From Limnothrix sp. BL-A-16 (GTDB lineage Bacteria > Cyanobacteriota > Cyanobacteriia > CACIAM-69d), in NCBI GenBank assembly GCA_041937175.2, contig CP166615.1:1600001-1664000 (forward strand): a DNA stretch of 64,000 nucleotides. Direction: 5' to 3'. Numbering within the stretch: the first letter of the stretch is position 1; the number at the start of each line of letters is the position of its first letter. The translations under genes were made by a program, and so were the position numbers. Positions 1 to 64,000 of the stretch are shown piece by piece. Under the pieces are notes generated by a model. The model was not told the origin of the DNA. It made no database searches and was given only the letters and a program-made list of their open reading frames with translations.

Positions 1-261
1 AAAATCACGAGGTATAAAAACATAATTGAATCCTAAATTTATGGATGCCAAATTTTTAAATTCGACTGAGAAAGATACAACAAATCTAACAGGAGTTAAT
101 ATTTTTGCCCACGATCAATTAACTGTTGAATGACCTAATCAACAGCTCATCGGCAGCCCGCCCTTGGTCGCCCGACCAATACCCACAGCCCTCGTCCGCT
201 GACGCTGGACAGCGGATTCATTCTGGGGTGTTTCGTGTCATGCTTTTCCGACCGTTCCCGC

Positions 262-501
262 TCAGCCCTCGTCCTCAGCGTCTTTAGGAGCCAGCTCCCC
301 GATCGCCCGGCCCAAATAGGCCTCAACAAAAGCCCGCGCCGCCTTTGGGTTCAACTGCTCTAGGGCATCCACGATCGATGGAATCGATTCCGCTGTTGGG
401 TCGCGCGTTTCTGCGAACCAATGGCTAATAGTGGCGCGATTGATGCCCATCGCCACCGCTAAGCGATTTTGGGCGATGTTGTATTGCTGCAACCGAATCA
501 T
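262..501 (-). CDS. XRE-family helix-turn-helix protein, possibly 5'-truncated
   Basis: QNRLAVAMGINRATISHW HTH plus RDP motif typical of small cyanobacterial XRE proteins; in-frame stop just upstream of the ATG. Confidence 0.7.
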   Translation of the reverse strand: MIRLQQYNIAQNRLAVAMGINRATISHWFAETRDPTAESIPSIVDALEQLNPKAARAFVEAYLGRAIGELAPKDAEDEG

Positions 502-609
502 CCTCGTGGGTCAAAGCGAGTGGGTCGATCGCTTGGTCAAGAGCCGCTACGTAACTGGTGTTTAGCATTATTGTTTTGAAGCTCTCGATTTTTGTACTGC
601 TGGTGCTTA

Positions 610-1059
610 TCAATTAGCTTGCTCTTCTTGAAATGGGCTTGCATACCACTGTAAGTACCATTGTTCTGGATCCTCATCACTGGAACAGTCTTCATACTTT
701 GGAATATGAATCTGGTAAGAATCATGAAAAGACAAGTGAAGACTGTTGTCTTCCAAAAATTCGTACCCTGTAAATATGCTTTGATTTAACGGATGAAATA
801 GATTGCACCACTCTTGAAATCTTAGTCTGTAGTCAATATCTTCATAATGTGGGCACAAGTAGGCATCTGCAATCAGTTCTCCATTCTGCATAAATGACCA
901 AGGTGGGTCAATCCAAATGTAACCTTGCCTTTTTAATTTGTCTTTTTTTTCAAATCTGATTTTGATGGAATTACACGCAATTGAATGGTGACAAGTCTTT
1001 CCAATAAAACCTCTCAAAATCGGTTCATACTTTTGTCGATCACTAGTGATATGGCCCAA
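610..1059 (-). CDS. hypothetical protein (cassette 5 cargo)
   Basis: 149-aa AT-rich ORF downstream (on -) of a GTTGTCC core-like site at 1176-1182. Confidence 0.7.
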   Translation of the reverse strand: MGHITSDRQKYEPILRGFIGKTCHHSIACNSIKIRFEKKDKLKRQGYIWIDPPWSFMQNGELIADAYLCPHYEDIDYRLRFQEWCNLFHPLNQSIFTGYEFLEDNSLHLSFHDSYQIHIPKYEDCSSDEDPEQWYLQWYASPFQEEQAN

Positions 1060-1175
1060 TTTTCCACCTCATTCTCAATACTACAGATGTGCTTTCAACC
1101 TTTAAGCTGAAAGCTATTAACCTTGATCGCTGACAAAGAGTCTATCAAACAAGTTTATAACCTCTTTCTGAAGCA

Positions 1176-1375
1176 GGACAACTATTGATTAAATGATTAG
1201 ATTGCAGTTGCTTGAAAACTCTTTCAGCAGAGTGTTGTTCAGCAGTGGCAAAACAATGTCATCAATTATCATACTTTTGTTGTAACGATCGCCCTGGAAG
1301 CGTCACAGCCCTAACCCAACAGCGCGATCGCCTGTTTCACCAGGTTCTCCGCCGTCAGACCGTTGAGGCCCATCA
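1176..1375 (-). repeat. copy D: 65 bp of phosphoketolase 3' end (1311-1375) plus diverged attI-like spacer
   Basis: Aligns to 8307-8537 (aacgatcgccctggaa.cgtcacagccctaacccaac...; ctttcagcagagtgttg). Confidence 0.9.
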
Positions 1376-1678
1376 AACGTCTTCATCGTAGGCTCTCGCA
1401 ATCGCGGTGTCGAAACGGCTGGCAAACTCGCAGAACTCCTGCCCCCAACCACTGCTCACACTGACCTCCTGGATTGGGCCGGTGGGAAGAAACAAAAGCT
1501 CAATGTCGGAACGCTTGGGTATGTCGCCAGACTCAATGCGAGAAACAATGCTGTCAATCTCTCGAAGTGCTGCCGGTGCATCCTTCCATGAAGACCAATC
1601 AAAGTTGTTGTCGGGCCGCGAGAGGAACTGGCGCGCCTCTCGGAGAACCTCAACCAACTGTTGGTGCTTGGAATTCAT
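1373..1678 (-). CDS. conserved hypothetical protein (cassette 4 cargo)
   Basis: 101-aa ORF with LFLPTGPIQEVSVSSGWG motif; starts 18 nt after a GTTAGGT core site; its stop codon lies in phosphoketolase-derived sequence. Confidence 0.75.
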   Translation of the reverse strand: MNSKHQQLVEVLREARQFLSRPDNNFDWSSWKDAPAALREIDSIVSRIESGDIPKRSDIELLFLPTGPIQEVSVSSGWGQEFCEFASRFDTAIARAYDEDV

Positions 1679-1695
1679 AGAGACGTGCGGATGAC

Positions 1696-2014
1696 ACCTA
1701 ACTATTTATTAGATCGCAGCTGCGGGATGACTCTTTCAGCAGAGCGTTGTCAAGCAGTTGCAGTGTAACTTCAGTATGAAGGGTATTATCCCGCAGTTGC
1801 GAGATAATACCCCCACTTATAGAACTTCTATCGCAACGATCGCCCTGGAAGCGTCACAGCCCTAGCCCAATGGCGCGATCGCCCGTTTCACCAGATTCTC
1901 CGCCGTCAGACCATTGAGGCCCATCAGTTGGCCAGCGGTGGCCGTCGTTTCGCCGCGCTTCCAGGCGAACAGATCGCGCGGGGCCGTGCTACGGAGGGCG
2001 ATCGGCTCCAGCAT
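1696..2014 (-). repeat. copy C: 153 bp of phosphoketolase 3' end (1862-2014) plus full attI-like spacer (1696-1861)
   Basis: Colinear with 8307-8625; translates to MLEPIALRSTAPRDLFAWKRGETT... Confidence 0.95.
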
Positions 2015-2018
2015 GGTG

Positions 2019-2753
2019 TTAGTCGTCGCCATCACGTTCAATCTCACGCTCAATAATCTCTTTGACAAACTCAGGCAGTTCCTTCTCAACACTGACAGCC
2101 CTTTGCTTGAGCCTTTCATAAATCTCAGTGTCATCTCCTTCCCAAAGCAGATCTATTCTTCTGATCTGCCGCATTGCAATATGCTCATAGCTTTCTGGAT
2201 AAGCCCAGTAGCAAGATAGACAAATAGATTTATCCTTAATGCTGTTCCAGTTTTCGCAATGTTCGCATGACCACGACTTGGCCCGGTTAGCTGAGCCACA
2301 AAGTAACATGAAATTTTCTGGGACTAGATCCGGCTCACCAGCAACTTCAAAAGGGACACGATGATCAATTTGTAATTCGCGTTGATTAACCTCTTCAAGA
2401 TAAATAAAGCACCTACATCCATATCTGCTAATCAGTGCCTCTTTAATCTGCTTGGATAAACCTGTTCTGCCAGAAAGGCGAGTGAATCTTGTCTTGCTAA
2501 TATCTCCAAGTCGATATGCAGCTATTTTTCTGCCATCGCTTCCAGTAACACGAAAAGTTTCTAATGGGATACCACTTTCTCTAACATCTCTAGCTGCTCT
2601 TGGAGGATGGTTATAACCGTAAGTTTCTTTTAATTCCTCAGTTGTAATAAATCCGTGTTGCAAGATGTGGTCAATGACTGCTTTCGGTCTCTTTGCTGTT
2701 ACAGAACGGCAAAGTTCCAGGAAGTCATCGGGTAGCTGCTGTGAATTCTCCAT
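2019..2753 (-). CDS. HNH-type Type II restriction endonuclease (SphI/NspI-like)
   Basis: DHRVPF...LCGSANRAK HNH core, CxxC motifs, N-terminal HPPRAARD; overlaps the MTase gene. Confidence 0.75.
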   Translation of the reverse strand: MENSQQLPDDFLELCRSVTAKRPKAVIDHILQHGFITTEELKETYGYNHPPRAARDVRESGIPLETFRVTGSDGRKIAAYRLGDISKTRFTRLSGRTGLSKQIKEALISRYGCRCFIYLEEVNQRELQIDHRVPFEVAGEPDLVPENFMLLCGSANRAKSWSCEHCENWNSIKDKSICLSCYWAYPESYEHIAMRQIRRIDLLWEGDDTEIYERLKQRAVSVEKELPEFVKEIIEREIERDGDD

Positions 2754-3672
2754 GTGTTTCCAAAAGGGTTAGCTGCTTTGGTTGTTGGTCAATATAGCTA
2801 AAATCATAAATTTTAGTGTTCATTAATTTTTTGGATAAACTTGGCGACAAGTACAGCGACTCAATTGTATTTTCCGATTTGCCTAGTAAGGTAGACTGTG
2901 AAGATCTGCCAACTTCGATTTCGATTCTTTCAAGATTTAAGCTATTAGGGAGAAATTTGCCAAACGCCTTATCACCTAATTTTCCGTCATAACTGATAGC
3001 AAATACAGATCCTTTTTGATTTAAGCATTCAAGCGCTAACACAAATTCATCGAAGTCTATCCCAGACAAATATCTTGAATCTCTATTGCCGCATACACCT
3101 TGATATGGAGGATCCATATAGATAAAATCACCTTCTTGAATTTGCTCTAATACCTCTCGGTAATCCAAATTAGTAAATTTACATTTGCTTTTGAGCAAAC
3201 TAGAAACACCGATTATATTTTTTCTCATTGTTTCGGGTCGTGTTCCTTTGCGTCTTTTGTCCGGACTTTGGTTAAACAATCCTTCAGAATTGTAGCGAAC
3301 CGAACCTTTAACGCACCTTGCTAGTAGATAAAGAAGTAGTTTTGGATCGTTGGTCTCATTGAATTTTGATCTGACTTCAAAGTAATGGTCTACAGAATTG
3401 GGGTGTTGTTTATTCCATAGCTCTAAGTAAAAATCGGCTATTTCGTCTGGTTTTTCTACAGCTAGTTCTAGGAGCTTGATGAGCGGATGGTTCAGATCGT
3501 TTAACCAAAAACTCTGGGTGATTTGACTTGCGGACGTAGCAACACTAATTGCAGCAGTTCCAGCAAAAGGCTCTACTAGCCTCTTGAATTTTTTTGGAAA
3601 GAACTGGAGGATGTGCTTTGCTAGCTTCCTTTTGCTGCCTTGATATTGAATGAAGTGGGGTAGGTTTGCCAT
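2725..3672 (-). CDS. Dam (D12)-family DNA adenine methyltransferase
   Basis: YQGSKRKL, EPFAG (motif I), DPPY (motif IV). Confidence 0.92.
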   Translation of the reverse strand: MANLPHFIQYQGSKRKLAKHILQFFPKKFKRLVEPFAGTAAISVATSASQITQSFWLNDLNHPLIKLLELAVEKPDEIADFYLELWNKQHPNSVDHYFEVRSKFNETNDPKLLLYLLARCVKGSVRYNSEGLFNQSPDKRRKGTRPETMRKNIIGVSSLLKSKCKFTNLDYREVLEQIQEGDFIYMDPPYQGVCGNRDSRYLSGIDFDEFVLALECLNQKGSVFAISYDGKLGDKAFGKFLPNSLNLERIEIEVGRSSQSTLLGKSENTIESLYLSPSLSKKLMNTKIYDFSYIDQQPKQLTLLETHGEFTAATR

Positions 3673-3785
3673 CGTTATACAAGGACAAATGATCTTACAG
3701 CGGCTGATTAGGATAGTTCGAGCTTATCGCTTAATTCAAGCATTTTTTCAAGGGCGATCGAAGGGGTGAGGCTGGAGTCTAAGAC

Positions 3786-4019
3786 GACTAACGATTCATT
3801 CGGCTGCAATGATCGCCCGTTGAACCAGGTTCTCAGCCGTCAGACCGTTGAGGCCCATCAGTTGGCCAGTGGTGGCTGTCGTTTCGCCGCGCTTCCAGGC
3901 AAACACATCGCGTGGGGCCGTGCTGCGGAGAACGATCGGCTCCAGCATCGCACTCGTGCCGCCGGTCACGCCCAACAACGCATCACCGCCGAAGAGCCGA
4001 TCGAACGTTGTGCATCATC
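3786..4019 (-). repeat. copy B: about 200 bp of phosphoketolase 3' region (3811-4019) plus a minimal att-like end
   Basis: Aligns to 8488-8694 with 16 substitutions in the first 198 nt (manual count). Confidence 0.95.
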
Positions 4020-4075
4020 CACAGCAAGATAACGGTGTTAGCCTGTCTCAACCAATAGTTTAGTAGAGCAATCCA

Positions 4076-4900
4076 TTAATCTCTTTCCTCATCCTGAAGC
4101 TCTTTTTCGTCTATCTCAACTAGCTCATCAACTACCGAATCTAAAGAAGGTTGATCATCTTCTGAAGGCAATCTGTATTTAGATAAAAAACTCTGAAGCT
4201 TAGGATGCGGTATCCTTTTTAGCTTTCCAAAATTTGTATCCTCGTTAAAATCCTTACCTTCAGATTCCTTGCGACCATATGAATTTGTGTCTAAAGGTAA
4301 ACCTTTTCTGAGTTTTTCTTTCCCGATTTTGCTTAAAACCGTTGGCGTTTCATAATTTCCAAACCATCTTCCACCACGATCAGTCATACGTTTATCTCGT
4401 GCTTCAACAAGCTCAATCATAGAAAAAAGTTCGAGATCAATAATTTGGGGAACTGCTGCATCTGAGTTCAGATCATCTACCTCCATTCGATATGCTATGA
4501 GCAGCATTGCGTCTAACTCCGGATCGACATTTTTGACAGTTACTTTCTGAGTAAGTCGGGCTGATGGCTCTCGTGGTGTAGGCGGCTTTTTCATTTTAAG
4601 ACCAGGATTATCTACATAAAGAAGCTTTAGCTCCAACCTCTTGCCAGATTCATGTTTGTAATCTGGATATCCTTCTCTTTCTCCCAAAATACCTTCATGC
4701 TTTTCAAGCCCAAGTCCTTTTATATCCAAATGAGGAATGAGTGCATCCATCAAGGCACCTACAATTGTGCCTACTTGAGATGGTTCAAATGCGGTAATTG
4801 CTACTATCGGCAGACTTAAGCTCCGAAATTGTTGTCCTATCAAAGGCTTAAGTTGCTCTTTTAGCTTATCCAAGTCATGGTTCGATATGCGACCACTCAT
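4076..4900 (-). CDS. putative PD-(D/E)xK restriction endonuclease
   Basis: YPDY...LELK motif; coupled (ATGA overlap) to an HTH controller gene; next to an MTase. Confidence 0.7.
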   Translation of the reverse strand: MSGRISNHDLDKLKEQLKPLIGQQFRSLSLPIVAITAFEPSQVGTIVGALMDALIPHLDIKGLGLEKHEGILGEREGYPDYKHESGKRLELKLLYVDNPGLKMKKPPTPREPSARLTQKVTVKNVDPELDAMLLIAYRMEVDDLNSDAAVPQIIDLELFSMIELVEARDKRMTDRGGRWFGNYETPTVLSKIGKEKLRKGLPLDTNSYGRKESEGKDFNEDTNFGKLKRIPHPKLQSFLSKYRLPSEDDQPSLDSVVDELVEIDEKELQDEERD

Positions 4901-5157
4901 GTCTCTTTCTCTTCCTTCTGAATTTTTTGTTTTATTTCAGAAGGGAGGACATCTTCTAGATAAAGACCTAAGGCAGCACACCATTTAGCTGCTTCAATTA
5001 CATCAAGCCGTCTTTCACAGGTTTCTACCTTGGAGACCAAGGTTTGCTCTTTACCCAATCTTTCCCCCAACTGTTGCTGAGAAAGATTTTGTCTCTTACG
5101 AGCACGACGAAGGCGAGCAATAAACTCAATGTAGAGAGGGTCACGAGCACCCGACAT
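4897..5157 (-). CDS. XRE-family HTH, RM controller (C) protein-like
   Basis: LSQQQLGERLG...VSKVETCERRLD; immediately upstream of the REase. Confidence 0.8.
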   Translation of the reverse strand: MSGARDPLYIEFIARLRRARKRQNLSQQQLGERLGKEQTLVSKVETCERRLDVIEAAKWCAALGLYLEDVLPSEIKQKIQKEEKET

Positions 5158-5285
5158 AAGGCAGCAAGTATGCGAATTTAGGGTACAAGTTGAAGGTAGA
5201 GGATGCCATCCATTCCTGACCTAAATCGTGCATCTCCTTAGCAAATACCCCAAAAACGCATATTTATAGTTTCCCGACCATCGTC

Positions 5286-5314
5286 TTGACAAATGATCAA
5301 CCCTGCGCGATACT
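5286..5314 (+). promoter_or_regulatory. sigma70-type promoter for the MTase operon
   Basis: TTGACA-N17-GATACT, about 20 nt before RBS aagga and the ATG. Confidence 0.6.
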
Positions 5315-5336
5315 TCGGTTGACTAAAGGAATGAGT

Positions 5337-6629
5337 ATGGCTAAACGACATCAAAATCAACAAGGCAACCTCGAATCGCTGTTTCTTCGCATGGAAGAAC
5401 TTGTTCTTGCAAATTCTGGTGAGGACGAGTTTGAGGAGGTGTTTAAGTTGCTTGTAGCAAAGCTTTGGGATGAACGAAGCCAACAATCTAAATTTTATCG
5501 ATATAGCACTGATGAAGCTACCTTTGAAGCAATAGCCAAACTCATGAGAGAAGCGGAAAAAAAATGGTCGGGAGTTCTCAATGAAGTCACATCCAAACTT
5601 ACGCCTGAGCATCTTTCAATCTGTGTAGATGCTCTTTCAAAACATAACATCTCTAATGAAAGTCTTGATGTTATTGATAGTTTCTTTGAATTTATAGTAT
5701 CCAAGTCGGCAAAGGGAGCTAAAGGTCAATACTTTACTCCAAGGCATGTAGTTGAACTATGTGTAAGAATTTTAAAACCTTCTTCAGGTGAGACAATTCT
5801 TGATCCGGCTTGCGGATCGGGCGGATTTCTCCTCCACGCATTGAAATTTATTAAACAACATGAAAAGTTAGATAGTGGAGGAGAAATTCAAGGCTTTTGT
5901 AGTGAAAAATTATGGGGTTTTGATATTGATGCCAAAGCCACACGAGTTGCTAAGGCTTTAATGATACTTGCAGGAGATGGGAGTAGTAACATTGTCAGGC
6001 TTAATAGCTTATTGAAGCCTGAAATGATTGGGCTTTTTAGAAACACAGAAGAGCCGAATCTTACTATAGAGGATGTATGTCGAAGTCGAATTAAACGTCA
6101 CAAAGGTTTCGACGTTATCCTTACAAATCCTCCCTTTGCTGGTGAGATTAGAGAAAATAGCTTTCTCAATTGTTATAACCTTGCAAATAAAAAATCTCGA
6201 ATTGAAAGGGATATATTATTTGTTGAGAGATGCCTTGAGCTATTAAGACCTGGAGGGCGATTAGCTATAGTCTTGCCTCATAATAAGTTTGCCGGAAAAT
6301 CATTTGAGTTTCTACGACAATGGATTTTGAGGAAAGCAAGAATTCTTGCTGTCATAGGTTTAGGAAGAAATACTTTTATGCCTCATACTCATCAAAAAGC
6401 CAGTATTCTAATATTGAAAAAGCAATCTCCTGGGAAGAGTATCCCGTCAGATTATAATATCTTTTTTGCGATTAGTGAAAAAGATGGCAAGAACTCTAAG
6501 GGGCAGTTTGTTCTGCATGAATCTGTTGCGAGATTAGAAAATACTTGGGAAGATATAGATCATGACTTCTCAGAAATAGTTGAAGGCTTTGAGACATTCT
6601 TAAAACAGGAAAATATTGATTTCGAGTAA
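5337..6629 (+). CDS. HsdM-like N6-adenine DNA methyltransferase (M subunit)
   Basis: GQYFTPR, DPACGSGGFL, NPPF; start taken at the ATG after the RBS. Confidence 0.92.
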   Translation: MAKRHQNQQGNLESLFLRMEELVLANSGEDEFEEVFKLLVAKLWDERSQQSKFYRYSTDEATFEAIAKLMREAEKKWSGVLNEVTSKLTPEHLSICVDALSKHNISNESLDVIDSFFEFIVSKSAKGAKGQYFTPRHVVELCVRILKPSSGETILDPACGSGGFLLHALKFIKQHEKLDSGGEIQGFCSEKLWGFDIDAKATRVAKALMILAGDGSSNIVRLNSLLKPEMIGLFRNTEEPNLTIEDVCRSRIKRHKGFDVILTNPPFAGEIRENSFLNCYNLANKKSRIERDILFVERCLELLRPGGRLAIVLPHNKFAGKSFEFLRQWILRKARILAVIGLGRNTFMPHTHQKASILILKKQSPGKSIPSDYNIFFAISEKDGKNSKGQFVLHESVARLENTWEDIDHDFSEIVEGFETFLKQENIDFE

Positions 6630-6634
6630 CAAAT

Positions 6635-7294
6635 ATGGCTTTGATTTCGATTCAGTCAAAAACTCGTCTTGTGTCACCAGTAATTCTTGCTCCCGAAAGA
6701 TACGATCCAAGACGGAAAATCAAGACGCAAGAAAACGAAGTAGTTGAGCTAGGTGAAATCGTTATTTCCGTAAAGAAGATGGTTAAATCCTCTGTTAATC
6801 TTGGAAAATGTTTTGTTCTTGATACTTCTGACGCTCGAGAAGGCATTGTAATTGCCAGAAAGCAATCGCTGCAAGGCACTGAAATTGGTAGCACCAAGAA
6901 GGAGGTCAAATCTGGGGATGTTATTATCTCACGTCTTAGACCATATCTACGACAAGTAGCATTTATTGATGAAGAGATACCTAATGCTAATGGTACTCAG
7001 ATTCTTTGCTCTACGGAATTCTTTGTCTTACGCTCAATTGATAATCTATCGATAGCATTTTTGGTACCTTTTTTACTTTCAAACGCAATTCAGGAAGTAC
7101 TCGCAGCATCCCAAGAAGGTGGGCATTATCCTAGATTTATCGAATCGGCTCTTCTAACACTTCCTATACCCAAAAGCCTCTTATCCCAACGCTCACTGAT
7201 CTCTGAAGTTGTCAGAAATAGTGTTCAAATGTACAGAGCTTCTGAGAAATCGATGTCAAACATGGTCGAAAAGATTAACGCTACGCTGTCTTAA
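6635..7294 (+). CDS. single-TRD specificity (HsdS-like half) subunit
   Basis: GDVIISRLRPYL...CSTEFFVL motifs; 219 aa; directly after M. Confidence 0.8.
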   Translation: MALISIQSKTRLVSPVILAPERYDPRRKIKTQENEVVELGEIVISVKKMVKSSVNLGKCFVLDTSDAREGIVIARKQSLQGTEIGSTKKEVKSGDVIISRLRPYLRQVAFIDEEIPNANGTQILCSTEFFVLRSIDNLSIAFLVPFLLSNAIQEVLAASQEGGHYPRFIESALLTLPIPKSLLSQRSLISEVVRNSVQMYRASEKSMSNMVEKINATLS

Positions 7295-7350
7295 GATTTT
7301 TCTCATGAAATTTTAGATTTGCGGAGGGCAGCAAGACCTAGACTTTTGCA

Positions 7351-7436
7351 GGCTAACGTTCCTGGTCAGCGGTTGCCGATACCTTGTCCACTCCACAAGC
7401 AACTTGGGGCAATCCGCTGCACCAGGGTTGTTGTGC
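7351..7436 (-). other. attC-like recombination site (86 bp)
   Basis: On -: R'' GCACAAC, arm cctggtGcagcggAttgcc / ggcaaccgctgaccagg with two extrahelical bases, R' GTTAGCC. Confidence 0.85.
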
Positions 7437-8313
7437 TGCGTGCTGAACTATTCATTATTTACTTTAGGTTCTGAAGGTTTTGGTTCTCGCAACTTATTCT
7501 TAACTTGATTGTTAGAATTATTTAGAAAATCAGATTCTATACCAGCAGAACTCCTTTCAATCAGGTTTGTAATAAGCTTATCCATAAGTTGTAGGTTTTT
7601 CTCTGGATCTTTAACTTGCTTACAAAGCTCAACAGCTAGCATTGTGTCTTGAATTCTAGTCAGTTGCTTATAGAATCGATTAGATTGCTCAACTGTCCGG
7701 TTATAAAGAACAAAGTTAGCACCTCCTATGAATTGAAGAATTATTCCAGAAATGCCAGATATAATCGACAACTCAAGCTTTTGTCCTTCTTTAATAAAAG
7801 GTAGCAATATTGCTATAACTACAGTAATAAATCCTAAAAATATGACTAATGCGCTGAAGCTAAAGCTACGTCTTGCTTGATTTTTGTTAATTGTATAGTA
7901 CTCGGTAATCTGATTTAAATTTAACCTTATAACATCTACAACACTATCTTCTCTTTCAATTCTTTCAATAATCTTTTCTCTTTCTTGCTTTATTGCTTTT
8001 ACTTCGATTGTTTCTGAGATTGCTGATTTGGATAAACTAAAAGGATTATTGGACAGGAGAAAAAACACAACAATTACAGTAAGAGGCAGTGTAGGAATAC
8101 CCAGGAAATTCCCAACCCACGCGACTAGAGCCGCCGTTATGAAATTAGCGGGGATCTCAGTCATCATTACTTGTGTCCATGCTTCTTTAAAGCTACTGGC
8201 TCTTTTTCTCATAATGAATTTCCGTAGGCGTTGTATTTGGGAAAAGTTGCTAATACCTTAGCAAAAGAGCATAGCTTTTGATACTCCCCCAACCAATAAC
8301 TCAGCAGCACAAC
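7357..8313 (-). mobile_element. integron-like gene cassette 1
   Basis: gcagcacaac (8304-8313) and gttgtgctgc (7430-7439) are a perfect 10-bp inverted pair; full attC follows the ORF. Confidence 0.85.
7448..8212 (-). CDS. membrane protein with a TRADD-N-associated 2-TM-like domain
   Basis: EYYTINKNQARRSF + TM + ISGII.QFIGG.NF.LY pattern; additional N-terminal TM segments. Confidence 0.6.
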   Translation of the reverse strand: MRKRASSFKEAWTQVMMTEIPANFITAALVAWVGNFLGIPTLPLTVIVVFFLLSNNPFSLSKSAISETIEVKAIKQEREKIIERIEREDSVVDVIRLNLNQITEYYTINKNQARRSFSFSALVIFLGFITVVIAILLPFIKEGQKLELSIISGISGIILQFIGGANFVLYNRTVEQSNRFYKQLTRIQDTMLAVELCKQVKDPEKNLQLMDKLITNLIERSSAGIESDFLNNSNNQVKNKLREPKPSEPKVNNE

Positions 8314-8472
8314 TATGTATTAGACCGCAAGTGCAGGATAACTCCTTCAGCAGAGTGTTATCAAGCAGCTACAGTCTAACTCCAGTCCAAAGGGTACTAC
8401 CCCGCAGTTGCAGGATAATACCCCCACCTATAGAACTTCTACCGCAACGATCGCCCTGGAATCGTCACAGCC
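8307..8472 (-). other. attI-like spacer between the phosphoketolase stop and the first cassette (copy A)
   Basis: Ends in a GTT core; internal palindrome at 8392-8423; homologous to 1696-1861 and 1176-1310. Confidence 0.6.
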
Positions 8473-10686
8473 CTAACCCAACAGCGCGATCGCCCGTTTC
8501 ACCAGGTTCTCCGCCGTCAGACCGTTCAGGCCCATCAGTTGGCCAGCGGTCGCCGTCGTTTCGCCGCGCTTCCAGGCAAACACATCGCGCGGAGCCGTGC
8601 TGCGCAGGACGATCGGCTCCAGCATCGCACTCGTACCGCCGGTCACACCCAACAATGCATCACCACCAAAGAGCCGATCGAACGTCGCATCATCAATAAA
8701 GTGAGCATCCGGCTCCGAGCACATCTCCACCGCCACATCGGTCGATCGGTAGAGGCGACGGGGGCTAATCACCGACACGATCCGCGAACCGATCCCCTGG
8801 GCCGCCAACTGTTCGGCGGCCGCCAGCGCCGGGGTCAAGGTCATGTCACCAATCACCGCCAAGACCACGGTTTTTTCGCCGGGCGTTTCTTGCAACACAA
8901 AGCCGCCGTCCTGCAAGGCTTGGCGCGTTTGCTCAAAGGTCGAGACGATCGGCAGCGGCGACTTGCTGACCGTAATCGTGATCCCCTTGTTCACTTGCGC
9001 CAGCGCCCAGTCATAGCAAGCCTGGGTGCTGTTCGCATCGCAGGGGAACAGCGGGAAGATGTTGCCGTTGCGCATCATCGCCGCGAAGTAGTTTTCGATT
9101 TCCGGGCGTTGGTGCGTCCAGCCGTTGCGGCCCTGCTCCAGCGCACCCGCCGTGAACAGGCAGACCGTGGCGGGCGTGGGGCGGCGCAACTCGGCCATGG
9201 CTTGGGTGACGGTTTGCCAAATCGGCAGACCGTTGATCGCGAACGACTCGTAGGAACACCAGAGCGATCGCGCCCCAAACAGGGCTTGCCCCACCGCCAA
9301 CCCGGCGCAGGCATCCTCGTTCAGGGGTTCATACACCTGACCATCGGGCTGTTGGAAATAGATGGGGTCGGTGGTCGGGTGAACGATTTTCAGGCCCACA
9401 TTGATGTTGTTGATCCCCGAGGCGGCGTTGCCGTCGGCGTTGGTGACGATGAAGTCGCGATCGGCTTGACCCACTTGCACCACCACATCGCCCATGGCCG
9501 TGGTCGAAACCTTCTTTTCGCCGGCCGGGAATTCCACCAGGTTCAGCTTGCCCAAATCCGCTAGGGGCCGCACCTTTTCGGTCACGGCCACCTGAGCCGC
9601 CGGGCCACCGCCCGATCGCTCAAAGTTCGTCCGCACCAGTTGCCAAGCCTCCGGCGACAGGGCCCGCTCCTTCAGGGCCGCCACAATGTAGTCCCGCTCC
9701 AGGTTGTCGCCGGGATAGAGGTTGTGGGACTGAGCACCGCGCTTGTGTACGCCCGCGCCCTTCAGTTGCTTGATGATCAACACCGTCAGCTTGCCGCCCA
9801 AGGCCAGTTTCGCCGCCTGGTCGGTGGCTTCCAGCACTGCCTGGGCAAACACCAATCGCTGGGCAAAGGAAAACTGGGTGCTATCGACGTAATCGCCCGG
9901 TTGGTTGGCATCGTCGAAGTCCTTGGCATCCAGCAGCACCACTTCTTCAAAGCCATTGCCGCGCCAGTAGGCTTCCATGGCGGCGTTGGATTTGGTGGAG
10001 ACCATGCTGTGGTGCTCTTGGCTGTAGCCGTTCCAAATCAGAATCGGCAGGAAGTTGGTGGCCTGCGGATAGGCGGTGTTGAAGTGGCCAAAGCTGCTCA
10101 TGATGTAGGGTTCGCCCAGGCCGCCATCCCCGATCGTCACGGGGAAGAGGGTTCCGGGGAACAGCTTGGCCCCGGCCATGGCAAAGTGCTGACCCTGGCC
10201 GAGGGGGCCGGCGGGGGCCAGCAGGCCGGGAATTTGCCCCGACAGGTGGCCGAGCAGGCCGTGGGTTTCGCGGAATCGATCGCGCAATTGCTGCACCGTC
10301 GTGATGCCCATGGCTTCGAGCGATCGATCCAAGAACACCTGGGAATAGAAACCGGGGGCGTGGTGGCCCACTTCGGTGGTGAAGTTCTTGTAACCGAGCA
10401 TGATCAGCGCCGCCATCACATCGGCAGAGCTGGCATAGCCGCCGGGGTGGCCCGATTCCTTGCTGGCGGTCATCTGCACGATCAGGTAACGCAGGGCATC
10501 GGCCGCCAGGAGAGTTTGGAAGGCCGCCGCTCGATCGCTCGGGCTGGCGATCGCCCCTGTGGTCGCATCCACGGCTGGCGCAGCACCCAGGATGTCAAAT
10601 TCGGGCCAAGGCGCACCGAAGTATTGAATGCCGTCGCAAAACGCAGGCGTGGTCGTGGGTGCGGGGGTTGTGGCGGTCATGGGCAA
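8473..10686 (-). CDS. xfp: phosphoketolase/transketolase-family ThDP enzyme
   Basis: SGHPGG, GDGG...N ThDP motif, NGWTHQRP. Confidence 0.85.
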   Translation of the reverse strand: MPMTATTPAPTTTPAFCDGIQYFGAPWPEFDILGAAPAVDATTGAIASPSDRAAAFQTLLAADALRYLIVQMTASKESGHPGGYASSADVMAALIMLGYKNFTTEVGHHAPGFYSQVFLDRSLEAMGITTVQQLRDRFRETHGLLGHLSGQIPGLLAPAGPLGQGQHFAMAGAKLFPGTLFPVTIGDGGLGEPYIMSSFGHFNTAYPQATNFLPILIWNGYSQEHHSMVSTKSNAAMEAYWRGNGFEEVVLLDAKDFDDANQPGDYVDSTQFSFAQRLVFAQAVLEATDQAAKLALGGKLTVLIIKQLKGAGVHKRGAQSHNLYPGDNLERDYIVAALKERALSPEAWQLVRTNFERSGGGPAAQVAVTEKVRPLADLGKLNLVEFPAGEKKVSTTAMGDVVVQVGQADRDFIVTNADGNAASGINNINVGLKIVHPTTDPIYFQQPDGQVYEPLNEDACAGLAVGQALFGARSLWCSYESFAINGLPIWQTVTQAMAELRRPTPATVCLFTAGALEQGRNGWTHQRPEIENYFAAMMRNGNIFPLFPCDANSTQACYDWALAQVNKGITITVSKSPLPIVSTFEQTRQALQDGGFVLQETPGEKTVVLAVIGDMTLTPALAAAEQLAAQGIGSRIVSVISPRRLYRSTDVAVEMCSEPDAHFIDDATFDRLFGGDALLGVTGGTSAMLEPIVLRSTAPRDVFAWKRGETTATAGQLMGLNGLTAENLVKRAIALLG

Positions 10687-10962
10687 TTCACCTAGTGGTT
10701 CGACTCTCTCGACTGTAAGGCCAGTCTTGAGGCGATATTTTACAACCTTGATGTTGCTAAAGTCTCAGGACGATCAACTCAGGACGATCGAAACCGGCCC
10801 CTTAACGACCCGTTGTACTGGGGGCTGGACGATCAGCAGGCGATCGATTGTGGCAGTCTCTCGCTAAATTTGCCGCCCTAGTCCAGACCCAAAACGCCAC
10901 GCCCTAACCCATCAACCCTGTTGATAGACTGGGGGCAATTCCCCGATCGAAACTGGTCGCCT

Positions 10963-11508
10963 ATGTTGACCCTGGCGCAATGGACCGTGGCGGAATATCA
11001 CCAAATGATCGCGGCGGGCCTGCTGGTCGATCGCCGCGTGGAACTGTTGAACGGGCAAATTATTGAAATGTCACCGGAAGGGCCGGAGCATACCTATCGC
11101 GGCGAAACCCTGGCGGAGTGGCTGCGCGATCGCCTGCGGGGGCGAGCCTATGTGCGGGAAGCGCGACCGATTACCCTAGACCATTCGGAACCGGAGCCAG
11201 ATATTGCCGTGGTGCGGGGCGATCGATCCCAATTTGTCCAACGACATCCCGGCGCGGCGGATCTGTTTTGGGTGGTGGAAATTGCCCGATCGACCCTAGC
11301 CACAGACCTGACCCACAAGCGGGATCTCTACGCGCGGGTGGGAATTCCGGAATATTGGGTGGTGGATTTGGTGAATCGGCGGGTGGTGGTGTTTCGGCAA
11401 CCGGAAGCGGGCCGCTACAGCCAAGCGGAAACGGTGAGCGATCGCCCGATCGCGCCGCTGGCTTTCCCGGACTGTGCGATCGACCTGACCCAGCTCTTTC
11501 AACCGTAG
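10963..11508 (+). CDS. Uma2-family (DUF820) endonuclease-like protein
   Basis: RVELLNGQIIEMSP, PEPD, K..LYA..GIPEYWVVD. Confidence 0.92.
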   Translation: MLTLAQWTVAEYHQMIAAGLLVDRRVELLNGQIIEMSPEGPEHTYRGETLAEWLRDRLRGRAYVREARPITLDHSEPEPDIAVVRGDRSQFVQRHPGAADLFWVVEIARSTLATDLTHKRDLYARVGIPEYWVVDLVNRRVVVFRQPEAGRYSQAETVSDRPIAPLAFPDCAIDLTQLFQP

Positions 11509-11540
11509 AGTCTGCCGCGTGACGACGCGACAACGCAATT

Positions 11541-12086
11541 ATGTTGACCCTGGCGCAATGGACTGTGGCGGAATATCACCAAATGATTGCGGCGGGCCTG
11601 TTGGTCGATCGCCGCGTGGAACTGTTGAACGGGCAAATTATTGAAATGTCACCGGAAGGGCCAGAACACCGCTACCAATGCAGCAGTTTGGGCGATCGGC
11701 TGCGGGTGCTGTTGCGCGATCAGGCTTGGATTAGTGAGGCACACCCGATTACGCTGGATGACTCGGAACCGGAGCCGGATTTGGCCATTGTTCGGTTGCC
11801 TCGATCGGCCTTTCGCGATCGCCACCCGGGGCCAGCGGATCTGTTTTGGGTGATTGAAATTGCTCGATCGACCCTCACCACAGACCTGACCCACAAGCGG
11901 GATCTCTACGCGCGGGTGGGAATTCCGGAATATTGGGTGGTGGATTTGGTGAACCGGCGGGTGGTGGTGTTTCGGCAACCGGAAGCGGGCCGCTACAGCC
12001 AAGCGGAAACGGTGAGCGATCGCCCGATCGCGCCGCTGGCCTTCCCGGACTGTGCGATCGACCTGGCCCAGCTCTTTCAACCGTAG
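11541..12086 (+). CDS. Uma2-family endonuclease-like protein (tandem paralog)
   Basis: Same motifs and same length as the upstream copy. Confidence 0.92.
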   Translation: MLTLAQWTVAEYHQMIAAGLLVDRRVELLNGQIIEMSPEGPEHRYQCSSLGDRLRVLLRDQAWISEAHPITLDDSEPEPDLAIVRLPRSAFRDRHPGPADLFWVIEIARSTLTTDLTHKRDLYARVGIPEYWVVDLVNRRVVVFRQPEAGRYSQAETVSDRPIAPLAFPDCAIDLAQLFQP

Positions 12087-12107
12087 GAAAATCGGGAGTT
12101 TCCTGCG

Positions 12108-13688
12108 CTATGGGCCGGTGCGAAACGAGGGCAAGGCTTCAAATTGGGCAAACTCAGACTCCAGTTTCCACTGCACCCGGGCGCGATCGCTCTGGGCCAA
12201 AAAGCCCTGACACCCGGCCGAAATGGCGGCAACGTTGGGCGAATCTTGGGCACAAGCGGCAGTCACTGCGTCAAAATTTGACGAATTCCAAAGACTAGCT
12301 CCCGAGAGGAAACTATATTCCAAACTATTGCGCGCCAACCGTTTGAGATCGGCATAGCTCAACTGATAGCGCAGGATTGCCAATCCATACTCGTTGCTCA
12401 AATCAATGCGAGCAATGCCCTCATCATCGGAAGCCAACGTCATGGGCACACCGGCCGCGAGATATTCGCGGAAGGGATGTTGGTTGCCAGCCACATTCAA
12501 AATCACCTCATTGCTGGTGAGGCAAATTTCGACTAACACCCCTCGTTTGCGCATTTCTGCCATCAGTTGAAAGGGGTTGTTTTCATAGAGAATGCTCACC
12601 CCATGGCCAATGCGACTGGCCTGAGCCACTTCCACCGCTTGCCGAATATGAAAACGCAGATCATTGGGTGGCACTAAGCCCAGGGTTAGTTCCCCCGCAT
12701 GAAGGGAAATTTTGACTTCCGGAAACTGCGTTTTTAGAAATTGCAACATCTGCATTTGTTGCTGGTAGTCGCGCAGGGCCACCGGGTTATCTTCTGGGGC
12801 AACTAAGTTGATACCCACAACGCGGGAGTTCGCTTTGGCCAACTCAAAGGCATAGACAAATTGGGCAAACACTTCCTCAGGTGCTTTGGTGCGTGTGGTT
12901 TGTTGCAAATAGCGCACCGTCACTTCACAGCCCGGTTGGGCCATGGGCGTATCGCAGCGTAAAGTGCTGGCGACCTGGCGTTCAAGATTCGCCACCTCTT
13001 GGCTGCCTCGGGTGACCAGCTCCATTAGGCCGCGATCGAGCAACGCGCGCCGCATCTGGGCAAAGTCGCCACTCCAGCCCACGGCCCGCCCCAGTTGACG
13101 CACTTCAGCGCCTTGAACGGTCATCAACAGCTCTAAATAGAAAATATGCTGATCAGCGGCGCGATTGGCCACTTCGGCCACCATGTCGTCCTGGCGCGAC
13201 GGAGTAGAAGAAATCTCCGAAAAGCCGCCAAACGCCTGGAAAAATTGGTCATGGCCCGATCGATTGGCAAAGGGCAGATTGCGGGTTGACCACAAATTAA
13301 TCAGGGCATCGTAGGTGTCAGGACGATTGGGCAACTGCGAAGCGGGAAAATAGCGGCTGTTTTGGCCACAGGCACTCGGTTGAATCAGGGTCAGGGCCTG
13401 GGGATCAATGCAGTAGCCATCGGCGGCGGCCCACTCCAGATAACGCTCCGCATAAACGGCCCCGCTCAGGTGCGTATGAATGTCGCCCCCTTTCGGCATT
13501 CGCTGCACAAAGGCCCGAATCGCAGGAGGACTGGCGCGGTGCTGCTCCAACCATTGGCTCACTTGGGCTTCGGCATCACGGCGCGATCGCGGGTTTACGG
13601 GAGCTTCTTGGGCGGCAACGCTGGAAACAACCAGGCCAGAGCCAAGCAACAGTCCCCATAAAACAGCGAAGGAGGAAAGTTTGGGCAT
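12108..13688 (-). CDS. secreted adenosine deaminase family protein
   Basis: Signal peptide, MPKGGDIHTH, LHAGE, RIGHG, SDD. Confidence 0.88.
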   Translation of the reverse strand: MPKLSSFAVLWGLLLGSGLVVSSVAAQEAPVNPRSRRDAEAQVSQWLEQHRASPPAIRAFVQRMPKGGDIHTHLSGAVYAERYLEWAAADGYCIDPQALTLIQPSACGQNSRYFPASQLPNRPDTYDALINLWSTRNLPFANRSGHDQFFQAFGGFSEISSTPSRQDDMVAEVANRAADQHIFYLELLMTVQGAEVRQLGRAVGWSGDFAQMRRALLDRGLMELVTRGSQEVANLERQVASTLRCDTPMAQPGCEVTVRYLQQTTRTKAPEEVFAQFVYAFELAKANSRVVGINLVAPEDNPVALRDYQQQMQMLQFLKTQFPEVKISLHAGELTLGLVPPNDLRFHIRQAVEVAQASRIGHGVSILYENNPFQLMAEMRKRGVLVEICLTSNEVILNVAGNQHPFREYLAAGVPMTLASDDEGIARIDLSNEYGLAILRYQLSYADLKRLARNSLEYSFLSGASLWNSSNFDAVTAACAQDSPNVAAISAGCQGFLAQSDRARVQWKLESEFAQFEALPSFRTGP

Positions 13689-13870
13689 GGAAAACCGGGG
13701 GGCGGTGGGAGAATTGTGGTGAACTGTACCGCTAATTTTTGCTCAATCATTCAACCGGATTCAGATTCTAAATAAATTTAAATTTTTGTTTTCAATATCC
13801 ATCTGAAAATCAACCAAGATTTGCAATATCTTTCTGGAAATTATTCATTATTTACATCGTTTATCTCGCC

Positions 13871-13949
13871 AACAAGGGGCTTAAGCCCCTTGTTCCACGT
13901 GATTTCATGGCGGCAATCTCAAGATTTTGGGTGATTTGATTAATAGCCT
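13871..13949. repeat. REP-like palindrome plus degenerate right half of MITE-A
   Basis: aacaaggggcttaagccccttgtt followed by sequence similar to 39752-39829. Confidence 0.75.
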
Positions 13950-13979
13950 GAAGCCCTTTTTTGTTGATTAATGGAGTGA

Positions 13980-14096
13980 TACAGCCCTTACCTCGCTTAA
14001 TAAGTACAGCAGACTGTAGGGTGAGCAATGCCCACCGACTAACAGCTTCGTATCATCTGCGATCTGACGTACCAATCGTTTGAGGTAAAGGCTGTA
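13980..14096. mobile_element. small MITE-like element (TIR tacagccyttacctc) containing a GTAG-type REP
   Basis: tacagcccttacctc / gaggtaaaggctgta; internal gtagggtgagcaatgcccacc. Confidence 0.55.
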
Positions 14097-14138
14097 AGCA
14101 GATCGGTATTTGGCATGATTTGGCTTTTTAAACATCCT

Positions 14139-16337
14139 CTAGGGGCTGTTTTTGGGTTTGGAATCAGCTTGAAACGGTTGCAAAATTGCTTGGGTTTCCG
14201 GATTGTAGAGCCGTAGATAATTCCAATAATTGCCCAACACGTTTTCCACGTAACCGCGCGTTTCCGAAAAGGGAATTTGCTCCACAAATCGATCGAGATC
14301 TGCCGTGCCAAATTGCTTCACCCAGCGGTTTACATTCCCCGGCCCAGCGTTGTAGGCGGCCACGGCTAGCAAACTGTTGTTGTCATATTCCCGGTGTGTG
14401 TAGTCCAAAAACCAAGTGCCAAGTTTGATGTTGTCCGGGGGATTTTCCAGGCTGTAATCCTTGAAGCCGATTTTGTTGGCCACCCATTCGCCCGTGGAAG
14501 GCAACACCTGCATTAAGCCCACGGCATTGGCGATCGAGCGGATATCACGTTCAAAGTGGGACTCTTGGCGAATTAGCCCCAACACGAGGGCCGGATTCAG
14601 GTTTTGGGCCCGGGCCCCGGCGGCGATCGGATCCCAATAGGGACGGGGATAGAGCCGCCGCCAATAGTTCAAGTCTCGGCGGGCGGCCGCAAACTGTTCC
14701 CGATCGCCCGGTTCCTCGCGCCACCGCAAATTAGCCAGGGCAAAAAGACCGGCTAAATAATCGCCATTGCCCAGTCGCAACGTGCCGTCTGTGTATTGCT
14801 CTGCAAAGGTGGGCTGGTTGCGGTTTTGGAATTCCGTTTGCCAATAGTCAAAGGCGGCGCGGTCTTGCTCCAGTTGATAGAGCGCTTGCAGGGTAGGCGA
14901 TCCGGCGGGTAGGGGGGCGCGCGGGGGCGGCGGTTGCAGGGTGGGTTGCCCCGATCGAATGGTGGTGAAATCTCCGACCGGTAACCCCAACTTCACGGCC
15001 GATCGCCAGGCGTAGTAAGACTCGGGATACTGTTGCAGGGTGTGGCGGTAGGCCGCTTGGGCGGCGGCTTGGTCTCCCAACTGGGCGGCCCATTGTCCGG
15101 CCCAAAAGCTGGCCCGGGGGGCATCTTCATGCTCAGGGTTCTGTTGCACCAGGGCGATCGCCCATTGGCGGGCCGCTTGGGGGCTGGTGGCGGCAGCTTC
15201 CTCGGCCAGTTGCCAGCGCAAATCGCCGGCCGCGTCGCTGTTGCTGAAGGTTTTGAAGAGTCGATCGCGATCGGCCGTGGCGGGCTGTTGCTGATTTTTC
15301 AGGATCCGCACTCGCTCCAACAGGGCCCGAGGGGCATGGGTGGGGTTGGCTAGGGCGCGATCGAGCAGGGCCAAGCCTTCGGCCGGCGGCACTAACCGGG
15401 CCAAACGGGTCATGCCAAAGGCCGCTTCCGGAGCTTGGGGAAATTGCTGAATCAGCCGACGATAGCGGGCGATCGCCTCGGGCCGTTTGCCGCCCAGTTG
15501 GGCCCCCCGCCCGGCCCGATAGGCATGGAGGGGGCTGGGGGTGGCTTTGGCGTAGGCATCGCCGGCCTTGGCGTATTGACGACGATCCCAATAAATCCGC
15601 CCGATCGTGGCCCAATCGGCGGGGGTGATGGCGGTGGCGAACTGACTTTCTAGGGGCCCCAGATAGTTACCCACATCCCGCGCATCGGGGGCATGGCGCA
15701 ATAGATATAGGAACCAATCGGGGCGATCGGGCGTTTGGGCTAACCGTTGCTTGGCCACCGCGATCGCCCGGGGATGCGATTTCCAGGGGGAATCGGCCGC
15801 CACCAGGCGATCAAGCCATTTGGGATCCTGTTGACCCAATCCATAGAGCGCTTCCGCCGTGGCCGGATCCTGGGGAAATTGCTTCAGCAGGGCTTGCCAG
15901 GTTTGGCTGGCCCCCGCCCGATCGCCCCCTTGGAGTTGCGCCTTGGCCCGCAGGGCCAACACCGGAGCCAACAGCACCGGATCATCGGCCTTTTCCAGCC
16001 ACTTCAGGGCCGTTGCATGGTCTTTGACGCTCAGGGCCTCCGTGGCCAGCACATAGCGTGCGCCCGATCGAGTCAAAGGGGTGGCCGATTCCGCCAGTTC
16101 CGTCAGGGGAGGCACTTTGGGCGCTTTGGGATCCGTGGCCTCGGGATTTGGCGTTTCTTGGTGAATTCGGGCCGCGGCCACTTCGGTTAAACCCGTTGCG
16201 GGAGATTGGTTAGCCTGACGATTGGCCAACCAATCCCCCATGGGCGACAGGGCCGCACCGACCCCCAAGGCCACGGCTCCCGCAGCGCCCAAACCCACCA
16301 CCCAAGGGCGATCGCGCCACAGGTGACGTAAACCCAT
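14139..16337 (-). CDS. slt: soluble lytic murein transglycosylase with TPRs
   Basis: IRQES, GLMQV, AYNAG, ETRGYV motifs; start uncertain (alternative 16376). Confidence 0.9.
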   Translation of the reverse strand: MGLRHLWRDRPWVVGLGAAGAVALGVGAALSPMGDWLANRQANQSPATGLTEVAAARIHQETPNPEATDPKAPKVPPLTELAESATPLTRSGARYVLATEALSVKDHATALKWLEKADDPVLLAPVLALRAKAQLQGGDRAGASQTWQALLKQFPQDPATAEALYGLGQQDPKWLDRLVAADSPWKSHPRAIAVAKQRLAQTPDRPDWFLYLLRHAPDARDVGNYLGPLESQFATAITPADWATIGRIYWDRRQYAKAGDAYAKATPSPLHAYRAGRGAQLGGKRPEAIARYRRLIQQFPQAPEAAFGMTRLARLVPPAEGLALLDRALANPTHAPRALLERVRILKNQQQPATADRDRLFKTFSNSDAAGDLRWQLAEEAAATSPQAARQWAIALVQQNPEHEDAPRASFWAGQWAAQLGDQAAAQAAYRHTLQQYPESYYAWRSAVKLGLPVGDFTTIRSGQPTLQPPPPRAPLPAGSPTLQALYQLEQDRAAFDYWQTEFQNRNQPTFAEQYTDGTLRLGNGDYLAGLFALANLRWREEPGDREQFAAARRDLNYWRRLYPRPYWDPIAAGARAQNLNPALVLGLIRQESHFERDIRSIANAVGLMQVLPSTGEWVANKIGFKDYSLENPPDNIKLGTWFLDYTHREYDNNSLLAVAAYNAGPGNVNRWVKQFGTADLDRFVEQIPFSETRGYVENVLGNYWNYLRLYNPETQAILQPFQADSKPKNSP

Positions 16338-16403
16338 TGTCCAAGTTGCAAACTTCACGGCCGGCCTCGATCGCAAGACACTCTAGCCATTGTGCCGCAG
16401 TCC

Positions 16404-16904
16404 CTAGGCCGATGTGGGTTGGGCCACCACCTCCGCCACCGACACCACCTCGGCCCCTTGGCAAGTCGGCAAGGGTTCAATCAAGGGTTGATTCAACAAC
16501 ACCATGGTGGTGCTTTGGTTTTCCTGGAAACCAATCCGCTCATAAAACGCCTGTTGATTGGTGGTCATTAAATAGACTCGCTCCACCCGGCAGAGTTGCG
16601 GGTGCGCCAAAACCGTTTGCACCAATTTGCGCCCAATGCCAGCCCCTTGATAGGTGGGATGAACCACCACATCCCAAATCGTGGCCCGATAGATGCCATC
16701 GGAGGTGGCCCGGGCAAACCCAATCAACCGATCGCCATCCCAAGCGCTAATGACCGGCAAACTGTTGGCCACGGCCAATTCCACGTCCTCTCGGCGGCGA
16801 TCGCGCGCCCAAAATGCCGTGTCCTGAAACAGTTGATGGAGTTGGTCAAAATCAATCTCTTCGGCGCGATCGCGAAACTGAATATGGCTGCAATCGAGAG
16901 GCAT
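16404..16904 (-). CDS. GNAT N-acetyltransferase (Ycf52-like)
   Basis: IGFARATSDGIYRATIWDVVV..YQG.GIG. Confidence 0.88.
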   Translation of the reverse strand: MPLDCSHIQFRDRAEEIDFDQLHQLFQDTAFWARDRRREDVELAVANSLPVISAWDGDRLIGFARATSDGIYRATIWDVVVHPTYQGAGIGRKLVQTVLAHPQLCRVERVYLMTTNQQAFYERIGFQENQSTTMVLLNQPLIEPLPTCQGAEVVSVAEVVAQPTSA

Positions 16905-18890
16905 GGCAGTCGCAGGCAAACAACGACAATTGCAGTTGATGGTAAACGACCCATCCCAACTTTGGCAGCGTCCTGGCACACGGAAATGCAGCCAGGTTCG
17001 ATCGGCCCAAAATTCCTTCCAAAATTATTTCCAACATCCCTTGCTCCAAAACCTGTCCCTAATCAGTCTCTAACCTGTCCCTAATCGATCCCTAATTTGT
17101 CTCTGGTAGGGTGTTGGGCAATGGCTGCCGGGAATGTATCGCCCCCCTGCCAGCGCCCGATCGCGCTCTTGATCCCGATCGGGGCAAGGAGTTAAAACCC
17201 CTTGTCTGGAATCTGGATCGGTCTTTGTCTGCACTCAATCCGAACGCCGGGATCAGCCAGCCGGGATCAGCCAGCCGGGATCAGTCCTTGCCGGAATGCC
17301 TGACATATGGAGGGCGATCAGGGAAGTTTTCCCCAACTCGCCAGCAAGCACTATTGGGTTCATCACTATTTGTAAGTAAATCGCAACTAAAAAGTCCCAT
17401 TTCCGACCCCTTTATTGCTATAGATCGCGTTTTCTAACAGTTGCGAATTATTTGAACCTATGGGGATCAAACCCATTAGAATCAGATCAGTTAGCGCTAG
17501 ACAACCTAGTTAGTTAACTCCCTTAACCATCGTTTCAAGTTATTTCCTTGTTTCGTAGAGGGCTACATAGATTGTGTGGCTCTGTTCGTTAACCAAAACC
17601 CTAGTGGTTTTGCTGGGCTTGTAACATGCAGCATTGTCATTGATTCTGAATCAGAATCCCCTCGGAAGTCTTAGTTGGCTAAAACAGTAATTAGCCAATT
17701 CGTTAGCCAATTAGTTAGCTCAGCTAAAGCGCAGTTGGTTATCCGTCTTTCGCAGTTGGCTTTTCACGATTTTGCGGTTCGCTGTTTCTCATTGATCGTT
17801 TGATCAGTCAGTTCTTGCTTGTTTTTTGGAACTGCTGGCAACTGAAGACAGGTTTTTTCGGCTTTTCGATCTTGATGATGTTGATGGCTGGCTTGAGTTC
17901 TAATTAACTCGCTGGCTCCGCTGAACATTACGGGTCACCCTTTCGATATCTCAAAGTCTCAAACATTTCGCCTCAAACATTTCTGACGACTTAGGAGGCT
18001 CCCTAATTCCTCTCTGATTGCTGTTTGATTTGGATTTGACTTGCATTTGACGACGATTGATGATGTTGGATTTTGGTTGGGCTTGGTTTGACGAGAACTG
18101 AATTCAGTAATTTTCAGTCTCAAAGATTCAGTCGGTCTGAATTCGCCTAATACCAAGCCCCCATTCCACCATCCAATTCTCAAGTATCGGCCATGAGCAT
18201 GGTGATCTGAGGCTCAAAACAAGACCGGAAACGGCCATGTCGGCAACCGCTGGAGCACTGTCCTAGCAATCGCCAGCCCAAGCATTGGCCTCGATTTGGT
18301 CAAAGGATTTGGGTCGCCTGTGTCGGTTGCAAGCCTGCCCATGGCAACGTTTATTGCTGATGTTTCTGAGGTTTTTGAACGTTTCTTGCCAGAAGCTTTC
18401 TTGTCGAAGGCTTGCTGTTGAATTCCGAACTGTTTCCATTGTCGAATTGCGTCCAATTATTTCAATTGAATTTTCAATTGAATTCTGAAGGTTCATTCCA
18501 TTAGCTGAATTGGCCGAGTAAGTCGGTTGAACATTGGCGAGTTTGCTAGATCAAATCTCGAACGTCAAATCTCTAGCTTTGGTGAAAAACTGAATCCCGA
18601 TCGAAGAATCCTGATCGAAATGGGATCGATATTGATCGAGTTCGGGTTGGGCCCTTGAGTCCTGCCCGAACACTAACCGGATGCTGATTGAACATTAGCT
18701 GATCAAATCGGGGCTTTAAGTCCTGAAGAATTGCTAATTGTACATTGGCTAATTGAACACTGATCGAACGCTGATCAAACATTGCTTGGATAATGGATCA
18801 AAGAGCCACCCCCATGGGGTGGTTTCTTTTTGGGATGATTTGCTGGGAGATGATTTTTGGGGAATTGGCCACAGCTTAATAAAGGAGAAA

Positions 18891-20495
18891 TTAGGAGTTA
18901 AGAGAGGTGCGATCGGGCGGCTTTGGTTGCGGCGAAATGTCTTGGGCGATCGGTTGCACCACTTTTGCGATCGCCTGTTGCACAAACCGTTTCACAAACT
19001 GATCGCGTTGCTCTAGCTGAAACTGTTTTTTGACCACTTCGCTAATACCGCCATCGCCCCAATCTTGATCGTGGCGAAAATATTCAATGAAACTGCGGCC
19101 GGCAATGCGGGTTAAATAGGCCGCCGTCACCGCTTGAATGGCTCGGCTGATGATTGCGGTGGCGATGTTCACCTGGAGCGCGGCCGTCAAAATTCCCATG
19201 GCTCCTTTGACGATGCCCAAGCCGGTCATGGTTTTGGCGAGGGACAGGGCCAACTCCTGCGCCCGATCGCCACTTAAGTTGCAGCCATAGACCTTGCCCA
19301 ACTCCAAAATCATCTGGGCATTGACCGCCGCCGTGGCCAACAAATCCACTACCGGAATCGGTGTGACGGCCACGGCCCCCGCCCCCAGCCACTGGTAACG
19401 ATCGACCACGGCTTCGGCCTGTCGTCGCCGCTGGGCATCAATCAGTTGGCGGGCCCGATCGCTCAATCGCTGGGCTTGCAGCAACATATTGTCTGCGATC
19501 AGTTCTTCCCCTTCGGCCCGCAACACCGCCACGATCCGCCGAATCAGGGGCATAATTTCCGGGTCGGGGGTCAGGGTTTCCCCGTTGGGCAACTGCACCG
19601 CCGCCGGCCGCGCCGCGATCGGGACAATATCCGCCGTGGGGAGCTGTTCTGCCAACCGTTCCCGCAACTTGGCCAAAATTGCCGTGCGATCGGCCTCGGG
19701 GTAGCGATCGGTTTTGTTGAAGGCCAGCAGCGATCGCTTCCCGATCGCCAATAACTGTTGCAGTGGCTCCAATTCCGACTGCTGCAAGTCGCCTTCCACC
19801 ACAAAAATCAGCAAGTCTGCTTCCGCCGCCAGCCGCCGAGCTAGGCGATCGCGCTGGGTTCCCGCCACCCCTGCTTCCAAAATGCCCGGCGTGTCGGTAA
19901 TCAACACGGCGCGATCGATCTCGGACAGTGCCAGGCGATAGGTTTCGCCCTCTTCTGTTGTGCCCATGGTGGGGCCGACGGTTCCGGCCACCCGTCCCAG
20001 CAGGGCATTCACCAAGGAGGTTTTGCCCGCTGACCCCGTGCCAAACACCACCAACAGCAACTCGCCCCGGGCCAAGCTGCTTTCAATTTCGCGCGATCGA
20101 TCCAATAGGGCCTGCCGTGCCACCCGATCGCGAATTAAATCCACCTGGGCCCGCACGGCTTCCAGCGCCGCGCCGGCCGCTTCGGTTTTCACTTCGGAAA
20201 CAGTGGGGCTGGGTTCCGGCGGAGTGGGGGGCGTTTGTCCGGTGATCGATCGCTGGGTCACCTGCCAGAGCGATCGCCAATCTTGGGGCCAATCCAGAGG
20301 CCGCACATACCGAAAAAACGCCACCAGCAGGGCCCCCAACAGGGCCAAGGTCAGCACCACGACCACCGGCCCCAAAAACGGAGCCGTCCAACTCACCTGC
20401 CAGTAGAGTTGTTGCAGGGCACTGACGAGCCACAGCACTAGCGCCAAGATGACGCAAAGCCCCGTCAGGACAACAATAAAGCGAGTTAGGGTCAT
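18891..20495 (-). CDS. YcjF/DUF697 family GTP-binding membrane protein
   Basis: GTGSAGKTS, DTPG, NKTD, PIPVVDLL. Confidence 0.88.
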   Translation of the reverse strand: MTLTRFIVVLTGLCVILALVLWLVSALQQLYWQVSWTAPFLGPVVVVLTLALLGALLVAFFRYVRPLDWPQDWRSLWQVTQRSITGQTPPTPPEPSPTVSEVKTEAAGAALEAVRAQVDLIRDRVARQALLDRSREIESSLARGELLLVVFGTGSAGKTSLVNALLGRVAGTVGPTMGTTEEGETYRLALSEIDRAVLITDTPGILEAGVAGTQRDRLARRLAAEADLLIFVVEGDLQQSELEPLQQLLAIGKRSLLAFNKTDRYPEADRTAILAKLRERLAEQLPTADIVPIAARPAAVQLPNGETLTPDPEIMPLIRRIVAVLRAEGEELIADNMLLQAQRLSDRARQLIDAQRRRQAEAVVDRYQWLGAGAVAVTPIPVVDLLATAAVNAQMILELGKVYGCNLSGDRAQELALSLAKTMTGLGIVKGAMGILTAALQVNIATAIISRAIQAVTAAYLTRIAGRSFIEYFRHDQDWGDGGISEVVKKQFQLEQRDQFVKRFVQQAIAKVVQPIAQDISPQPKPPDRTSLNS

Positions 20496-20650
20496 AAATA
20501 CTGAATCATGAATACTTGACGATATAGATGGATGCTGAATAAAGTGTGGAAAACTTAAGTTTGAATTCACACGTTAAGAAAAAATACCTTATTCAAGTAT
20601 CACATTCTATGTCAAGCTAATCAGTCGCAAGGTTAGGTGAAATCAATTCA

Positions 20651-21385
20651 ATGAATAAAATTACAGAGGCTTTGAATCTATTCAAGTCTAACATCAAATT
20701 ATTTAGCGCTATTGTCCTCACGGTCTGGCTACCGGGTTCGCTCATTTGCAGCTATTTTGACTTCTACGTTTTTCCAGAATGGGCTAATGGTGATGAGATG
20801 AGTTTTCTAAAATACTCAATGCGTCTCTCAAGCACCATTGAATTTATTGTCAGGCCCATCTACATTGGCGGATTATTCTATGGAGCATCTCAATTCCAAA
20901 AAGGCTTGGCAGTTAGCTACCAACAAGCGATGACCTATTCCTTTCGTAGGAGCTTTAAGATGCTTGCGACAAGTATGATGACAAATTTAATTATTTTGGG
21001 AGGAACAGTTTTATTGATTATTCCCGGCGTGATTTTAGCACTGCGCTTTGCACTAGTAGATCCAGTTGTTGTTTTGGAAGGAACCGCTGGCTCTCAGGCT
21101 AGGCAACGCAGCACCCAGTTAACTCAAGGAAGGCGATGGAGAATTGCTGGAACTATGGTATTGAGCGGTTTAGTTACAATTCTACTTATGGGCATTGTTT
21201 CTCTGGTAATTTACATTCCTTCTGGATTGATGGGACTGGGAGAAAGTTTCATCATCCATGTCATTATTACGGTGCTGACTAATATTATTGCTATTCTTCC
21301 TTATCTAGTGATTTTCTGTTTTTATTGGGAGAGTGCAGAACCCATCAATAAGGTCAACAAAATTAAAATCTCTCGCTATCTCTAG
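20651..21385 (+). CDS. hypothetical multi-pass membrane protein (AT-rich)
   Basis: LLIIPG....RF...PVVVLEG...RS.QLT.G.RW pattern. Confidence 0.75.
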   Translation: MNKITEALNLFKSNIKLFSAIVLTVWLPGSLICSYFDFYVFPEWANGDEMSFLKYSMRLSSTIEFIVRPIYIGGLFYGASQFQKGLAVSYQQAMTYSFRRSFKMLATSMMTNLIILGGTVLLIIPGVILALRFALVDPVVVLEGTAGSQARQRSTQLTQGRRWRIAGTMVLSGLVTILLMGIVSLVIYIPSGLMGLGESFIIHVIITVLTNIIAILPYLVIFCFYWESAEPINKVNKIKISRYL

Positions 21386-21540
21386 TTTTCTAGCCTGAAT
21401 TCCTATTCAATCCTGGCGGCGATCGACCATGGCATTCAGCAGGCGATCGCCCAAACAGTCGAGCCGCTGCAAAGCCAGATTACCGGTTTACAAACCGAGA
21501 TGCAGCAGGTCATTGAAATGATTGAGGGGATGCAAAAAAG

Positions 21541-22053
21541 CTAGTCGCTCTGCTTGGGAATCAGATAAATTGCGCCAGAGATTATGGTTAGGGCCACAGA
21601 AACCCAAAAGAGACCGATCGCCCAAAGGGAGTAACCATCCATCACTGGGGCTAGTAGCAGGGCGATCGCGGCAATTTGGCTGACGGTTTTCAGTTTGCCC
21701 CAGAGGTTTGCGCCGGAAATGCTGGTTTGGTTCACGCGCCAACCCGCGATCGTCAGCTCCCGCGCCAAAATCACAAAAACGCCCCAAGCCGGAATCCGTC
21801 CCAGCTCCACCAACAGCAGCAAGGGAGCCAAAACCAGCAACTTATCCACCAACGGATCCAAAAATTTGCCCAAGTCCGTCACTTGGTTCAGCTTGCGGGC
21901 CAAATATCCATCCAGCCAGTCCGTGCCCGCAGCCAACAAAAACACACCCAATGCCCACCAGCGATCGGCTGTGGTGGGTTCGCCGCTGAGCCACCACAAC
22001 AATAGGGGCACTGCTGCCAACCGCGACACGGTGATCCAAGTGGGCAAATTCAC
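21541..22053 (-). CDS. pgsA: CDP-diacylglycerol--glycerol-3-phosphate 3-phosphatidyltransferase
   Basis: TDWLDGYLAR...GKFLDPLVDK; GTG start overlaps the upstream stop. Confidence 0.95.
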   Translation of the reverse strand: MNLPTWITVSRLAAVPLLLWWLSGEPTTADRWWALGVFLLAAGTDWLDGYLARKLNQVTDLGKFLDPLVDKLLVLAPLLLLVELGRIPAWGVFVILARELTIAGWRVNQTSISGANLWGKLKTVSQIAAIALLLAPVMDGYSLWAIGLFWVSVALTIISGAIYLIPKQSD

Positions 22054-23588
22054 GGCTGTTTCTCCAATGCTTGGGTTTGGTGACGAGCAACGGTGAGCAG
22101 ACCATCGGCCAGGCTGGCTCCATTCACTCCCAAAATCGATCGCTCCTGTACGGCTTGAATACCTGCTTGGGCGTGCCACCAGGCGGCCGTGGCGGCCCAG
22201 TAGCCCCAATCGGTGAGGCTGGTGGGGCGAGCTTGGGCGACCAAGCCCCCCAGTAATCCGGCCAAAACATCGCCGCTGCCACCCCGAGCTAAACCGGGGG
22301 TGCTTTCGGGTACCATCCAGCTTTGGCCGCCGGGTTCGGCCACCACGGTGCGGGCCCCTTTCAACAGGACGATCGCCCCGGTTTGTTGGGCCGCCCGTTG
22401 GGCCAGTTCCAGTCGATCGCTGGTTTGGGCAACCAAGTTGGGAAACAGCCGCTGAAATTCTCCCCAGTGGGGGGTGAGAACGACGGGGCCTTGACGATCG
22501 CGCCAACCCAGTTGGGCCAGGGCGTTCAAGCCGTCCGCATCCAACACCAAGGGCCGATCACTCTCCCAGACCGCTTGCACAATCGGGGTGGCTTCTCGGG
22601 TGAGGCCACAACCACAGGCGATCGCGTCGTAGCGGGCGAGATCTAGATCAACGCGGGCAATTTTGCCCATATCCGTTTCGGGACAGGCCACCACGAGGGC
22701 TTCGGGAATTTGGGCCACCAACCAAGGTTTGAGACTGGCGGGCACGGCAACGGTTAACATGCCCACGCCGCTCGATCGGGCCCCCAAGGCGGCCAGGAAC
22801 GCGGCTCCCATATAAACAGCGGAACCCGCCACCACTAGCAAGTGACCTTGCTCGTATTTGTGGGTGGCGGGCGATCGGTTCAGGGGTAATTGGACGAGGT
22901 GGGCGGTGATTCGGTTCAGTTGGGGGTCTGGGCCCAGGATGGCTTGAATGTCGGCTAGGGGCAGGTCAAAGTCAATCAGTTCCGCTTGGCCCACCCAATC
23001 CAGGGCCCGATCGAGCAGCAGTCCCCGTTTCCAGAGGCCCAAACAGAGGGTGAGGGTCGATCGAATCGCTTTACCCAAGACTGCGCCGCTGTCGGTGTGG
23101 AGGCCGGAGGGAAGGTCAATGCTAACGATCGGTTTGCCGCTGTTGTTCACTTGCTCGATCGCTTCGGCCAAGGCTCCCTCGATCGGCCGTTCCAACCCAA
23201 AGCCAAACAACCCATCCACCAGCCAATCGGCCGCCAAAACGGGGGCTAGATCAGGGCTGACCTCAATGCCTAAGCTGGCGGCGTATTGGGCATGGCGATC
23301 GGTCAGTTCCTTGCGTCGCTCAAAGGGCAAGTAAACGGAAACTTGATAGCCGCGCAGGTGCAACTCCCGGGCCACCACCAGAGCATCGCCGCCGTTGTGG
23401 CCAGGGCCGGCCAAAATTCCCACCCGGGGCCCTTGGGTGATCGAGCGCCAAGCCAGGACTCGCTGGGTAATGAGTCCGGCCACTTTTTCCATCAAGGCTG
23501 CGACGGGCATTCCCGCCGCAAACACCCGAGACTCGATCGCCTGCATTTGGGCCGCCGTGACGACGTAGCGATCGCGCATTTCCCCCAT
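22050..23588 (-). CDS. nnr: bifunctional NAD(P)H-hydrate epimerase/dehydratase
   Basis: GPGHNGGD, DLPSG, LTPH.GE, GGSGDVL. Confidence 0.92.
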   Translation of the reverse strand: MGEMRDRYVVTAAQMQAIESRVFAAGMPVAALMEKVAGLITQRVLAWRSITQGPRVGILAGPGHNGGDALVVARELHLRGYQVSVYLPFERRKELTDRHAQYAASLGIEVSPDLAPVLAADWLVDGLFGFGLERPIEGALAEAIEQVNNSGKPIVSIDLPSGLHTDSGAVLGKAIRSTLTLCLGLWKRGLLLDRALDWVGQAELIDFDLPLADIQAILGPDPQLNRITAHLVQLPLNRSPATHKYEQGHLLVVAGSAVYMGAAFLAALGARSSGVGMLTVAVPASLKPWLVAQIPEALVVACPETDMGKIARVDLDLARYDAIACGCGLTREATPIVQAVWESDRPLVLDADGLNALAQLGWRDRQGPVVLTPHWGEFQRLFPNLVAQTSDRLELAQRAAQQTGAIVLLKGARTVVAEPGGQSWMVPESTPGLARGGSGDVLAGLLGGLVAQARPTSLTDWGYWAATAAWWHAQAGIQAVQERSILGVNGASLADGLLTVARHQTQALEKQP

Positions 23589-23850
23589 TGGCCCGTTTGA
23601 CGGTTGCACACCAAGCCTCCTCAAAACCATGCCTTCTCAAAACCACGGAGCAGGGCCGGCCAACTCATGCCAGACCCGATCGTACAGGATCGAGCGGCTA
23701 GGGATAGCGCAGGCTCAATCCTGTTAATAAATGGCTTTGCTGCAAAAAATTAGCCCCATCGGGTATTTTGCGCCAAGAATCCCGGTTTTAGGGCAAATTT
23801 CGGGGCTGACGTTGGCGCTGGGTGTTTTGGGTCGGCTCTAGGGGCTGATG

Positions 23851-24180
23851 CTATTGACCATCGCCTGATGCGTCGTGGTTGGCCTGTTGCGCTTCTTTAA
23901 TCATGTCTACCAAAACATGATGGGCGGCCTTGGCATCGGCCAAAGGCGCTTTGAATTCGATGCGCAGGGGCTGGAGATGGCCGTCCACTTCCACAGCTAA
24001 GTCCATGCCCACTGAATCGATCGACCGCATTCGGGCGCTGGTGGCCGTCGTGATCTGGCCGAAATATTGGGCATAGACCAACACCGCGTCGGCGTGGTCA
24101 TCGTTCATATGCTTACAGATGCGATCGCTCACTTGGGTCGTGAACGGATTTTCGGGGGTTGTGGTTACCGAGTCGCTCAT
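23851..24180 (-). CDS. DUF2470 domain protein
   Basis: RICKHMNDDHADA motif. Confidence 0.88.
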   Translation of the reverse strand: MSDSVTTTPENPFTTQVSDRICKHMNDDHADAVLVYAQYFGQITTATSARMRSIDSVGMDLAVEVDGHLQPLRIEFKAPLADAKAAHHVLVDMIKEAQQANHDASGDGQ

Positions 24181-24214
24181 GGTTCTGATCTGAATGGTTT
24201 TAAATCGATTAGCC

Positions 24215-24715
24215 CGAAACCCACAATCTGCCGTTAGCAGATCGGAGGGGACAAGGGGCTTAGGGGCTGTCGTCAAATCGCCTGAAACCCTGATTTTGCC
24301 GTTAGCGGATCGTGGGGGGCAAGGGGCTTAAGCCCCTTGTTACGACAGTTGAGGTAGGGAAAATTAACTGTTAGCAGATCGGAGGGGACAAGGGGCTTGG
24401 GGGCTGTCGTCAAATCGCCTGAAACCCTGATTTTGCCGTTAGCGGATCGTGGGGGGCAAGGGGCTTAAGCCCCTTGTTACGACAGTTGAGGTAGGGAAAA
24501 TCAACTGCTTCAGCCTCGCATCGAGAGACATGCAGCTTGCCTCCAGGAAACAACGACGGGCCCTAAGAGGATGTCTGAGAAGTATCTTGCAGTACGGGCT
24601 AAAGGTTAATTGTCGTGGGGGGCAAGGGGCTTAAGCCCCTTGTCTACATCGATCGCTGGGGCGTACAGAGTAGCAATTTTGGTTTTTCAGACATCCATCC
24701 TCTAAGCCCTTTGTC
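24215..24715. mobile_element. nested MITE cluster: MITE-A (24263-24563, with 137-bp tandem duplication) and MITE-B (24567-24702) inside a split REP
   Basis: acaaggggctta|ggggctgtcgtca...acgacgggccc|taa|gaggatgtctg...cagacatccatcctc|taagccctttg. Confidence 0.8.
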
Positions 24716-24736
24716 TTTGTCCTCGCCAGGCTTTTC

Positions 24737-25702
24737 CTATTCAACCATTTCTGCCACCACGTCTCGGAGGGTTTGGGTCAGCGATCGGGGTTGCCAGCCC
24801 AGCTCTTGACGGGCTTTGGTGGCATCCACTCGCACGCAGCGATCGTAGATGTAGCGCACTCGCTCGCGGCTGAGGGGCGGTTGCCAGCGAAATAGCCGCC
24901 CGATCGGGTCAAGAATCGTCCCCAAAATTCGCACCAACCAAGCGGGCACTTCTTTGGGGGGAGGGATTTCAGCCGTCTCGCCCACCATCCGAAACATTTC
25001 TCGGGTGGGACATTCTCCGGCTGAGAGGATATACCAGCCGCCCGCTGTGCCCCGTTCGGCTGCCAAAATCATGCCCGCCACCAGGTCATCCACATGCACA
25101 ATTCCGGTGGGGCGATCGCCCCCGACCCAGAAGGGCAGTTTCCCGCGCAAAAACTGGCGCAGGACGGGGCCAAAGTGTGGATCATCACCACCAAAAATGC
25201 CGGAGGGCATGACGCTGATGGCGGCCAGTCCGTTTTCGGCCGCGCGATCGACCAGCACTTGGGCTTCATATTTGGTGTGGTCGTAGGCGGAATCAAACTG
25301 AGCCTGCACCCGTTGGAATGTTTCGTCCACCACCTGGCCAAAGGTGTGGCCAAACACCCCGATCGTGCTGCAATAAACCAACCGTTTCACCCCAGCGGCC
25401 TGGGCCGCCGCCAGCACCTGGCGGGTTCCTTCCACGTTGGTTTGCCACATTTTTTCGCTGTCCACCAGGCCCAATTCCACATAGGCCGCCGTGTGAAACA
25501 CCCAGTCCGCTTCGGCCATTCCCTGGGCCAGGGCTGCGGGCTGCTGAAGGTCGCCTTCAATGATTTCAATGGGCAGGCCGGCCAGGCGCGATCGATCCGC
25601 CCGGGGCCGCACCAGGGCCACCACCCGATCGCCCCGTTGCACCAGGGCCCGCACCAAATGAGACCCGGTAAATCCCGTTGCACCGGTCACAAATACCCGC
25701 AC
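24737..25702 (-). CDS. NAD-dependent epimerase/dehydratase (extended SDR)
   Basis: TGATGFTG, YDHTK. Confidence 0.9.
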   Translation of the reverse strand: MRVFVTGATGFTGSHLVRALVQRGDRVVALVRPRADRSRLAGLPIEIIEGDLQQPAALAQGMAEADWVFHTAAYVELGLVDSEKMWQTNVEGTRQVLAAAQAAGVKRLVYCSTIGVFGHTFGQVVDETFQRVQAQFDSAYDHTKYEAQVLVDRAAENGLAAISVMPSGIFGGDDPHFGPVLRQFLRGKLPFWVGGDRPTGIVHVDDLVAGMILAAERGTAGGWYILSAGECPTREMFRMVGETAEIPPPKEVPAWLVRILGTILDPIGRLFRWQPPLSRERVRYIYDRCVRVDATKARQELGWQPRSLTQTLRDVVAEMVE

Positions 25703-25715
25703 GATCGCCCCCTTT

Positions 25716-26348
25716 CTAGCCCAATGGTGTGGATTTGCGATTTTCGAGCCACAGGGACACGGCCACCACCAGCCCGATCGCCAGCAGCGCCACCCAGGTG
25801 AACTGACTGGCCCAGCTCATCAGGGTTTCCAAGGACACCAACCGCCCGCAGAAGTAGGCCGCTGTGACCGTGACTCCGGCCCAAACGGCGGCCCCGGCTG
25901 CGTTATAGGCTAAAAATTTGCCATAGGGCATTTCCACCAAGCCCGCCATCGGGCCCGCAAAAATCCGCAGCAGGGCCACGAACCGGCCCCAAAACACAGC
26001 CTTACCGGCATTGTTGCTAAATTGCTCGCGAGCGCCTTCCAGCTTCTCTTCGCCAATCCGAAAGAGTTTGCCCAACCGCACCAACAGCGACCAACCGCCC
26101 CAGCGGCCCAGCCAGTAGCCCAGGTTATCGCCCAAAATTGCGCCGCCGATGGCTGTTCCCAGAACGCCGCCATAGCTCAGTTCGCCACTGCCCGCCAAAA
26201 AACCGCCCACAAGGGTGATGGTTTCGCCCGGCAGGGGGATACCGGCGTTTTCCAGGGCAATTCCCAGGAATACGGCCCAGTAGCCATATTCTTGCGCGAG
26301 CGCTTCGATAGTTTCGAGCGTGATCAGCTCGGGAATCAAAGCGAGCAT
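25716..26348 (-). CDS. DedA family membrane protein
   Basis: ENAGIPLPGE, GDNLGYWLGR, GRFVALLR. Confidence 0.93.
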   Translation of the reverse strand: MLALIPELITLETIEALAQEYGYWAVFLGIALENAGIPLPGETITLVGGFLAGSGELSYGGVLGTAIGGAILGDNLGYWLGRWGGWSLLVRLGKLFRIGEEKLEGAREQFSNNAGKAVFWGRFVALLRIFAGPMAGLVEMPYGKFLAYNAAGAAVWAGVTVTAAYFCGRLVSLETLMSWASQFTWVALLAIGLVVAVSLWLENRKSTPLG

Positions 26349-26549
26349 GGAGGAGGATAGGGGTGGTGTAAAACTTTGTTAACTCATTCTAAACGGCGGG
26401 TTGGCGATCGCGGCCATGGGGTGACGAAGTTTTGGGTGGTTGGGGCGAATTGGCACCCGATCGCCCGGGGCCGGCAATTCAAAATAGCCAGTGATAGCCA
26501 AGTCAGGGCAGCCAGTTCAAGACAGCCAATTCAGGACAGCAACCAACGC

Positions 26550-27164
26550 ATGGAACCAGCGCATTACTCAGAACGGGATTCGGAGCCTCGGGGGACGCGA
26601 TCGCCCCGGTCCTATTTGGATGCGATCGCCTATGGCCAGGCCCTGAGCGCTTTGGTGATTACCTGTGTGGATTTGTTGTTCTGTGAGGGCGATCGACGGC
26701 TTTTGGGCTTTCGACGACGGCCGCCCCGGGTGGGCTGGTGGTTGGTGGGCGGGCGAATGTTTCCCGGCGAAAGTCCCCAAAGCACTGCCATCCGCAAGGC
26801 CAAGGAGGAAGCTGGCCTAGAAATTTTGCCCGGCCAGTTGCAGTGGATTGGAGCCTATTCCACGGAATTTGCGGAGCGATCGCAGCCACCGGCCGAGGAA
26901 GGGTTGCACAGTGTGAATCTAACCTTTGCCGTGAGGCTGACGGCGGCCCAGGCGGCCCAGGTACAACTCAGTGAGGATGAATATTCTGAATGGGCTTGGG
27001 TGCGATCGGGTGAGTTGCCCCAGTGGGTGACGGGCAATGGGCCGATGGATGAAGCCCTATTGGCGATCGGGCGGGCTTACGATCGGTTGGGCAGTAATTT
27101 AATGGGCAACGGTTCGATCGATCTTGATTCAGATCAAGATCGATCCGATGAAAGGCCTGATTGA
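26550..27164 (+). CDS. NUDIX hydrolase (GDP-mannose mannosyl hydrolase-like)
   Basis: WWLVGGRMFPGE...RKAKEEAG. Confidence 0.8.
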   Translation: MEPAHYSERDSEPRGTRSPRSYLDAIAYGQALSALVITCVDLLFCEGDRRLLGFRRRPPRVGWWLVGGRMFPGESPQSTAIRKAKEEAGLEILPGQLQWIGAYSTEFAERSQPPAEEGLHSVNLTFAVRLTAAQAAQVQLSEDEYSEWAWVRSGELPQWVTGNGPMDEALLAIGRAYDRLGSNLMGNGSIDLDSDQDRSDERPD

Positions 27165-27241
27165 GATTTCGATTAACTTCTAATTTCGATCAATATATTG
27201 AAGTCCATTCCAATTGCCGACCTTGATTCGGAATCCCCAAC

Positions 27242-29331
27242 GTGATCCAGAGAGCCATCCAGCGAGCAATCCGAACCATCATCCAACGTCGCTCGAGGCG
27301 ATCGGCGGGACGACGCTGGCCATTGGGGGCGATCGTCCTGGGGCTGATCCTCTGGTTGGGGGCCAGCAGTCCTTTGAATGCTCAGGCTCCTGCTGCTGCG
27401 GCGGCCTCGACCCTGGAAACCAACTGGGCCAATAGCCTCATTCAGCCTTGGGCTGCTCCTTGGGTGGGCGCTGAGGCCGATCGCCCCCAGGCCGCATGGA
27501 TTGAATTTGATGGGCGGCCAGTGTTTCAGATTGCAGCCACGCCCAAAGAATTGGCCCGGCGCACCGCCACCATCACCACCCAGTTACAGGGCGCGGGCGA
27601 TCGGTTCCTCAGCGACCCTAAGGGGTCGTTAGCGGTCACCATTGAACTCAGCGCCCCCGCCACCCCGCCCCCAACGCGGCAGTTCCCGGCCCTGGGTCGG
27701 CTCCCGCCGTTGCTGCTCCTGCGGCCCCCGCTGCGACCTTGCCCGCGGCGGCTTTGGTTGATGCGCCTCGAATTTTGGTCAATGGTCGCTACATCATGAC
27801 GGTGACGGCCCTGGATGCAGGAACCCAGCTCACCCAGCCCCGAATCTATGCCACTTCCGTGAAAACGGCCATTGAGGAATCCTTGCAACAGGCTCGGGCC
27901 GATCGACAACCGGCGGCCTTGGGGCAACAGGTGCGATCGAGCTTGGCCATTTGGCTGGTGGCCTTGGGGGCCCATTTGATGTTGGGTTGGGGTCTGCAAC
28001 GGCTCGATCGACTCAGCCACAGCACCCCGCCCGTTGACCCGAAACCCAACGACAGTTTTCCCCTGGCCGCTTGGTTGCAACGCCAGCGCCGAGATCATTG
28101 GCTGGCGATCGGGCGGATCTTGATTCAAATTGCCCAGCCTTCCGTATGGGCCGCTGCCAGTTTGTGGGTGTTGGGCAACTTCCCCGCCACCCGCTGGCTC
28201 CAGGCCCGAATCTTTGATGCCCTTGAGGCCTATCTCAAGCTGGGTTTGGCCACCCTGGTCACCTACATTGCAATTTTGTTGAGCTACATCGCCGTTGATC
28301 GGGCAACGGCGATCCTCACGGCCGGAACCCAAATTGCTCCCCGCACTCGCCCCCGTTTGCAACAGCGCGTCCTCACCCTATCCAGCATTCTCAAAAGTTT
28401 CCTGACCGTGTTGCTGGTCATTTTGGGGGCGATCGTCGGCCTGGCTGGCATTGGCGTAGATGTGGGGCCACTGATTGCCGGGGCGGGGTTAATTGGGGTG
28501 GCCCTGTCGCTGGCTTCCCAAAACCTAATTAAGGATGCCATTAACGGGTTTTTGATTTTGGCGGAGGATCAATTTTCCGTGGGCGACGCGATCGCGGTGG
28601 GCAACCTGACCGGTCGGGTGGAGGCGCTCACCCTGCGGGTCACGAAGCTACGGGATGCAGAACAGCGGCTGATTGTGATTCCCAACAGCGAAATCCGCAC
28701 GGTGGCCAACCTGTCCAACCACTATTCCCAAGCGGATTTACGAATCCCGATCGCCTATGGAGCCGACTTGGATCAAGCCCTGGCAATTTTGAATCAGCTC
28801 AGTGATGATCTGGCGGCGGATCCGCAGTGGTCAGAAATTTTGCTCGATCGTCCCCAAGTGTTGGGGATTGATGAGTTTTCCGCCAGTGGTTCCATGGTGC
28901 GGGTTTGGATTCGCACCACTCCCTTGCAACAGTGGGGCGCGGCTCGAGAATTTCGGCGGCGCGTGGCGATCGCCTTTAATGCGGCCCAAATTGGCTTGAT
29001 GGGGCAAACCGATCCACCTGCTCCGATCGTGCCTTTGGAAATGGAGGACAACGGGGCGCGCGATCGAGCAGAGGAGCGCGACAATGCTGAGCGCGACACC
29101 CTGGCCCAACAGTCCCAGTCCCGAAACCCAGACCCCGCAACCAACACAACCACAACGACCAAATCACCGAAGTCCGACAGTAACGGCCAGGGCGCTCACC
29201 ATGCCCACGCTCCCCGCGATCGGGATGGCGGCGACTCGGCCCCGATCGCGGATGGAATGACCGCTTCTGCGCCCAATCCGGGGGCCGATCTGGAGGCGGG
29301 CCCGATCGACCCGTCGGCAAAACCCAGCTAG
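27242..29331 (+). pseudogene. mscS: MscS-family mechanosensitive channel with long N-terminus, frameshifted near 27655-27672
   Basis: Two overlapping ORFs join into one coherent protein across C-runs; MscS motifs GAGLIGVA, EDQFSVGD, IPNS. Confidence 0.75.
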
Positions 29332-29669
29332 CTATCTTGCACCGGGTGACTTGTGCCAGTCTGGTTGAGACAGGTCTTGTCCGTATTGGTTGTGTTTGAA
29401 TAGGTTGCAATAATTACCCTTACCCCCGTGCGATCGTCTCTAATAGGCGATCGCTTCTTTTTTGCACCCACTTGCATCCAGCCAAGCAAGGTTCCCCCCG
29501 CCGCAATCCTATTGCGGGCCGGAGTTTGGGGCTGGCCACGAACTGCACCCTAAACGACCATAGAACTGTTAGGCAAGTGTGAAGCTTTCGTAATAGCCAA
29601 TTTAGGTGGCGAGAACCCAAATTTGACGAAACAGGGTTCATTTAGGAAGGAAAAGCTGTTTTCTGAAAT

Positions 29670-29702
29670 AAAAAGAGGGAAGCTAATCTCGATTAGCTCC
29701 CC
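29670..29702 (-). terminator. intrinsic terminator after mntP
   Basis: agctaatc-tc-gattagct hairpin followed by a T-run on -. Confidence 0.55.
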
Positions 29703-29770
29703 AAACTACAGGTTCTTGATACCTGCTATACCATTTCAATTATTGACATAATGATGGCCACTTTGCCGAA

Positions 29771-30343
29771 TCACACCGCAGTTAGTAACATTTTGAAGCC
29801 AAGCAAAATCAGAATCACACCGCCCACAATCTCTACCTTGCCCACGTGGGAGTAGAGTCGGCAGCCAAAGGACTTCCCTAAAAAGACCCCCGCCAAGCAG
29901 ACTGCAAAGGTGATGAGGCCAATCACGCCGGCCACTTGCAGGATGGGCGTGTTTACCACCGTCAGCCCCACACCCGCCGCCAGGGCATCGATGCTTGTGG
30001 CGATCGCGAGGCCCGTGAGCATTCTGGTGTCAGCGGGGTTGCAGGCTTGCTCGCTGGGGTTGTCGTCGCCATCCCCCAGGGCTTCGCGAATTGTCTTGGC
30101 CCCGATCGCCACCAACAACAAGAAGGCAATCCACTGATCGTAGGCCTCAATGGTCGATCGCCAAGTCAGGCTCAGACCCCAACCCAGGATCGGCATCAAC
30201 ATTTGAAACCCACCAAAAAACAGCGCAATTTTGATGGCTTTGTGCCAGCGAGCATACTTCATGGATAAGCCGCTGGACACGGAGACTGCGAAGGCATCTG
30301 CTGATAGTCCTAGTCCTAGAGAAGCTGCCGTTAAAATGTCCAT
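29771..30343 (-). CDS. mntP: manganese efflux pump MntP
   Basis: LSADAFAVS, AIATSIDALAAG. Confidence 0.92.
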   Translation of the reverse strand: MDILTAASLGLGLSADAFAVSVSSGLSMKYARWHKAIKIALFFGGFQMLMPILGWGLSLTWRSTIEAYDQWIAFLLLVAIGAKTIREALGDGDDNPSEQACNPADTRMLTGLAIATSIDALAAGVGLTVVNTPILQVAGVIGLITFAVCLAGVFLGKSFGCRLYSHVGKVEIVGGVILILLGFKMLLTAV

Positions 30344-31106
30344 AGTGGTTGTTGGGGAGCCTAGTTGAGTTGGGAATCAAGGATGTTTATAAAAATGCTT
30401 GATTTCTGATTGGGAACAATTCATCAAGCATAAAATCAGAAATTTTTATTTCAATTCTGAACAGTGTCATTATAGATAACTTTTTGATTTCTTTGTTTCA
30501 TATTCAATTCATCTTTTCAATTCATCTTTATTGTTTTATTTCTGATTCATTTTTGATTCATTTTTCTAATTCAAATTAATTTCAGCGAGTTGATCAAAAT
30601 TGGGTTGATCAGAAAAAATTGAGCAAGATAATCACACTTTTGGACTTTCTTCGGACTAATAATATCCCTTCATTCCAATAAGAAAATTTGCTTAGAATAT
30701 TTACTGACAGAGCATTTCGAGCGATTGTGACTTGGTTTAAATCTGTATTTAATCGATTATCGTAGTAATGTGGAAGCCTTCAAGATCAGTAGTAATAAAT
30801 TTATTTTGGCGAAAATGAAATGATAATGAATAGAAAATGAATTAAATTTGAATTTCAACTCAAAATCTTGGACTCAATCTCCTGTAATCCTTTGGAGAGT
30901 TGCGAGCACCCCAAAATACCATCCAGGTGTTCTCTTGACCCTTGATCTTGACTTTTGGTGAGTGATGATTTTCTGGCGCTGGGCAGCTCCTGCCGTAACT
31001 TATTTTTTCTGAAATTCCTTAAACTATTTAAACTATATTCAATCGATGAGATAGTCTTTCGCGACGATCTTTTTCAGTCAGTCAGGATGACTTGAGAGGA
31101 AAATTC

Positions 31107-31700
31107 ATGGCCAAGGCTCAGCCCTATCAACCTTCGTTATTGCGGTTTTTGCATGGCATCAGTGCCAGCTTGGGGATTGGGGCAATTGTGACGGCGGCCC
31201 TGACCTACAACACTTACGACGGCCGGTGGGGCCGGTTGCCGTTGCCCCCGATCGCGGACATTGAAGGCTTGCACGGCACATTCGGTCTGTTTTTCCTGGT
31301 GATGTTGTTGCCGCTGGCGCTATACAGCTTCTATTTGGGTTCCCATCGGTTGCTTTCGATCGCGGCGCTGCGGCAACTGGGCAATCAACAGGCGGGTCAA
31401 TCTTGGCGATCGCTCCATCGCCTGGCGAATACATTGATGTTGTTGGCGGCGGGGCTGGCGGTGGTTTCCGGCCGGCAAATTAAGGAGGAATGGCTGCCAG
31501 CCGGGGAGTTTCACCATGTTTGGTATTCCGTACATTTGGCGGCTTGGGTGGTGATGGTGCTGTGTTTGGGGCTGCATGTGGCGGCGGCGTTGCGATCGGG
31601 CGGTTGGCCTCTGATTCGATCGATGTTGAGCTGGCAGGTGCGATCGAGCGATCGGCCCCAAGCTTGGTGGTCGCAGGTTCAAGGCATTTGGCGACGTTAA
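31107..31700 (+). CDS. cytochrome b/b6-domain membrane protein
   Basis: Four TM helices with spaced His (RFLHG, LHG, VH...LH). Confidence 0.8.
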   Translation: MAKAQPYQPSLLRFLHGISASLGIGAIVTAALTYNTYDGRWGRLPLPPIADIEGLHGTFGLFFLVMLLPLALYSFYLGSHRLLSIAALRQLGNQQAGQSWRSLHRLANTLMLLAAGLAVVSGRQIKEEWLPAGEFHHVWYSVHLAAWVVMVLCLGLHVAAALRSGGWPLIRSMLSWQVRSSDRPQAWWSQVQGIWRR

Positions 31701-31751
31701 GCCGCTGCTTTTGAGGCAAGGAAGCACTGAGAAATTTGGTATTGCACGGGG

Positions 31752-31775
31752 GACAAGGGGTTTAAACCCCTTGTC
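31752..31775. repeat. REP-like palindrome variant
   Basis: gacaaggggtttaaaccccttgtc (compensatory C>T / G>A pair). Confidence 0.8.
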
Positions 31776-32206
31776 TGTTTGTTTTGTCTGTTTGTTTGTA
31801 TTTGTTTAAGCCCCTCGTCTGTTTGTACTTGGGGCATTGGCAATTTAAGGGCCGGATTTGAGATGGCATAGACCGCAGTTGAGGCATAGACCGCAATTTT
31901 GTATCGCAACTTCTAGTTTCTGGAGTGCCTTGGGACTAACTGGCGGCGAGGTCAGGCTCCGTTCGGAGGGTATGGGTCTGTTAGGGGACTGGTGCTGACG
32001 GTTCTGTTTTGATCGATTTATCAGAAATCATTTTGAGTTTTTAACAAGTTGACAATTTGAATGTCTGAATTCTCATAAATTTGTATTTTGAAATTCTTGA
32101 GACGTTGAATTCTCATGAATTTAAATTCTTTTATTTTTGAGTGGTTGAATGGTTGACCAGTGAGCAAGATGGCGAGCGAGGCGGTAGAATTCGCCTGTGG
32201 TCTGGG

Positions 32207-33094
32207 ATGTGGGCAAAACCGGTGGCAAGCACAACGATCGCGATCGTGAATCCCAAAGGGGGTGTGGGCAAAACCACGACGGTGCTTTGCTTGGCGGAAC
32301 TATTGGCGGCTCGCTTACCTATGGAATCGCCTGTGGTGATGGTGGATTTGGATCCCCAAGCACACCTAACGGCCCTGCTGGGAGCGACGGATTCACCCTC
32401 GATCGCGACGACGTTGCAAGAGCAGGGGGCGATCGGCGATCGACTGGTTGCGGCGGGTGATCGAGGGTGGCTGTTGCCGGGTGGTTTGGATTTGGAGTCG
32501 GCGGCGGTGGCCCTGGCGCGATCGCCCGAGGGATTGTTGCGGCTGCGTCAGACCCTGGCGCAACCTTGGCCACCTCTGGAATCATTGGGAAAACTTGATG
32601 AGCAGAAAACCAAACCGTTTTTGGCAACCTCTCCCGCCCAAACCCAAAGCCCTCTGGTGTTGCTGGATTGCCCGCCGGGATTGGGGTTTTGGACGCTGAG
32701 TGCGTTGGCGGCGGCGGATGGGTTGTTGATTCCGGTACAATGCCAACCCTTGGCCTTGCGCAGTTTGTTGGCTCTGATGGAAACGGTGGCCAGCGTGCGA
32801 TCGCAGCTCAATCCCAATTTGCGGGTTGTGGGGGTGTTGCCGACCATGAGTGAACGACGGGCCCCTTGGTGTGATCAGGTGTTGGCGGGATTGCAAGATT
32901 GGGCCCTGGCCAGCCGAGGCGCGATCGCCCTGTTTCCGCCCATTCCCCGATCGGCTTGTTTCCCCAAGCTCACGGTCGATGGAAAATTGTTGCGATCGGG
33001 ACTTGCTCGCCAGCGCCGATCGGTTGTGTTGCAGGGTTATGAGGCGATCGCGGCGGTTTTGGTCGATCGCCCCTCACCCACCAAGCCAACCTGA
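32207..33094 (+). CDS. ParA/Soj-family ATPase
   Basis: NPKGGVGKTT, DLDPQ, DCPP. Confidence 0.9.
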   Translation: MWAKPVASTTIAIVNPKGGVGKTTTVLCLAELLAARLPMESPVVMVDLDPQAHLTALLGATDSPSIATTLQEQGAIGDRLVAAGDRGWLLPGGLDLESAAVALARSPEGLLRLRQTLAQPWPPLESLGKLDEQKTKPFLATSPAQTQSPLVLLDCPPGLGFWTLSALAAADGLLIPVQCQPLALRSLLALMETVASVRSQLNPNLRVVGVLPTMSERRAPWCDQVLAGLQDWALASRGAIALFPPIPRSACFPKLTVDGKLLRSGLARQRRSVVLQGYEAIAAVLVDRPSPTKPT

Positions 33095-33209
33095 TCGATC
33101 GTCTCTATTCATCTCCTCTACAGAGTCTTAAACCGATTGACCTATTTCCCTGCTTTTCCGGATCCATTTCCCAGTTCACCGCTTTAAATCCCCAATCCAG
33201 CAATTCACC

Positions 33210-33539
33210 ATGTCTCCAGAACCCACGGCCGGCGATCAGTTGTTAGCGCAATATCTGCAACCCACGGAATCTGAGGCGGATTCGCTGCCGCCCGCACCCA
33301 AGGGCCAGGCGGCCAGTTTGCGCCGGGCCACTTTTCAAGTGCGGGAGTCGGTGCTGGATGAACTCGATCGCTTCCATTTGGAGCTGCAATTGGCCCTGGG
33401 TAAAAGCAATGCGCCCTACAAGGAAACGATCGTGGAAGCGGCGATCGTTCATCTCCTGAACCAAGCCAAGGAAGATGGGGGGCAATGGATTGAACGATTG
33501 CAACAGTGGCAGCAAAGCCGGTTGCGATCGCGTCGCTAG
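33210..33539 (+). CDS. small ParA-associated protein (RHH-like)
   Basis: Low-complexity N-terminus then RRATFQV strand and two helices; follows parA. Confidence 0.6.
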   Translation: MSPEPTAGDQLLAQYLQPTESEADSLPPAPKGQAASLRRATFQVRESVLDELDRFHLELQLALGKSNAPYKETIVEAAIVHLLNQAKEDGGQWIERLQQWQQSRLRSRR

Positions 33540-33597
33540 CGCCGTTAAGACCGCGCCAGAATTTGCACCCAAATTGCGCCGTTAGCGCCGTTACTCG

Positions 33598-34053
33598 TCA
33601 CTCATCGATCGAGGGGCGATCGAGCGGGTTCACCTCTTCGGGTTGTTCTTGGCCCCAGCGATCGAGCCACCGCAAGCCCCCATAGCCCAACAGGGCCCCA
33701 AGGCCGTAGTGGACAAAATCCCACCAATCGAAGTAGCTGCCAAAAATAATTTGCCCTAGGAAGGTGGCGCGAATCGCCTGCAACATCGGTGGATGCCACA
33801 GTTGCAGCAGTTCGATCCCGATCGCGATCGCCATCACCCAAGCACTCAGCACCCCAGCCGATCGCCGGGGCCACAGCCAACGGGCCACCCCAATCAGAAA
33901 AATCATCACCAACACATCGCCCAGGTGATGTTGCACCCAATTTTCCAGGGGGCCGTGGTAGCGCTTGGTTCCCAACCCGAGGGCTGTGAGCACCCCCAGA
34001 ATGCCGGCCAATAGCCAACGATTTTGGGGTCTAGAAGCGGTTGGAGTCACCAT
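33598..34053 (-). CDS. DUF2809 membrane protein
   Basis: GDVL, IELLQL..P, G..FDWWD..Y. Confidence 0.8.
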   Translation of the reverse strand: MVTPTASRPQNRWLLAGILGVLTALGLGTKRYHGPLENWVQHHLGDVLVMIFLIGVARWLWPRRSAGVLSAWVMAIAIGIELLQLWHPPMLQAIRATFLGQIIFGSYFDWWDFVHYGLGALLGYGGLRWLDRWGQEQPEEVNPLDRPSIDE

Positions 34054-34250
34054 CGAAGGGTTTGGGTCACGTAATGGGGTTTCGACCCCCAATTTAGCGT
34101 TCTTGAATGCAAGATTAGTTTAGTAATCTTGCATTCAAATCGTCGTTCGTCGCCCATTTTTGGATTTGCTGACCGTTAACCAGGGCTTTGACCCGATCGC
34201 GCCGCTAACCGAGATGTCAAAATAGCGCGGCGGAGTTTTGGTACAGAGCC

Positions 34251-35144
34251 ATGGGTTCGGCAACGGTAATCGGGGTAGATTTGGGCGGCACAGCCATCAA
34301 GTTGGGACGGTATACGGCCACGGGTGATTGTTTGGCTTCGTTGGTGATTGATACTCCCCAGCCGGCCACACCCACAGCAGTCACGGAGGCGATCGCCACC
34401 GCCATTCAGCAACTCGACCCCGATCGCTCCTCGATCGCGATCGGGATTGGCACGCCGGGGCCCGCCGACGCGGCCGGCCGGATCGCCCGAGTCGCCATCA
34501 ACCTAGAAGGCTGGCGCGATGTGCCCTTAGCCGATTGGATGGAAGCGGCCACGGGCCGATCGACCATTTTGGCCAACGATGCCAACTGCGCTGGCTTAGG
34601 AGAAGCCTGGTTAGGAGCCGGTCGCCAATTCCAAGACCTGCTGGTGTTGACCCTGGGTACGGGCGTAGGCGGAGCCGTCATTTTGGGGGGCGAACTGTTC
34701 ACGGGCCGCACCGGAGCCGCCGGGGAATTGGGTCTGATTACCCTCAATCCCGACGGGCCCCCTTGCAACAGCGGCAATCAAGGATCGTTGGAGCAATACA
34801 CCTCCGTGCAGGCGGTGCGGCGGCGCACGGGCCTGGAACCTCACCAGGTGGCGGCCAAGGCCGCGGCAGGCGATGTTGAGGCGATCGACTTTTGGGCCGC
34901 CTACGGCCGAGACTTGGGAGCCGGATTGGCCAGCCTAATCTACATTTTCACGCCCGAAGCCGTGGTGATTGGCGGTGGCATCAGTGCCGGGGCCCAGTGG
35001 TTTTTCCCGGCCATGGAAGCGGAAGTGAACCGGCGGGTGCTGCCTTCCTCTCGGGAAGGATTGCAACTGGTGGTGGCGGAATTGGGCAATCAGGCAGGCA
35101 TGGCCGGGGCGGCCCGGTTGGCTTGGCAGCGATTGGCCTCCTAG
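34251..35144 (+). CDS. glk: ROK family sugar kinase (glucokinase)
   Basis: DLGGT, NDANCA, LGTGVGG, GELG. Confidence 0.85.
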   Translation: MGSATVIGVDLGGTAIKLGRYTATGDCLASLVIDTPQPATPTAVTEAIATAIQQLDPDRSSIAIGIGTPGPADAAGRIARVAINLEGWRDVPLADWMEAATGRSTILANDANCAGLGEAWLGAGRQFQDLLVLTLGTGVGGAVILGGELFTGRTGAAGELGLITLNPDGPPCNSGNQGSLEQYTSVQAVRRRTGLEPHQVAAKAAAGDVEAIDFWAAYGRDLGAGLASLIYIFTPEAVVIGGGISAGAQWFFPAMEAEVNRRVLPSSREGLQLVVAELGNQAGMAGAARLAWQRLAS

Positions 35145-35349
35145 GGTGTGACGATCGCGGCGATCGGGACGGGTGAATCAAAAGCGTCCGGATTCAACCC
35201 TGCCAGCCAGAAGAGCAAAGTGGGGATACGACCGCCGGGCCTTGGCTAGACACCGCAAGCCCAGGGTGGTTGTGCTGGCTCAGGCCAATCGCTTGGCCCC
35301 CTGATTTGCCGTTTTTTGATCGCTTGATTGACGATCCCAGGTCGTTCCT

Positions 35350-35817
35350 ATGCCGCCGCGCGTCACGCTGAACCCCCATCTCAGCCTCGATCGCCTGCGC
35401 GATCGCTACCGTCAAGCCAAGGAAGCCACCGAGGCCCGCCGATGGCACCTGCTCTATTTAATTGCCCAAGGCTGGACCATTACCCAAGCGGCCCGAGTGG
35501 TGGACTTGAGCTACGACTATGCCAAGGAGTTGGTTCGTCGCTATAACCAACTGGGCCCCAATGCGATCGACCGGCGACCCAGCCAACGCCACCGATCGGC
35601 TCGATCACTCCTGACCACAGAGCAACAACAGGAATTAGCGCAATTGCTGGATCAACCAGCTCCCGACGGGGGCCCTTGGTCAGGGCCCAAAGTAGCCCAA
35701 TGGATTGCCGAACGAACCGGGCGCGATCGGGTTTGGCCCCAGCGGGGCTGGGAATATTTGCAACGGCTCCAAGAGGGGAAACCGAGCAACCACCGCACCA
35801 ATGGGAAGCAACATTAA
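35350..35817 (+). CDS. stand-alone IS630-like HTH/winged-helix protein
   Basis: EARRWHLL, RRYN..GP, PDGGPWSGPKVA.WI, QRGWEYL; no DDE domain. Confidence 0.75.
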   Translation: MPPRVTLNPHLSLDRLRDRYRQAKEATEARRWHLLYLIAQGWTITQAARVVDLSYDYAKELVRRYNQLGPNAIDRRPSQRHRSARSLLTTEQQQELAQLLDQPAPDGGPWSGPKVAQWIAERTGRDRVWPQRGWEYLQRLQEGKPSNHRTNGKQH

Positions 35818-35852
35818 CGGACAACACCAACAGAGGGGTTAATCAACGGTTG

Positions 35853-36563
35853 CTAATCGGGCTGAACCAGTGACGCTAAAAACGCTTCCCACTGGGCAAC
35901 TTCAGCAGGATCGGCCTGTGTTTGCTGTTTCCAAGCCAAGATTCCCTCCGCCCCTTGCCGGGCCGCCGTCAATCGCCCCAACGCCCGATCGGCATAGCAC
36001 CGAAACTCCAGCGCCATAATTTGCAATTGCGGATCCTGGTTTTCTAGCCCAAAACCATTCACATCGGCGCAATGCTCATCCAGCGCCGCCCAAGCGCCGT
36101 GATATTTTTCCCAATACAAAACCCAATACCAAACCTTGCGAAATCGCTCGGCATCCCGTAAATATTCCGTGGCCACATTCATGGCATGGGCAAAGCGATC
36201 GATCGCTTCCTCCAGCAAAGACAAATGCCCCAGCGTGTTGCCATAGGCCAGATAGAAATCAAAGATTTCCGCCGTTTCCAACTGCCCGGCCATGCCTCGA
36301 TCGAGTTCCTGAAAAATCACCTGAGCGGCTTCATAATTCCGCAAGCTCATCAGGCAATAGGCCTTGCGCAGTTCCACCAGCGCCAAAAATTGTCCCGTCA
36401 CCAACCCTGAAGGCGGATTACCCAGGCCAGCGAACACCGTTTCGTATTGGGCAAGGGCGCTGGCAATATCCCCTTCGCCGGCCAACCGGGCTGCCTCATT
36501 GAAGCGATCGAGACAAACCTGAGGAACAACCTGAGAACCACCAAAAGATGCGGGATCGGCCAT
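35853..36563 (-). CDS. TPR-like helical hypothetical protein
   Basis: 236-aa ORF with helical repeat pattern. Confidence 0.65.
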   Translation of the reverse strand: MADPASFGGSQVVPQVCLDRFNEAARLAGEGDIASALAQYETVFAGLGNPPSGLVTGQFLALVELRKAYCLMSLRNYEAAQVIFQELDRGMAGQLETAEIFDFYLAYGNTLGHLSLLEEAIDRFAHAMNVATEYLRDAERFRKVWYWVLYWEKYHGAWAALDEHCADVNGFGLENQDPQLQIMALEFRCYADRALGRLTAARQGAEGILAWKQQTQADPAEVAQWEAFLASLVQPD

Positions 36564-36699
36564 GAACCAACCTCAAAAACAAGCGTCATCGCCCAGCATA
36601 ACAACGCGATCGCCTGGTAATTTCCGGTGCGATCGCGCTGTTAGGGTTCATCAATTGTTTGTCTTGCGATCTTGAGAGTTTCGCGATGGGGTTCGATGA

Positions 36700-36730
36700 C
36701 AGGGGGCGATCGATTCCCGATCGCCCCCTG
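36700..36730. terminator. HIP1-derived hairpin downstream of phoX
   Basis: cagggggcgatcg-attcc-cgatcgccccctg. Confidence 0.5.
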
Positions 36731-36776
36731 CACCTAAGAATCCAATTGGAACCTAGAAACTAACGAACTCACCAGC

Positions 36777-38690
36777 CTACGAACCAATGATGCCGCCGTC
36801 CTTCTTGCGAATCACCAGCGTGCAATCGCGAGGAATCCGACCGCTACCTTGGGGCGCTGGGAAATTGGTCTTCGCCGGGTTCCCATCCCCAGGGTGCTGC
36901 AGATTCACAAACATCGTGCGGCGATCGGGCGTAACCGTAATGCCCGTCACCTCACAGTCCGTAACCCCCGTCAGCAGGCGGCGAATATCACCCGTTTCCA
37001 GGTTGGCCACCAACAACTGATCATTCAGACCCTTCTTCTGAGCACCATCGGTTTCAATGAACAGACGGCCATCGGGATCCGCCCACAGACCATCGGGGCT
37101 GCTGAACGTGCGCTCATCGCCGTTACCGTGGGTATCCTTCGCCAGGATGAAAATATCCCAAGTGAAGCTAGTTCCCGTGTAATCATCGCTGTCGCGCCAA
37201 CTGATGATGTGGCCATCGGGGTTGGGGCCCAAGGGGTTTGCCGCATTCACCTGCGTGTCTTTGCGCTGGGTGTTGTTGGTCAGGGTGCAATAAACCCGTC
37301 CATTCGCCGCCGCCGTAATCCACTCGGGGCGATCCATCGGCGTTGCGCCCAAAGCATCCGCCGCCAACCGGGCATAGGTCAACACTTCCGCCTGATCGCT
37401 GAATTTGCCGCGCAGGGCCGGGTTGCTGATGTTCATCTCCAGCCAACTGCCCGTGCCGTTGTCATTGAACTTGGCCACATAAAGCTTGCCTTCGTCCAAG
37501 GGGCTGACCCCACGGGCCCGCATCGATCGCCAGTTGTCCGCCGAAACGAACTTGTAGATATAATCAAAGCGCTCGTCGTCGCCCATGTAGACCACAATCC
37601 GGCCGCCGCGACCTTCCACCACTTCAGCCCCTTCATGCTTAATCCGACCCAGGGCGGTGCGCTTGACGGGGGTTTGGTTGGGGTTCATGGGGTCAATTTC
37701 CACCACCCAACCGAAGCGGTTTTCTTCGTTGGCATGTTCAGCACTGGCCAAGTCAAAACGCTTGTCAAACAGTTCCCAGCCATAACCAGCACCGGCCGCC
37801 GCAAAGCCGTAACGCTTTTGGGCGTTGGTCGTTTTCCAAGTGCCCGTTTTGGTTTGGGCGTTGTAGGTGCTGTCGCCAAAATAGCCGTTGAAGTTTTCTT
37901 CGCAGGTGAGGTAAGTGCCCCAAGGGGTTTTGCCGTTGGCGCAGTTGTTCAGGGTTCCCAAGGGCGGGTTACCGGCAGCGGTGCGCAGCAGGGGGCTATT
38001 GGCGGCGGGGCCGCTGAAGGTGACGGGGGTGTTCACATGGATCCGGCGCGATCGGGGACTGGGCACCGCTTGCCACTTGGCTCCCCGTATCCGCCGAATT
38101 TCTACCACCGAAACCCCATGGGCGTGCTGCGAAACCCGCACATCTTCCAGGCTGGTGGGCAAGTTTTTGCCAATGACGTGGCTGTTGGTTCCATACTCGT
38201 GGTTAATGGCCAACATCCCGTTATCGTTGCCTTGATCCAACGGGAAATACCACATCCCATCGTGGCCGATGCCGATTTGCTGGGCCTGTTCGGCCGAACT
38301 GGGGCGACGCTTCGGATCCCCGTTGTAGTTGGGGCCTTGGCCGGGGCCTTGCAAGGGGCTGCCCCAGGGAATCAGAATGTCGTACTCATAGGCAGAGGAG
38401 ATGGCCGGCACCGGGCCAGAACCGGCGGAAACGGGGACGATCGGGAAGTCCACCAATTTCCGCGCCTGGGCCAGCAGTTCCCCACCGGCCAGGCCGGCTT
38501 CGGGGTTGGCTCCCGTGGCCGCAGCGGCCCCTTGGGCCAGCAGTTTATCGCCAGCCAAGGCCGCTAAAAAGCCGCTGGCTCCCAACATGGCGCTGCGGGC
38601 CAAGAGGTTTCGGCGGGACAAGCGGGCGCGCAAAATGTCTTCAAAGGGGCGGTTGTTCGATCGATTGCTGATGCCGTTGTCGTGAATCAC
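36777..38690 (-). CDS. phoX: PhoX alkaline phosphatase (Tat-exported)
   Basis: SRRNLL Tat motif, NNCANG.TPWGTYLTCEEN, MDRPE, NLQHPG; GTG start after AGGAG. Confidence 0.95.
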   Translation of the reverse strand: MIHDNGISNRSNNRPFEDILRARLSRRNLLARSAMLGASGFLAALAGDKLLAQGAAAATGANPEAGLAGGELLAQARKLVDFPIVPVSAGSGPVPAISSAYEYDILIPWGSPLQGPGQGPNYNGDPKRRPSSAEQAQQIGIGHDGMWYFPLDQGNDNGMLAINHEYGTNSHVIGKNLPTSLEDVRVSQHAHGVSVVEIRRIRGAKWQAVPSPRSRRIHVNTPVTFSGPAANSPLLRTAAGNPPLGTLNNCANGKTPWGTYLTCEENFNGYFGDSTYNAQTKTGTWKTTNAQKRYGFAAAGAGYGWELFDKRFDLASAEHANEENRFGWVVEIDPMNPNQTPVKRTALGRIKHEGAEVVEGRGGRIVVYMGDDERFDYIYKFVSADNWRSMRARGVSPLDEGKLYVAKFNDNGTGSWLEMNISNPALRGKFSDQAEVLTYARLAADALGATPMDRPEWITAAANGRVYCTLTNNTQRKDTQVNAANPLGPNPDGHIISWRDSDDYTGTSFTWDIFILAKDTHGNGDERTFSSPDGLWADPDGRLFIETDGAQKKGLNDQLLVANLETGDIRRLLTGVTDCEVTGITVTPDRRTMFVNLQHPGDGNPAKTNFPAPQGSGRIPRDCTLVIRKKDGGIIGS

Positions 38691-38813
38691 GGGTCTTCTC
38701 CTAGTCCTGGCGATGCAAGTGGTGGAAACAGGCTGATGAATAGGGCTGGCCCCAGGCGATCGGGGCATCAGGGCCAGGTCACCCCCCAAGAGGTTGCTGT
38801 CTTCGTCACTGTT

Positions 38814-39392
38814 TTAATCGAGGTCGCTGAGATAGTCCTGAGCTTGCGATCGCGTCATTTGACCCGTATCCCAGGCCTGATCAATGGTTGCGCCGCGACC
38901 ACCCACACCCCGAGGGCCCGTTCCCGGTTGCCCCGACTGCGTTGGGTTAGCCGGTTGTGCCGCCACCAAAGAATCGGGCGGCTCCGCTGGCTGAGGATCT
39001 GGCCGTTGCAGCAGGCGACCGGACGCATAATATTGCGTCCAGGCGTTGACCCGTGGGTTTTGTTGCCACTGCGATCGGGTAACACTCACCGTCAAAATGG
39101 GCACTAAATTTCCATGGCGATTGCCCAACACCACAACCTGAACCATCGAAAGGGCCGGTTTTTGCTGAAATTCCCGCGCGATCGCCGCTTGAGCCATCCG
39201 TTCGGCTTGAGCCACTAAATCGCGCTGTTCGGTCAGGGTATAAATCGGCAATTCGAGAGTTAGGCTGGGGGGGTTGGCCAGGGCCGGCTGATCAATTAAA
39301 ACCAGGCCGCTCCCAACGTTCCAAGGCCCGATCGCAACGGGATTCAGAACAGCCATGCAAACTGAGGCCAATGCAAACCTAACCAAGCTCAT
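38814..39392 (-). CDS. conserved cyanobacterial exported hypothetical protein upstream of phoX
   Basis: N-terminal hydrophobic segment; V.G.RHG..VPIL...V.RSQW...P motif. Confidence 0.65.
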   Translation of the reverse strand: MSLVRFALASVCMAVLNPVAIGPWNVGSGLVLIDQPALANPPSLTLELPIYTLTEQRDLVAQAERMAQAAIAREFQQKPALSMVQVVVLGNRHGNLVPILTVSVTRSQWQQNPRVNAWTQYYASGRLLQRPDPQPAEPPDSLVAAQPANPTQSGQPGTGPRGVGGRGATIDQAWDTGQMTRSQAQDYLSDLD

Positions 39393-39489
39393 AAATTCAG
39401 CGACGCACGAGACCCATTTGCCAAGAAACCAACATCCACCATGTCGGCTTCCGCAAAGAGCCATAGACGCTATTTACGCTAGGTTTCTT

Positions 39490-39508
39490 CAGTAAAGATA
39501 GGGTTAAG
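39490..39508 (-). promoter_or_regulatory. candidate cyanobacterial Pho box (SphR)
   Basis: CTTAACCC-tat-CTTTACTG with 11-bp period upstream of the phoX locus. Confidence 0.4.
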
Positions 39509-39687
39509 TGAAAACTGGATTTTGATTAACTTTTGAGATCCTTGACCCTTAGAAAATCTTAATTTCTTGATTTATTGCATCAAATTCAACCAGAGACAGT
39601 CTTAAATCGATCAATCTTAAAATTCTTCGCAATTTGATACAATTCAAGTTTTATAAATTTTCAACGATCTTGAGAAATACAATACAA

Positions 39688-39829
39688 GGGCCTGTCGTCA
39701 TTTCCTAGGATCGGGCGGAAACGATTGATTTTCCATGTCCCAGTCGTTGTAACAAGGGGCTTAAGCCCCTTGTCCCCCACGATCTGCCAACGGCGGAATC
39801 AAGATTTCAGGCGATTTGACGACAGGCCC
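39688..39829. mobile_element. MITE-A (142 bp) with internal REP palindrome
   Basis: Perfect 13-bp TIR gggcctgtcgtca / tgacgacaggccc. Confidence 0.85.
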
Positions 39830-40058
39830 TAGATTTTCGAGTTTAAATTCTTAAAACCGAATCTTCCAGAATTGAATCTAGGCTCAAATTCAAAAATTTA
39901 GTCTCAAAAAATCAAGGCCAAAATTCAGAATTAGAAATTGTCAAAAAATTGTCAAAAAAATTAAAGCTAGAATCTAAAGCCAACAATTTAAACTTAGCAA
40001 CTTGAAATTAATGATTCAATAGAATCTGAAACCCCAGAAAGTCTCATCCAGAAGCCCT

Positions 40059-40090
40059 AAAAAAAGGATAGATTTTGACTCTATCCCTTT
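40059..40090 (-). terminator. possible intrinsic terminator downstream of glyA
   Basis: ggatag...ctatcc hairpin with an A7 run on +. Confidence 0.45.
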
Positions 40091-40199
40091 GGCTCAATCA
40101 CTCAAAAGCCTGTATCGGTGATGATCGGGAATGGGGATCGAGGATGATGATCTCCCTCGATCCCCATTTCACAGTTAGATCCTTCAGCTCAATCCCTAA

Positions 40200-40330
40200 G
40201 AGGATGTCTGAAACGCCAAAATCGATACTCTGCACGCCTCATCGATCGACGGAGACAAGATGCTCAAGCCCCTTGCCCCCACGACTATTGGTGCATTGCC
40301 CGTGCCAAAAGACACTTTTCAGACATCCCC
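40200..40330. mobile_element. MITE-B (131 bp), TAA target duplication, internal REP variant
   Basis: taa|gaggatgtctgaaa...tttcagacatcccc|taa. Confidence 0.85.
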
Positions 40331-41613
40331 TAAGCCAGGGCTGGCAGGGCCGCCCGCAGATGGGGATAGAGCGGGAAGCGATCGCACAGGGCCGCCACCC
40401 GATCGCGGCAGGCTTCTTCCGTCGAGGCATCAGCCGCGTTGATCAACCGCTCGGCGATGATGTCGCCGATTTCGGTGAATTCCGCCTTGCCCATGCCGCG
40501 CGTGGTCATGGCCGGCGAACCCAACCGGATACCGCTGGTGACGAAGGGCGATTGGGGATCAAAGGGCACGGTGTTCTTGTTGGCGGTGATGTTGATTTCA
40601 CCCAACAGGCGATCGGCTTCCTTACCGGTCATTTCGATCGAGCGTAGATCCACCAACACCAAGTGATTGTCCGTACCACCAGACACCAGCTTTAGACCAC
40701 GCGCTTGCAACTGAGCACCCATCGCTTGGGCGTTGGCAATCACCTGGGCGGCGTAGGTCTTGAACTCCGGGCGCAGGGCTTCCCCAAAGGCCACCGCCTT
40801 GGCAGCGATCACATGCTCCAGGGGGCCGCCTTGGGTTCCGGGAAACACGGATTTATCAAACTTCTTGCCCAGTTCCTCATCGCGGCACAGAATCAAGCCG
40901 CCACGGGGGCCGCGCAGGGTCTTGTGGGTGGTGGTGGTCACCACATCGCAGTAGGGCAGGGGGCTGGGATGCAGGCCAGCGGCCACCAAACCGGCAATGT
41001 GGGCGATGTCCGCCATCAGGTATGCGCCCACTTCATCGGCGATCGCCCGGAATTGGGCAAAGTCGATCGTCCGGGGATAGGCGGAATAGCCGCAAATAAT
41101 CAGCTTGGGCTTGTGCTCGATCGCCAGCTTGCGGATCAGGTCAAAGTCCAGTTGCTCGGTTTCGGGGCTTACGCCGTACTGCACCACGTTGAACCACTTG
41201 CCGGACACGTTCACCGGGGAACCGTGGGTCAAGTGGCCACCATGGGACAAGTCCATGCCCATGATTGTGTCGCCCGGTTGCAGCAGGGTCAGGAACACGG
41301 CGAAGTTGGCTTGCGCGCCCGAGTGGGGTTGCACGTTGGCCCAAGCCGCGCCGAACAGTTCCTTCACGCGATCGATCGCCAACTGCTCTGCGCGATCGAC
41401 AAATTCACAGCCGCCGTAGTAGCGCTTGGCGGGCAGGCCTTCCGCATATTTGTTGGTCAGCACCGAGCCTTGGGCCGCCATCACCGCCGCCGAGGTGAAG
41501 TTTTCGCTGGCAATCAGTTCGAGGTGGTCGCGCTGGCGCTGTAACTCGAGACCGATAATTTCGGCCACGAGGGGATCGGATTCGGCCAAAAAATCCAGGT
41601 TCGTGCGAGTCAC
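40330..41613 (-). CDS. glyA: serine hydroxymethyltransferase
   Basis: [19 protein letters not shown]. Confidence 0.98.
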
Positions 41614-41806
41614 GATGTCAGTTTCCTTGCTTGTTGCGTGGGGGTTGAAAGGCTGGGGCGAGTGAGGGTCGCGCGATCGATCTCAGTACCACATCGGTGC
41701 AGCGAAAACACCCCAAGCCAATCATCATACGGCCGATTGGACGGCGGGGCGATCGATCCATAATGCAATCAGCAGTTTCACCGGCCCCGACAGGGCGCGA
41801 TCGATC

Positions 41807-42046
41807 ATGGTGACGTGGAAATCTTTAAGTGAGCAAGCCGAACAACTGTCCTGGCGTGATCGGCTGCTGTTGATCTGGCAACTGGTGCGATCGTTGGGCA
41901 GGCGATCGGCTCCAGTTCAGCCACCGAAAACGCGATCAGTGTTGGATGTTCTCCAGCCATTTGTGGGTGTGGGTGATGGGCCTGAAGACCTATCAACAAA
42001 TCCTAAGTATCTTGATGGATTGGGAGACAAAGAAATGTGGTGTTGA
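41807..42046 (+). CDS. putative antitoxin-like small protein
   Basis: C-terminal GDGPEDLSTNPKYL.G.G motif. Confidence 0.6.
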   Translation: MVTWKSLSEQAEQLSWRDRLLLIWQLVRSLGRRSAPVQPPKTRSVLDVLQPFVGVGDGPEDLSTNPKYLDGLGDKEMWC

Positions 42047-42123
42047 CATTGGATAGCGATTTTTTGGTTTATCGAAGATTCGATCGCGAGCCAATTCCAA
42101 CGATTATGCCTCCACAGTCATGA
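42037..42123 (+). pseudogene. C-terminal remnant of a PIN/VapC toxin
   Basis: VVLTLDSDFLVYRRFDREPIPTIMP* with the T.D.DF motif. Confidence 0.6.
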
Positions 42124-42147
42124 CTGATTGGGTTGTGATGATCAGCC

Positions 42148-44883
42148 CTACTTCGTATCCCCGATCGCCACGAAAGCCGCCCAGTTTTGGGGCCCCGGAT
42201 ATTGTGCCCGTACCTGCAACATGGCCGATCGCAAAGCCGTTGCCGCATCTTTCCCGGTGGCTCGTTCCGCATAGAAGATTTGCATCATCAGAGCCGTGGG
42301 TTCATCGGGCACTTTCCAAAGGCTGGCCACCACCGTCGGCACACCGGCCTTGAAAAATGCCCGTGCCAAACCGATCACCCCTTCACCGCTGACCGTTCCG
42401 CGGCCCGTGTCGCAAGCACTCAGCACCGCCAGCCGTGCTTGCAGGTTGCGATCGAAAATTTCCGCGATCGTGAGCCGTCCGTCCTCATTGCCGCCGGGAA
42501 CCAGGGCCAGCCAACTCTCCAACCCGCCATCGGCCGTTCTGGGCACAACACCATGGGTCGCAAAGTGCAGCAGACCCGCCCGATCGATCTGTTCTTTCAC
42601 CTTCGATTCGGTGGCTTGGGATCCAATTAACGGCTGGGCATTCAGGGTTTGGGCGATCGCCCGGGCCTCCGTTTCTGCGCCCTGCAAAGGGTTCAGGTTA
42701 TCCGGCATCGGATCGGGATTACCCACAATCAGCGCCGGGCCGTTGCTGGTTTGGGGACGGCGGGCCGCTGCTGCCAACACCGACACCGAAGGCGCAAAGG
42801 CCAGAGTGTGGCGATCGATTAAAAATTTGCCCGACTCATCCCGCAGGGCCGCAAAGGGAACCACCGCCAATTCCCGATGGGGAATGATGATCAATTTGCT
42901 GCCCGTTTCTGAAGGCAATAGGTCAGCGATCGGCTTGATCAACAGGTCATAGCCTTGCCGTAAATCCGTGGAATTAGCCGCGATCGGGTCGTTGCCCGTT
43001 CCTCGTAATTGATTCGCAAAATCATTCAGACCTTGATCATTGCCCCGCAGGCTCATTAACCGCAAAGTGACCGCACTGTTTCGCAAAGCCTCAGCCGTTT
43101 GACCCAAGCCTTTTGTGGAGTCGGGTAAGGGAACCTTCCGAAAGGCGATCGCCCCCTGAGGTGGAATCACCCAAATATATAGCTCTCCCCAAACGGCGGA
43201 ATAGTGAATAATTGTGCCGTTTTGCTGTTGGGCGATCGCCTGAATTTCAGCAGCCGTCAGAGATGAACTGGGGGATGTGGAATTGGACTGCAAAAAAGAC
43301 AGCAAAGAGCGGGCCCGGCCGCGATCGGCAACGACAACCCCTTCAGCCGTTTGATTCATGGCGATCAAGGTTCGTTGCAAGGATTGATAAACACTTTGTT
43401 GGGTTTCCAGTAGCGAAGTGCGATCGCGATCGTTCTGGCCCAAATCAGTTTGAATGGCTTCTAAGCTGTCTAAGCCAGACTGCAACATCTGGGCAGATTT
43501 TGCCAATTGATTGGTATAGAAATAAGCAAGGCCGAGGTTGCTAAGTGTCATGGCTGCTACCTCGCGATCGCCAATGGATCGGGCGATCGACAAGGACTGT
43601 TCGTAATAGTCAATAGCACGCTGATATTGTTTGAGAGCGTAGTGAGCCATTCCCAAAACACTCAGGGAGTAAGCTTCTCCCGCTCGATCGCCAATTTTGC
43701 GTTTAATTGCTAGGGACTGTTCATGATAGGCGATGGCGCGTTGATAGTCTCCGAGGTCATGGTAACTATTACCCAAGCTACTCAAAACCACGGATTCACC
43801 CGCTTGATCACCGATCGCCCGCTGAATTACTAAAGCTTGTTCATAATAAGTAATCGCCTGCTGATGCTGACCTAGATCGTTATAGGCATTGCCCAAACTA
43901 TTCAGAGAAGTAGCTTCTCCATTGCGATCGCCAATTTCGCGCTTAATCGCCAGGGATTGTTCTTGATATTCAATTGCCCGCTGAGACTGACCAAGGGAAT
44001 TGTAGATCCCGCCAAGATTACCGAGTGAAATGGCCTCCCCATTGCGATCGCCAATTTCGCGCTTAATCGCCAGGGCTTGTTCTTGATAATTAATCGCTCG
44101 TTGATATTGACCCAATGAGCTGTAAATAGTACCAAGATTGCCCAGAGAAATTGCTTCTCCCTGGCGATCGCCCAATTGGCGATCGAGGGCTAAAGATTGC
44201 TCATGATAGTCAAGGGCACGCTGATAGTTGCCCAAGGCTTGGTAGGCTAATCCCAAATTACCTAAAGAAGCAGAAATTCCTCGTTGATTGCCGATCGCTC
44301 GGTCAATTTCCAGAGATTGTTCGTAATAGGTAATGGCGCGTTGATATTGTCCAAGTTGGTTATAAGCAATGCCCAGACTGCCAAGGGAATCGGCCAGGCC
44401 TGCTTGGTTACCTAATTGACGTTTGATCGCCAGGGATTGCTCATAATAGGTAATCGCACGTTGATAGTCTCCGAGGGATTGATAAGCATTGCCCAGGTTA
44501 TGAAGAGACCGGGCAGCTCCCTGGAAATTTCCCCGTTGGCGATCGAGGGCTAAGGCCTGTTCGTGATATTCAACGGCGCGTTGGTATTGACCCAAAGCAT
44601 CATAGGCATTGCCCAAATTTCCGAGGGCCGCTGCTTCCCCGCTCTGAGATCGAAGGGCGCGATAAATTTCCAGTGCTGCTTCCCAGGACTGAAGGGCCGC
44701 CCGAAACTGACTGGTTTGGTATTGTTGAATTCCCTGTTGCAACAGTCGATCGGCCGTTGGCTTTTGGGGCGAGTTGGGGCCAGACTGGGCGAGGTGCAAG
44801 GGCGAATTGACCGGCAGCGGTAGGGCGATCGCCCCCGTTGTGCCCAGAACCCACAGCAACCCACTAACCCATAGTCCTCGCAT
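42148..44883 (-). CDS. TPR-repeat CHAT-domain (caspase-like) protease
   Basis: Signal peptide, about ten 40-aa TPR units, HFATHG, LSACDTG, SLW.V; start uncertain. Confidence 0.92.
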   Translation of the reverse strand: MRGLWVSGLLWVLGTTGAIALPLPVNSPLHLAQSGPNSPQKPTADRLLQQGIQQYQTSQFRAALQSWEAALEIYRALRSQSGEAAALGNLGNAYDALGQYQRAVEYHEQALALDRQRGNFQGAARSLHNLGNAYQSLGDYQRAITYYEQSLAIKRQLGNQAGLADSLGSLGIAYNQLGQYQRAITYYEQSLEIDRAIGNQRGISASLGNLGLAYQALGNYQRALDYHEQSLALDRQLGDRQGEAISLGNLGTIYSSLGQYQRAINYQEQALAIKREIGDRNGEAISLGNLGGIYNSLGQSQRAIEYQEQSLAIKREIGDRNGEATSLNSLGNAYNDLGQHQQAITYYEQALVIQRAIGDQAGESVVLSSLGNSYHDLGDYQRAIAYHEQSLAIKRKIGDRAGEAYSLSVLGMAHYALKQYQRAIDYYEQSLSIARSIGDREVAAMTLSNLGLAYFYTNQLAKSAQMLQSGLDSLEAIQTDLGQNDRDRTSLLETQQSVYQSLQRTLIAMNQTAEGVVVADRGRARSLLSFLQSNSTSPSSSLTAAEIQAIAQQQNGTIIHYSAVWGELYIWVIPPQGAIAFRKVPLPDSTKGLGQTAEALRNSAVTLRLMSLRGNDQGLNDFANQLRGTGNDPIAANSTDLRQGYDLLIKPIADLLPSETGSKLIIIPHRELAVVPFAALRDESGKFLIDRHTLAFAPSVSVLAAAARRPQTSNGPALIVGNPDPMPDNLNPLQGAETEARAIAQTLNAQPLIGSQATESKVKEQIDRAGLLHFATHGVVPRTADGGLESWLALVPGGNEDGRLTIAEIFDRNLQARLAVLSACDTGRGTVSGEGVIGLARAFFKAGVPTVVASLWKVPDEPTALMMQIFYAERATGKDAATALRSAMLQVRAQYPGPQNWAAFVAIGDTK

Positions 44884-45044
44884 AACCCATTCCCCCGACA
44901 TGAGCGATCGCCTCGCCACCCACCATAGCCCCGCAATTTTTCAAGCGTCACCCGTGGGTACTGAGTCAGGCGTGATCGCCCCGGCAGACCATGGCAGAAT
45001 GAGAACCGGTTTTCCGTCCCAAATCGCAACCCGGTAACTGTCCT

Positions 45045-45284
45045 ATGCCTCCCCGTTGGCCCCGTGAACCCGATCGCGCCGACCCTGAATATCGCAAACT
45101 CGACGATCGGATGACCTTTGCTACCCATGTGGCGATTTTTGCCGCCAGCAACTCTGGCCTGTGGTTTTTTGAAACCCTGAACCGGGCGAGTGATCCTTGG
45201 GCCGTTTGGGTCACCCTGGGCTGGTTGGGAGCCTTGACCCTCCATGGGGTTTATATCTTCGCGATCGCGGACTATTCCGCCTAG
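45045..45284 (+). CDS. 2TM-domain small membrane protein
   Basis: MPPRWPREPDR.DP..RKLDDRM.FA.H conserved pattern. Confidence 0.8.
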   Translation: MPPRWPREPDRADPEYRKLDDRMTFATHVAIFAASNSGLWFFETLNRASDPWAVWVTLGWLGALTLHGVYIFAIADYSA

Positions 45285-45295
45285 ATGGGTTGCCC

Positions 45296-47119
45296 ATGAC
45301 TGCGTTGCTAGAGGCGATCGAACAAGCCCTGGATCATTGGGATCGTCAGCCCTTTGCGCCGGAACCCCTGGCCCAATTGCGGAATCTGCGTCGTCAATTG
45401 GCGGAACAGTGGCTGGCCACGCCGGACGCAGCCATGGCGACCCAATGGGAAACCGGACGCGCCGCCCAAGCGGCCCTTTGGGATTGCAACTTGCGCTATG
45501 AAGCCTTGACCCCCGAGGAACGCCAGTGGCTGGAGCCGATCGAGCGGGAATTGGCCGCCACTTGGCCGGCTCCCCGCCTCCAATCGGTTTGGGCGATCGC
45601 CCTCTACCAACGGGCCGAAACCTGGCTGTCCGATCTGCATGGGTTGCAACTGCCGCCTTGGGCGATCGAACCTTTTTTTGACTATTGCTTGGCCTTTCCC
45701 TGCTTTTTTCGGGAATTGGGCGAGGTCGATCGCTATGCCAACTTCACCATCGCCCTGGTGGACTATTTGCATGAACAAATTTTCCGCTATCCGCAATCGG
45801 CACAATGGCAAAAAATCGCCCTGACCTTTAGTAACTTGGCGAACCTGGTTCCGCTTTATTTTTGCGATCGGAACTTGCGATCGACCTTTGCCAAACGGGC
45901 CGCGATTTTGGAATTTTCCCTGCGGTTAGCGGGCCATCAGTTGGAATATGACTTTGCACCCCGATCGCCCGATCACCCCAAAATTCGGCTCGGAATCCTG
46001 AAAACCAATTATTTATCTCACCCGGAAACTTTTACAACGTTTCCGGTGTTTGAGTGGCTCGATCGCGATCGGTTTGAAGTGATTTTGTATGTCATTGATC
46101 GCGATCCAGATTTGCTGAATGCCTATCAACAACGCCGATCGGGAGATGCGATCGTGCCGCTGGTGGGTGATTTAAAACAACAGGTGGCCCGAATTCGGCA
46201 AGATGATTTGGATTTGCTGTTGGTGGCCACGATCGTCACCAATTCCCTGCATCGGGTGTTGATGATTGGGGCCCATCGGTTGGCGCGGGTGCAAATCCAT
46301 TCCGTTTCTTCCCCCGTCACCAGCGGCATGACCCATATGGATTACTACCTGTCGGGTCAGCTCACGGAAATCGCCACCGCCGCCGCCCATTATCAAGAAA
46401 AGTTGCTCTGTGTGTCAGGGCCGGCCCACTGTTTTGACTATTCCTTGGAAGCCGCCGAACCGCGATTAGTGATCGATCGGGCCAGTGTGGGGATTCCTGA
46501 GGGGGCGATCGCCTTTGTTTCGGGAGCCAATTTATATAAAACCATCCCCGAACAGCGGGAAACTTGGGCGAAATTGCTGGCGGCGATTCCTGATAGTTAC
46601 CTATTGCTTTGTCCCTTTGGAGCCAGTTGGAAACGCAACTATCCCAAGGTGCAATTTTGGCAGCGCTTACGGGAAACCTTGGCCGCCCATGGAGTCAATC
46701 CCGATCGAGCCATTGTGTTTGACCAACTGCCCAGCCGCGCCGATGTGAAAGCGGTGTTGCAATTGGCTGATATCTATCTCGACTCGTTTCCCTTTGGTGG
46801 GGCGAATTCCATTGTGGATGCGATCGAGGTGGGGTTGCCGGTGGTGGCCCGCGAAAGTGACTGGTTTCGATCGCGCCAAGGAGCCGCCATTTTGCGCGAT
46901 GTGGACTTGGGAGATTGGGTCGCCCGCTCAGAGGCAGATTACCTGGCTCTGGCGGGGCGTTTGGCGGCGGATCCAACCCTACGGCAATCGATTCGCCATC
47001 ACCTGACCCGAGCCTTGGCCCAGCCACCGCGCTGCCTGGACAGCCGAGCCTACGCGGCCGAGGTGAGCCAGCAGTTGATGCGGGCGTTGGAACAGTGGCA
47101 GGGCGATCGGGTTGAGTGA
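45296..47119 (+). CDS. GT41 (SPINDLY/OGT/HMW1C-like) glycosyltransferase
   Basis: RLARVQ...PVTSG...DYY, DIYLDSFPFGG. Confidence 0.85.
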   Translation: MTALLEAIEQALDHWDRQPFAPEPLAQLRNLRRQLAEQWLATPDAAMATQWETGRAAQAALWDCNLRYEALTPEERQWLEPIERELAATWPAPRLQSVWAIALYQRAETWLSDLHGLQLPPWAIEPFFDYCLAFPCFFRELGEVDRYANFTIALVDYLHEQIFRYPQSAQWQKIALTFSNLANLVPLYFCDRNLRSTFAKRAAILEFSLRLAGHQLEYDFAPRSPDHPKIRLGILKTNYLSHPETFTTFPVFEWLDRDRFEVILYVIDRDPDLLNAYQQRRSGDAIVPLVGDLKQQVARIRQDDLDLLLVATIVTNSLHRVLMIGAHRLARVQIHSVSSPVTSGMTHMDYYLSGQLTEIATAAAHYQEKLLCVSGPAHCFDYSLEAAEPRLVIDRASVGIPEGAIAFVSGANLYKTIPEQRETWAKLLAAIPDSYLLLCPFGASWKRNYPKVQFWQRLRETLAAHGVNPDRAIVFDQLPSRADVKAVLQLADIYLDSFPFGGANSIVDAIEVGLPVVARESDWFRSRQGAAILRDVDLGDWVARSEADYLALAGRLAADPTLRQSIRHHLTRALAQPPRCLDSRAYAAEVSQQLMRALEQWQGDRVE

Positions 47120-47287
47120 TCGAACCTAGTAGCGCGACAGGCTTAATACATTGGGTCAAAGTTGCGGAGCCAGTCAAAGTTGCGGAGCCAGTCGTGTTAA
47201 CAAGGGGCTTGAGCATCTTGTTGCTTAACGATCAGGTGACGGTAACAGCCATATCATTTGACCCAGCGAATTAAGGCAGCCACGCTA

Positions 47288-47761
47288 CTAGGGCGCAGTT
47301 TGACCGTCGCCGGTCGATCGTTGCATTTGCAGCAGCGACCCGTTGTAAGGGTTCGGTAAGTCCTGTGTCCGAATCCAAGGATCAGACAGGCTTTGGCGCT
47401 GAAGCACCTCGTAATACAGGCGGCTGATGTTGCGGCTGTCGGCGTTTGTGCCCTTTTCGGGGAACGGCAGCCCTAGGATGACCTGCAACTGTCCCCAAAT
47501 CGTTTGATCGGTGTGGGTTGGGGGGTTGTGGCGATAAAACGTTGCGTCAAAGGCTTGGGGAATGGTGGTGATCGGAATGGCGGCCGAGGAACGGCTGCCG
47601 GGAGTACCGGTTTGCGCCGGGCCGCTGCCCAAGGGGTCGTTTGGCCCCGGCACAATGACCCGATCGCCATAGTCAGCCGACTGGGCCAAGGCGGGGCCCA
47701 CGCTCAAAACCGTGGCGGCGATCGCCGAGCCGATCACAGTAGCCCAAGTGGTGGTCTTCAT
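47288..47761 (-). CDS. exported hypothetical protein
   Basis: Signal peptide ending PALAQ; RTQDLPNPY..SL motif. Confidence 0.7.
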   Translation of the reverse strand: MKTTTWATVIGSAIAATVLSVGPALAQSADYGDRVIVPGPNDPLGSGPAQTGTPGSRSSAAIPITTIPQAFDATFYRHNPPTHTDQTIWGQLQVILGLPFPEKGTNADSRNISRLYYEVLQRQSLSDPWIRTQDLPNPYNGSLLQMQRSTGDGQTAP

Positions 47762-47926
47762 TTACTTTGCTCCTAATCGATCGCAGTCTTGCATCGTGCT
47801 CGATCGCTTCTCAGACGACCGCCAACGAGTCACGGGCCAATGGCTCCAAAGATCAGCCCCATCTTGCCACGGGTTCCCGAAAGGATGCAATGGACGAAGA
47901 GTTTGCAGAGTCCTGATTCCCAATCC

Positions 47927-48850
47927 TTAAAGATCCAAATAACGCCCAGAACTGTCCTGGGGTCGGGCATGGAGATAGCGGCCTGTGGTGGCAATGCTGG
48001 CATGGCCCAGGGTGGCTTGCACCAGGTGAATCGGCGCACCCCGATCGAGGCTGTGGCTGGCGTGGGCGTGGCGCAACCAGTGGGGCGAAACATTGGCCTC
48101 AATGCCCACTCGCTGGGCTGCCGATCGCACAATTCGCATCAGTTGCGAGGGATCCAGGTGGCCCCCCTTGCGGCTCCGAAAAATCGGATCTTGGCGATGG
48201 GGCAACGGCTCGATCGACTCGCGATAGGCCTGGAGTTCTTGCCAGAGCGTTGGCGGCAGCAACACCGCGCGGGTTTTGTTGCCCTTGCCATAGACCGTCA
48301 CTTGGCCCCCATCCCCTCGGGGTTGCAAATCTCGCCAACAAAGTCCACAAAGCTCACTAGCTCGCACCCCGGCCGCATAGAGCAATCGCAACATTAATCG
48401 ATTGCGCAGTTGTGGTTCTGCCGCCAGCATTTCTTGTACTTGAGTCTCACTTAAAATTCGCTCCGAAAGAGTGTCTTTCGTACTGGGGACTTTAAAAGCC
48501 ACTGCCGGATTGTCGGGAGCCAGGCCCATTTGATGCGCAAACCGCAGCAGGGATTTAATGGCCGCGATCGAACGGCCCATGCTGCTCGGAGCCAGTCGAT
48601 CGCGCTCCAACTCATCCAAAAACCCCTGCACATCAATGGCGCTCACCTGCTCGATCGGGCAATCCACAAAAGCCAGAAACCGCAAGGCCTCCCGCTGGTA
48701 ATAGCGACGGGTGTGGCGACTTTTGCCATGGAGCCACAGGGCCAAGAGTCGTTCATGGGCTGGCGAAAGGGGCAAATCTGGGCGATCGACCCGATCGGGT
48801 TCAGGCCGTGAGCCGATCGATTTTCGAGAAGCGCCGCCCAATTTCGCCAT
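47927..48850 (-). CDS. tyrosine recombinase (XerC/D-like)
   Basis: GVRASE, GKG.KTR, HWLRH, LGH...T.RY. Confidence 0.93.
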   Translation of the reverse strand: MAKLGGASRKSIGSRPEPDRVDRPDLPLSPAHERLLALWLHGKSRHTRRYYQREALRFLAFVDCPIEQVSAIDVQGFLDELERDRLAPSSMGRSIAAIKSLLRFAHQMGLAPDNPAVAFKVPSTKDTLSERILSETQVQEMLAAEPQLRNRLMLRLLYAAGVRASELCGLCWRDLQPRGDGGQVTVYGKGNKTRAVLLPPTLWQELQAYRESIEPLPHRQDPIFRSRKGGHLDPSQLMRIVRSAAQRVGIEANVSPHWLRHAHASHSLDRGAPIHLVQATLGHASIATTGRYLHARPQDSSGRYLDL

Positions 48851-49043
48851 GAAACCTTTCCCCCAGAACCTATTCCATAATCATCATAATTGTTTAAACA
48901 GAAGTTTAAAGTCTCAAAGCCTGTCACAACCGAGTTTTAAGCGAATGTTTAGGATATTAAAAAAGCCCAAATTAATCTGCTGTTGATCTGATTGATAATC
49001 ACTCAGATCATTCGATTGATCGATGAAAATAAAGGCTACCGAT

Positions 49044-49475
49044 CAATCAAGACAAGGGGCTTAAGCCCCTTGCTCCCAGGTGATGGAAACTATGATCGAA
49101 AAATCAAGATAAAGGTTACCAATCAAGACAAGGGGCTTAAGCCCCTTGCTCCCAGGTGATGGAAACTATGATCGAAAAATCAAGATAAAGGTTACCAATC
49201 AAGACAAGGGGCTTAAGCCCCTTGCTCCCAGGTGATGGAAACTATGATCGAAAAATCAAGATAAAGGTTACCAATCAAGACAAGGGGCTTAGGGGGTGTC
49301 GTCATTTTTCAAGGTGATGCTAGAACGGTTGATCTTCTGTGTCCTAACCGTCGTAACAAGATGCTCAAGCCCCTTGTCCCTCACGATCCGCTAACGGCAG
49401 ATCTAGGGTTTCGGGTTAAACGACGACAGGCCCTAAGCCCCTTGCTCCCAGGTGATGAAAACTATGATCGAAAAA
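49044..49475. repeat. 76-bp tandem repeat x4 containing the REP; last unit split by MITE-A (49292-49433)
   Basis: REP starts at 49051, 49127, 49203, 49279; TA duplication around the MITE. Confidence 0.9.
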
Positions 49476-50121
49476 TGACCACCAAGCCCACCATAATCAT
49501 CATCACCGCCGCCACCCGATTCATCATCACCCCTAGCCGTTGGCCAAAACGCAACCTAGCACGACTCGCCAAATAGACATATCCCAATTTAACGCCACCC
49601 ACCGCCAAAGCCGCAATCGCCATCAGCAACAGAATATCCAAAGTTGTCAACCGCTTCAAATCGACAAAAGCTGGCAAAAATCCTAAATAAAACAAAACAG
49701 CCTTTTGATCACCCAAAGTAATCGCTAAACCGGTGATGAAGTGCCCCCAACTCGATGTCCGCATAGAAATAGTTTCGGTTGGCTCCAGTTCCTCCGTAGC
49801 GCTCAGGGAGTCATGGTTAATGCGCGATCGCTCCGTTGAACGCCACAACAAATAGCCGATCGTTATCAAATAAGCACCGCCCAAATACTGAACAACAGCA
49901 AAAGCATTCCCCAGCGATTCAACCAGCAGGGTTAGACCAAACACCGCCAGCAAAATCAACAGTAAATCCCCCAGAACAATGCCCAGCGTTGTCCAAGCGC
50001 CTGACCGGAACCCTCCTTGAGCTGCGGCCGCCACCACCGTGAAAACACTGACACTGGGTAATGTGGCCAGGACTGTCATTGCTCCAAAAAGTGCAATTAT
50101 GCTAGAAAATTCAAAGCTCAT
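49462..50121 (-). CDS. LysE/RhtB family translocator
   Basis: YLGGAYL..IG, L.DQKA.LFY..FLP.F. Confidence 0.9.
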   Translation of the reverse strand: MSFEFSSIIALFGAMTVLATLPSVSVFTVVAAAAQGGFRSGAWTTLGIVLGDLLLILLAVFGLTLLVESLGNAFAVVQYLGGAYLITIGYLLWRSTERSRINHDSLSATEELEPTETISMRTSSWGHFITGLAITLGDQKAVLFYLGFLPAFVDLKRLTTLDILLLMAIAALAVGGVKLGYVYLASRARLRFGQRLGVMMNRVAAVMMIMVGLVVIFRS

Positions 50122-50596
50122 TTGAGTTTTTATTTTTAAGTGATCTATTTAAGTAAATTGTTCGGATATTTATAAATTTGTTTTGTAAGGCAAATTTAAA
50201 TTTTTTAGTGAATTTTATGTAATACATAAAGTCTATTATAAAAACTTGCTTTAAAGATTTTTTAAGTACCCTTAAAGCGCTTTTATTGCACCCACTGTAA
50301 CGCAAACAGACGCGATCGCCCCTCAAAGCCAGCCTATCAGCCGCCATGATCATGATTGCGGCCTATAAATTGCGATACAAAACCACAAAGCTAAAAAACC
50401 AGCTCGGCCGCGCCGATCGCGCCGTTTCGCCCAACCGAGGCCAGTCCTCGATCGCCAACTAAGACCCCATGGGCGATTCAGAACTTGGAACAGTCCACAA
50501 GACCAGCGAAATGAGTCGTCTATGATATGCACAATCGTGCAGCGGGGCTGATGGCTAGCTCGCACGGGGTGAGGAGTTGCACCGGGTTTCAGAGCT

Positions 50597-53500
50597 ATGC
50601 AGTCGCCAGGAAATTTGCCCGATCGGGAGCCGGATCAGCCCTCCGAGCTTGAGCCATCCCCACCCAGATCGCGCCGCCCCCAAAGGAATCGAAGATCCCT
50701 GTGGCGTTGGGTGGGACGGGCGGCCGTTTTGGGGTCGATCGGGCTGGTGGCCGGGGGCCTGGGGTTTGGTTGGTACTGGCTGCACTATCGATTTTCAGAT
50801 TTTTTGTCCGCGGCCCTCAGCGATGCCCTGATGCGGCCGGTGAAGGTGGGGCCCCTGACGGGGGTGTCTCTGGGCGGGCTGACCTTTGGGGAATCGGCCC
50901 TGTTGCCCACTGACCAGGATCCTGACCAGGCGAAGGCCGGTGCGGTTGAGGCCAGGTTTGATTTTTGGTCGATCGCCCAGTTGCCCAACTTGCTAGGCGA
51001 TCGCGTCATCCCGATCACGATTACCTTTCGGGAGCCGTCGGTGTATGTGGAGCAAACCAACGACGGCAATTTATTTGAAGTGCGCTTGAAGTCGGGCCCT
51101 AAGCCACCCTTTGAGCTGCGGCCCAGTCGGTTTGAGTTCCAAAATGCCCAGGTAACCTTGGTGCCTGCGCCGGCCTTGGTCAATCGACCCCGGCGATCGG
51201 CCCCGCCATTGCCCGTGAAGATCGTGGCTTCCGGTTCGGCGGATTTGGAGCAGTGGCGTGCTGGTCAGCCGGAATTGGCGAGGTTTTCGGTGTTGGGAAC
51301 CGTGGGGCAAGGGCGGCCCGGACAGTTTGACCTCAAAGGAGAGTTCAAAATTCCGACCCAGGAGTTGGCGGTGCGATCGCGCCTGCAAAACCTGGATGTG
51401 ACTGGATTAGCCCAGGCCATGCCCGCCCCGATGACGATCGAGCGGGGACGGGTGGATGGGGTGACCGATGGGCGATATCAATTGGGAACGGGCATTCCGG
51501 CACTTCAGGGCACGCTGCAACTGCGAGATTGGCGAATCACTAGCCCCCTCGTGCCCAAGCCCATGGCCCTGGCCACAGGGCGGTTGCGGTTGCGGGGGCC
51601 TGTTGTGACGCTGGATCAGGCCCAAGGTCAATATGGATCCTTGCAGGCGATCGCGAATGGGCCGGTGGATTTTTCAGGAACAGTGTTGAATCTGCAAAAT
51701 CCCCTAAAAACCACCCTGGAAGCTGAATATGATCTGACGTTGCGGGCGGAGGCATTGCGGCCGGCGGATGTGGCAACCACGCTCGATCAGACCTTGCCGC
51801 TCCCGATCGTGGGGCCAATGGAGGTGAATGCAAGGCTACGGGGAACGCTCGATCGCCCGCAAATTACCGGCAATTTCGTCTCGGTGGGCGGCTTACGGGT
51901 CGATCGCCTGGCCCTTCGGCGCGTTCAGGGCAATTTCTCCGCGATCGGCCAAGGATCGGAACCGCCCCAAAATTCTCCCCTGCGCCTGTTTGAAAATTGG
52001 CAAAGTCGGTTAGTGCGGGCCTTTCCCCTGGCGGCTCGGCTCGATCGGCTGCGCGTTGAACCAACGGCCGGGGGCACAATCACCGCCGATGGCTCGGCTC
52101 GTTTGTTGGCGAATGGGGCCTTGGATCGGTTGGGGATCGATCGGCTGTCGGCCGATTGGCGGGTTCAGAATCTGCCCCTGGCCCCGATCGCTCAAACCTA
52201 TGGCCTGAATTTACCCCAGGATCCGGGGCCGGTCTCCGTCACGGGGCGATCGCGCGGCAACCTAACCGCGCTGGACACAGAAGCCCGCACGGAACTGCTG
52301 GGCGGGCAAATCACAACGGCGGTGCAACTGCGCGATCGGGCTTGGGCTGGTTCAGCCCGGCTGCAAAATCTGCAAGTGGGGCAGGTGATTCCGCAACTCT
52401 CGGGCCAATTGACCGCCACGGCCCAAGCCCGGGGCACGTTGGATCGTCCCTTGGCCGGTTTGGCTGTGCAGGCGGCGGGCAACTTCCAGAATTTGGCCGG
52501 CGGCAAGCTGGATTGGGCCGCCCGGGCCACGGGCGATCGCTGGCAATTACAAACCCAGTTGGCGGGCATTCAGTTGGCGCGGATTGTACCCCAAGCCACC
52601 GGCCAACTCAGCAGCCAAGTCACGGCCCAAGGAACCGTGGCCGGCCTGTTGGCCCGCAATCCTGCTTCGATCGCGGCCCAAGTCACGGGGCAACTGCGGC
52701 CGGGCGATCGCTCCAGTTTGTTGACCGTTGCCCAGGCCAATTACCTCAACCAACGGCTGCCGATCGACTTTGCGGCCCGTTGGGATGGGCAAGCGATTCG
52801 GCTCGATCGGGCCGTGGGGCCCGGATTGCGGGCCGAAGGCTCCTTGTTTCCCTCCATTCCCCCACAACTGGCCGGCTTGCCCACCCTCCGCCATTTGGAT
52901 TTGCAAGTGGCGGTGCAAAACGTCAACTTGGAACCCTTACCCGGCTTGGTTCCCGATCTGATCCCGGCTGGGGTGCGGGATGCGTTTCGCGATCGGCCCC
53001 TGCTGGCGGGGCGGGCGAATTTTACCGGCCAGATCAATGGCCCCCTGGCCGGCTTACGGGCGATCGGGACGGCCAACCTGGTGGGCTTGGAAGCGGCGGG
53101 CGCAAATTTTAATCTGCTGATGAGCGGGCCCGTGGACGTGAGCTTGAATCGGGGATTGTCGATCGACCTGCGGGGCGAGTCCGATCGCCTGGCTCTGCGA
53201 CTCGATCGACAATTTCTACCCACCAGCCTTGATTTGCAATGGCAAGGGGCCACCGCCACCGGCCGCCGTCAAGGGCGAGATTTCTTGGCCGAGCTGGCAA
53301 ATTTGCAATTGGAGCGATTGCGTTGGCCCGCGGCCCTCACGGAACCGGCCGGCATTCCCCGAGGGACGATCGCCGCCCAAGCACGCTTGAACCTCGATCG
53401 CTTCACCGCCCAGGGTCAAATCAGCGCCGAACAACCGGGCGTGGGGGTGGCCTTTGGCGATCGATTCACTGGCCTGTTTGGGTATGCCAACAACCGCGCC

Positions 53501-55867
53501 GTGCTGACCGATGGCAAATTAATTCAAGGGGACAGTGAATATCTCGTGGGCGCGGAATTGGTGGTGGCCGCTGATCCGCGCTTCAAGGGCCAGGTACAAG
53601 CTCGCAACGGCAAGCTGGAAACCCTGATTCGGATCCTGCAACTAACGGATTTTGAATCCGCGGCCCAATGGGCCAAAAACCTGCGGCCGCCCACCTATGC
53701 CGCCGCTGCCCAGGTGGTTCCCTTGGCGGTGGAGGTGGCAGATCAACCCCTTGCCCAACAGTTGCGGAAGTTGGCGGAAATCAAGGCCCTGCTGAACCAG
53801 TCGATCGCCGATCGCTGCAATGCCAGCCCGATCGCCAATCTCGATCGCATCCGGGGCGGGTTTGGGGCCAATCTCACCTTCAACGGCAGCGTGCAAACGG
53901 GCATTGCCGCCAAGTTCAATCTCTCGGGTCGCGACTGGAGTTGGTTACCAGAAGAGGCCTGTAGCTTGGCTCAAGTGGCCCTGAATGCGGATCAGGTGGA
54001 TATTCGCGGCGACTTCCAAGACAACACCCTCACCCTGGCTCCCCTGGAATTTCGCCGCAACGATATCCTGCTGGCCTTTGCGGGGCAAATTGGCAAAACC
54101 CAATCGGGTCAATTTCAGCTCACCAACTTTCCCGCCGAATCCCTGGAAAGTATTCCCCAAGTGCGCGAACTTTACGGCCGCACCGGTTTGCCCCGCCTCA
54201 GTGGCCGGGTGAATATCACGGCGGCTCTGGCCGGCACGATCGACGATCCAAGGGCCGTGGGGCAAGTGGTGCTCAACAGCGGCAAACTGAACAACACCCC
54301 GATCGAAACGGCCACCAGCAACTTTAACTATGCCCAAGCGCGGCTAAATTTCAGCAGCGCCGTGGCGGTTCAAGGCAGCCAAGACAAGGATCCGATTGCG
54401 ATCACCGGCAGCATTCCCCAAAAGCTTCCCTTCGCCAAGGTGGAACCGGACAACAACAGCCTGCGCCTGAATGCCGAACTGGAAGATAAGGAACTGGGGT
54501 TGGCGAGCTTGCTCATTCCACAGTTCCAATGGCTGGGCGGTCAGGGGCGTGTGCGGCTGAGTGTGGGCGGAACCTTGGCCCAACCGCAGGCCACCGGAGA
54601 AGCCCAGTTTGCCAACGCGGCGATCGGGCTGCAGGGTCTCTCCCAAACCGTCACCAACATCAACGGCCAAGCCACTTTCACGGGCGATCGACTGGTGGTG
54701 AACGGCATCAACGGAGCCTTTGGCCAGGGGCAAATTCGGATGGGGGGCATCTTGCCCATTGCCGATACCAAGGCCCTCGGGCCCAATGATTCCCCCCTGA
54801 ACGTAGCGTTGGATCAATTGCAGCTTAATGTGCGGGATCTCTACGAAGGAGGCGTGAACGGCCAAATCAGCATCACGGGCACGGCCCTCAAGCCGATCGT
54901 GGGCGGCAGCCTGGGTCTGGTCAATGGTCGGGTGATCTTGCCCACGGATCCGGCGGCCCTGATGGCCAGCGCACCCAATGCCGCCACCGTGGGGATTACG
55001 CCTCGCTTCCAAAACCTGCAAGTGAACTTGGGCCGGGGTCTGCAAATTTTGAAATTGCCCGTGTTGAATTTTCTGGCGGAGGGGGGCTTGGAGCTGAACG
55101 GAACCTTGGCCGATCCGCGCCCCAGCGGCCGCATTCGACTGCAACGGGGCTTAATTAACCTGTTCACCACGCAATTCACCCTGGAGCGCGGCGAACCTCA
55201 ATTTGCGGAATTTCGTCCCCGATCGGGTCTGGATCCCTACCTGGATGTGAAGATGGTGGCCTTTGTGCCCGACTCCAGCCGCAACCCCCTGCAAACGGAC
55301 AACACCAGCGGCTTCAACCCCGCCGAAATTCGAGAAAGTGTGGTTGGATCCATGGGTTCCGCTCGCACCGTTCGGATTAAGGCCACCGTCCAAGGTCGCG
55401 CCAGCCAACTGCTCGATCAAATTCGCCTCACCAGTCGGCCCGCCCGCAGCGAGGCGCAAATTTTGGCCCTGATTGGTGGCAGCTTAATTAATACCTTTGA
55501 CGATCGCAGCGGTGGGGCCGTGGTGCTGGCTAACTTGGCCGGCGCTGGGTTGCTCAACAACATTCAAACCAACATTGCCACCGCGATCGGGCTGACGGAT
55601 TTTCGGATTTATCCCACCACCGTCACTGCTCGGCCCCGGGGCGATAATAACCGGAACGATCGAGCCACCGCCCTGGGTCTCGGCATTGAAGCGGGCGTTG
55701 ATTTGAATAACAATCTCTCCGTTTCGATCGCTCAGATCATCTCGGAGATTAACAACACCACCCGTCTCAATCTGGACTATCGCCTCAACGACGACACCGT
55801 AATTCGCGGCTCCACAGACTTTGCGGGCGAGTCGCGTCTTTCGGTGCAATTCGAGCGCCGCTTTTAG
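50597..55867 (+). CDS. tamB: translocation/assembly module TamB (DUF490)
   Basis: 1756 aa, N-terminal TM anchor, beta-rich repeats, C-terminal DP.LD...L.S.P...EQIL and terminal RF. Confidence 0.88.
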   Translation: MQSPGNLPDREPDQPSELEPSPPRSRRPQRNRRSLWRWVGRAAVLGSIGLVAGGLGFGWYWLHYRFSDFLSAALSDALMRPVKVGPLTGVSLGGLTFGESALLPTDQDPDQAKAGAVEARFDFWSIAQLPNLLGDRVIPITITFREPSVYVEQTNDGNLFEVRLKSGPKPPFELRPSRFEFQNAQVTLVPAPALVNRPRRSAPPLPVKIVASGSADLEQWRAGQPELARFSVLGTVGQGRPGQFDLKGEFKIPTQELAVRSRLQNLDVTGLAQAMPAPMTIERGRVDGVTDGRYQLGTGIPALQGTLQLRDWRITSPLVPKPMALATGRLRLRGPVVTLDQAQGQYGSLQAIANGPVDFSGTVLNLQNPLKTTLEAEYDLTLRAEALRPADVATTLDQTLPLPIVGPMEVNARLRGTLDRPQITGNFVSVGGLRVDRLALRRVQGNFSAIGQGSEPPQNSPLRLFENWQSRLVRAFPLAARLDRLRVEPTAGGTITADGSARLLANGALDRLGIDRLSADWRVQNLPLAPIAQTYGLNLPQDPGPVSVTGRSRGNLTALDTEARTELLGGQITTAVQLRDRAWAGSARLQNLQVGQVIPQLSGQLTATAQARGTLDRPLAGLAVQAAGNFQNLAGGKLDWAARATGDRWQLQTQLAGIQLARIVPQATGQLSSQVTAQGTVAGLLARNPASIAAQVTGQLRPGDRSSLLTVAQANYLNQRLPIDFAARWDGQAIRLDRAVGPGLRAEGSLFPSIPPQLAGLPTLRHLDLQVAVQNVNLEPLPGLVPDLIPAGVRDAFRDRPLLAGRANFTGQINGPLAGLRAIGTANLVGLEAAGANFNLLMSGPVDVSLNRGLSIDLRGESDRLALRLDRQFLPTSLDLQWQGATATGRRQGRDFLAELANLQLERLRWPAALTEPAGIPRGTIAAQARLNLDRFTAQGQISAEQPGVGVAFGDRFTGLFGYANNRAVLTDGKLIQGDSEYLVGAELVVAADPRFKGQVQARNGKLETLIRILQLTDFESAAQWAKNLRPPTYAAAAQVVPLAVEVADQPLAQQLRKLAEIKALLNQSIADRCNASPIANLDRIRGGFGANLTFNGSVQTGIAAKFNLSGRDWSWLPEEACSLAQVALNADQVDIRGDFQDNTLTLAPLEFRRNDILLAFAGQIGKTQSGQFQLTNFPAESLESIPQVRELYGRTGLPRLSGRVNITAALAGTIDDPRAVGQVVLNSGKLNNTPIETATSNFNYAQARLNFSSAVAVQGSQDKDPIAITGSIPQKLPFAKVEPDNNSLRLNAELEDKELGLASLLIPQFQWLGGQGRVRLSVGGTLAQPQATGEAQFANAAIGLQGLSQTVTNINGQATFTGDRLVVNGINGAFGQGQIRMGGILPIADTKALGPNDSPLNVALDQLQLNVRDLYEGGVNGQISITGTALKPIVGGSLGLVNGRVILPTDPAALMASAPNAATVGITPRFQNLQVNLGRGLQILKLPVLNFLAEGGLELNGTLADPRPSGRIRLQRGLINLFTTQFTLERGEPQFAEFRPRSGLDPYLDVKMVAFVPDSSRNPLQTDNTSGFNPAEIRESVVGSMGSARTVRIKATVQGRASQLLDQIRLTSRPARSEAQILALIGGSLINTFDDRSGGAVVLANLAGAGLLNNIQTNIATAIGLTDFRIYPTTVTARPRGDNNRNDRATALGLGIEAGVDLNNNLSVSIAQIISEINNTTRLNLDYRLNDDTVIRGSTDFAGESRLSVQFERRF

Positions 55868-55960
55868 GGGGCTAGTCCAGTCCCTAGCAATCAGCCATAG
55901 CCGATTTGTCTGCGCATTTATCTATCGAACTCTTGCCCAACCCCTGCCAAACTCTCACCA

Positions 55961-56063
55961 GACAAGGGGCTTAAGCCCCTTGTCTCCACCATTTCAGCCC
56001 TTTGTCTCCACCATTTCAGCCCCTTGTCTCCGCCATCTCAGACCTTTGTCTCCGCCATCTCAG
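55961..56063. repeat. REP palindrome followed by 22-bp tandem repeat x4
   Basis: cc(c/t)ttgtctcc(a/g)ccat(t/c)tcag units at 55976, 55998, 56020, 56042. Confidence 0.85.
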
Positions 56064-56101
56064 ACCTCTCAGGCCTTTGTTCCCAGAATCTTGCAGCGCA
56101 C

Positions 56102-57067
56102 CTAGCGAGCTGCCGCCGCCAGATAGCGGGCAATTTCCATCAGTTGATCCTTGGGAAACGTGGAAATCAGAATCCGAGCAGCACCCTTGGGATCCCGGGG
56201 AATGCTGACTTGTCCATTGGCCGGGGCTGGGGCCGGAGTAGCGGCCGGAGCGGCTGGGGTCGCGGCGGGAGCGGCCGCAGCGGCTGCGGCGGCCGGTGGA
56301 GCAAATTTTTGGAGTTCTGGGCCCAGGGTGATGCTGTGGCCTTTGCCCCCGGCCATTAACTCAGTGGCCTGTTTCAGCTCCCGCACCACGATCGGGGCGA
56401 TCGCATTGAAGGGCACTTTGGGATGGGCGATCGCCCGGCGGGTGGCTTGGATCAGGGTTTGCCAAGTGGCATAGCCATCACCCAATTGCAGCAGCTTTTG
56501 ACAGAGGCGATCGAGCTGTGCGCGCAACTCCGGCGTGGCCGGCTGCCTAAACAGCACCACCATTTGCTTCAGCGCTTCCATCACCAACGGGCCAAAATTG
56601 GCCGGCAGTGGCTTAGCCGCCGTCGCAGGCGCTGGGGCAGGTGTTTCCGGTTCGCCCGCTGCCCGCTTCTTAATTCGCGCGTACAAAGCTTCCAGAGATG
56701 GGCGCAGACTGTCCACGGCCGGAACCGCTTGATCATCGCTGTAGTTGCCGCTCTCCAGGGCCCGGGTCAATTTCTCCAAAAGGGCAATGCCATTTGTGAA
56801 ATCTCCGTGATCCTTAGCATCTAACTTGATAGGGTTCTCGCGCAGGAATTTAAAACAGTTTTCAAGCAACAAAGCCAGGTGGCGCATTCCCTCAAAGCCA
56901 AGCATGGCCGCACTGCCCTTAATGGTGTGGGCGGCTCGGTAGATGGTGTTGCACTCCTCATATTCTTCGATGACTGCTTGCAAGTTCCCCAGGGCCGCCT
57001 GCATCGCCTCCAGATGCTCATTGGCTTCCATGATGAAGTACTTGACAACTTGTTCGTTACCACTCAC
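56102..57067 (-). CDS. Hpt (CheA P1-like) phosphotransfer protein
   Basis: YFIMEA.EHL, YRAAHTIKGSAAMLG; start uncertain. Confidence 0.85.
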   Translation of the reverse strand: MSGNEQVVKYFIMEANEHLEAMQAALGNLQAVIEEYEECNTIYRAAHTIKGSAAMLGFEGMRHLALLLENCFKFLRENPIKLDAKDHGDFTNGIALLEKLTRALESGNYSDDQAVPAVDSLRPSLEALYARIKKRAAGEPETPAPAPATAAKPLPANFGPLVMEALKQMVVLFRQPATPELRAQLDRLCQKLLQLGDGYATWQTLIQATRRAIAHPKVPFNAIAPIVVRELKQATELMAGGKGHSITLGPELQKFAPPAAAAAAAAPAATPAAPAATPAPAPANGQVSIPRDPKGAARILISTFPKDQLMEIARYLAAAAR

Positions 57068-57169
57068 GGGCGGCACTCCTCGCGACGACAGGACGGAAGC
57101 AGCGGCCGGACTAGGATCTGAGGCAATCAAAAGGGGGGCAAAACCCCTGGAAGATGTGATGCCACTGAA

Positions 57170-58396
57170 CTAGCCCGCGTTGGTTGGCACGGCTGGGGAA
57201 TAGCTACGCCCGCGCCACTGCGTCGGCGTTTGCACCGATGATAGCCCAATTCTCAGGGCGGCCAAGGGATCCGCCAAGGGCGACAAGAAGAAAAGCCAGG
57301 GAAGCTTTGCGCCGCTGAGGTTATAGGACGGTGCGATCGCCCAATTTAAGGCAAATCGGATGAGCAACAGCGCCAGATTCAGGCCCCAGGCGGCGGTTAC
57401 CAACCAGGAAGCACTGGCACAGGCCGGCTCGAATAATAACAATACCAAGGGTAAGGGCAAGCCCTGCACTGCTAACAAAAAGAGACAATCCCCCAGGGTT
57501 TGGGCCCGAGGGCTGGCATCCTTAAGATCGAGCGATCGGCCCCACTCTCTCCAGGTTTCGGCGGCCCCTTCATACATGCGCACCTCGATCAGCTTGCCCC
57601 CATCCAAAAAGCCCACCTTCATCCCTTGGACCGCCGCCGCCCGCGCCAGGGTCACATCATCACAAAAAGACCCCCGAGCGCTGCTATAGCCGCCCAAGTC
57701 CACGAGCCGATCGCGCCGCACCAAAAAGCATTGACCATTGGCCATGGTGCGAGTGGGCCCCCCGATCGAGCTGCCCGCCGGCCCAAACCGATACACCAGC
57801 GTCATCAACAGGGCCGGTTGCAAAATCAGCTCACCGGGGGTTTGCAGCAAAAAGCGCGGCGAAAAAGAAACCAGGTCATAGCCCCCCGCTTCGGCCGCCG
57901 CGATCGCCGCCGACACCAAGCCTGCCTTGGGCCTCGTATCCGCATCAATCCCTAAAATCCAACGACTTTGTTCGTTGCTGTGGCGAAATCCTGTGTGCAA
58001 CGCCCAGGGCCGCCCCACCCAATCCCCCGGCAAGGGATCATCCGGCAACAATCGCAGGCGGGGATCTTGGCGGCCGGCGGCCTTCACCAGTTCCGGCGTG
58101 CCATCGGTGGAGTCGCTGTCAATCACCAAAATTTCCCGCACCTCGTAGCCCTGAAGCCCCAAGCCCGTTAGGCAGGGCCCCAGCCTGGCCGCCTCGTTCA
58201 GGGTGGGCACCAGGATGCTGACGGAACCAAGCTGGTCGTGGGTGGTGTCCCTGGGTTGCAGGGGCTGTTGGCGACCGGGGCCTTGCATTAACCGAGCCAA
58301 CAAAATGGCAACGGCCGGAAGCTGCACCAATAACAACCCAAGGGCGATCGCCCCCCAAACTACCGCTCCGGTCTCAGTTTCCGCTCCGGTCACCAT
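57170..58396 (-). CDS. cruG: carotenoid 2'-O-glycosyltransferase
   Basis: GT2 motifs (DADT, ANGQC, FCDDVTLAR); adjacent to cruF. Confidence 0.88.
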   Translation of the reverse strand: MVTGAETETGAVVWGAIALGLLLVQLPAVAILLARLMQGPGRQQPLQPRDTTHDQLGSVSILVPTLNEAARLGPCLTGLGLQGYEVREILVIDSDSTDGTPELVKAAGRQDPRLRLLPDDPLPGDWVGRPWALHTGFRHSNEQSRWILGIDADTRPKAGLVSAAIAAAEAGGYDLVSFSPRFLLQTPGELILQPALLMTLVYRFGPAGSSIGGPTRTMANGQCFLVRRDRLVDLGGYSSARGSFCDDVTLARAAAVQGMKVGFLDGGKLIEVRMYEGAAETWREWGRSLDLKDASPRAQTLGDCLFLLAVQGLPLPLVLLLFEPACASASWLVTAAWGLNLALLLIRFALNWAIAPSYNLSGAKLPWLFFLSPLADPLAALRIGLSSVQTPTQWRGRSYSPAVPTNAG

Positions 58397-58720
58397 GCTG
58401 CTGTTCTCCAGTGGGATTGATCGCAAAGGGCGATCGAAACAAGGCGCAATATCAAGCGCAATATAAGGCGAAATTCGTCAGCCCAAGGCATTCGTGAACA
58501 CCCGTCAGGCTCTCAACGTGAATTTTACAGGGGGCTTGCGGCCAATTGGAGCTTGCATCCCTGGCTGAATGGTTTGCTGAACCTCTGGTTGGATTTCTGG
58601 CTGAATGCTTCGCTGAACAACAACCCCCCGCACCCGCTCAGAGGGGATTGGGGGGAAAGATTGGAGTTATGGTGCGATCGGCCAAAAGCGGCCAAGCTCC
58701 CGTTCGTTACTGAGCAACCA

Positions 58721-59650
58721 CTACTTAGCAACCACTTCCAGCGGGGGAGCATTCAGGGGCGCAGTCTCCGCCGATTCCGCATTGGGAGCCTCCGTCGGCG
58801 CGATCGCCCACAACAGCACCGCCGGCAACACCCCGATCGCCACACTCATCATCGTGGGCACCAGGAAGCCCGGATCCAGCGAAAACACCGTAATTGCTGC
58901 CCCAAAGGCAAAATTCACCAGATAGACAATCACCGGAACCGTCAGTTGCGATCGGGTCAAATTCAACCGCTGACCACGCCACAACAGCGCCGCCACCGAC
59001 ATAAACACCATCCCCGTCGCCACCCAACCCGACAGGTTGCGATAGGGCATTCCAAAGAACTCGCCAATTTCCTCAAATTCCCAGAAGGGCAGCGACGTTT
59101 GGCTCATGGCCGGATCCAACACCAGATCCCAAGCCATCAGCAACACCGCACCACCCACCACGGCCCCCGCCTGGCGCAGCAGTCCCGGCAAATTCAAACG
59201 CTCCAGCCCGACCATCACCAGCAGGTAGCAAACCGCACCCATATAAAACCAAGACAGCGGAATCGTGAACGGCACTAAACCCGCAACCTTATATCCCAAC
59301 CCCGACAGGTAGTGATAGTGGCCAAAGGGGAAGCCTGTGCTGGTTCCAAGCAGTTCGCTACCCAAGGACAAGCCCACCGAGGGCAAGAAAAACAGCAACA
59401 TCCGTTGCCAACCCAAAACGCGGGCCAGGTACAGGGCCACGGCCGCTGCACCCAGGATGATGTAGCCAACACCCCCCTGACCCATACTCCATTGAAAAAA
59501 TTGGATCCCAATGGGCGGCAAGCTGGCGATCAGGTCAGGACGAGGCAAGACGTACAGCAACCCAGCCAGGCCAAACGCCATGGCAATAATGTGACCTATC
59601 AGGCAAGCGCGCTCAATCAACGAGAGCGGCTGTTGGGGCAGTGACTTCAT
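58721..59650 (-). CDS. cruF: gamma-carotene 1'-hydroxylase
   Basis: SELLGTSTGFPFGHY, WDLVLDPAM, PYRNL.GW. Confidence 0.9.
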   Translation of the reverse strand: MKSLPQQPLSLIERACLIGHIIAMAFGLAGLLYVLPRPDLIASLPPIGIQFFQWSMGQGGVGYIILGAAAVALYLARVLGWQRMLLFFLPSVGLSLGSELLGTSTGFPFGHYHYLSGLGYKVAGLVPFTIPLSWFYMGAVCYLLVMVGLERLNLPGLLRQAGAVVGGAVLLMAWDLVLDPAMSQTSLPFWEFEEIGEFFGMPYRNLSGWVATGMVFMSVAALLWRGQRLNLTRSQLTVPVIVYLVNFAFGAAITVFSLDPGFLVPTMMSVAIGVLPAVLLWAIAPTEAPNAESAETAPLNAPPLEVVAK

Positions 59651-59992
59651 GACACTCCTCAAAGTTTCGAGACACCGATCGCATCCGGCCAGTCGGGCCC
59701 GGATGGTGTCTAACTAGTTTACGAATCTTTAAGAGGATTTTTTAAAAAAGATGAGATTTTGCCAATCCAAGGCCGATCATTCCCCTGGATTGCTGCCAGC
59801 TCAGCCGAATCATGACCAACGCCTGGAGTGATGCCAATTTCGAGCGTCAATGCTACAAATCCTCCGCTGAAACCCTTATCAGACAAGAATCTTGAGTAGC
59901 GTCAATTCACGAAATTGGTATTAGCCCCAGGAGTTGCCCTCAGGGATTGACCGCAAGGGGGTGACCTTAAGGGCTTCATTGGATGCCAGCCC

Positions 59993-62900
59993 CTAGGTTG
60001 CGGGATGGGAAGTCGAGGCCATGGGGCCCGTTTGGTGATGTGGAATTTCAATGACGAAGGTGGCTCCCTGACCGGGCGCAGATTCGCAAATCAAGCGGCC
60101 CCCATGGCGCTCTGTCACGATTTGATAGCTGATCGACATGCCCAGACCCGTACCCTTGCCCACGGGCTTGGTGGTAAAGAAGGGATCGAAGAGTCGTTGT
60201 TGAATGTCTGGGGCGATGCCTGGCCCATTGTCTGACAGTTGAACTTGCACCCAATGCGGGCCGATCGCCCGGGTCGTGATTGTGATTTGGCTGGGGTGGT
60301 TTTTGATGGCTTCGGTGTCGCGGAGGCGATCGCGCTCCTCAAGGGCATCGATCGCATTCACCAAAATATTCATAAACACCTGATTGAGCTGCCCCGCATA
60401 GCACTCCACCCTGGGCAAAACGCCGTATTGCTTCACCACCTCAATTCCCGGATGTTCCGGCTTGGGTTTCAGGCGATTTTGCAAAATCAGCAGGGTGCTA
60501 TCAATTCCCTCGTGCAAATCCACCTCCTTCACGTCCGCCTCATCCAACCGGGAGAAGTTCCGCAAGGAGGAGACAATTTCCCGAATTCGATCGGTGCCCA
60601 CCCGCATGGACTGCAACAGCTTGGGCAAATCTTCCGCCACAAATTCCAAATCCACTGCCTCAATCAGGTCGTTGAGATCAGGGTCTGGATTGGGAATGCG
60701 TTCTTGATAGGCTTGCACAATTTCCAGCAGGTCTTCCGCGTAGCGATGGGCATGGCTGAGGTTGCCGTGGATGAAGTTCACGGGGTTGTTGATTTCATGG
60801 GCCACGCCCGCCACCAATTGCCCCAGGCTGGACATTTTTTCGCTTTGGATCAGTTGATTTTGCGTATGTTGTAGATCCAGCAATGCCGCTTCGAGGTCGG
60901 CGGCCTTTTGTTGGAGGGCATCTTCGGCTTGGCGACGCTTGGTGATGTCGATCGAGGTGGCCACAATTCGATAAACACGCCCCTTCTTGTCAAACAGCGG
61001 ATTCAGGGTGGTCAGCAGCCACAAACGTCCCCGCTGGGTAGTGACGTATTCATCCTGAACAATGGTTTGGCGTTGGTCTACGCAGCTCCAATAATGAGCT
61101 TCCATGATGGTTCCGTATTCTTCGCCAAACACTTCGGTGGGGGTGTGGTGATAGACCCGGGATTCATGCAAGCCGGTCACGCGGGCGCTGGCCGCATTCC
61201 AACCGATATATTCCAACCGGTGATCGGGCAGGACGGCCAAAACGAAGATGGGATATTCCACCCCGTCAAAGATGGTGCGCAGGAAGGCTTCGCGATCGAA
61301 CAGTTCCAGTTCCGCCAACTTGCGATCGGTAATATCCGTGTGAACCCCCACCCACTCATAGACATTGGCCACATCATCCAGAATCGGCACGGCCCGCACA
61401 CTCATGTAGCGATATTGCCCGTCATAGCGCCGCAGCCGGTGCTCCAGGGTGAAGGGCTGTTTGCTGATGATGGAACGAGACCAGGCGGCCTCCGTGGTGG
61501 CGCGATCGTTGGGGTGAATGGCCTTCAGCCAACCCCAGCCCAACAAATCCTGGCGCGATTGGCCCGTAAAGGCCCGCCACTTGGGTTGATCAGCCGCAAA
61601 CTCTCCCAGGCGGCTGGTGACCCAAACAATTTGCGAGGTGGCTTCAATCAGGGTGCGGAACCGCACTTCGCTCCGGCGACGGATGGCCTCCGCCTGTTTG
61701 AGATCGCTGATATCCATCAAAATGCCGTAGACCCGCACGATTTGACCGTTGGTATCTCGCTCCGGCAGTCCCTTGACGCGGAAGTAGCGCGGTAACCCGT
61801 TGATGTGCTCCAGGCTCTCGAGTTCCAGATCGTAGGGTTGGCCGTCGCTGAGGCATTCTTCAAACGCCATCCGCAAGCGTTGCTGGGAGGAGGGGCTGTA
61901 GATGGCAATCGATTGATCAAACTCCGGCACGCCTCCCTCGATCGGGTAGTTAAACAGCCGAAAAATTTCCTCTGACCAACTGACTTGACCGGTTGCCACG
62001 TGATATTCCCAGGAACCCAAATGGGCCACCCGTTGGGCCTCTTGCAGGCTTTCGGTGAGGCGACGGAGCCGCTCTTGGGCTTCGTAATACTCCGTCACGT
62101 CATACATCACGACCATGGCCCCGATTTGGTAGCCATCGCTTTCTCGCAGGGGTTCTGCGTGGCAAACGATCCGGTGGGGGTCTTCGTTGGGCACATGAAC
62201 CACCATCTCGAAATCATGCACCGATTCCCCTAGGATTGCCCGGCTTAAGGGCATTTGGGATGGGGCGATCGGGGTGATGCCATCCGACTCCAGGACGGTG
62301 TAGAGGCTCATCCACTCTTCGGGCAAGAGTCCTTGCAGGTTGCAGTTGTACCACTGTCGGGCCGTGTGGTTGGCGAGGGTGATGCGCCCGGCCATGTCAC
62401 AGGCCATCACTCCGTCGGAAACGTTATCCAACACCAACTGCATGAGCGATCGCTCCTGTTGCAGGGCCACTTCCGCAGCCTTGCGATCAGTTACATCCAA
62501 AATCAACCCATCCCAGATCGATCGCCCGTCATTTAGAAACCGTCCTCGAGCGGCGGACTGGAGCCACTTCACTTCCCCTTGGGGGGTAATGATTCGATAC
62601 TCATACTGCCAATTGGTGCGGGCTGCAATGGCAACCTGAATCGATGCTTGGACGCTGAGCAAGTCATCGGGGTGGGTCAGCGTCCAGAGACTGAGGGGAT
62701 CGTTTTGGCCGCGGATGGGGTCAATGCCATAGACCTCCTGGCAACCGGGGCTGAGATACAGAAAACGCCCGACGGGATCATTGCCGGACGTTTCGTACTG
62801 ATAAATCACGCCGGGTATGCTGTCCGCCAGTCGCTGGAACCGATCGCGCATTTGCTCCAGGTTTTGCAGCGCCAATTGGCGATCGGTAATGTCCAGCAGC

Positions 62901-64000
62901 AAACCATCGGCATGTAGCGTACCTTCTTCACCCATCACCATCCGCGAAATACCTTGAATCCAGCGCAATTCACCCGAGGGCAACAGAATTCGATATTTAT
63001 GTCGCCATTCCAGTCCATGGTTCACGGCCCGCTCCATGGATTCCACAAAAGCAGTCACATCATCGGGATGCACACAACCCCACATCACCGCCGAATCCGC
63101 CAGGATCGCATCCGGCTCCACATGGAAGATCTCGCGCACCCGGGAACTGATATAGATAAATTCCCCGAGGGGGTCGCCGGCTCTGCGTCGGTACTGAAAG
63201 ACGATGCCCGGCAAATTATCGGCGATTTGTTGGAACCGGCTATTGGCCTGGCGCAGGGCCGTTTCGATCCGCCGCTGTTCGGTGATTTCAACCACGATCG
63301 TCCCGATCGCGCTGATGGTTCCTTCTCGATCCCAAATGGGGAAATAGGACAGGTTCCAAACCCGATCGGGGTCGGGGTGATGCAGTTGGGCCCCGGTCAC
63401 TTCTAGGTTCGAGATGGCTTGGCCCGTTTGCCACACTTCCTCATAAAGACGCTCCAACTGAGGGGCCAAGTTGGGCGCGGTGGTCTGCATCGTTTGTCCG
63501 AGGTGGTCTGCCACCGTGAGGCCGTTCAACTCGGACAAGCGATGATTGGCTTCCAGAATGCGATAGTGGCGATCGGTGATGGCAATTCCGATCGGGGCCG
63601 CCGCAATCAGGGACTTCAGCAACGCCTGTTGCCGCAACAGCTCCTGTTCAGACTGGTAGCGCTCCGTCACATCCTCGTAAATCACCATCAGATACTGCGG
63701 GCGATCGCCGTTCCAAATGGCAATGCGGCGGCTTTGTAACCAACGCTGCTCACCACCAATCCGCATGGGCATTGGCGGCTGATCCAAAATTTGTCGCTGG
63801 GCCAAGGCCGCCCGATCGTCCGATCGCAACTCCGCCGCCTGTTCCGGCGCAAACAGTTCATCCATGGGCTGGCCCAACAGATCCGCCGCCGCCACCCCAA
63901 ACAACCGTTCTGCGGCCGGGTTCAAGGTGCTGACTCGCAACTCCGCCGCCTCCTTCACCACCACCGGCATCGGCAAAGCATCCAACACCGCCGACAGGAA
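59993..64000 (-). CDS. multi-PAS sensor histidine kinase (5' end outside the window)
   Basis: Multiple PAS/PAC domains, AHEINNP H-box, N/G boxes. Confidence 0.93.
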   Translation of the reverse strand, partial: FLSAVLDALPMPVVVKEAAELRVSTLNPAAERLFGVAAADLLGQPMDELFAPEQAAELRSDDRAALAQRQILDQPPMPMRIGGEQRWLQSRRIAIWNGDRPQYLMVIYEDVTERYQSEQELLRQQALLKSLIAAAPIGIAITDRHYRILEANHRLSELNGLTVADHLGQTMQTTAPNLAPQLERLYEEVWQTGQAISNLEVTGAQLHHPDPDRVWNLSYFPIWDREGTISAIGTIVVEITEQRRIETALRQANSRFQQIADNLPGIVFQYRRRAGDPLGEFIYISSRVREIFHVEPDAILADSAVMWGCVHPDDVTAFVESMERAVNHGLEWRHKYRILLPSGELRWIQGISRMVMGEEGTLHADGLLLDITDRQLALQNLEQMRDRFQRLADSIPGVIYQYETSGNDPVGRFLYLSPGCQEVYGIDPIRGQNDPLSLWTLTHPDDLLSVQASIQVAIAARTNWQYEYRIITPQGEVKWLQSAARGRFLNDGRSIWDGLILDVTDRKAAEVALQQERSLMQLVLDNVSDGVMACDMAGRITLANHTARQWYNCNLQGLLPEEWMSLYTVLESDGITPIAPSQMPLSRAILGESVHDFEMVVHVPNEDPHRIVCHAEPLRESDGYQIGAMVVMYDVTEYYEAQERLRRLTESLQEAQRVAHLGSWEYHVATGQVSWSEEIFRLFNYPIEGGVPEFDQSIAIYSPSSQQRLRMAFEECLSDGQPYDLELESLEHINGLPRYFRVKGLPERDTNGQIVRVYGILMDISDLKQAEAIRRRSEVRFRTLIEATSQIVWVTSRLGEFAADQPKWRAFTGQSRQDLLGWGWLKAIHPNDRATTEAAWSRSIISKQPFTLEHRLRRYDGQYRYMSVRAVPILDDVANVYEWVGVHTDITDRKLAELELFDREAFLRTIFDGVEYPIFVLAVLPDHRLEYIGWNAASARVTGLHESRVYHHTPTEVFGEEYGTIMEAHYWSCVDQRQTIVQDEYVTTQRGRLWLLTTLNPLFDKKGRVYRIVATSIDITKRRQAEDALQQKAADLEAALLDLQHTQNQLIQSEKMSSLGQLVAGVAHEINNPVNFIHGNLSHAHRYAEDLLEIVQAYQERIPNPDPDLNDLIEAVDLEFVAEDLPKLLQSMRVGTDRIREIVSSLRNFSRLDEADVKEVDLHEGIDSTLLILQNRLKPKPEHPGIEVVKQYGVLPRVECYAGQLNQVFMNILVNAIDALEERDRLRDTEAIKNHPSQITITTRAIGPHWVQVQLSDNGPGIAPDIQQRLFDPFFTTKPVGKGTGLGMSISYQIVTERHGGRLICESAPGQGATFVIEIPHHQTGPMASTSHPAT

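Follow-up and report, generated by a model that had tools for sequence, protein, structure and literature searches.

Directly downstream of an xfp-like gene of Limnothrix sp. BL-A-16, cassettes of low GC content alternate with three partial copies of the 3' end of that gene, and the whole is probably an integron-type array, docked at an orphan attI-type site behind the gene in a lineage without integron integrase. The window that was analysed is a stretch of 64,000 nt (contig CP166615.1, positions 1,600,001 to 1,664,000) of a 4.56-Mb genome, here G000; G002 is the sister species, G001 and G003 are other related genomes. The GC content of the cassettes is 0.32-0.45, against 0.61-0.64 for the xfp-like gene, and two cassettes are restriction-modification (R-M) systems according to PADLOC and Pfam (Table 1).

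Table 1 Features of the array, in positions of the window and in order of distance from the xfp-like gene. R1, model of the attI-type element; R2, attC covariance model.
Feature	Position	Strand	Basis
xfp-like gene, distant phosphoketolase/transketolase family, array anchor	8473..10686	-	ORF, weak Pfam XFP and XFP_N
attI-type element, three hairpins, ends ...GCGGTCTAATACATAG|TT	8306..8472	-	same end point in G000-G003; R1; core identity
Cassette 1, one ORF (7448-8212, 254 aa), CyanoTRADDas_TM domain, with attC	7357..8312	-	Pfam
attC of cassette 1 (R'' GCACAAC ... R' GTTAGCC)	7351..7436	-	R2 31.5 bits, E 2.7e-5 in 225 kb
Cassette 2, R-M system 1	4044..7350		Pfam, PADLOC
Cassette 2, half specificity subunit	6635-7294	+	PADLOC Specificity_I 65 bits
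Cassette 2, N6 MTase	5286-6629	+	PADLOC MTase_I 320 bits
Cassette 2, control protein	4897-5157	-	PADLOC Control_protein 38.5 bits
Cassette 2, putative REase	4076-4900	-	PADLOC REase_II, only 18 bits
Degenerate attC remnant (GGCTAAC-ACC-G) and 13 nt of attI right half (TTATCTTGCTGTG), joined G|TT	4020..4043	-	shared junction
xfp piece B, 207 coding nt of xfp 3' end	3811..4019	-	blastn, pairwise alignment
Cassette 3 (RM2), R-M system 2, ends R''-like GACTAAC-ACC	2015..3810	-	Pfam, PADLOC
RM2, Dam-type MTase	2725-3672	-	Pfam MethyltransfD12; PADLOC MTase_II 220 bits
RM2, HNH type II REase	2019-2753	-	PADLOC REase_II 195 bits
xfp piece C, 153 nt including stop codon, and full attI copy	1700..2014	-	blastn, alignment, R1 112.4 bits
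Cassette III, one ORF (1373-1678, 101 aa), no known family	1376..1699	-	ORF, Pfam
xfp piece D, 65 nt, stop and degenerate attI copy	1173..1375	-	blastn, alignment, R1 72 bits
Cassette IV, one ORF (610-1059, 149 aa), no known family	550..1181	-	ORF, Pfam

The name xfp is only approximate because the ORF matches its families weakly (44 bits with Pfam XFP; 100 bits with NCBIfam phosphoketolase, whose cut-off is 777); orthologues with 65-98% identity are found in the genomes of 30 other relatives. Comparison of 8200-9000 with the whole genome by blastn returned exactly three partial copies, all downstream and on the same strand (3811-4019, 209 nt at 90.9%; 1700-2014, 315 nt at 88.6%; 1284-1375, 92 nt at 96.7%), and one further copy of the distal spacer elsewhere in G000. 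The coding parts, 207, 153 and 65 nt by blastn and pairwise alignment, agree with the lengths of about 200, 153 and 65 bp in the initial annotation. Piece B stops within a HIP1 site 15 nt short of the stop codon and is followed by neither spacer nor attI; the att end annotated 3' of it is absent, and an att remnant (TTATCTTGCTGTG) is located on its 5' side. Behind piece C, 162 nt of spacer could be aligned, with GTT at 1702-1700; behind piece D the spacer runs to about 1173 with a 39-nt gap, hairpin 2 is deleted and GTT is at 1182-1180.

The spacer behind the gene is a dispersed, conserved element of 167 nt, which ends in GTT as annotated, and its end point is kept in G000-G003 despite xfp genes that are just 80-94% identical. 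It is read as an attI-type site because its core (GTCTAATACATAG|TT) is identical to a site found in other cyanobacteria about 150 nt from intI, namely in the integrons of G014 and L143, in line with the integron-type att site proposed initially. In G014, GTCTAATACATAGTT and a TTAGAC inverted arm are found about 150-240 nt upstream of an intI scoring 458 bits; in L143 the same attI site is 154 nt from a 94.7%-identical IntI. By this homology, the element would be the attI heading the array, and crossover would take place at the G|TT of a GTTRRRY-like box, putatively between 8313 (G) and 8312 (T). The run rich in A that precedes GTTRRRY is similar to the delta-attI1/delta-attI2 consensus printed in PMC12901181. 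The attI assignment draws on one IntI lineage (G014/L143); the motif is absent at three other fetched intI loci (G013, G023, G028), and an IntI lies within 2.5 kb of only one among about 11 cyanobacterial sites that have the motif in the same context, as judged by eye.

With R1, the element was found at 14 places in four strongly matching genomes (41 searched), and it recurs at 2-5 places per genome. At six extra loci that were fetched it stands behind unrelated genes; foreign DNA begins at G|TT in 6/6, and GC content falls from about 0.6 to about 0.4 directly after GTT at all of them. These loci bear on the idea of a plain recombination hotspot, in which the spacer is a conserved xfp 3' UTR, terminator or small RNA and homologous swaps take place between core genes. 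As RNA of the xfp sense strand, the spacer does have a strong fold (-72.4 kcal/mol, z -4.2, using G-U pairs), and such a hotspot agrees with the missing integrase of G000 and with the lack of an Rfam match for the spacer; it is nevertheless very improbable in view of the six loci, the core shared with the intI-adjacent site, the attC sites and the lack of any conserved downstream core flank among G000-G003. Covariation in the element hairpin was not above that of shuffles.

The attC sites in which cassettes of the array end are matched by a model derived from other genomes (R2, built from 11 attCs, all of other cyanobacteria); scores and thresholds are those of this purpose-built model, not of IntegronFinder. 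The attC annotated between cassettes 1 and 2 was recovered at 7351-7436 (E 1.1e-6 when rescored with filters off), and its homology with an attC of G013, from an array with intI, is evident. R2 gave 13 matches at E<=1 in 225 kb, all within arrays and co-oriented with attI, and three at E<=0.01 in the whole genome, one of them 7351-7436; two of the three lie in two attI arrays. The G001 array gave no R2 match at E<=1. Within the window there is one full significant attC, other candidates being degenerate; cassette 2 ends in a 17-nt attC remnant that is not significant (R2 6 bits, E 4.2). The orthologous array of G002 has three attC (54.2, 45.9 and 19.6 bits), and a second locus of G000 (locus 2) has two at E<=0.01 and four at E<=0.1, on the same R2 thresholds. 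In one relative (L060) the signature of an attI x attC product is intact, with ATAG|TTATGCCGCTTAGTCC after attI and CAGCCG|TTATGCCGCTTAGCCC after the last attC. In the attC alignment, which was fitted to the model so that pair counts lean toward structure, pairing covers 84.7% of cells (68.1% in shuffles), and 10 pairs are changed on both sides, a number reached by 0/500 shuffles.

The gene of cassette 1 is rare (2/301 class genomes); a homologue in G079 is 38% identical and has attC-like matches on its flanks. Towards G002, the MTase part of RM2 is 94% identical, its REase being replaced there; cassette III is 94.5% identical and is followed there by an attC-like stretch; cassette IV is 86% identical, and the distal end of the array has no defined boundary. 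Both R-M cassettes comprise several genes, in one case on both strands, which is atypical for cassettes and counts against an integron reading. The turnover of cassettes behind xfp that had been proposed is seen among relatives and metagenomes: the attI-proximal cassette is different in 4/4 related genomes (G000-G003) and in a metagenome contig (X4), which between 4034 and 8435 has 1088 letters of other sequence.

That the copies arose in assembly, as an artefact or as a chimera of mixed strains, named at the outset as a possible refutation, has for it the general risk that comes with repeats and nothing more, and its probability is negligible. Copies B, C and D are mutually diverged by 3-12%; orthologous pieces and junctions are present in G002, which was assembled independently; and in 4/4 runs, each from a different study, contigs cover 1100-4035 and span the junctions of D, C and B. 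The cassette 2 region (4044-7350) had zero cover in any of the four runs.

The history of the pieces is best read from G002. One junction, G|TTATCTTGCTG(TG)-GATGATG, in which 11-13 nt of the attI right half meet xfp at a point about 226 nt ahead of the stop codon, is common to five pieces in two species (G000_B, G002_B, G002_D, G002 C' and G002 E'). To judge from the sister species, all xfp pieces would descend from this one founding junction. The edges of C and D in G000 map onto deletions relative to their G002 orthologues, the 5' edge of D being consistent with a microhomology (CGTT) deletion, and later deletions would be the reason for the unequal lengths in G000. The independent 5' breakpoints of the initial annotation are therefore not upheld; one end of the unit is an illegitimate junction, as it proposed, made in a single founding event and not in several. 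Nor do the pieces stand in place of attC sites: they are additional [xfp end + attI] copies, and in G002 every piece comes after the attC of the preceding cassette. Duplication of the anchor is also found at locus 2, where L061 7810-8031 matches 11374-11595 at 86.5%. G000_B is full length, and its positional orthologue G002_B has a 71-nt deletion shared with G002_D, for which gene conversion is needed.

Separate arrival of each [xfp 3' end + att + cassette] unit, for instance after natural transformation, as in the initial annotation, with xfp homology at one end and an independent illegitimate join at the other, so that the 5' breakpoints are primary, is unlikely. It would explain the three different xfp start positions in G000 and the yet other left ends of pieces in G002:C90 (153 nt) and G003:C9 (about 26 nt). 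It also suits the resemblance of the pieces to functional alleles of other lineages: 25/30 mismatches are at third codon positions (for piece B against the resident gene, 15 of 17 are synonymous at such positions), and over 113 nt the G001 piece has three differences to the G000/G002 genes and seven to the gene of its own host. Against it are the one junction with the same 11-13 nt attI remnant in 4/4 G002 pieces and G000_B, and the deletions at the C and D edges; moreover, one-ended homology with an illegitimate join would by itself leave no downstream duplicate. The third-position bias is not expected from simple in-situ duplication and requires added gene conversion.

For the integron-type reading with a single founding junction, the following course is proposed. 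One illegitimate join of the attI right half (11-13 nt) to xfp would have duplicated [xfp 3' end + attI] in tandem, and unequal homologous recombination between copies would then have raised the number to at least four units. Cassettes may have been loaded at the G|TT of the attI copies, which would place each piece behind the attC of the cassette before it; the attI-proximal cassettes, adjoining xfp, would be the newest. Later deletions, several at CGATCG/HIP1 sites, would have shortened C and D in G000 and removed the attI behind piece B, and recombination or gene conversion with functional xfp alleles may keep the pieces allele-like. As catalyst, either an IntI was supplied transiently, none being in the genome, or whole segments were imported by homologous recombination, with xfp/attI and an xfp piece as arms.

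Homologous recombination between xfp pieces does occur, as the initial annotation had it for one side of the units: the X4 contig has a single B/C hybrid piece and is missing RM2, the cassette between them. Insertion of R-M genes with long target duplication is known from Helicobacter, where, as here, R-M units are flanked by direct host-gene repeats of tens to hundreds of nt. Had the R-M units inserted themselves in this way, no integron would have taken part, and the xfp repeats would have arisen as duplications of the target. In favour are the two R-M cassettes, the place of RM2 between pieces B and C, in which 138 nt of xfp are shared, several breakpoints at CGATCG/HIP1 sites, and the single hybrid piece of X4 without RM2. 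We hold this to be highly unlikely, since X4 is equally explained by recombinational pop-out between direct repeats, since the repeats contain the att element and start with an attI remnant of 11-13 nt, which is not target sequence, since cassettes other than R-M systems are flanked likewise (the 101-aa ORF, SMEK, genes of locus 2), and since attC sites and the G|TT junction are present.

The array was annotated as integrase-less, and the genome-wide search for intI that had been called for agrees. In G000 the best TIGR02249 score is 57 bits in six-frame translation and 99 bits on an ORF, both below the cut-off of 265, and the single tyrosine recombinase matched by PF00589 is Xer-like; a complete integron, with intI next to the array, was discarded as a class on these grounds. 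IntI was found in 0/8 genomes of the family (G000 and seven others), against 15/41 class relatives. No recombinase ORF was found in 1-8472 or in 15.6 kb beyond the window start, and an integrase-encoding genomic island at the 3' end of a gene was set aside for this lack and for repeats of unequal, not fixed, length. For the IntI acting in trans that the initial annotation invoked, the att and attC sites are present; because all eight family genomes are without an IntI above the cut-off, the loading of cassettes by IntI is something that we infer. Turnover of cassettes could run by homologous recombination alone.

The initial annotation knew of no description of such an architecture; related ones are in print. 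Clusters of attC (CALIN) and single attC sites (SALIN) without integron integrase have been described (Cury et al. 2016, PMC4889954; Loot et al., bioRxiv 10.1101/2022.09.11.507474). The array resembles these in its chromosomal attC cassettes, intI being absent from their vicinity and from the whole genome, and in its small, rare, accessory cassette genes. The CALIN rule needs at least two attC, and the array has one significant attC and one non-significant remnant, so that on its own it would count as a SALIN. It differs from both in keeping a recognisable attI-type docking site, in several copies. According to Cury et al. (PMC4889954), attI is unknown for most integrons and was searched by exact match for classes 1-3 only; orphan attI sites like these would therefore go uncalled.

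Internal attI or partial attI bounding cassettes have been described for class 1 and 2 mobile integrons, and excision and insertion of delta-attI units by IntI1 have been shown (PMC12901181, 2026). Here too, a second attI or part of it lies inside the array at the expected place of an attC and bounds a cassette: RM2 is followed by piece C with its full attI copy (R1 112 bits), and cassette III by piece D with its degenerate copy (72 bits). The cases in PMC12901181 are attI fragments of 14-244 nt in plasmid- or transposon-borne integrons that have intI, with no host-gene piece in between; the present internal copies are chromosomal, cyanobacterial and without integrase, and as much as 226 nt of the adjacent host gene comes with them, which shows that the duplication behind them was not site-specific.

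With complete cyanobacterial integrons such as those of G014 and L143, the array shares an identical attI core (GTCTAATACATAG|TT, TTAGAC arm) and the same attC architecture, with extended R' = GTTAGNCTGC. It differs from them in having no intI and in a hairpin before the core that is about 60 nt longer; the platform here stands behind a co-oriented housekeeping-type gene, and theirs behind a divergent intI.

The xfp-like gene is a distant phosphoketolase/transketolase member (Pfam XFP, 44 bits; NCBIfam phosphoketolase, 100 bits vs. a cut-off of 777), downstream of which GC content falls from 0.61-0.64 to 0.32-0.45; directly upstream lie tandem Uma2-family (putative restriction endonuclease-like) paralogues with 75% DNA identity (10921-11508 and 11541-12086, plus strand). 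A blastn search of 8200-9000 against the whole genome returned three partial copies of the xfp 3' end and its spacer, all within the cassette train (pieces B, C, and D in the table; the spacer of piece D extends to ~1173). The anatomy described in the initial annotation, with xfp pieces standing between cassettes, is thus correct.

Features of the xfp array and of the second array in Limnothrix sp. BL-A-16 (genome G000). The window corresponds to G000:C1:1600001-1664000; L061 is the fetched locus holding the second array.
Feature	Position	Strand	Identity	Description
xfp-like gene	8473-10686	minus		ORF call
Piece B	3811-4019		90.9%	207 coding nt; stops 15 nt short of stop codon; without spacer
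Piece C	1700-2014		88.6%	153 coding nt and 162 nt spacer
Piece D	1284-1375		96.7%	65 coding nt and spacer
Cassette 1				membrane protein, 254 aa, CyanoTRADDas_TM domain
Cassette				restriction-modification system: methyltransferase, half specificity subunit, control protein, restriction endonuclease (weak match)
Cassette RM2				Dam-type methyltransferase and HNH type II restriction endonuclease (195 bits)
Cassettes				two small ORFs, matching no known family
Second attI-headed array	G000:C1:3430862-3437200 (L061 8001-14330)			outside the window
ORFs of second array				co-oriented; SUKH/SMI1, DUF6331, methyltransferase, ADH, GNAT
attC match, second array	L061 11211-11298			52.6 bits
attC match, second array	L061 9824-9914			
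attC match, second array	L061 9242-9332			
attC match, second array	L061 12310-12413			

At the xfp locus, homology between G000, its congeners G001 and G002, and G003 (another genus of the same family) ends at one point, directly past ...GCGGTCTAATAMATAGTT, beyond which each of the four carries different low-GC DNA. A covariance model of this element (R1) had matches at E<=0.01 in six of the 41 relatives' genomes, four of them strong (G000 at four places, G001 at one, G002 at five, G003 at four). The weak matches in two other cyanobacterial relatives were rejected as copies of the element, being tandem palindromic repeats of ~34 nt (GGATAATACCC...GGAGTTATCC; L043 in G015:C9, L044 and L048 in G017). 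At six additional loci the element stands behind unrelated genes, with GC falling directly after GTT in six of six. In the relative G014 an identical core with an inverted TTAGAC arm is located 150-240 nt upstream of intI (458 bits); in L143, a Pseudanabaenales record, the core lies 154 nt from an IntI 94.7% identical to that of G014; and in L149, from an uncultured Spirulina MAG, the element is present in its long form and GC again falls after it. By homology to this one integron lineage, the spacer is assigned as an attI-type site. The assignment rests on one lineage because the motif is absent from the three other intI loci fetched (G013, G023, G028) and most cyanobacterial motif sites have no IntI within 2.5 kb. 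Searching six intI loci of other cyanobacteria with R1 gave nothing significant (best 14.7 bits, E 0.13). A 15-mer scan of genome contigs gave at least 121 stretches, most of which match by chance and belong to unrelated phyla, with attI context judged by eye; no xfp was found by tblastn beside the 15-mer motif loci. Covariation in the long hairpin of the element was not above that of shuffles, and Rfam returned nothing up to E 1 over window 1-9000. Inside hairpin 3, at 8335-8364 (minus strand), a promoter-like TTGATA-N18-TATCCT (9 of 12 matches) is directed into the cassettes, and may be a cassette promoter for a platform without intI; type-2 copies of the element (among its dispersed copies) have TTGACA at the position of TTGATA.

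A generic scan for AAC...GTT hairpins was unspecific, with many matches inside coding DNA, and attC sites were therefore sought with a covariance model (R2) built from foreign sites: 12 were located and 11 used, with G013 supplying six after a near-identical duplicate of one of its sites had been dropped, and G014, G023, L143, L144, and L129 supplying one each (none came from G000-G003). On 225 kb (window plus loci), R2 gave 13 matches at E<=1, all within arrays and in the same orientation as the attI element: window 7351-7436 has one (31.5 bits), the second G000 array has four, the xfp array of G002 has three, two of which directly precede its pieces B' and C', and others stand at the ends of single G003 inserts; the G001 array had no match at E<=1. 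Over the whole G000 genome, two of the three matches at E<=0.01 fall in the two attI arrays; the third (G000:C1:3694951-3695027, 28.8 bits, E 0.003), outside the window, has no attI element nearby and lies ~4 kb from the region flanking a type-2 attI locus in G002. In the ten best attC sites, counted on an alignment that had been fitted to R2, 84.7% of cells are paired (shuffled, 68.1%; slid, 21-39%) and 10 pairs are altered on both sides, a number reached by 0 of 500 shuffles; in these ten the structure is kept through compensatory changes. The attC hairpin at 7330-7450 has by blastn no second copy in the genome or the relatives' loci, and therefore does not belong to a homogeneous repeat family. 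In G003:C7, the sequence after the attI G|TT (TTATGCCGCTTAGTCC) recurs after the G|TT of the terminal attC (TTATGCCGCTTAGCCC); judged from its sequence, this repeat is the product expected of attI x attC. The cassette-1 gene is rare (two of 301 class genomes), and attC-like matches flank its sole homologue among these 301. Upstream of the window start (L037, G000:C1:1585001-1600600) there was no attC match; mixed and low GC extends there for ~7 kb past the window start, and the genes include those for an 800-aa AAA_16 protein, a DUF1802 protein, a histidine kinase and a GDSL lipase, besides a split DDE_Tnp_4 transposase.

The integron integrase model TIGR02249 was above its cut-off in 15 of the 41 relatives and in none of the eight genomes of the family, G000 included, so that the array is integrase-less as initially described. 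The sole tyrosine recombinase of G000, at 47927-48850 (minus strand), 40 kb from the array, is Xer-like (XerC 182 bits, XerD 182 bits; IntI 99 bits vs. a cut-off of 265). Its gene has the same relative position in G002 (contig C31).

The origin of the xfp pieces can be read from G002, whose train is orthologous to that of G000 (blocks 86-94% identical, order kept). Its pieces B', C', and D' and a fourth, E', all start at one xfp position, and upstream of each stands G|TTATC(T/C).., then GATGAT..; piece B of G000 has the same junction, TTATCTTGCTGTG|GATGATG. The right half of attI after G|TT in locus 2 of G002 is TTATCTTGCTG, the site of G000 itself being TTGTGCTGCTG. Since this junction is common to all G002 pieces and to piece B, one founding join is proposed: a single event would have fused the position 11-13 nt past the crossover to xfp ~226 nt before its stop, giving a tandem duplicate of xfp end plus attI, from which unequal recombination would be the simplest source of further copies. 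Pieces C and D of G000 map to deletions relative to G002: for piece C between R''+ACC of the attC before it and position 8626 in xfp, and for piece D at a CGTT microhomology. Several breakpoints lie in or beside CGATCG/HIP1 (GCGATCGC) sites at window 8488-8495 and 8607-8612 and at homologous places in L033, L034, L036, and L058-L060 (3' ends of piece B and of the G001 piece; left edge of a 71-nt deletion; left ends of the G002:C90 piece and of the dispersed G003:C9 and type-2 copies); such sites are frequent here, and the overlap may be no more than chance.

Mismatches between pieces and resident gene are at third codon positions in 15 of 17 cases for B and 10 of 13 for C, and over 113 positions the G001 piece has three differences to the G000 and G002 genes and seven to the gene of its own host. 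Decay of dead copies would place ~40-45% of mismatches at third positions (our estimate); bias and distances are unlike such decay, and point to functional alleles that either converted the pieces or were imported together with them. Contigs of four metagenome runs (four different studies) cover 1100-4035 at 90-99% identity and none covers 4148-8211; each run contained just 0.18-0.26 of the sampled words, and the missing stretch was counted as a finding solely for the one run with a contig that bridges it (X4). That contig links 4034 to 8435 via 1088 other letters, and also has a B/C hybrid piece and no RM2; there is therefore turnover at the xfp-proximal position, and recombination can remove cassettes that lie between pieces. 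With the different DNA in G000-G003, the comparison across strains and metagenomes proposed at the outset thus shows cassette turnover behind xfp. In G002 (L033 5917-6833 vs. window 2019-2753) only an 83-aa remnant is left of the RM2 gene for the HNH restriction enzyme, with a GST gene in its place; the Dam-type methyltransferase is retained at 94% identity, and is therefore an orphan methylase after nuclease loss.

The second array of G000 duplicates its own upstream flank and the element start (L061 7810-8031, repeated at 11374-11595), and therefore behaves like the xfp array, with its own flank. Dispersed copies keep xfp-end remnants of 153 nt (G002:C90), ~26 nt (G003:C9), and ~20 nt (type-2 loci). 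A tentative reading, which we consider rather unlikely as a whole, is that host-gene end plus attI forms a pseudo-cassette with G|TT on both sides, copied within arrays and carried to new chromosomal sites, where it would seed fresh arrays in genomes without integrase; such orphan attI platforms would be one route of CALIN birth, serviced by an IntI present for a time or, in a bolder version, by the single Xer-like recombinase of the host.

The question addressed is how integrase-less cassette clusters originate and remain dynamic. The xfp locus is a tractable case: its docking site is recognisable by sequence, in a family without intI, and stands in several copies within one array; source-gene remnants trace the origin of dispersed copies; and natural populations differ solely in the site-proximal cassette. 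The element is a candidate attI for cyanobacterial integrons, of a kind that current tools do not annotate, and two complete restriction-modification systems are integron cargo beside a core gene. Among the papers that literature searches returned, none was on orphan attI sites, attI duplicated with a host-gene end, or cyanobacterial attI sites. CALIN and SALIN arrays (integrase-less attC arrays and single attC sites) have been described, attI being unknown for most integrons, and CALIN origin has been discussed by Cury et al. (PMC4889954) and Loot et al. (bioRxiv 10.1101/2022.09.11.507474); cassettes bounded by an internal attI or delta-attI have been described for integrons of classes 1 and 2 (PMC12901181).

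Follow-up and report, generated by a model that had tools for sequence, protein, structure and literature searches.

A putative integron cassette array built on repeated phosphoketolase gene ends in a Limnothrix genome with no detected integron integrase

A single attC site without an integrase is termed a SALIN. Clusters of attC sites without an integrase (CALINs) were described, and integrons reported in Cyanobacteria, by Cury et al. (2016, PMC4889954), whose available text calls such integrase-less cassette clusters surprising and lists possible origins for them. In Acinetobacter, cassette arrays are exchanged by transformation in a manner that, according to the accessible part of one report (PMC3410848), is independent of the integrase and dependent on RecA. 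The locus examined here is like a CALIN in that cassettes with attC are present in a genome without intI. Judged from its sequence, it is an array of five predicted cassettes in four modules, each headed by the 3′ end of a host gene, xfp, and three of them with an attI site.

The array lies in a 64-kb window, the whole stretch of DNA analysed, from the genome of Limnothrix sp. BL-A-16 (G000). Coordinates refer to this window, and features are on the minus strand unless noted. Other G numbers denote comparison genomes, and X1 and X11 are contigs of independent runs (X numbers name runs, not genomes). The anchor of the array is xfp itself, the resident phosphoketolase-family gene (8473-10686, 737 amino acids, GC 0.63), the product of which matches Pfam XFP and XFP_N and scores below the cut-off of the NCBIfam phosphoketolase model. 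An orphan attI (8311-8472) immediately following xfp marks the start of the array, and three further copies of the xfp 3′ end occur downstream, two of them with attI. These junctions are not assembly artefacts, because independent-run contigs span 464-3840 (X1) and 423-4034 (X11) and four lake metagenomes carry identical junction letters.

A first-pass annotation of this DNA had proposed three consecutive integron cassettes with exactly complementary ends. The end pairs of cassettes 1 to 3, each with a G/TT start and a complementary inverse core at its end, are indeed exact (8304-8313 with 7430-7439, 10 bp; 7349-7357 with 4037-4045, 9 bp; 3783-3792 with 2018-2027, 10 bp), and none extends further. 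Among the 6979 GTT...AAC pairs spaced 300-5000 bp apart between positions 500 and 8330, eight are complementary over at least 9 bp and two over 10 bp; the cassette ends account for three of the former and both of the latter. Since a 9-bp pair by itself is not rare (five others exist), the reality of the three pairs rests on their context. The stop codon of the HNH reading frame (2019-2753) was also correctly placed within the inverse core GACTAAC. Cassettes 1 and 2 abut as proposed, but cassettes 2 and 3 are separated by about 245 bp (3790-4033), a spacer composed of a 10-bp leader, an xfp 3′-end copy and a collapsed attC remnant. Overlooked at that stage were the nature of the entry site, which is attI and not attC, the lack of an integrase in the genome, and the frame of xfp repeats.

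Insertion of cassettes at G/TT is borne out by the only complete attC, an 86-bp site at 7351-7436. Covariance-model scoring of this site had been named beforehand as a check, and it gives a clear match (66 bits, E 2.1e-13) to model R1, which was built solely from nine sites beside true integrase genes of other cyanobacteria, chosen from a preliminary attC scan. The site folds better than shuffled sequences on the bottom strand (z -2.65) and shares 81% identity over 83 bp with the attC that comes first in the G024 integron. Homologous cargo elsewhere is likewise flanked by attC in one case: in G023 the counterpart of cassette 3 starts precisely at a G/TT belonging to a full attC. Foldable attC sites are absent from cassettes 2 and 3, the match at 7351-7436 being the sole one in 64 kb. 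Within the window, cassettes 2-5 give no R1 match at E <= 1, the junctions 3780-3900, 3930-4050 and 1920-2030 form hairpins that do not surpass those of shuffled sequences (z 0.8, -1.5 and -1.1, respectively), and an Rfam scan of 1-11000 returned nothing at E <= 1.

What is left at two of these junctions are collapsed sites. The site of cassette 2 (4027-4045) is reduced to an inverse core, three bases and a core, and run X11 carries a full attC arm at the same position. A second remnant (3786-3813), read by eye as the attC of a lost cassette, supplies the G/TT of cassette 3 and recurs in G002 and in lake metagenomes. With the attC of cassettes 2 and 3 collapsed, circularisation or excision by IntI1 is expected for cassette 1 only.

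Cassette 1 (7357-8312, GC 0.35) carries one gene (7448-8212) for a 254-amino-acid membrane protein (Pfam CyanoTRADDas_TM, E 2e-16), of which no homologue at E 1e-15 was found in 250 other genomes. Restriction-modification systems of the AhdI type combine a Type I-like methyltransferase, a half-size specificity subunit, a control protein and a separate endonuclease. The predicted four-gene restriction-modification system of cassette 2 (4034-7356; Pfam and PADLOC) parallels this set, with an N6 methyltransferase (5286-6629, plus strand; Pfam N6_Mtase, PADLOC MTase), a half-size specificity subunit (6635-7294, plus strand; PADLOC Specificity), a control-type HTH protein (4897-5157; Pfam HTH_3, PADLOC Control_protein) and a putative endonuclease (4076-4900) for which the assignment is weak (PADLOC REase_II, E 2.5e-4). 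A 274-amino-acid protein of this cassette has 1158 homologues, all without a name, and at none of three distant loci does the cassette 2 cargo lie at att sites.

Cassette 3 (2018-3791), in which only the inverse core of attC is left, encodes a predicted type II restriction-modification pair, namely a Dam-family methyltransferase (2725-3672; Pfam D12, TIGR00571 above cut-off) and the HNH endonuclease (2019-2753; PADLOC REase_II, E 3e-58). It is 87.5% identical over 1193 bp to the attC-preceded cassette in G023, where a full integrase is present. Among 11 homologous loci, one has a strong attC match and eight have inverse-core letters at the gene end. A predicted methyltransferase adjoins a predicted endonuclease, both frames open, in cassette 3, and in cassette 2 with the weak endonuclease match. 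Cassette 4 (1376-1701, 96.7% to G002) holds a 101-amino-acid gene (1373-1678) whose product has no Pfam, NCBIfam or PADLOC match; its attC is deleted, and its G002 counterpart is followed by an attC-like site and then the leader. Cassette 5 (544-1181, 86% to G002, GC 0.365) holds a 149-amino-acid gene of no known family (610-1059) and an attC-like left arm (544-567) recognised by eye only.

The element at 8311-8472, with its core G/TT at 8313/8312, is by its sequence an attI site with a candidate cassette promoter. In its last 14 bases it agrees fully with the attI that adjoins the full intI gene in G014, and it aligns to the DNA abutting the intI 5′ remnant of G003 with a score of 68.5, compared with at most 39 in 500 shuffles. 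Pc-like boxes at 8364-8335 match the -35/-10 consensus at 9 of 12 positions and are conserved in the alignment. A possible intI stub of a few codons on the opposite strand (8456-8473) is weak in G000 and clear in G003. A reversed or damaged attC was ruled out as an identity for the element by the match to intI-adjacent DNA. The second copy is full length (1700-1861, core G/TT at 1702/1701) and 85.6% identical to the first over 160 bp. It also folds (z -3.1), although through internal palindromes. The third copy (1180-1311, core G/TT at 1182/1181) is decayed and was recognised by gapped alignment to copy 1, with BLAST pieces of 78-96%.

An attI-like end lies behind xfp at four of 20 xfp loci, all within the family of G000, and in G000 and its three relatives a different cassette starts at the identical G/TT. 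At least five of 300 genomes of the class carry the attI family, a lower bound with two candidates scored per genome. No mobile carrier was found among the plasmids and viral contigs searched, and no intI lies beside attI among the matches listed for four lake metagenomes.

These observations bear on whether the 160-bp element is an attI at all. Cassettes might instead have entered ordinary chromosomal DNA at secondary GTT sites (attG), and the G/TT preceding cassette 3 does lie outside any attI; one study (bioRxiv 10.1101/2022.09.11.507474) reportedly saw insertion of cassettes by IntI outside att sites. Nonetheless, the element resembles the ends of attI sites that adjoin full intI genes, and in G003 and G512 it borders intI 5′ remnants. 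It is also present at unrelated loci, where a cassette starts at the identical G/TT, and is missing behind xfp in 16 other cyanobacteria. We regard the attG explanation as highly improbable.

No integron integrase was found in the complete G000 genome, in which the best TIGR02249 score is 57 bits against a cut-off of 265. The one PF00589 gene in this search is XerC-like and lies 40 kb from the array (47960-48724). It was rejected as an integron integrase on that score and because equal scorers occur in all 14 control genomes. Integrases above cut-off are present in none of seven genomes of the family, compared with 12 of 23 other cyanobacteria examined, and G003 keeps intI only as a 38-residue stub. 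Of the hallmarks of a complete integron, intI next to attI is therefore absent, and an attI with a cassette promoter is predicted.

The remaining component of the modules is the xfp 3′ end. Copy 1 (3811-4023), which spans gene positions of about -230 to -16, is 91% identical to resident xfp, terminates in GCGATC and has lost its own attI. It is preceded by a constant leader (4020-4033), defined by comparison with G002, that has G/TT as its first bases and continues into the tail. In G002 this leader is identical or nearly so after four attC sites, and its first 12 bases follow attI at G002:C47. Copy 2 (1862-2016) extends from -155 to the stop codon and is 91% identical to the resident gene and 92.9% to G001 and G002; copy 3 (1312-1375) comprises the last 64 bases (96.9% to the resident gene). 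Relative to resident xfp, copy 1 has 15 silent and two non-silent changes in 207 bases plus a 2-bp insertion, and copy 2 has 10 silent and three non-silent changes.

Changes in four tails compared with the resident xfp of their own genomes are silent in 15/17, 10/13, 6/7 and 8/10 cases (p 0.0006, 0.04, 0.04 and 0.05) under a null of duplication in place and neutral change afterwards (kappa 4), three of the four p values being borderline (0.02-0.06 over kappa 2-8). Between tails, the window copies differ by 9 silent changes of 13 (p 0.005), and nine of ten pairs give p < 0.05, although the pairs share sequences, are not independent and have small counts. For none of the four tested tails is the nearest xfp that of its own genome, which also rules out concerted evolution with the resident gene. 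The prevalence of silent differences, both from the resident gene and between tails, indicates that each tail was once a working allele of another lineage, and the two non-silent changes of copy 1 against 15 silent ones make the loss of its function recent relative to the allele split. Among the three congeners xfp is itself a mosaic, and the differences that separate G000 from G002 range from 5 to 26 per 221 bases.

G002 contains four tails, each preceded by an attC-like site followed by the leader. Two of these sites are strong matches to model R1 and one is a weak match (E 0.075), and the fourth was seen by eye. Against the stacking favoured below, the G002 tails closest to xfp show more decay, with 8-10 changes that are not silent, and the first three show no clear age gradient. 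With its G/TT and attI boundaries, the block of leader, tail and attI fits a cassette, whereas the silent-site divergence of its copies speaks against repeated copying of one unit. The block could be a cassette in which attI replaces attC, excised by a visiting or former IntI through attC x attI recombination and re-inserted at attI or attC, its tails being patched later by homologous recombination. Every G002 tail begins with G/TT immediately behind an attC-like site, the 2-bp insertion is common to four of five leader-reaching tails, and an intI occurs on a cyanobacterial plasmid (NZ_CP083584.1). Cassettes of the attI type exist and, in the portion of PMC12901181 available, are excised and inserted by IntI1. 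But if a single dead fragment had been copied, differences should fall at random sites, and the observed differences are mainly silent; the insertion is missing from X1 and X11; and a second array (C1:3430700-3437200) is stacked via a join at GCGATCGC, not G/TT. Moreover, cassettes entering attI ahead of a fixed leader would yield the identical attC-leader pattern with the block unmoved. We consider a mobile block unlikely, while noting that the silent-site excess shows the origin of tail DNA from working alleles and not its addition in the same event as the module, and that tails could have been patched later.

The front of the array differs among close strains. Strains 97-98% alike (contigs X1 and X11) share 464-4034 and xfp but differ between 4034 and 8347, where only 30 letters of the foreign insert are visible. 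The first cassette is a different one in each of four related genomes, and the order attC, leader, tail after inserted cassettes is visible in G002 and run X11. G002 shares cassettes 3, 4 and 5, junctions included, at 86-97%, most att sites have collapsed, and Xanthomonas arrays were frozen by integrase loss (available text of bioRxiv 10.1101/2025.06.18.660453). These points would suit a frozen relic, built when the lineage had its own intI, with repeats from old tandem duplications and strain differences from the sorting or loss of old alleles. Such a history is improbable, given that strains so alike differ in their entire attI-to-leader content, that all four first cassettes are different, and that tail 1 has only two non-silent changes against 15 silent ones in 207 bases.

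The explanation we favour, and think probable on balance, is that cassettes were loaded by a lost or visiting integrase and that homologous recombination at xfp tails swaps and stacks modules between strains. We infer these recombination events from sequence patterns of contigs and genomes. An early microhomology join would have fused the initial 10-12 bases of an old cassette to an xfp tail lying behind them, so that leader and tail became a fixed right-hand segment and cassettes entering attI gained attC, leader and tail downstream. Incoming DNA of the form xfp, attI, new cassette, attC, leader, tail might then recombine by one crossover in the xfp body and another between the incoming tail and the end of the recipient's xfp. 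What had been the gene end of the recipient would become a new tail and old cassettes would shift one module down, so that modules are added and none is replaced. Were the second crossover to fall in the matching tail, replacement would result, an outcome like that of X1 and X11. Short deletions make older attC and attI sites collapse, the outcome of which is evident here, and this would fix the cassettes. The cargo would be partly anti-phage, as the predicted restriction-modification systems suggest. ComEC and DprA are encoded, two genes that suggest that this cyanobacterium may be competent. Counting against this explanation, strain-variable exact G/TT junctions require an integrase, and none was located.

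HIP1 (GCGATCGC) was considered as the site at which the system recombines and was set aside. Among 21 fragment end points called automatically, 5 fall on CGATCG (expected 8%, p 0.026) and 6 lie within three bases of it (p 0.038), but the noisy alignment of the decayed attI copy 3 supplies 7 of these end points, and the excess is a weak hint only.

A bolder proposal, plausible but tentative, is an integrase-free ratchet of gene capture, in which, as soon as the cassettes are backed by a copy of a core gene's 3′ end, an attI-plus-cassette module can be gained whenever a neighbour's allele is taken up by transformation, while residents are retained. If so, the recipient's former gene end would be left between modules as a fossil that can be dated, the sequence of defence-gene acquisitions and their donors could be read from the tails, and integrons would have a general second life in naturally transformable lineages that have lost intI. 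The two predicted restriction-modification systems also bear on phage defence and transformation of these cyanobacteria.

No description of this arrangement was found in the full-text literature searched, a body that leaves most subscription journals and supplements outside its scope. A CALIN must include two or more attC sites, whereas this array has one whole attC by model R1 and so falls outside the class; its G002 counterpart has two strong sites and one weak. Detection tools requiring two attC sites would overlook the present array. It also differs in being built on host-gene-end repeats and in keeping attI with promoter-like boxes in three copies, a feature not searchable in the Cury survey as far as its available text goes (PMC4889954). 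In104 of Salmonella genomic island 1 (SGI1) is similar in having two attI with their own cassettes, duplicated conserved segments, and arrays swapped or lost through homologous recombination, and differs in having intI1, repeats of integron DNA and a transposon within a mobilisable island (PMC7056807, in part). Our locus does have several attI and duplicated flanks (three attI copies, three xfp tails), but its repeat is a core metabolic gene end resembling former working alleles of other lineages, and no class 1 platform (intI1, conserved segments) in a transposon occurs among the window ORFs.

Unusual cassettes in the excerpted text of PMC12901181 resemble cassettes 2 and 3 in having collapsed attC with the inverse core only, and likewise include attI inside an array. 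Those are short attI1 or attI2 pieces (one whole attI1) right behind a gene in integrase-bearing mobile integrons, whereas here the whole intI-to-attI spacer stands behind a host gene fragment. The RecA-dependent, integrase-free crossovers in flanking conserved segments described by Domingues et al. (2012, PMC3410848) fit the X1 and X11 swaps; all tested transformants in the part available replaced the array, whereas the staggered tail here would allow addition. Cassettes and integrase-less arrays are already known. What this locus appears to add is sequence evidence bearing on how modules stack, with a testable route of array growth without integrase, and the indication that integrase-less arrays can retain a complete attI while their content continues to differ between closely related strains.

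The genome carrying the window is complete (4.56 Mb, 55% GC), and the window occupies C1:1600001-1664000 of a chromosome with 5209 GCGATCGC sites, which marks it as cyanobacterial. Directly behind xfp, a phosphoketolase-family gene (737 aa; 8473-10686, minus strand), lies an AT-rich island at window positions 500-8300 (GC 0.37-0.50). Reading away from xfp along the minus strand, the order is xfp, attI 1, cassette 1, attC, cassette 2, a collapsed attC, a constant short leader, xfp tail 1 (like the other tails, a copy of the xfp 3′ end), an attC remnant, cassette 3, xfp tail 2, attI 2, cassette 4, xfp tail 3, a decayed attI 3 and cassette 5. The island's far edge holds a 79-aa HTH gene (262-501, minus strand) with three tandem paralogues, the last one truncated, at C1:1889936-1890615. 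Upstream of xfp are two tandem, near-identical genes for Uma2, a putative restriction endonuclease (10921-12086, plus strand), where contigs from X1 and X11, sequencing runs of near-identical strains, loop back 539 bases.

Cassette 2 is predicted to encode a methyltransferase like those of type I systems, a specificity subunit of half the usual size, an HTH protein of the control type and a weakly assigned endonuclease, a gene set that we take to resemble AhdI. Cassette 3 carries a predicted Dam-family methyltransferase and an HNH endonuclease. At window 3023-3027, runs X1, X9, X11 and X12 have a one-base deletion and a one-base insertion 3 bases apart, and the methyltransferase frame is thereby kept. 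Integron cassettes are treated as stores of defence systems in the available text of bioRxiv 10.1101/2024.07.02.601686.

The first-pass annotation described three complementary core/inverse-core pairs as the ends of three consecutive integron cassettes. The observation is confirmed and its interpretation holds in part: all three pairs are exact and the HNH stop codon lies within the inverse core, as claimed, but cassettes 2 and 3 are ~245 bp apart rather than adjacent. The island contains 6979 GTT...AAC pairs, of which eight are complementary over at least 9 bp, two of these eight over 10 bp; the annotated pairs are three of the eight and include both 10-bp ones.

Assignment to integrons was assessed with an attC covariance model (R1) trained on nine ~86-bp sites, all in arrays of other cyanobacteria that adjoin a full integrase gene, with two longer sites excluded; six of its 13 base pairs covary with changes on both sides. 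Over the 64 kb its sole match is 7351-7436 (66 bits, E 2e-13), which bears out the annotated identity. Of 400 other genomes, 11 hold a homologue of the cassette 3 HNH gene, and in 8 of these 11 the gene end has the inverse-core letters. One counterpart also adjoins attC: in G023, a genome with full intI, cassette 3 (87.5% identity over 1193 bp) starts precisely at G/TT in a 57.5-bit attC. Relative to G023, the cassette 3 ends (3783-3792 and 2018-2027) carry paired changes, core C to T and inverse core G to A, which hint at a later pass through folded attC. Counting against an integron origin, a strong attC match occurs at only 1 of 15 homologous loci, all three distant homologues of the cassette 2 endonuclease lack a cassette signature, and the cassette 1 gene has no homologue in 250 other genomes. 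We nevertheless regard an integron origin of the cassettes as nearly certain.

No integron integrase was found in this genome (best TIGR02249 score 57 bits against a cut-off of 265). Its single PF00589 gene, the sole tyrosine recombinase found, is XerC-like (47960-48724, minus strand, in a 317-aa frame). None of seven family genomes (one 72% complete) has an integrase above the cut-off; of 23 other cyanobacteria, 12 have one. An intI is present in one plasmid record from a cyanobacterium, making integrase supply in trans possible.

Of nine stretches lying upstream of full intI genes, eight end, by eye, in an A-rich box and GTT, and window 8311-8324 equals the last 14 bases of the stretch upstream of intI in G014, another cyanobacterium. 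The window attI element also aligns to DNA abutting a 38-codon intI remnant in the family relative G003 (score 68.5 versus a maximum of 39 among 500 shuffles), and an intI fragment sits beside a relative in G512. Several orphan attI copies start with an intI stub of 6-13 codons, weak in the window copy. This stub, a recurring truncation point among orphan attI sites, is also seen in other cyanobacteria (L040, L039, L056, L087, L092). A -35/-10 pair within attI is directed into the array and kept in 12 aligned copies. Scanning genomes with the attI end gave six records, two of them titled Limnothrix redekei, one of which has the xfp-attI array. Ends resembling attI lie behind xfp at 4 of 20 xfp loci, all in the family of the window genome. 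The first cassette differs in each of this genome and its relatives G001, G002 and G003, with G/TT identical. The site of cassette entry is very probably an orphan attI. A further attI-like end lies at C1:3786930, and a lone decayed attC (25.7 bits) at C1:3694946-3695034 behind an AT-rich gene.

G001, with a single cassette and a single tail, is the simplest donor form; its first cassette (L034:2560-3290; 57% GC, roadblock/MglB-type by eye) looks like one from a non-cyanobacterial donor. G002 has four xfp tails, each preceded by an attC-like site and an identical leader, and matches part of cassette 3 at 94%, cassette 4 at 97% and cassette 5 at 86%; the window array reads as a deletion-shortened version of this type. 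Elsewhere in G002 an attI is likewise followed by the leader's first 12 bases, so the leader probably represents the beginning of an old cassette. Runs X1 and X11, taken from two studies, yield contigs ~97-98% alike that span 464-4034 and xfp; X1 has 2122 letters of other DNA between 4034 and 8347, and in X11 the leader adjoins an attC arm. Leader and tail together therefore act as a constant segment on the right-hand side of a slot whose content varies. Lake metagenomes contain the same module junctions and additional first-cassette starts.

A tail duplicated in place and then decaying should show ~48% silent differences from resident xfp. The two long window tails show 15 of 17 and 10 of 13 (p 0.0006 and 0.04), and two tails in relatives 6 of 7 and 8 of 10 (p 0.04 and 0.05; kappa 4 throughout; tail 3, of 64 bases, and three decayed tails of G002 omitted). 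Between copies of one dead fragment, ~31% of differences should be silent; between the window tails 9 of 13 are (p 0.005), and p is below 0.05 in nine of ten pairs among five tails, although pairs are not independent. None of the four tails compared with their residents has the xfp of its own genome as nearest sequence, and xfp is itself a mosaic across the congeners. These sequence comparisons indicate that each tail was recently a working xfp end in another lineage. Such tails are predicted by a staggered double crossover, in which a donor tail would pair with the recipient gene end. The genome encodes ComEC and DprA.

Several points weigh against stacking of modules in this manner. The silent-site signal would look the same if existing tails had been patched later, the first three G002 tails have 8-10 non-silent changes with no clear gradient, and X1 and X11 lack a 2-bp insertion that four tails share. 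The main rival is attI-type cassettes, as presented in the available portion of PMC12901181. Fragment ends at CGATCG are weakly favoured (5 of 21, p 0.026), and the accessible text of PMC13756078 reports HIP1-flanked deletion and HIP1-aided transformation. On balance we lean moderately towards stacking by homologous recombination.

A second array of this genome (C1:3430700-3437200) is doubled via both intergenic flanks and joined at GCGATCGC. This region lacks an integrase and has an attI-family site; inspection by eye shows at least five attC sites, of which R1 matches three, one strongly; relatives hold other cassettes at its counterpart. The block of xfp tail plus attI has also moved to other, unrelated loci, where it is joined at CGATCG and heads cassettes (L036:14580-14900 in G002:C90; L038:8260-8450 in G003:C9).

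Cyanobacteria are among the integron hosts listed in the available part of PMC8618304. The window array does not amount to a complete integron. Functionally it is like a CALIN with a retained attI, and with one whole attC it falls outside the two-site rule for CALINs as worded in the accessible section of PMC4889954. Transformation-driven recruitment in Vibrio requires the integrase, according to the portion of PMC12614218 available. The array works much like In104 of SGI1, an integron with two attI sites and duplicated segments whose arrays, in the excerpted account of PMC7056807, are exchanged via homologous recombination.

Follow-up and report, generated by a model that had tools for sequence, protein, structure and literature searches.

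Putative attI-type pseudo-cassettes built from host-gene ends in an integrase-less cassette array of the cyanobacterium Limnothrix sp. BL-A-16

Integrons have been recorded in Cyanobacteria, together with many CALIN in genomes that carry no integrase (Cury et al. 2016, PMC4889954). In mobile integrons, cassettes of the delta-attI type have been described, which are arranged as attC - insert - attI with the attI either whole or partial; according to the same source, the attI core is constituted by an A-rich run followed by GTTRRRY, and the class 2 consensus is AATAAAATGTTRRRY (Gonzales Machuca et al. 2026, PMC12901181). Sedentary chromosomal integrons, described with large arrays and an active integrase in Vibrio and its relatives, store anti-phage defence cassettes (bioRxiv 10.1101/2024.07.02.601686). 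Cyanobacterial integrons, CALIN, attI-type cassettes and defence cassettes are all already known. Partial resident 3' ends stacked downstream of a gene are also found in the orphan toxin-immunity modules behind rhs/cdi and in the displaced 3' ends at tRNA-gene integration sites.

The locus discussed here lies in a stretch of 64,000 nt (contig CP166615.1, positions 1,600,001 to 1,664,000; termed the window), the source genome (G000) being that of a cyanobacterium with 4.56 Mb and 55% GC. It was compared with two sister species (G001 and G002), a member of the sister genus (G003) and a member of a different family (G110). The array resembles the CALIN and decayed sedentary chromosomal integrons of PMC4889954 in its co-oriented, mostly single-ORF and low-GC cassettes, in its structured sites ending in GTT and in the lack of an integrase. 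Unlike the CALIN described there, the arrays start at a conserved 149-nt attI-like element (element E), several such loci occur per genome with unrelated host genes adjoining them, copies of E recur inside the arrays together with host flank, and the window array retains one well-kept attC-type site. With the delta-attI cassettes of PMC12901181 it shares the order attC - insert - attI within an array, and E ends in AATAMATAGTT followed by an RRRY-like word; the inserts described in that source are resistance genes and the attI pieces mostly measure 14-18 nt, whereas in the present arrays a dead 3' piece of the chromosomal gene that flanks the attI forms the insert, usually in company with a full-length attI copy, and an integrase is absent. 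Defence genes stand as cassettes here as well, in the form of two restriction-modification (R-M) systems, but unlike the defence-storing integrons of bioRxiv 10.1101/2024.07.02.601686 this is a short, integrase-less cyanobacterial array. One of the R-M blocks, with 3.3 kb and genes on both strands, is larger than the usual cassette. In common with the rhs/cdi orphan modules and the tRNA-site ends, the locus shows stacked 3' copies with their own variable DNA that can be swapped by homologous recombination; unlike in either of these, the fragment is invariant and has no alternative function, the variable DNA consists of unrelated cassettes, and an attI-like site forms part of the repeats.

The explanation that we prefer, with a probability of roughly 0.7, is that of an integrase-less integron array in which the gene-end fragments are attI-type pseudo-cassettes refreshed by recombination from functional alleles. 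Three features appear to be new, namely a multi-copy attI-like element that seeds arrays at several loci of integrase-less genomes, host-gene ends that are carried as pseudo-cassettes, and the signature of pseudo-cassettes refreshed by recombination; no description of these three was found in the open-access literature on cyanobacterial or sedentary chromosomal integrons. The locus would provide a natural chromosomal counterpart to the attI-type cassettes that have so far been described in clinical mobile integrons, and it suggests that some cyanobacteria retain and trade integron cassettes, R-M systems included, without an integrase of their own. It bears on the origin and the continued mobility of integrase-less cassette clusters, a question for which the multi-locus attI-like element may offer a convenient and testable substrate.

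The cassette array and its attI-like element

The array is situated downstream of an ORF for a phosphoketolase-like protein of 737 aa (8473..10686, minus strand). The protein scores above the Pfam cut-offs of XFP (44 bits) and XFP_N (33 bits), both matches being partial at about 120 and 160 residues, respectively, while the best NCBIfam phosphoketolase model reaches 100 bits against a cut-off of 777, every such model remains far under its cut-off, and transketolase models match weakly as well. The name xfp, which had been given to the gene in the first-pass annotation, is kept here only loosely, being backed by the two partial Pfam matches and by none of the NCBIfam phosphoketolase models. The gene is a mosaic, of which the first 750 nt are 94-98.5% identical to G002 and the remainder 86.5-96%, no better in that part than with more distant lineages. 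From its last 70 codons the repeats of the array derive. Arrays laid out in this manner are also present in the two sister species and on several metagenome contigs.

Copy A of element E (8300..8448, minus strand; 166 bits with the covariance model R1, which comprises 12 copies of E) begins 25 nt past the resident stop codon. A second full-length copy, C, is found at 1689..1837 (minus strand; R1, 159 bits) and a partly deleted copy, D, at 1177..1286 (minus strand; R1, 41.5 bits, E-value 1.6e-8, and alignment). The 12 aligned copies, drawn from nine loci, have a mean identity of 81%, their homology ends at ATAG|TT, and the fold of E has a z of -3.7. At copy A the GC content falls from 63% upstream to 37% downstream. 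In all 13 copies of E that border conserved DNA, which amount to about nine independent loci, the GC content upstream (56-63%) exceeds that downstream (35-57%), so that the low-GC side is constant. The R1 search located E in four of the eight genomes of the family at one to six loci each, that is, in all three species of this genus and in the one species of the sister genus, and it was absent from the four species of a third genus. A second array of the source genome (C1:3,430,660-3,437,200) has E and 220 nt of its own upstream flank duplicated between cassette blocks. Because Rfam gave no match for E at an E-value of 1 or less and the tRNA and tmRNA scans were empty (both over 1-12000/14000), E corresponds to no known RNA family and to no tRNA-type integration site. 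As an attC site it was rejected, the boxes of its outer palindrome being reversed on both strands (GTT... first, ...AAC/T last) and their spacing asymmetric; a reading of its 3' end as a dif-like Xer site is no more than speculative, the arms not being palindromic.

The first cassette ORF after E (7448..8212, minus strand) encodes 254 aa with a cyanobacterial TRADD-N-associated two-TM domain (Pfam PF20712, 60 bits) and has no PADLOC match. It is closed by an attC-type hairpin (7349..7434, minus strand; model R2, 46 bits, E-value 6e-11), which ends in CGTTAGCC and aligns with 23 other sites under covariation of the stem. The R-M cassette beyond it (4076..7294; Pfam N6_Mtase and HTH_3, and PADLOC) contains a half S subunit (6635-7294, plus strand; PADLOC Specificity_I, 65 bits), an N6 methyltransferase (5286-6629, plus strand; Pfam N6_Mtase, 135 bits; PADLOC MTase_I, 320 bits), a control protein (4897-5157, minus strand; PADLOC Control_protein, 38 bits) and a probable nuclease (4076-4900, minus strand), and a weak PADLOC REase_II match was obtained in it. 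A Type II R-M cassette (2019..3672, minus strand; Pfam and PADLOC) is composed of a D12 adenine methyltransferase (2725-3672, minus strand; Pfam MethyltransfD12, 125 bits; PADLOC MTase_II, 220 bits) and an HNH-type nuclease (2019-2753, minus strand; PADLOC REase_II, 195 bits), and its methyltransferase part is 94% identical to G002, where it occupies the equivalent place in the array. Two further cassette ORFs of no known family, both on the minus strand and without a match in Pfam, NCBIfam or PADLOC, encode 101 aa (1373..1678) and 149 aa (610..1059). The stop codon of the former falls in the first bases of fragment D, and the ORF is 94.5% identical to G002, where it is two codons longer; the latter shows 86% identity by BLAST to G002 at the equivalent place in the array. 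Across the arrays, the cassettes carry GNAT acetyltransferases, a SUKH protein, methyltransferases, R-M systems and small ORFs without known family, and such contents are typical of integrons.

The attC-type model R2 was built in this analysis from four sites and recognised 24 sites in 279.5 kb of loci, 23 of them co-oriented with and downstream of an E; in the eight whole genomes, 15 of its 18 matches fell within arrays headed by E. The sites are hairpins of 73-96 nt at the far ends of cassettes, with a YTAAC box at the 5' side and a CGTTAG box at the 3' side; attC sites in general are imperfect hairpins of about 57-141 nt, with RYYYAAC as the 5' box and GTTRRRY as the 3' box, that lie at the 3' end of promoterless ORFs. 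In an alignment that was fitted to the model, 94.9% of the stem is paired and nine of 11 pairs exhibit compensatory, two-sided change; none of 500 shuffles reached the score, and slid controls came nowhere near it. The imperfect hairpin, the terminal boxes and the conservation of structure above sequence by which an attC site is recognised were observed in the 24 sites of the model built here, and the site at the C90 locus of G002 folds with a z of -3.6 and has an inner loop and a bulge. The window's own array contains one clear attC-type site (7349-7434), and the distal ends of four cassettes in the arrays behind the phosphoketolase-like gene (4005-4110 and 520-650 in the window, 5010-5150 and 8020-8150 in G002) folded no better than their shuffles. 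Where a CALIN is defined by at least two attC sites within 4 kb and no intI, the window array presents one site, besides which there are remnants (4033-4043) and one weak candidate (84-131); the second array of the source genome, with four R2 matches within 4.3 kb (L041), and the G002 array behind the same gene, with three R2 matches, fall within this definition. A crude script scan for pairs of attC-like boxes was too unspecific, at about 28 matches per Mb per strand, and was used as a pointer only.

The integron integrase model TIGR02249 was exceeded in 95 of the 301 genomes of the class and in none of the eight genomes of the family, the source genome included. A search of the source genome for remnants (TIGR02249, PF00589 and tblastn with the G003 remnant) yielded a Xer-like gene only and neither an integrase nor a remnant of one. 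This gene (47927-48850 in the window) is the only tyrosine recombinase of the genome, and its match to the integrase model skips positions 182-232, which constitute the integrase-specific region. A weak match to a serine recombinase and one or two to Y1 transposases were obtained elsewhere in the genome, none of them linked to the arrays. The window therefore does not hold a complete integron, in which intI stands beside the array, and since the genome has no integrase, nothing in it is known to use these sites today.

Integrase sequence is found next to E in two other genomes. In G003, a 39-residue N-terminal integrase remnant is located 8 nt from the first half of an E in divergent orientation, and then five ORFs and an attC-type site follow; both integron integrase models are its best NCBIfam matches (E-value 1e-7), and Pfam PF13495 is above cut-off, a domain that also occurs in Xer recombinases. 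In G110, an E-like element that scores a modest 26.7 bits and ends in AATATATAGTTAGCC stands 33 nt from an intact integrase (487 bits), again in divergent orientation; of the six integrase loci examined, this one showed such an element, and several of the six lack the flank. In a complete integron, the attI is expected at the array head, beside intI and divergent from it, with the crossover in GTTRRRY. Because E or an E-like element adjoins an integrase remnant or gene in G003 and G110 and the end of E resembles attI cores, we take E, which stands at the head of every array, for the attI that belonged to a lineage of cyanobacterial integrons, of which the arrays would be the integrase-less remains. 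E and the hairpins would accordingly have been used by an integron integrase.

A bolder proposal, which seems rather doubtful to us, takes E for a portable docking site with precise ends (G|TTGCGG to ATAG|TT) that has been copied to at least nine loci in two genera, where it would seed small arrays and could carry the adjoining host-gene end along. Such arrays would be serviced by the integrases of visiting mobile DNA or by the cell's single Xer-like recombinase, and the refreshed gene ends would act as homology handles. If this were true, the handles would let cassette blocks be swapped between strains or deleted while the gene remains unharmed.

Gene-end fragments and their junctions

A BLAST search across the source genome detected the end of the resident gene and three partial copies of it (B, C and D), all downstream, and no further copy of this 3' end elsewhere in the genome. 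The repeat finder paired 3811-4008 with 8488-8685 at 92% over 198 nt without gaps, and it placed the other copies at 1877-2074 / 1700-1999 (copy C) and 1229-1375 (copy D). Fragment B (3811..4019, minus strand; BLAST 91% over 209 nt, and codon table) covers the terminal 66-70 codons of the gene except for the final four and has a 2-nt insertion at its left end. It breaks at a GCGATC word, at which the last four codons and E have been lost, and passes into a different tail with a TGA at 3796-3798; this right junction is common to fragment f1 of G002. Fragment C (1862..2014, minus strand; BLAST 89% over 315 nt including E, and codon table) consists of the last 50 codons and the stop codon, continues with 162 nt of post-gene sequence, and has had its left part replaced in the source genome. 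Fragment D (1311..1375, minus strand; BLAST 97% over 92 nt, and junction comparison) retains the last 20 codons and the stop codon and continues with part of the post-gene sequence, which is E. Because f3 of G002 is longer at this place, the left edge of D probably reflects a secondary deletion between two CGTTT words. The delta-attI architecture, in which attC and an insert are followed by an attI in place of an attC, is thus seen here as an architecture, with E carried by C and D and missing from B.

On its left, fragment B is bordered by a junction, termed J (4020..4043, minus strand; alignments), that is made up of a remnant of the attC 5' box (GGCTAACACC), G|TT and 13 nt (TTATCTTGCTGTG). 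The general layout of J is the end of an attC, G|TT, these 13 nt and codon 1 of the repeat, and the 13 nt recur at locus C47 of G002 as the opening bases of the first cassette behind E. J is common to eight fragments from six genomes or contigs, namely B, three fragments of G002 (f1, f3 and f4) and four on metagenome contigs; an R2 match directly precedes five of the eight, and at B the attC has been reduced to its 5' box. Because eight fragments carry this one left junction, J points to one founding event. The J type is best understood as a single duplication of about 390 nt, covering the gene end, E and the 13 nt, with TGTG as the presumable microhomology. At the inner joint of J the 13 nt meet codon 1 without a GTT, so that the duplication would not have been a site-specific step. 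The different left edges at G002 C90, G001 f1, L081 and G003 C9 show the gene end to have been copied together with E more than once, twice to other loci.

Silent-site divergence and its comparison with functional alleles

In the first-pass annotation, 16 substitutions in 198 nt had been counted between copy B and the resident gene, 14 of them synonymous and two replacing an amino acid, and the codon table agrees exactly. The replacements are GCT>ACT (A>T) and AAA>CAA (K>Q), and the other 14 differences are all synonymous and all at third positions. By the Nei-Gojobori method, dS is 0.323 and dN 0.014, giving a dN/dS of 0.043; when 16 random substitutions with the observed transition share were simulated 100,000 times, the mean number of synonymous changes was 4.96 and the probability of at least 14 was 1e-5. 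Copy C had likewise been described as mostly synonymous with three amino-acid changes, and over codons 24-73 its 13 differences do divide into ten synonymous ones and three replacements (dN/dS 0.095; random-mutation P 7e-4). Copy D, which has just two differences from the resident (one synonymous and one replacement), provides no power. A neutral pseudogene is expected to show a dN/dS near 1 against its source, a result that had been named as contrary to divergence within functional alleles; the computed values for B and C are 0.04-0.10, and neutral behaviour was found only for f1 and f3 of G002 (dN/dS 0.19-0.39, with six and four replacements in 22-24 codons).

A pairwise silent excess alone is insufficient, because the resident branch evolves under constraint and an old local copy would show it as well. 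If B were a dead local copy, its two replacements would correspond to about 0.014 changes per site, from which 1.5 synonymous changes are expected and 14 are seen (decay test, P 7e-10, or 0.0012 if the replacements are set at their upper confidence bound). The conservative form of this test was not significant for C, f2, C90 and G001 f1 (P 0.13-0.3). Relative to the first four residents, the private changes of B are six silent and one replacing, while those of all other fragments pooled are nine silent and 19 replacing, which is a neutral ratio.

Alleles were collected from the residents of G001, G002 and G003 and from ten metagenome loci by means of a degenerate pattern of codons 41-62. Any two of the nine resident-type alleles of the genus are separated, over codons 4-73, by 6-17 synonymous changes and no replacement. 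B differs from each of the nine by 10-14 synonymous changes and the same two replacements, and its distance to them is similar to the distances among the residents themselves. A natural allele nearer to B than its own resident, whose absence would have spoken against the first interpretation, exists at the metagenome locus L074 (10 synonymous + 2 replacements, as against 14 + 2). The same L074 resident is the nearest allele to C (6 + 4 vs 9 + 4 for the own resident), and D is nearest to its own resident (1 + 1).

The variants common to the copies, which had been presented as absent from the resident gene, are real (CTC-56 in B, C and D; GCC-34, GCC-48 and CTC-30 in B and C) but not specific to fragments. 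CTC-56 also occurs in the residents of G002, G001 and G003 and on three metagenome contigs, GCC-34 in all other resident-type alleles examined, and GCC-48 and CTC-30 in at least two resident alleles each; these variants are ordinary polymorphisms of the functional full-length gene. With the added alleles, most of the private silent variants of B recur in full-length genes as well. The search of metagenome contigs for a full-length allele of the B type produced nearer residents, but none with CCA-35, ACA-47 or ACT-50, and the sole other carrier of CCA-35 together with ACA-47 is a 69-nt fragment (L082 1712-1780). In a maximum-likelihood tree of the 198 nt, a phylogeny that had been proposed from the start, the sister genus alone splits off, and the sequences of the genus itself form an unresolved star in which fragments are mixed with residents, 198 nt being too little for relations at that level; a weak grouping (86/60) joins a fragment of L082 to the resident-like copy of its own contig. 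Fragment-versus-fragment counts were confined to the homologous range of each fragment, beyond which they are polluted by unrelated flank. Taken together, the distances between B and the alleles, the decay test and the interspersed tree bear out the original proposition that the pieces diverged as part of functional alleles.

Explanations for the array and its fragments

According to the preferred reading, the window would contain what is left of a chromosomal integron after the loss of its integrase, namely a cassette array docked at E behind the phosphoketolase-like gene, with E followed by a membrane protein, the two R-M systems and the small ORFs without known family. The cassettes would be separated by attC-type hairpins or by remnants of them ending in G|TT, and the partial gene ends between cassettes, each originally with its own E, would be attI-type pseudo-cassettes of the order attC - gene fragment - attI. 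The widespread J type, B included, most likely goes back to the one duplication of about 390 nt, which would begin at codon 1 of the repeat and extend 13 nt past E; cassettes would afterwards have been inserted at the upstream E, and fragments C and D may be later deletion derivatives. The fragments are taken to be untranslated, and their near-absence of replacements would result from repeated rewriting from functional alleles by homologous recombination, for which gene conversion, DNA taken up from related lineages and exchanges of the resident end with a fragment upon the gain or loss of cassettes are conceivable routes. The divergence of these untranslated fragments would be rich in silent changes because their sequence comes from working alleles of related strains. 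Natural transformation is described as feeding the chromosomal integrons of Vibrio (PMC12614218).

The interior of B may represent a recently imported functional allele of another genus lineage inside old junctions. The first-pass annotation had offered displaced former 3' ends or imports from other strains as sources; the evidence on B favours import into an older fragment. Recombination is, in our inference, the process that refreshes the fragments. A silent-site bias in a truncated, untranslated copy thus need not signify selection; recombination with working alleles can leave the same mark, which could be utilized to date and follow gene flow at the hotspot.

An account without any rewriting is unlikely, although it predicts the observed order of gene - E - cassettes - fragment - E - cassettes. 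In this account, each block of cassettes would have arrived with its own gene end and E through one-sided homologous recombination or a single crossover, each arrival would have displaced the previous resident end downstream, and the fragments would be past resident ends of the same lineage; the nearness of D to its own resident (1 + 1), the mosaic in the 3' two thirds of the resident and the weak grouping of the L082 fragment with the copy on its own contig (86/60) all agree with it. Yet the presence of J in eight fragments of six genomes or contigs argues for one founding event and not for repeated displacement. B and M82b, both of them J fragments, are 13 silent changes and four replacements apart, whereas 13 silent changes would be accompanied by about 40 replacements had there been no rewriting. 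Moreover, f1 of G002 is the positional counterpart of B and has both junctions in common with it, yet f1 is heavily decayed, with a 69-nt deletion, a frameshift and six replacements in 24 codons.

It is considerably less probable that no integron is involved and that the locus is a plain recombination hotspot, at which R-M units insert with a long target duplication, E being a terminator-like repeat only and the GTT-ending hairpins incidental. R-M units of Helicobacter have reportedly been inserted with long target duplication. That precedent, the two cassette blocks formed by R-M systems between direct repeats of the gene end, the genome without integrase and the missing of a good hairpin at most cassette ends of the window are in keeping with such a hotspot; E and the hairpins, however, are co-oriented at at least nine loci with mostly non-R-M cargo, the hairpins combine strong compensatory change with both attC terminal boxes, and E adjoins an integrase gene or remnant in two other genomes.

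That the fragments are selected as small coding genes, for instance for a C-terminal peptide of about 60 aa from an internal start, is highly improbable. B does remain open for 60 codons (3796-3978) when read in the frame of the gene, and dN/dS is low in several fragments. Against this, no start is conserved, and in B an in-frame TGA lies three codons ahead of the first conserved codon; fragments of the same type bear a frameshift (f1 and M76f1), deletions of 69 or 15 nt or different truncations, and the pooled private changes of the other fragments (9 silent : 19 replacing) are neutral.

A dead local duplicate of the own gene, with a silent excess due to chance or mutation bias, has a negligible probability and in its favour only the truncation of the copies and their inability to encode the enzyme; as the source of B it was rejected by the simulation (14 of 16 silent at P ~1e-5), by the decay test (1.5 silent changes expected, 14 seen) and by the allele distances, B being no nearer to its own resident than to eight others.

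E-headed units and arrays at other loci

The unit formed by the 3' end of the phosphoketolase-like gene and E, the 149-nt attI-like element at the head of the cassette arrays, was also detected in two relatives at other chromosomal loci, where each unit heads its own cassette(s). The copy in the sister species G002 (contig C90, 46581-46897; 8585-8898 of locus L039) retains 137 nt of coding sequence, and that in the sister genus G003 (contig C9, 592252-592449) retains about 15 nt. The locus of the Limnothrix genome matching the G002 unit is occupied by different low-GC DNA, and E is absent there.

Outside the window, the Limnothrix genome harbors a second E-headed cassette array (contig C1, 3430660-3437200; 1660-8200 of locus L041), which contains four or five attC-type sites and whose cargo is SUKH, DUF6331, methyltransferase, zinc dehydrogenase, and GNAT. 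Between two of its cassette blocks lies a duplicate of E together with 220 nt of E's own flank, which includes one copy of a dispersed repeat roughly 123 nt long. This repeat, found in the window at 47173-47292 and in about 50 further copies in the genome, shows 70-87% identity from copy to copy and is probably a miniature mobile element. The second array is located upstream of an ABC-transporter permease gene.

Recombinase and integrase remnant

The sole tyrosine recombinase of the Limnothrix genome is an Xer-like protein encoded at 47927-48850 on the minus strand, which scored 182 bits, below the cut-off, against the XerC/XerD models. It is conserved in G002, equally far from the array, and the Limnothrix enzyme can be regarded, only by default, as a candidate for acting on the arrays. 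In G003, a truncated integron integrase gene encoding only the N-terminal 39 residues (contig C12, 2395-2607; locus L102) is adjoined by half an E element; the same locus carries five cassette ORFs, one of which is a di-haem cytochrome c peroxidase.

Surroundings of the window array

Immediately upstream of the phosphoketolase-like gene are two tandem Uma2-family genes (putative restriction endonuclease-like; 10921-11508 and 11541-12086, plus strand), about 75% identical to each other over 300 nt. A 48-nt inverted repeat with the ends ATTCAAC and GTTAGAT (84-131, minus strand), picked up by a crude script scan only, sits at a GC boundary after an HTH gene (262-501) and is a possible minimal attC; its fold was no better than those of shuffles. 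The low-GC region extends upstream of the window, and a split IS5-type transposase (HTH_Tnp_4 plus DDE_Tnp_4; contig C1, 1589587-1590416; 3587-4416 of locus L006) lies near its far side.
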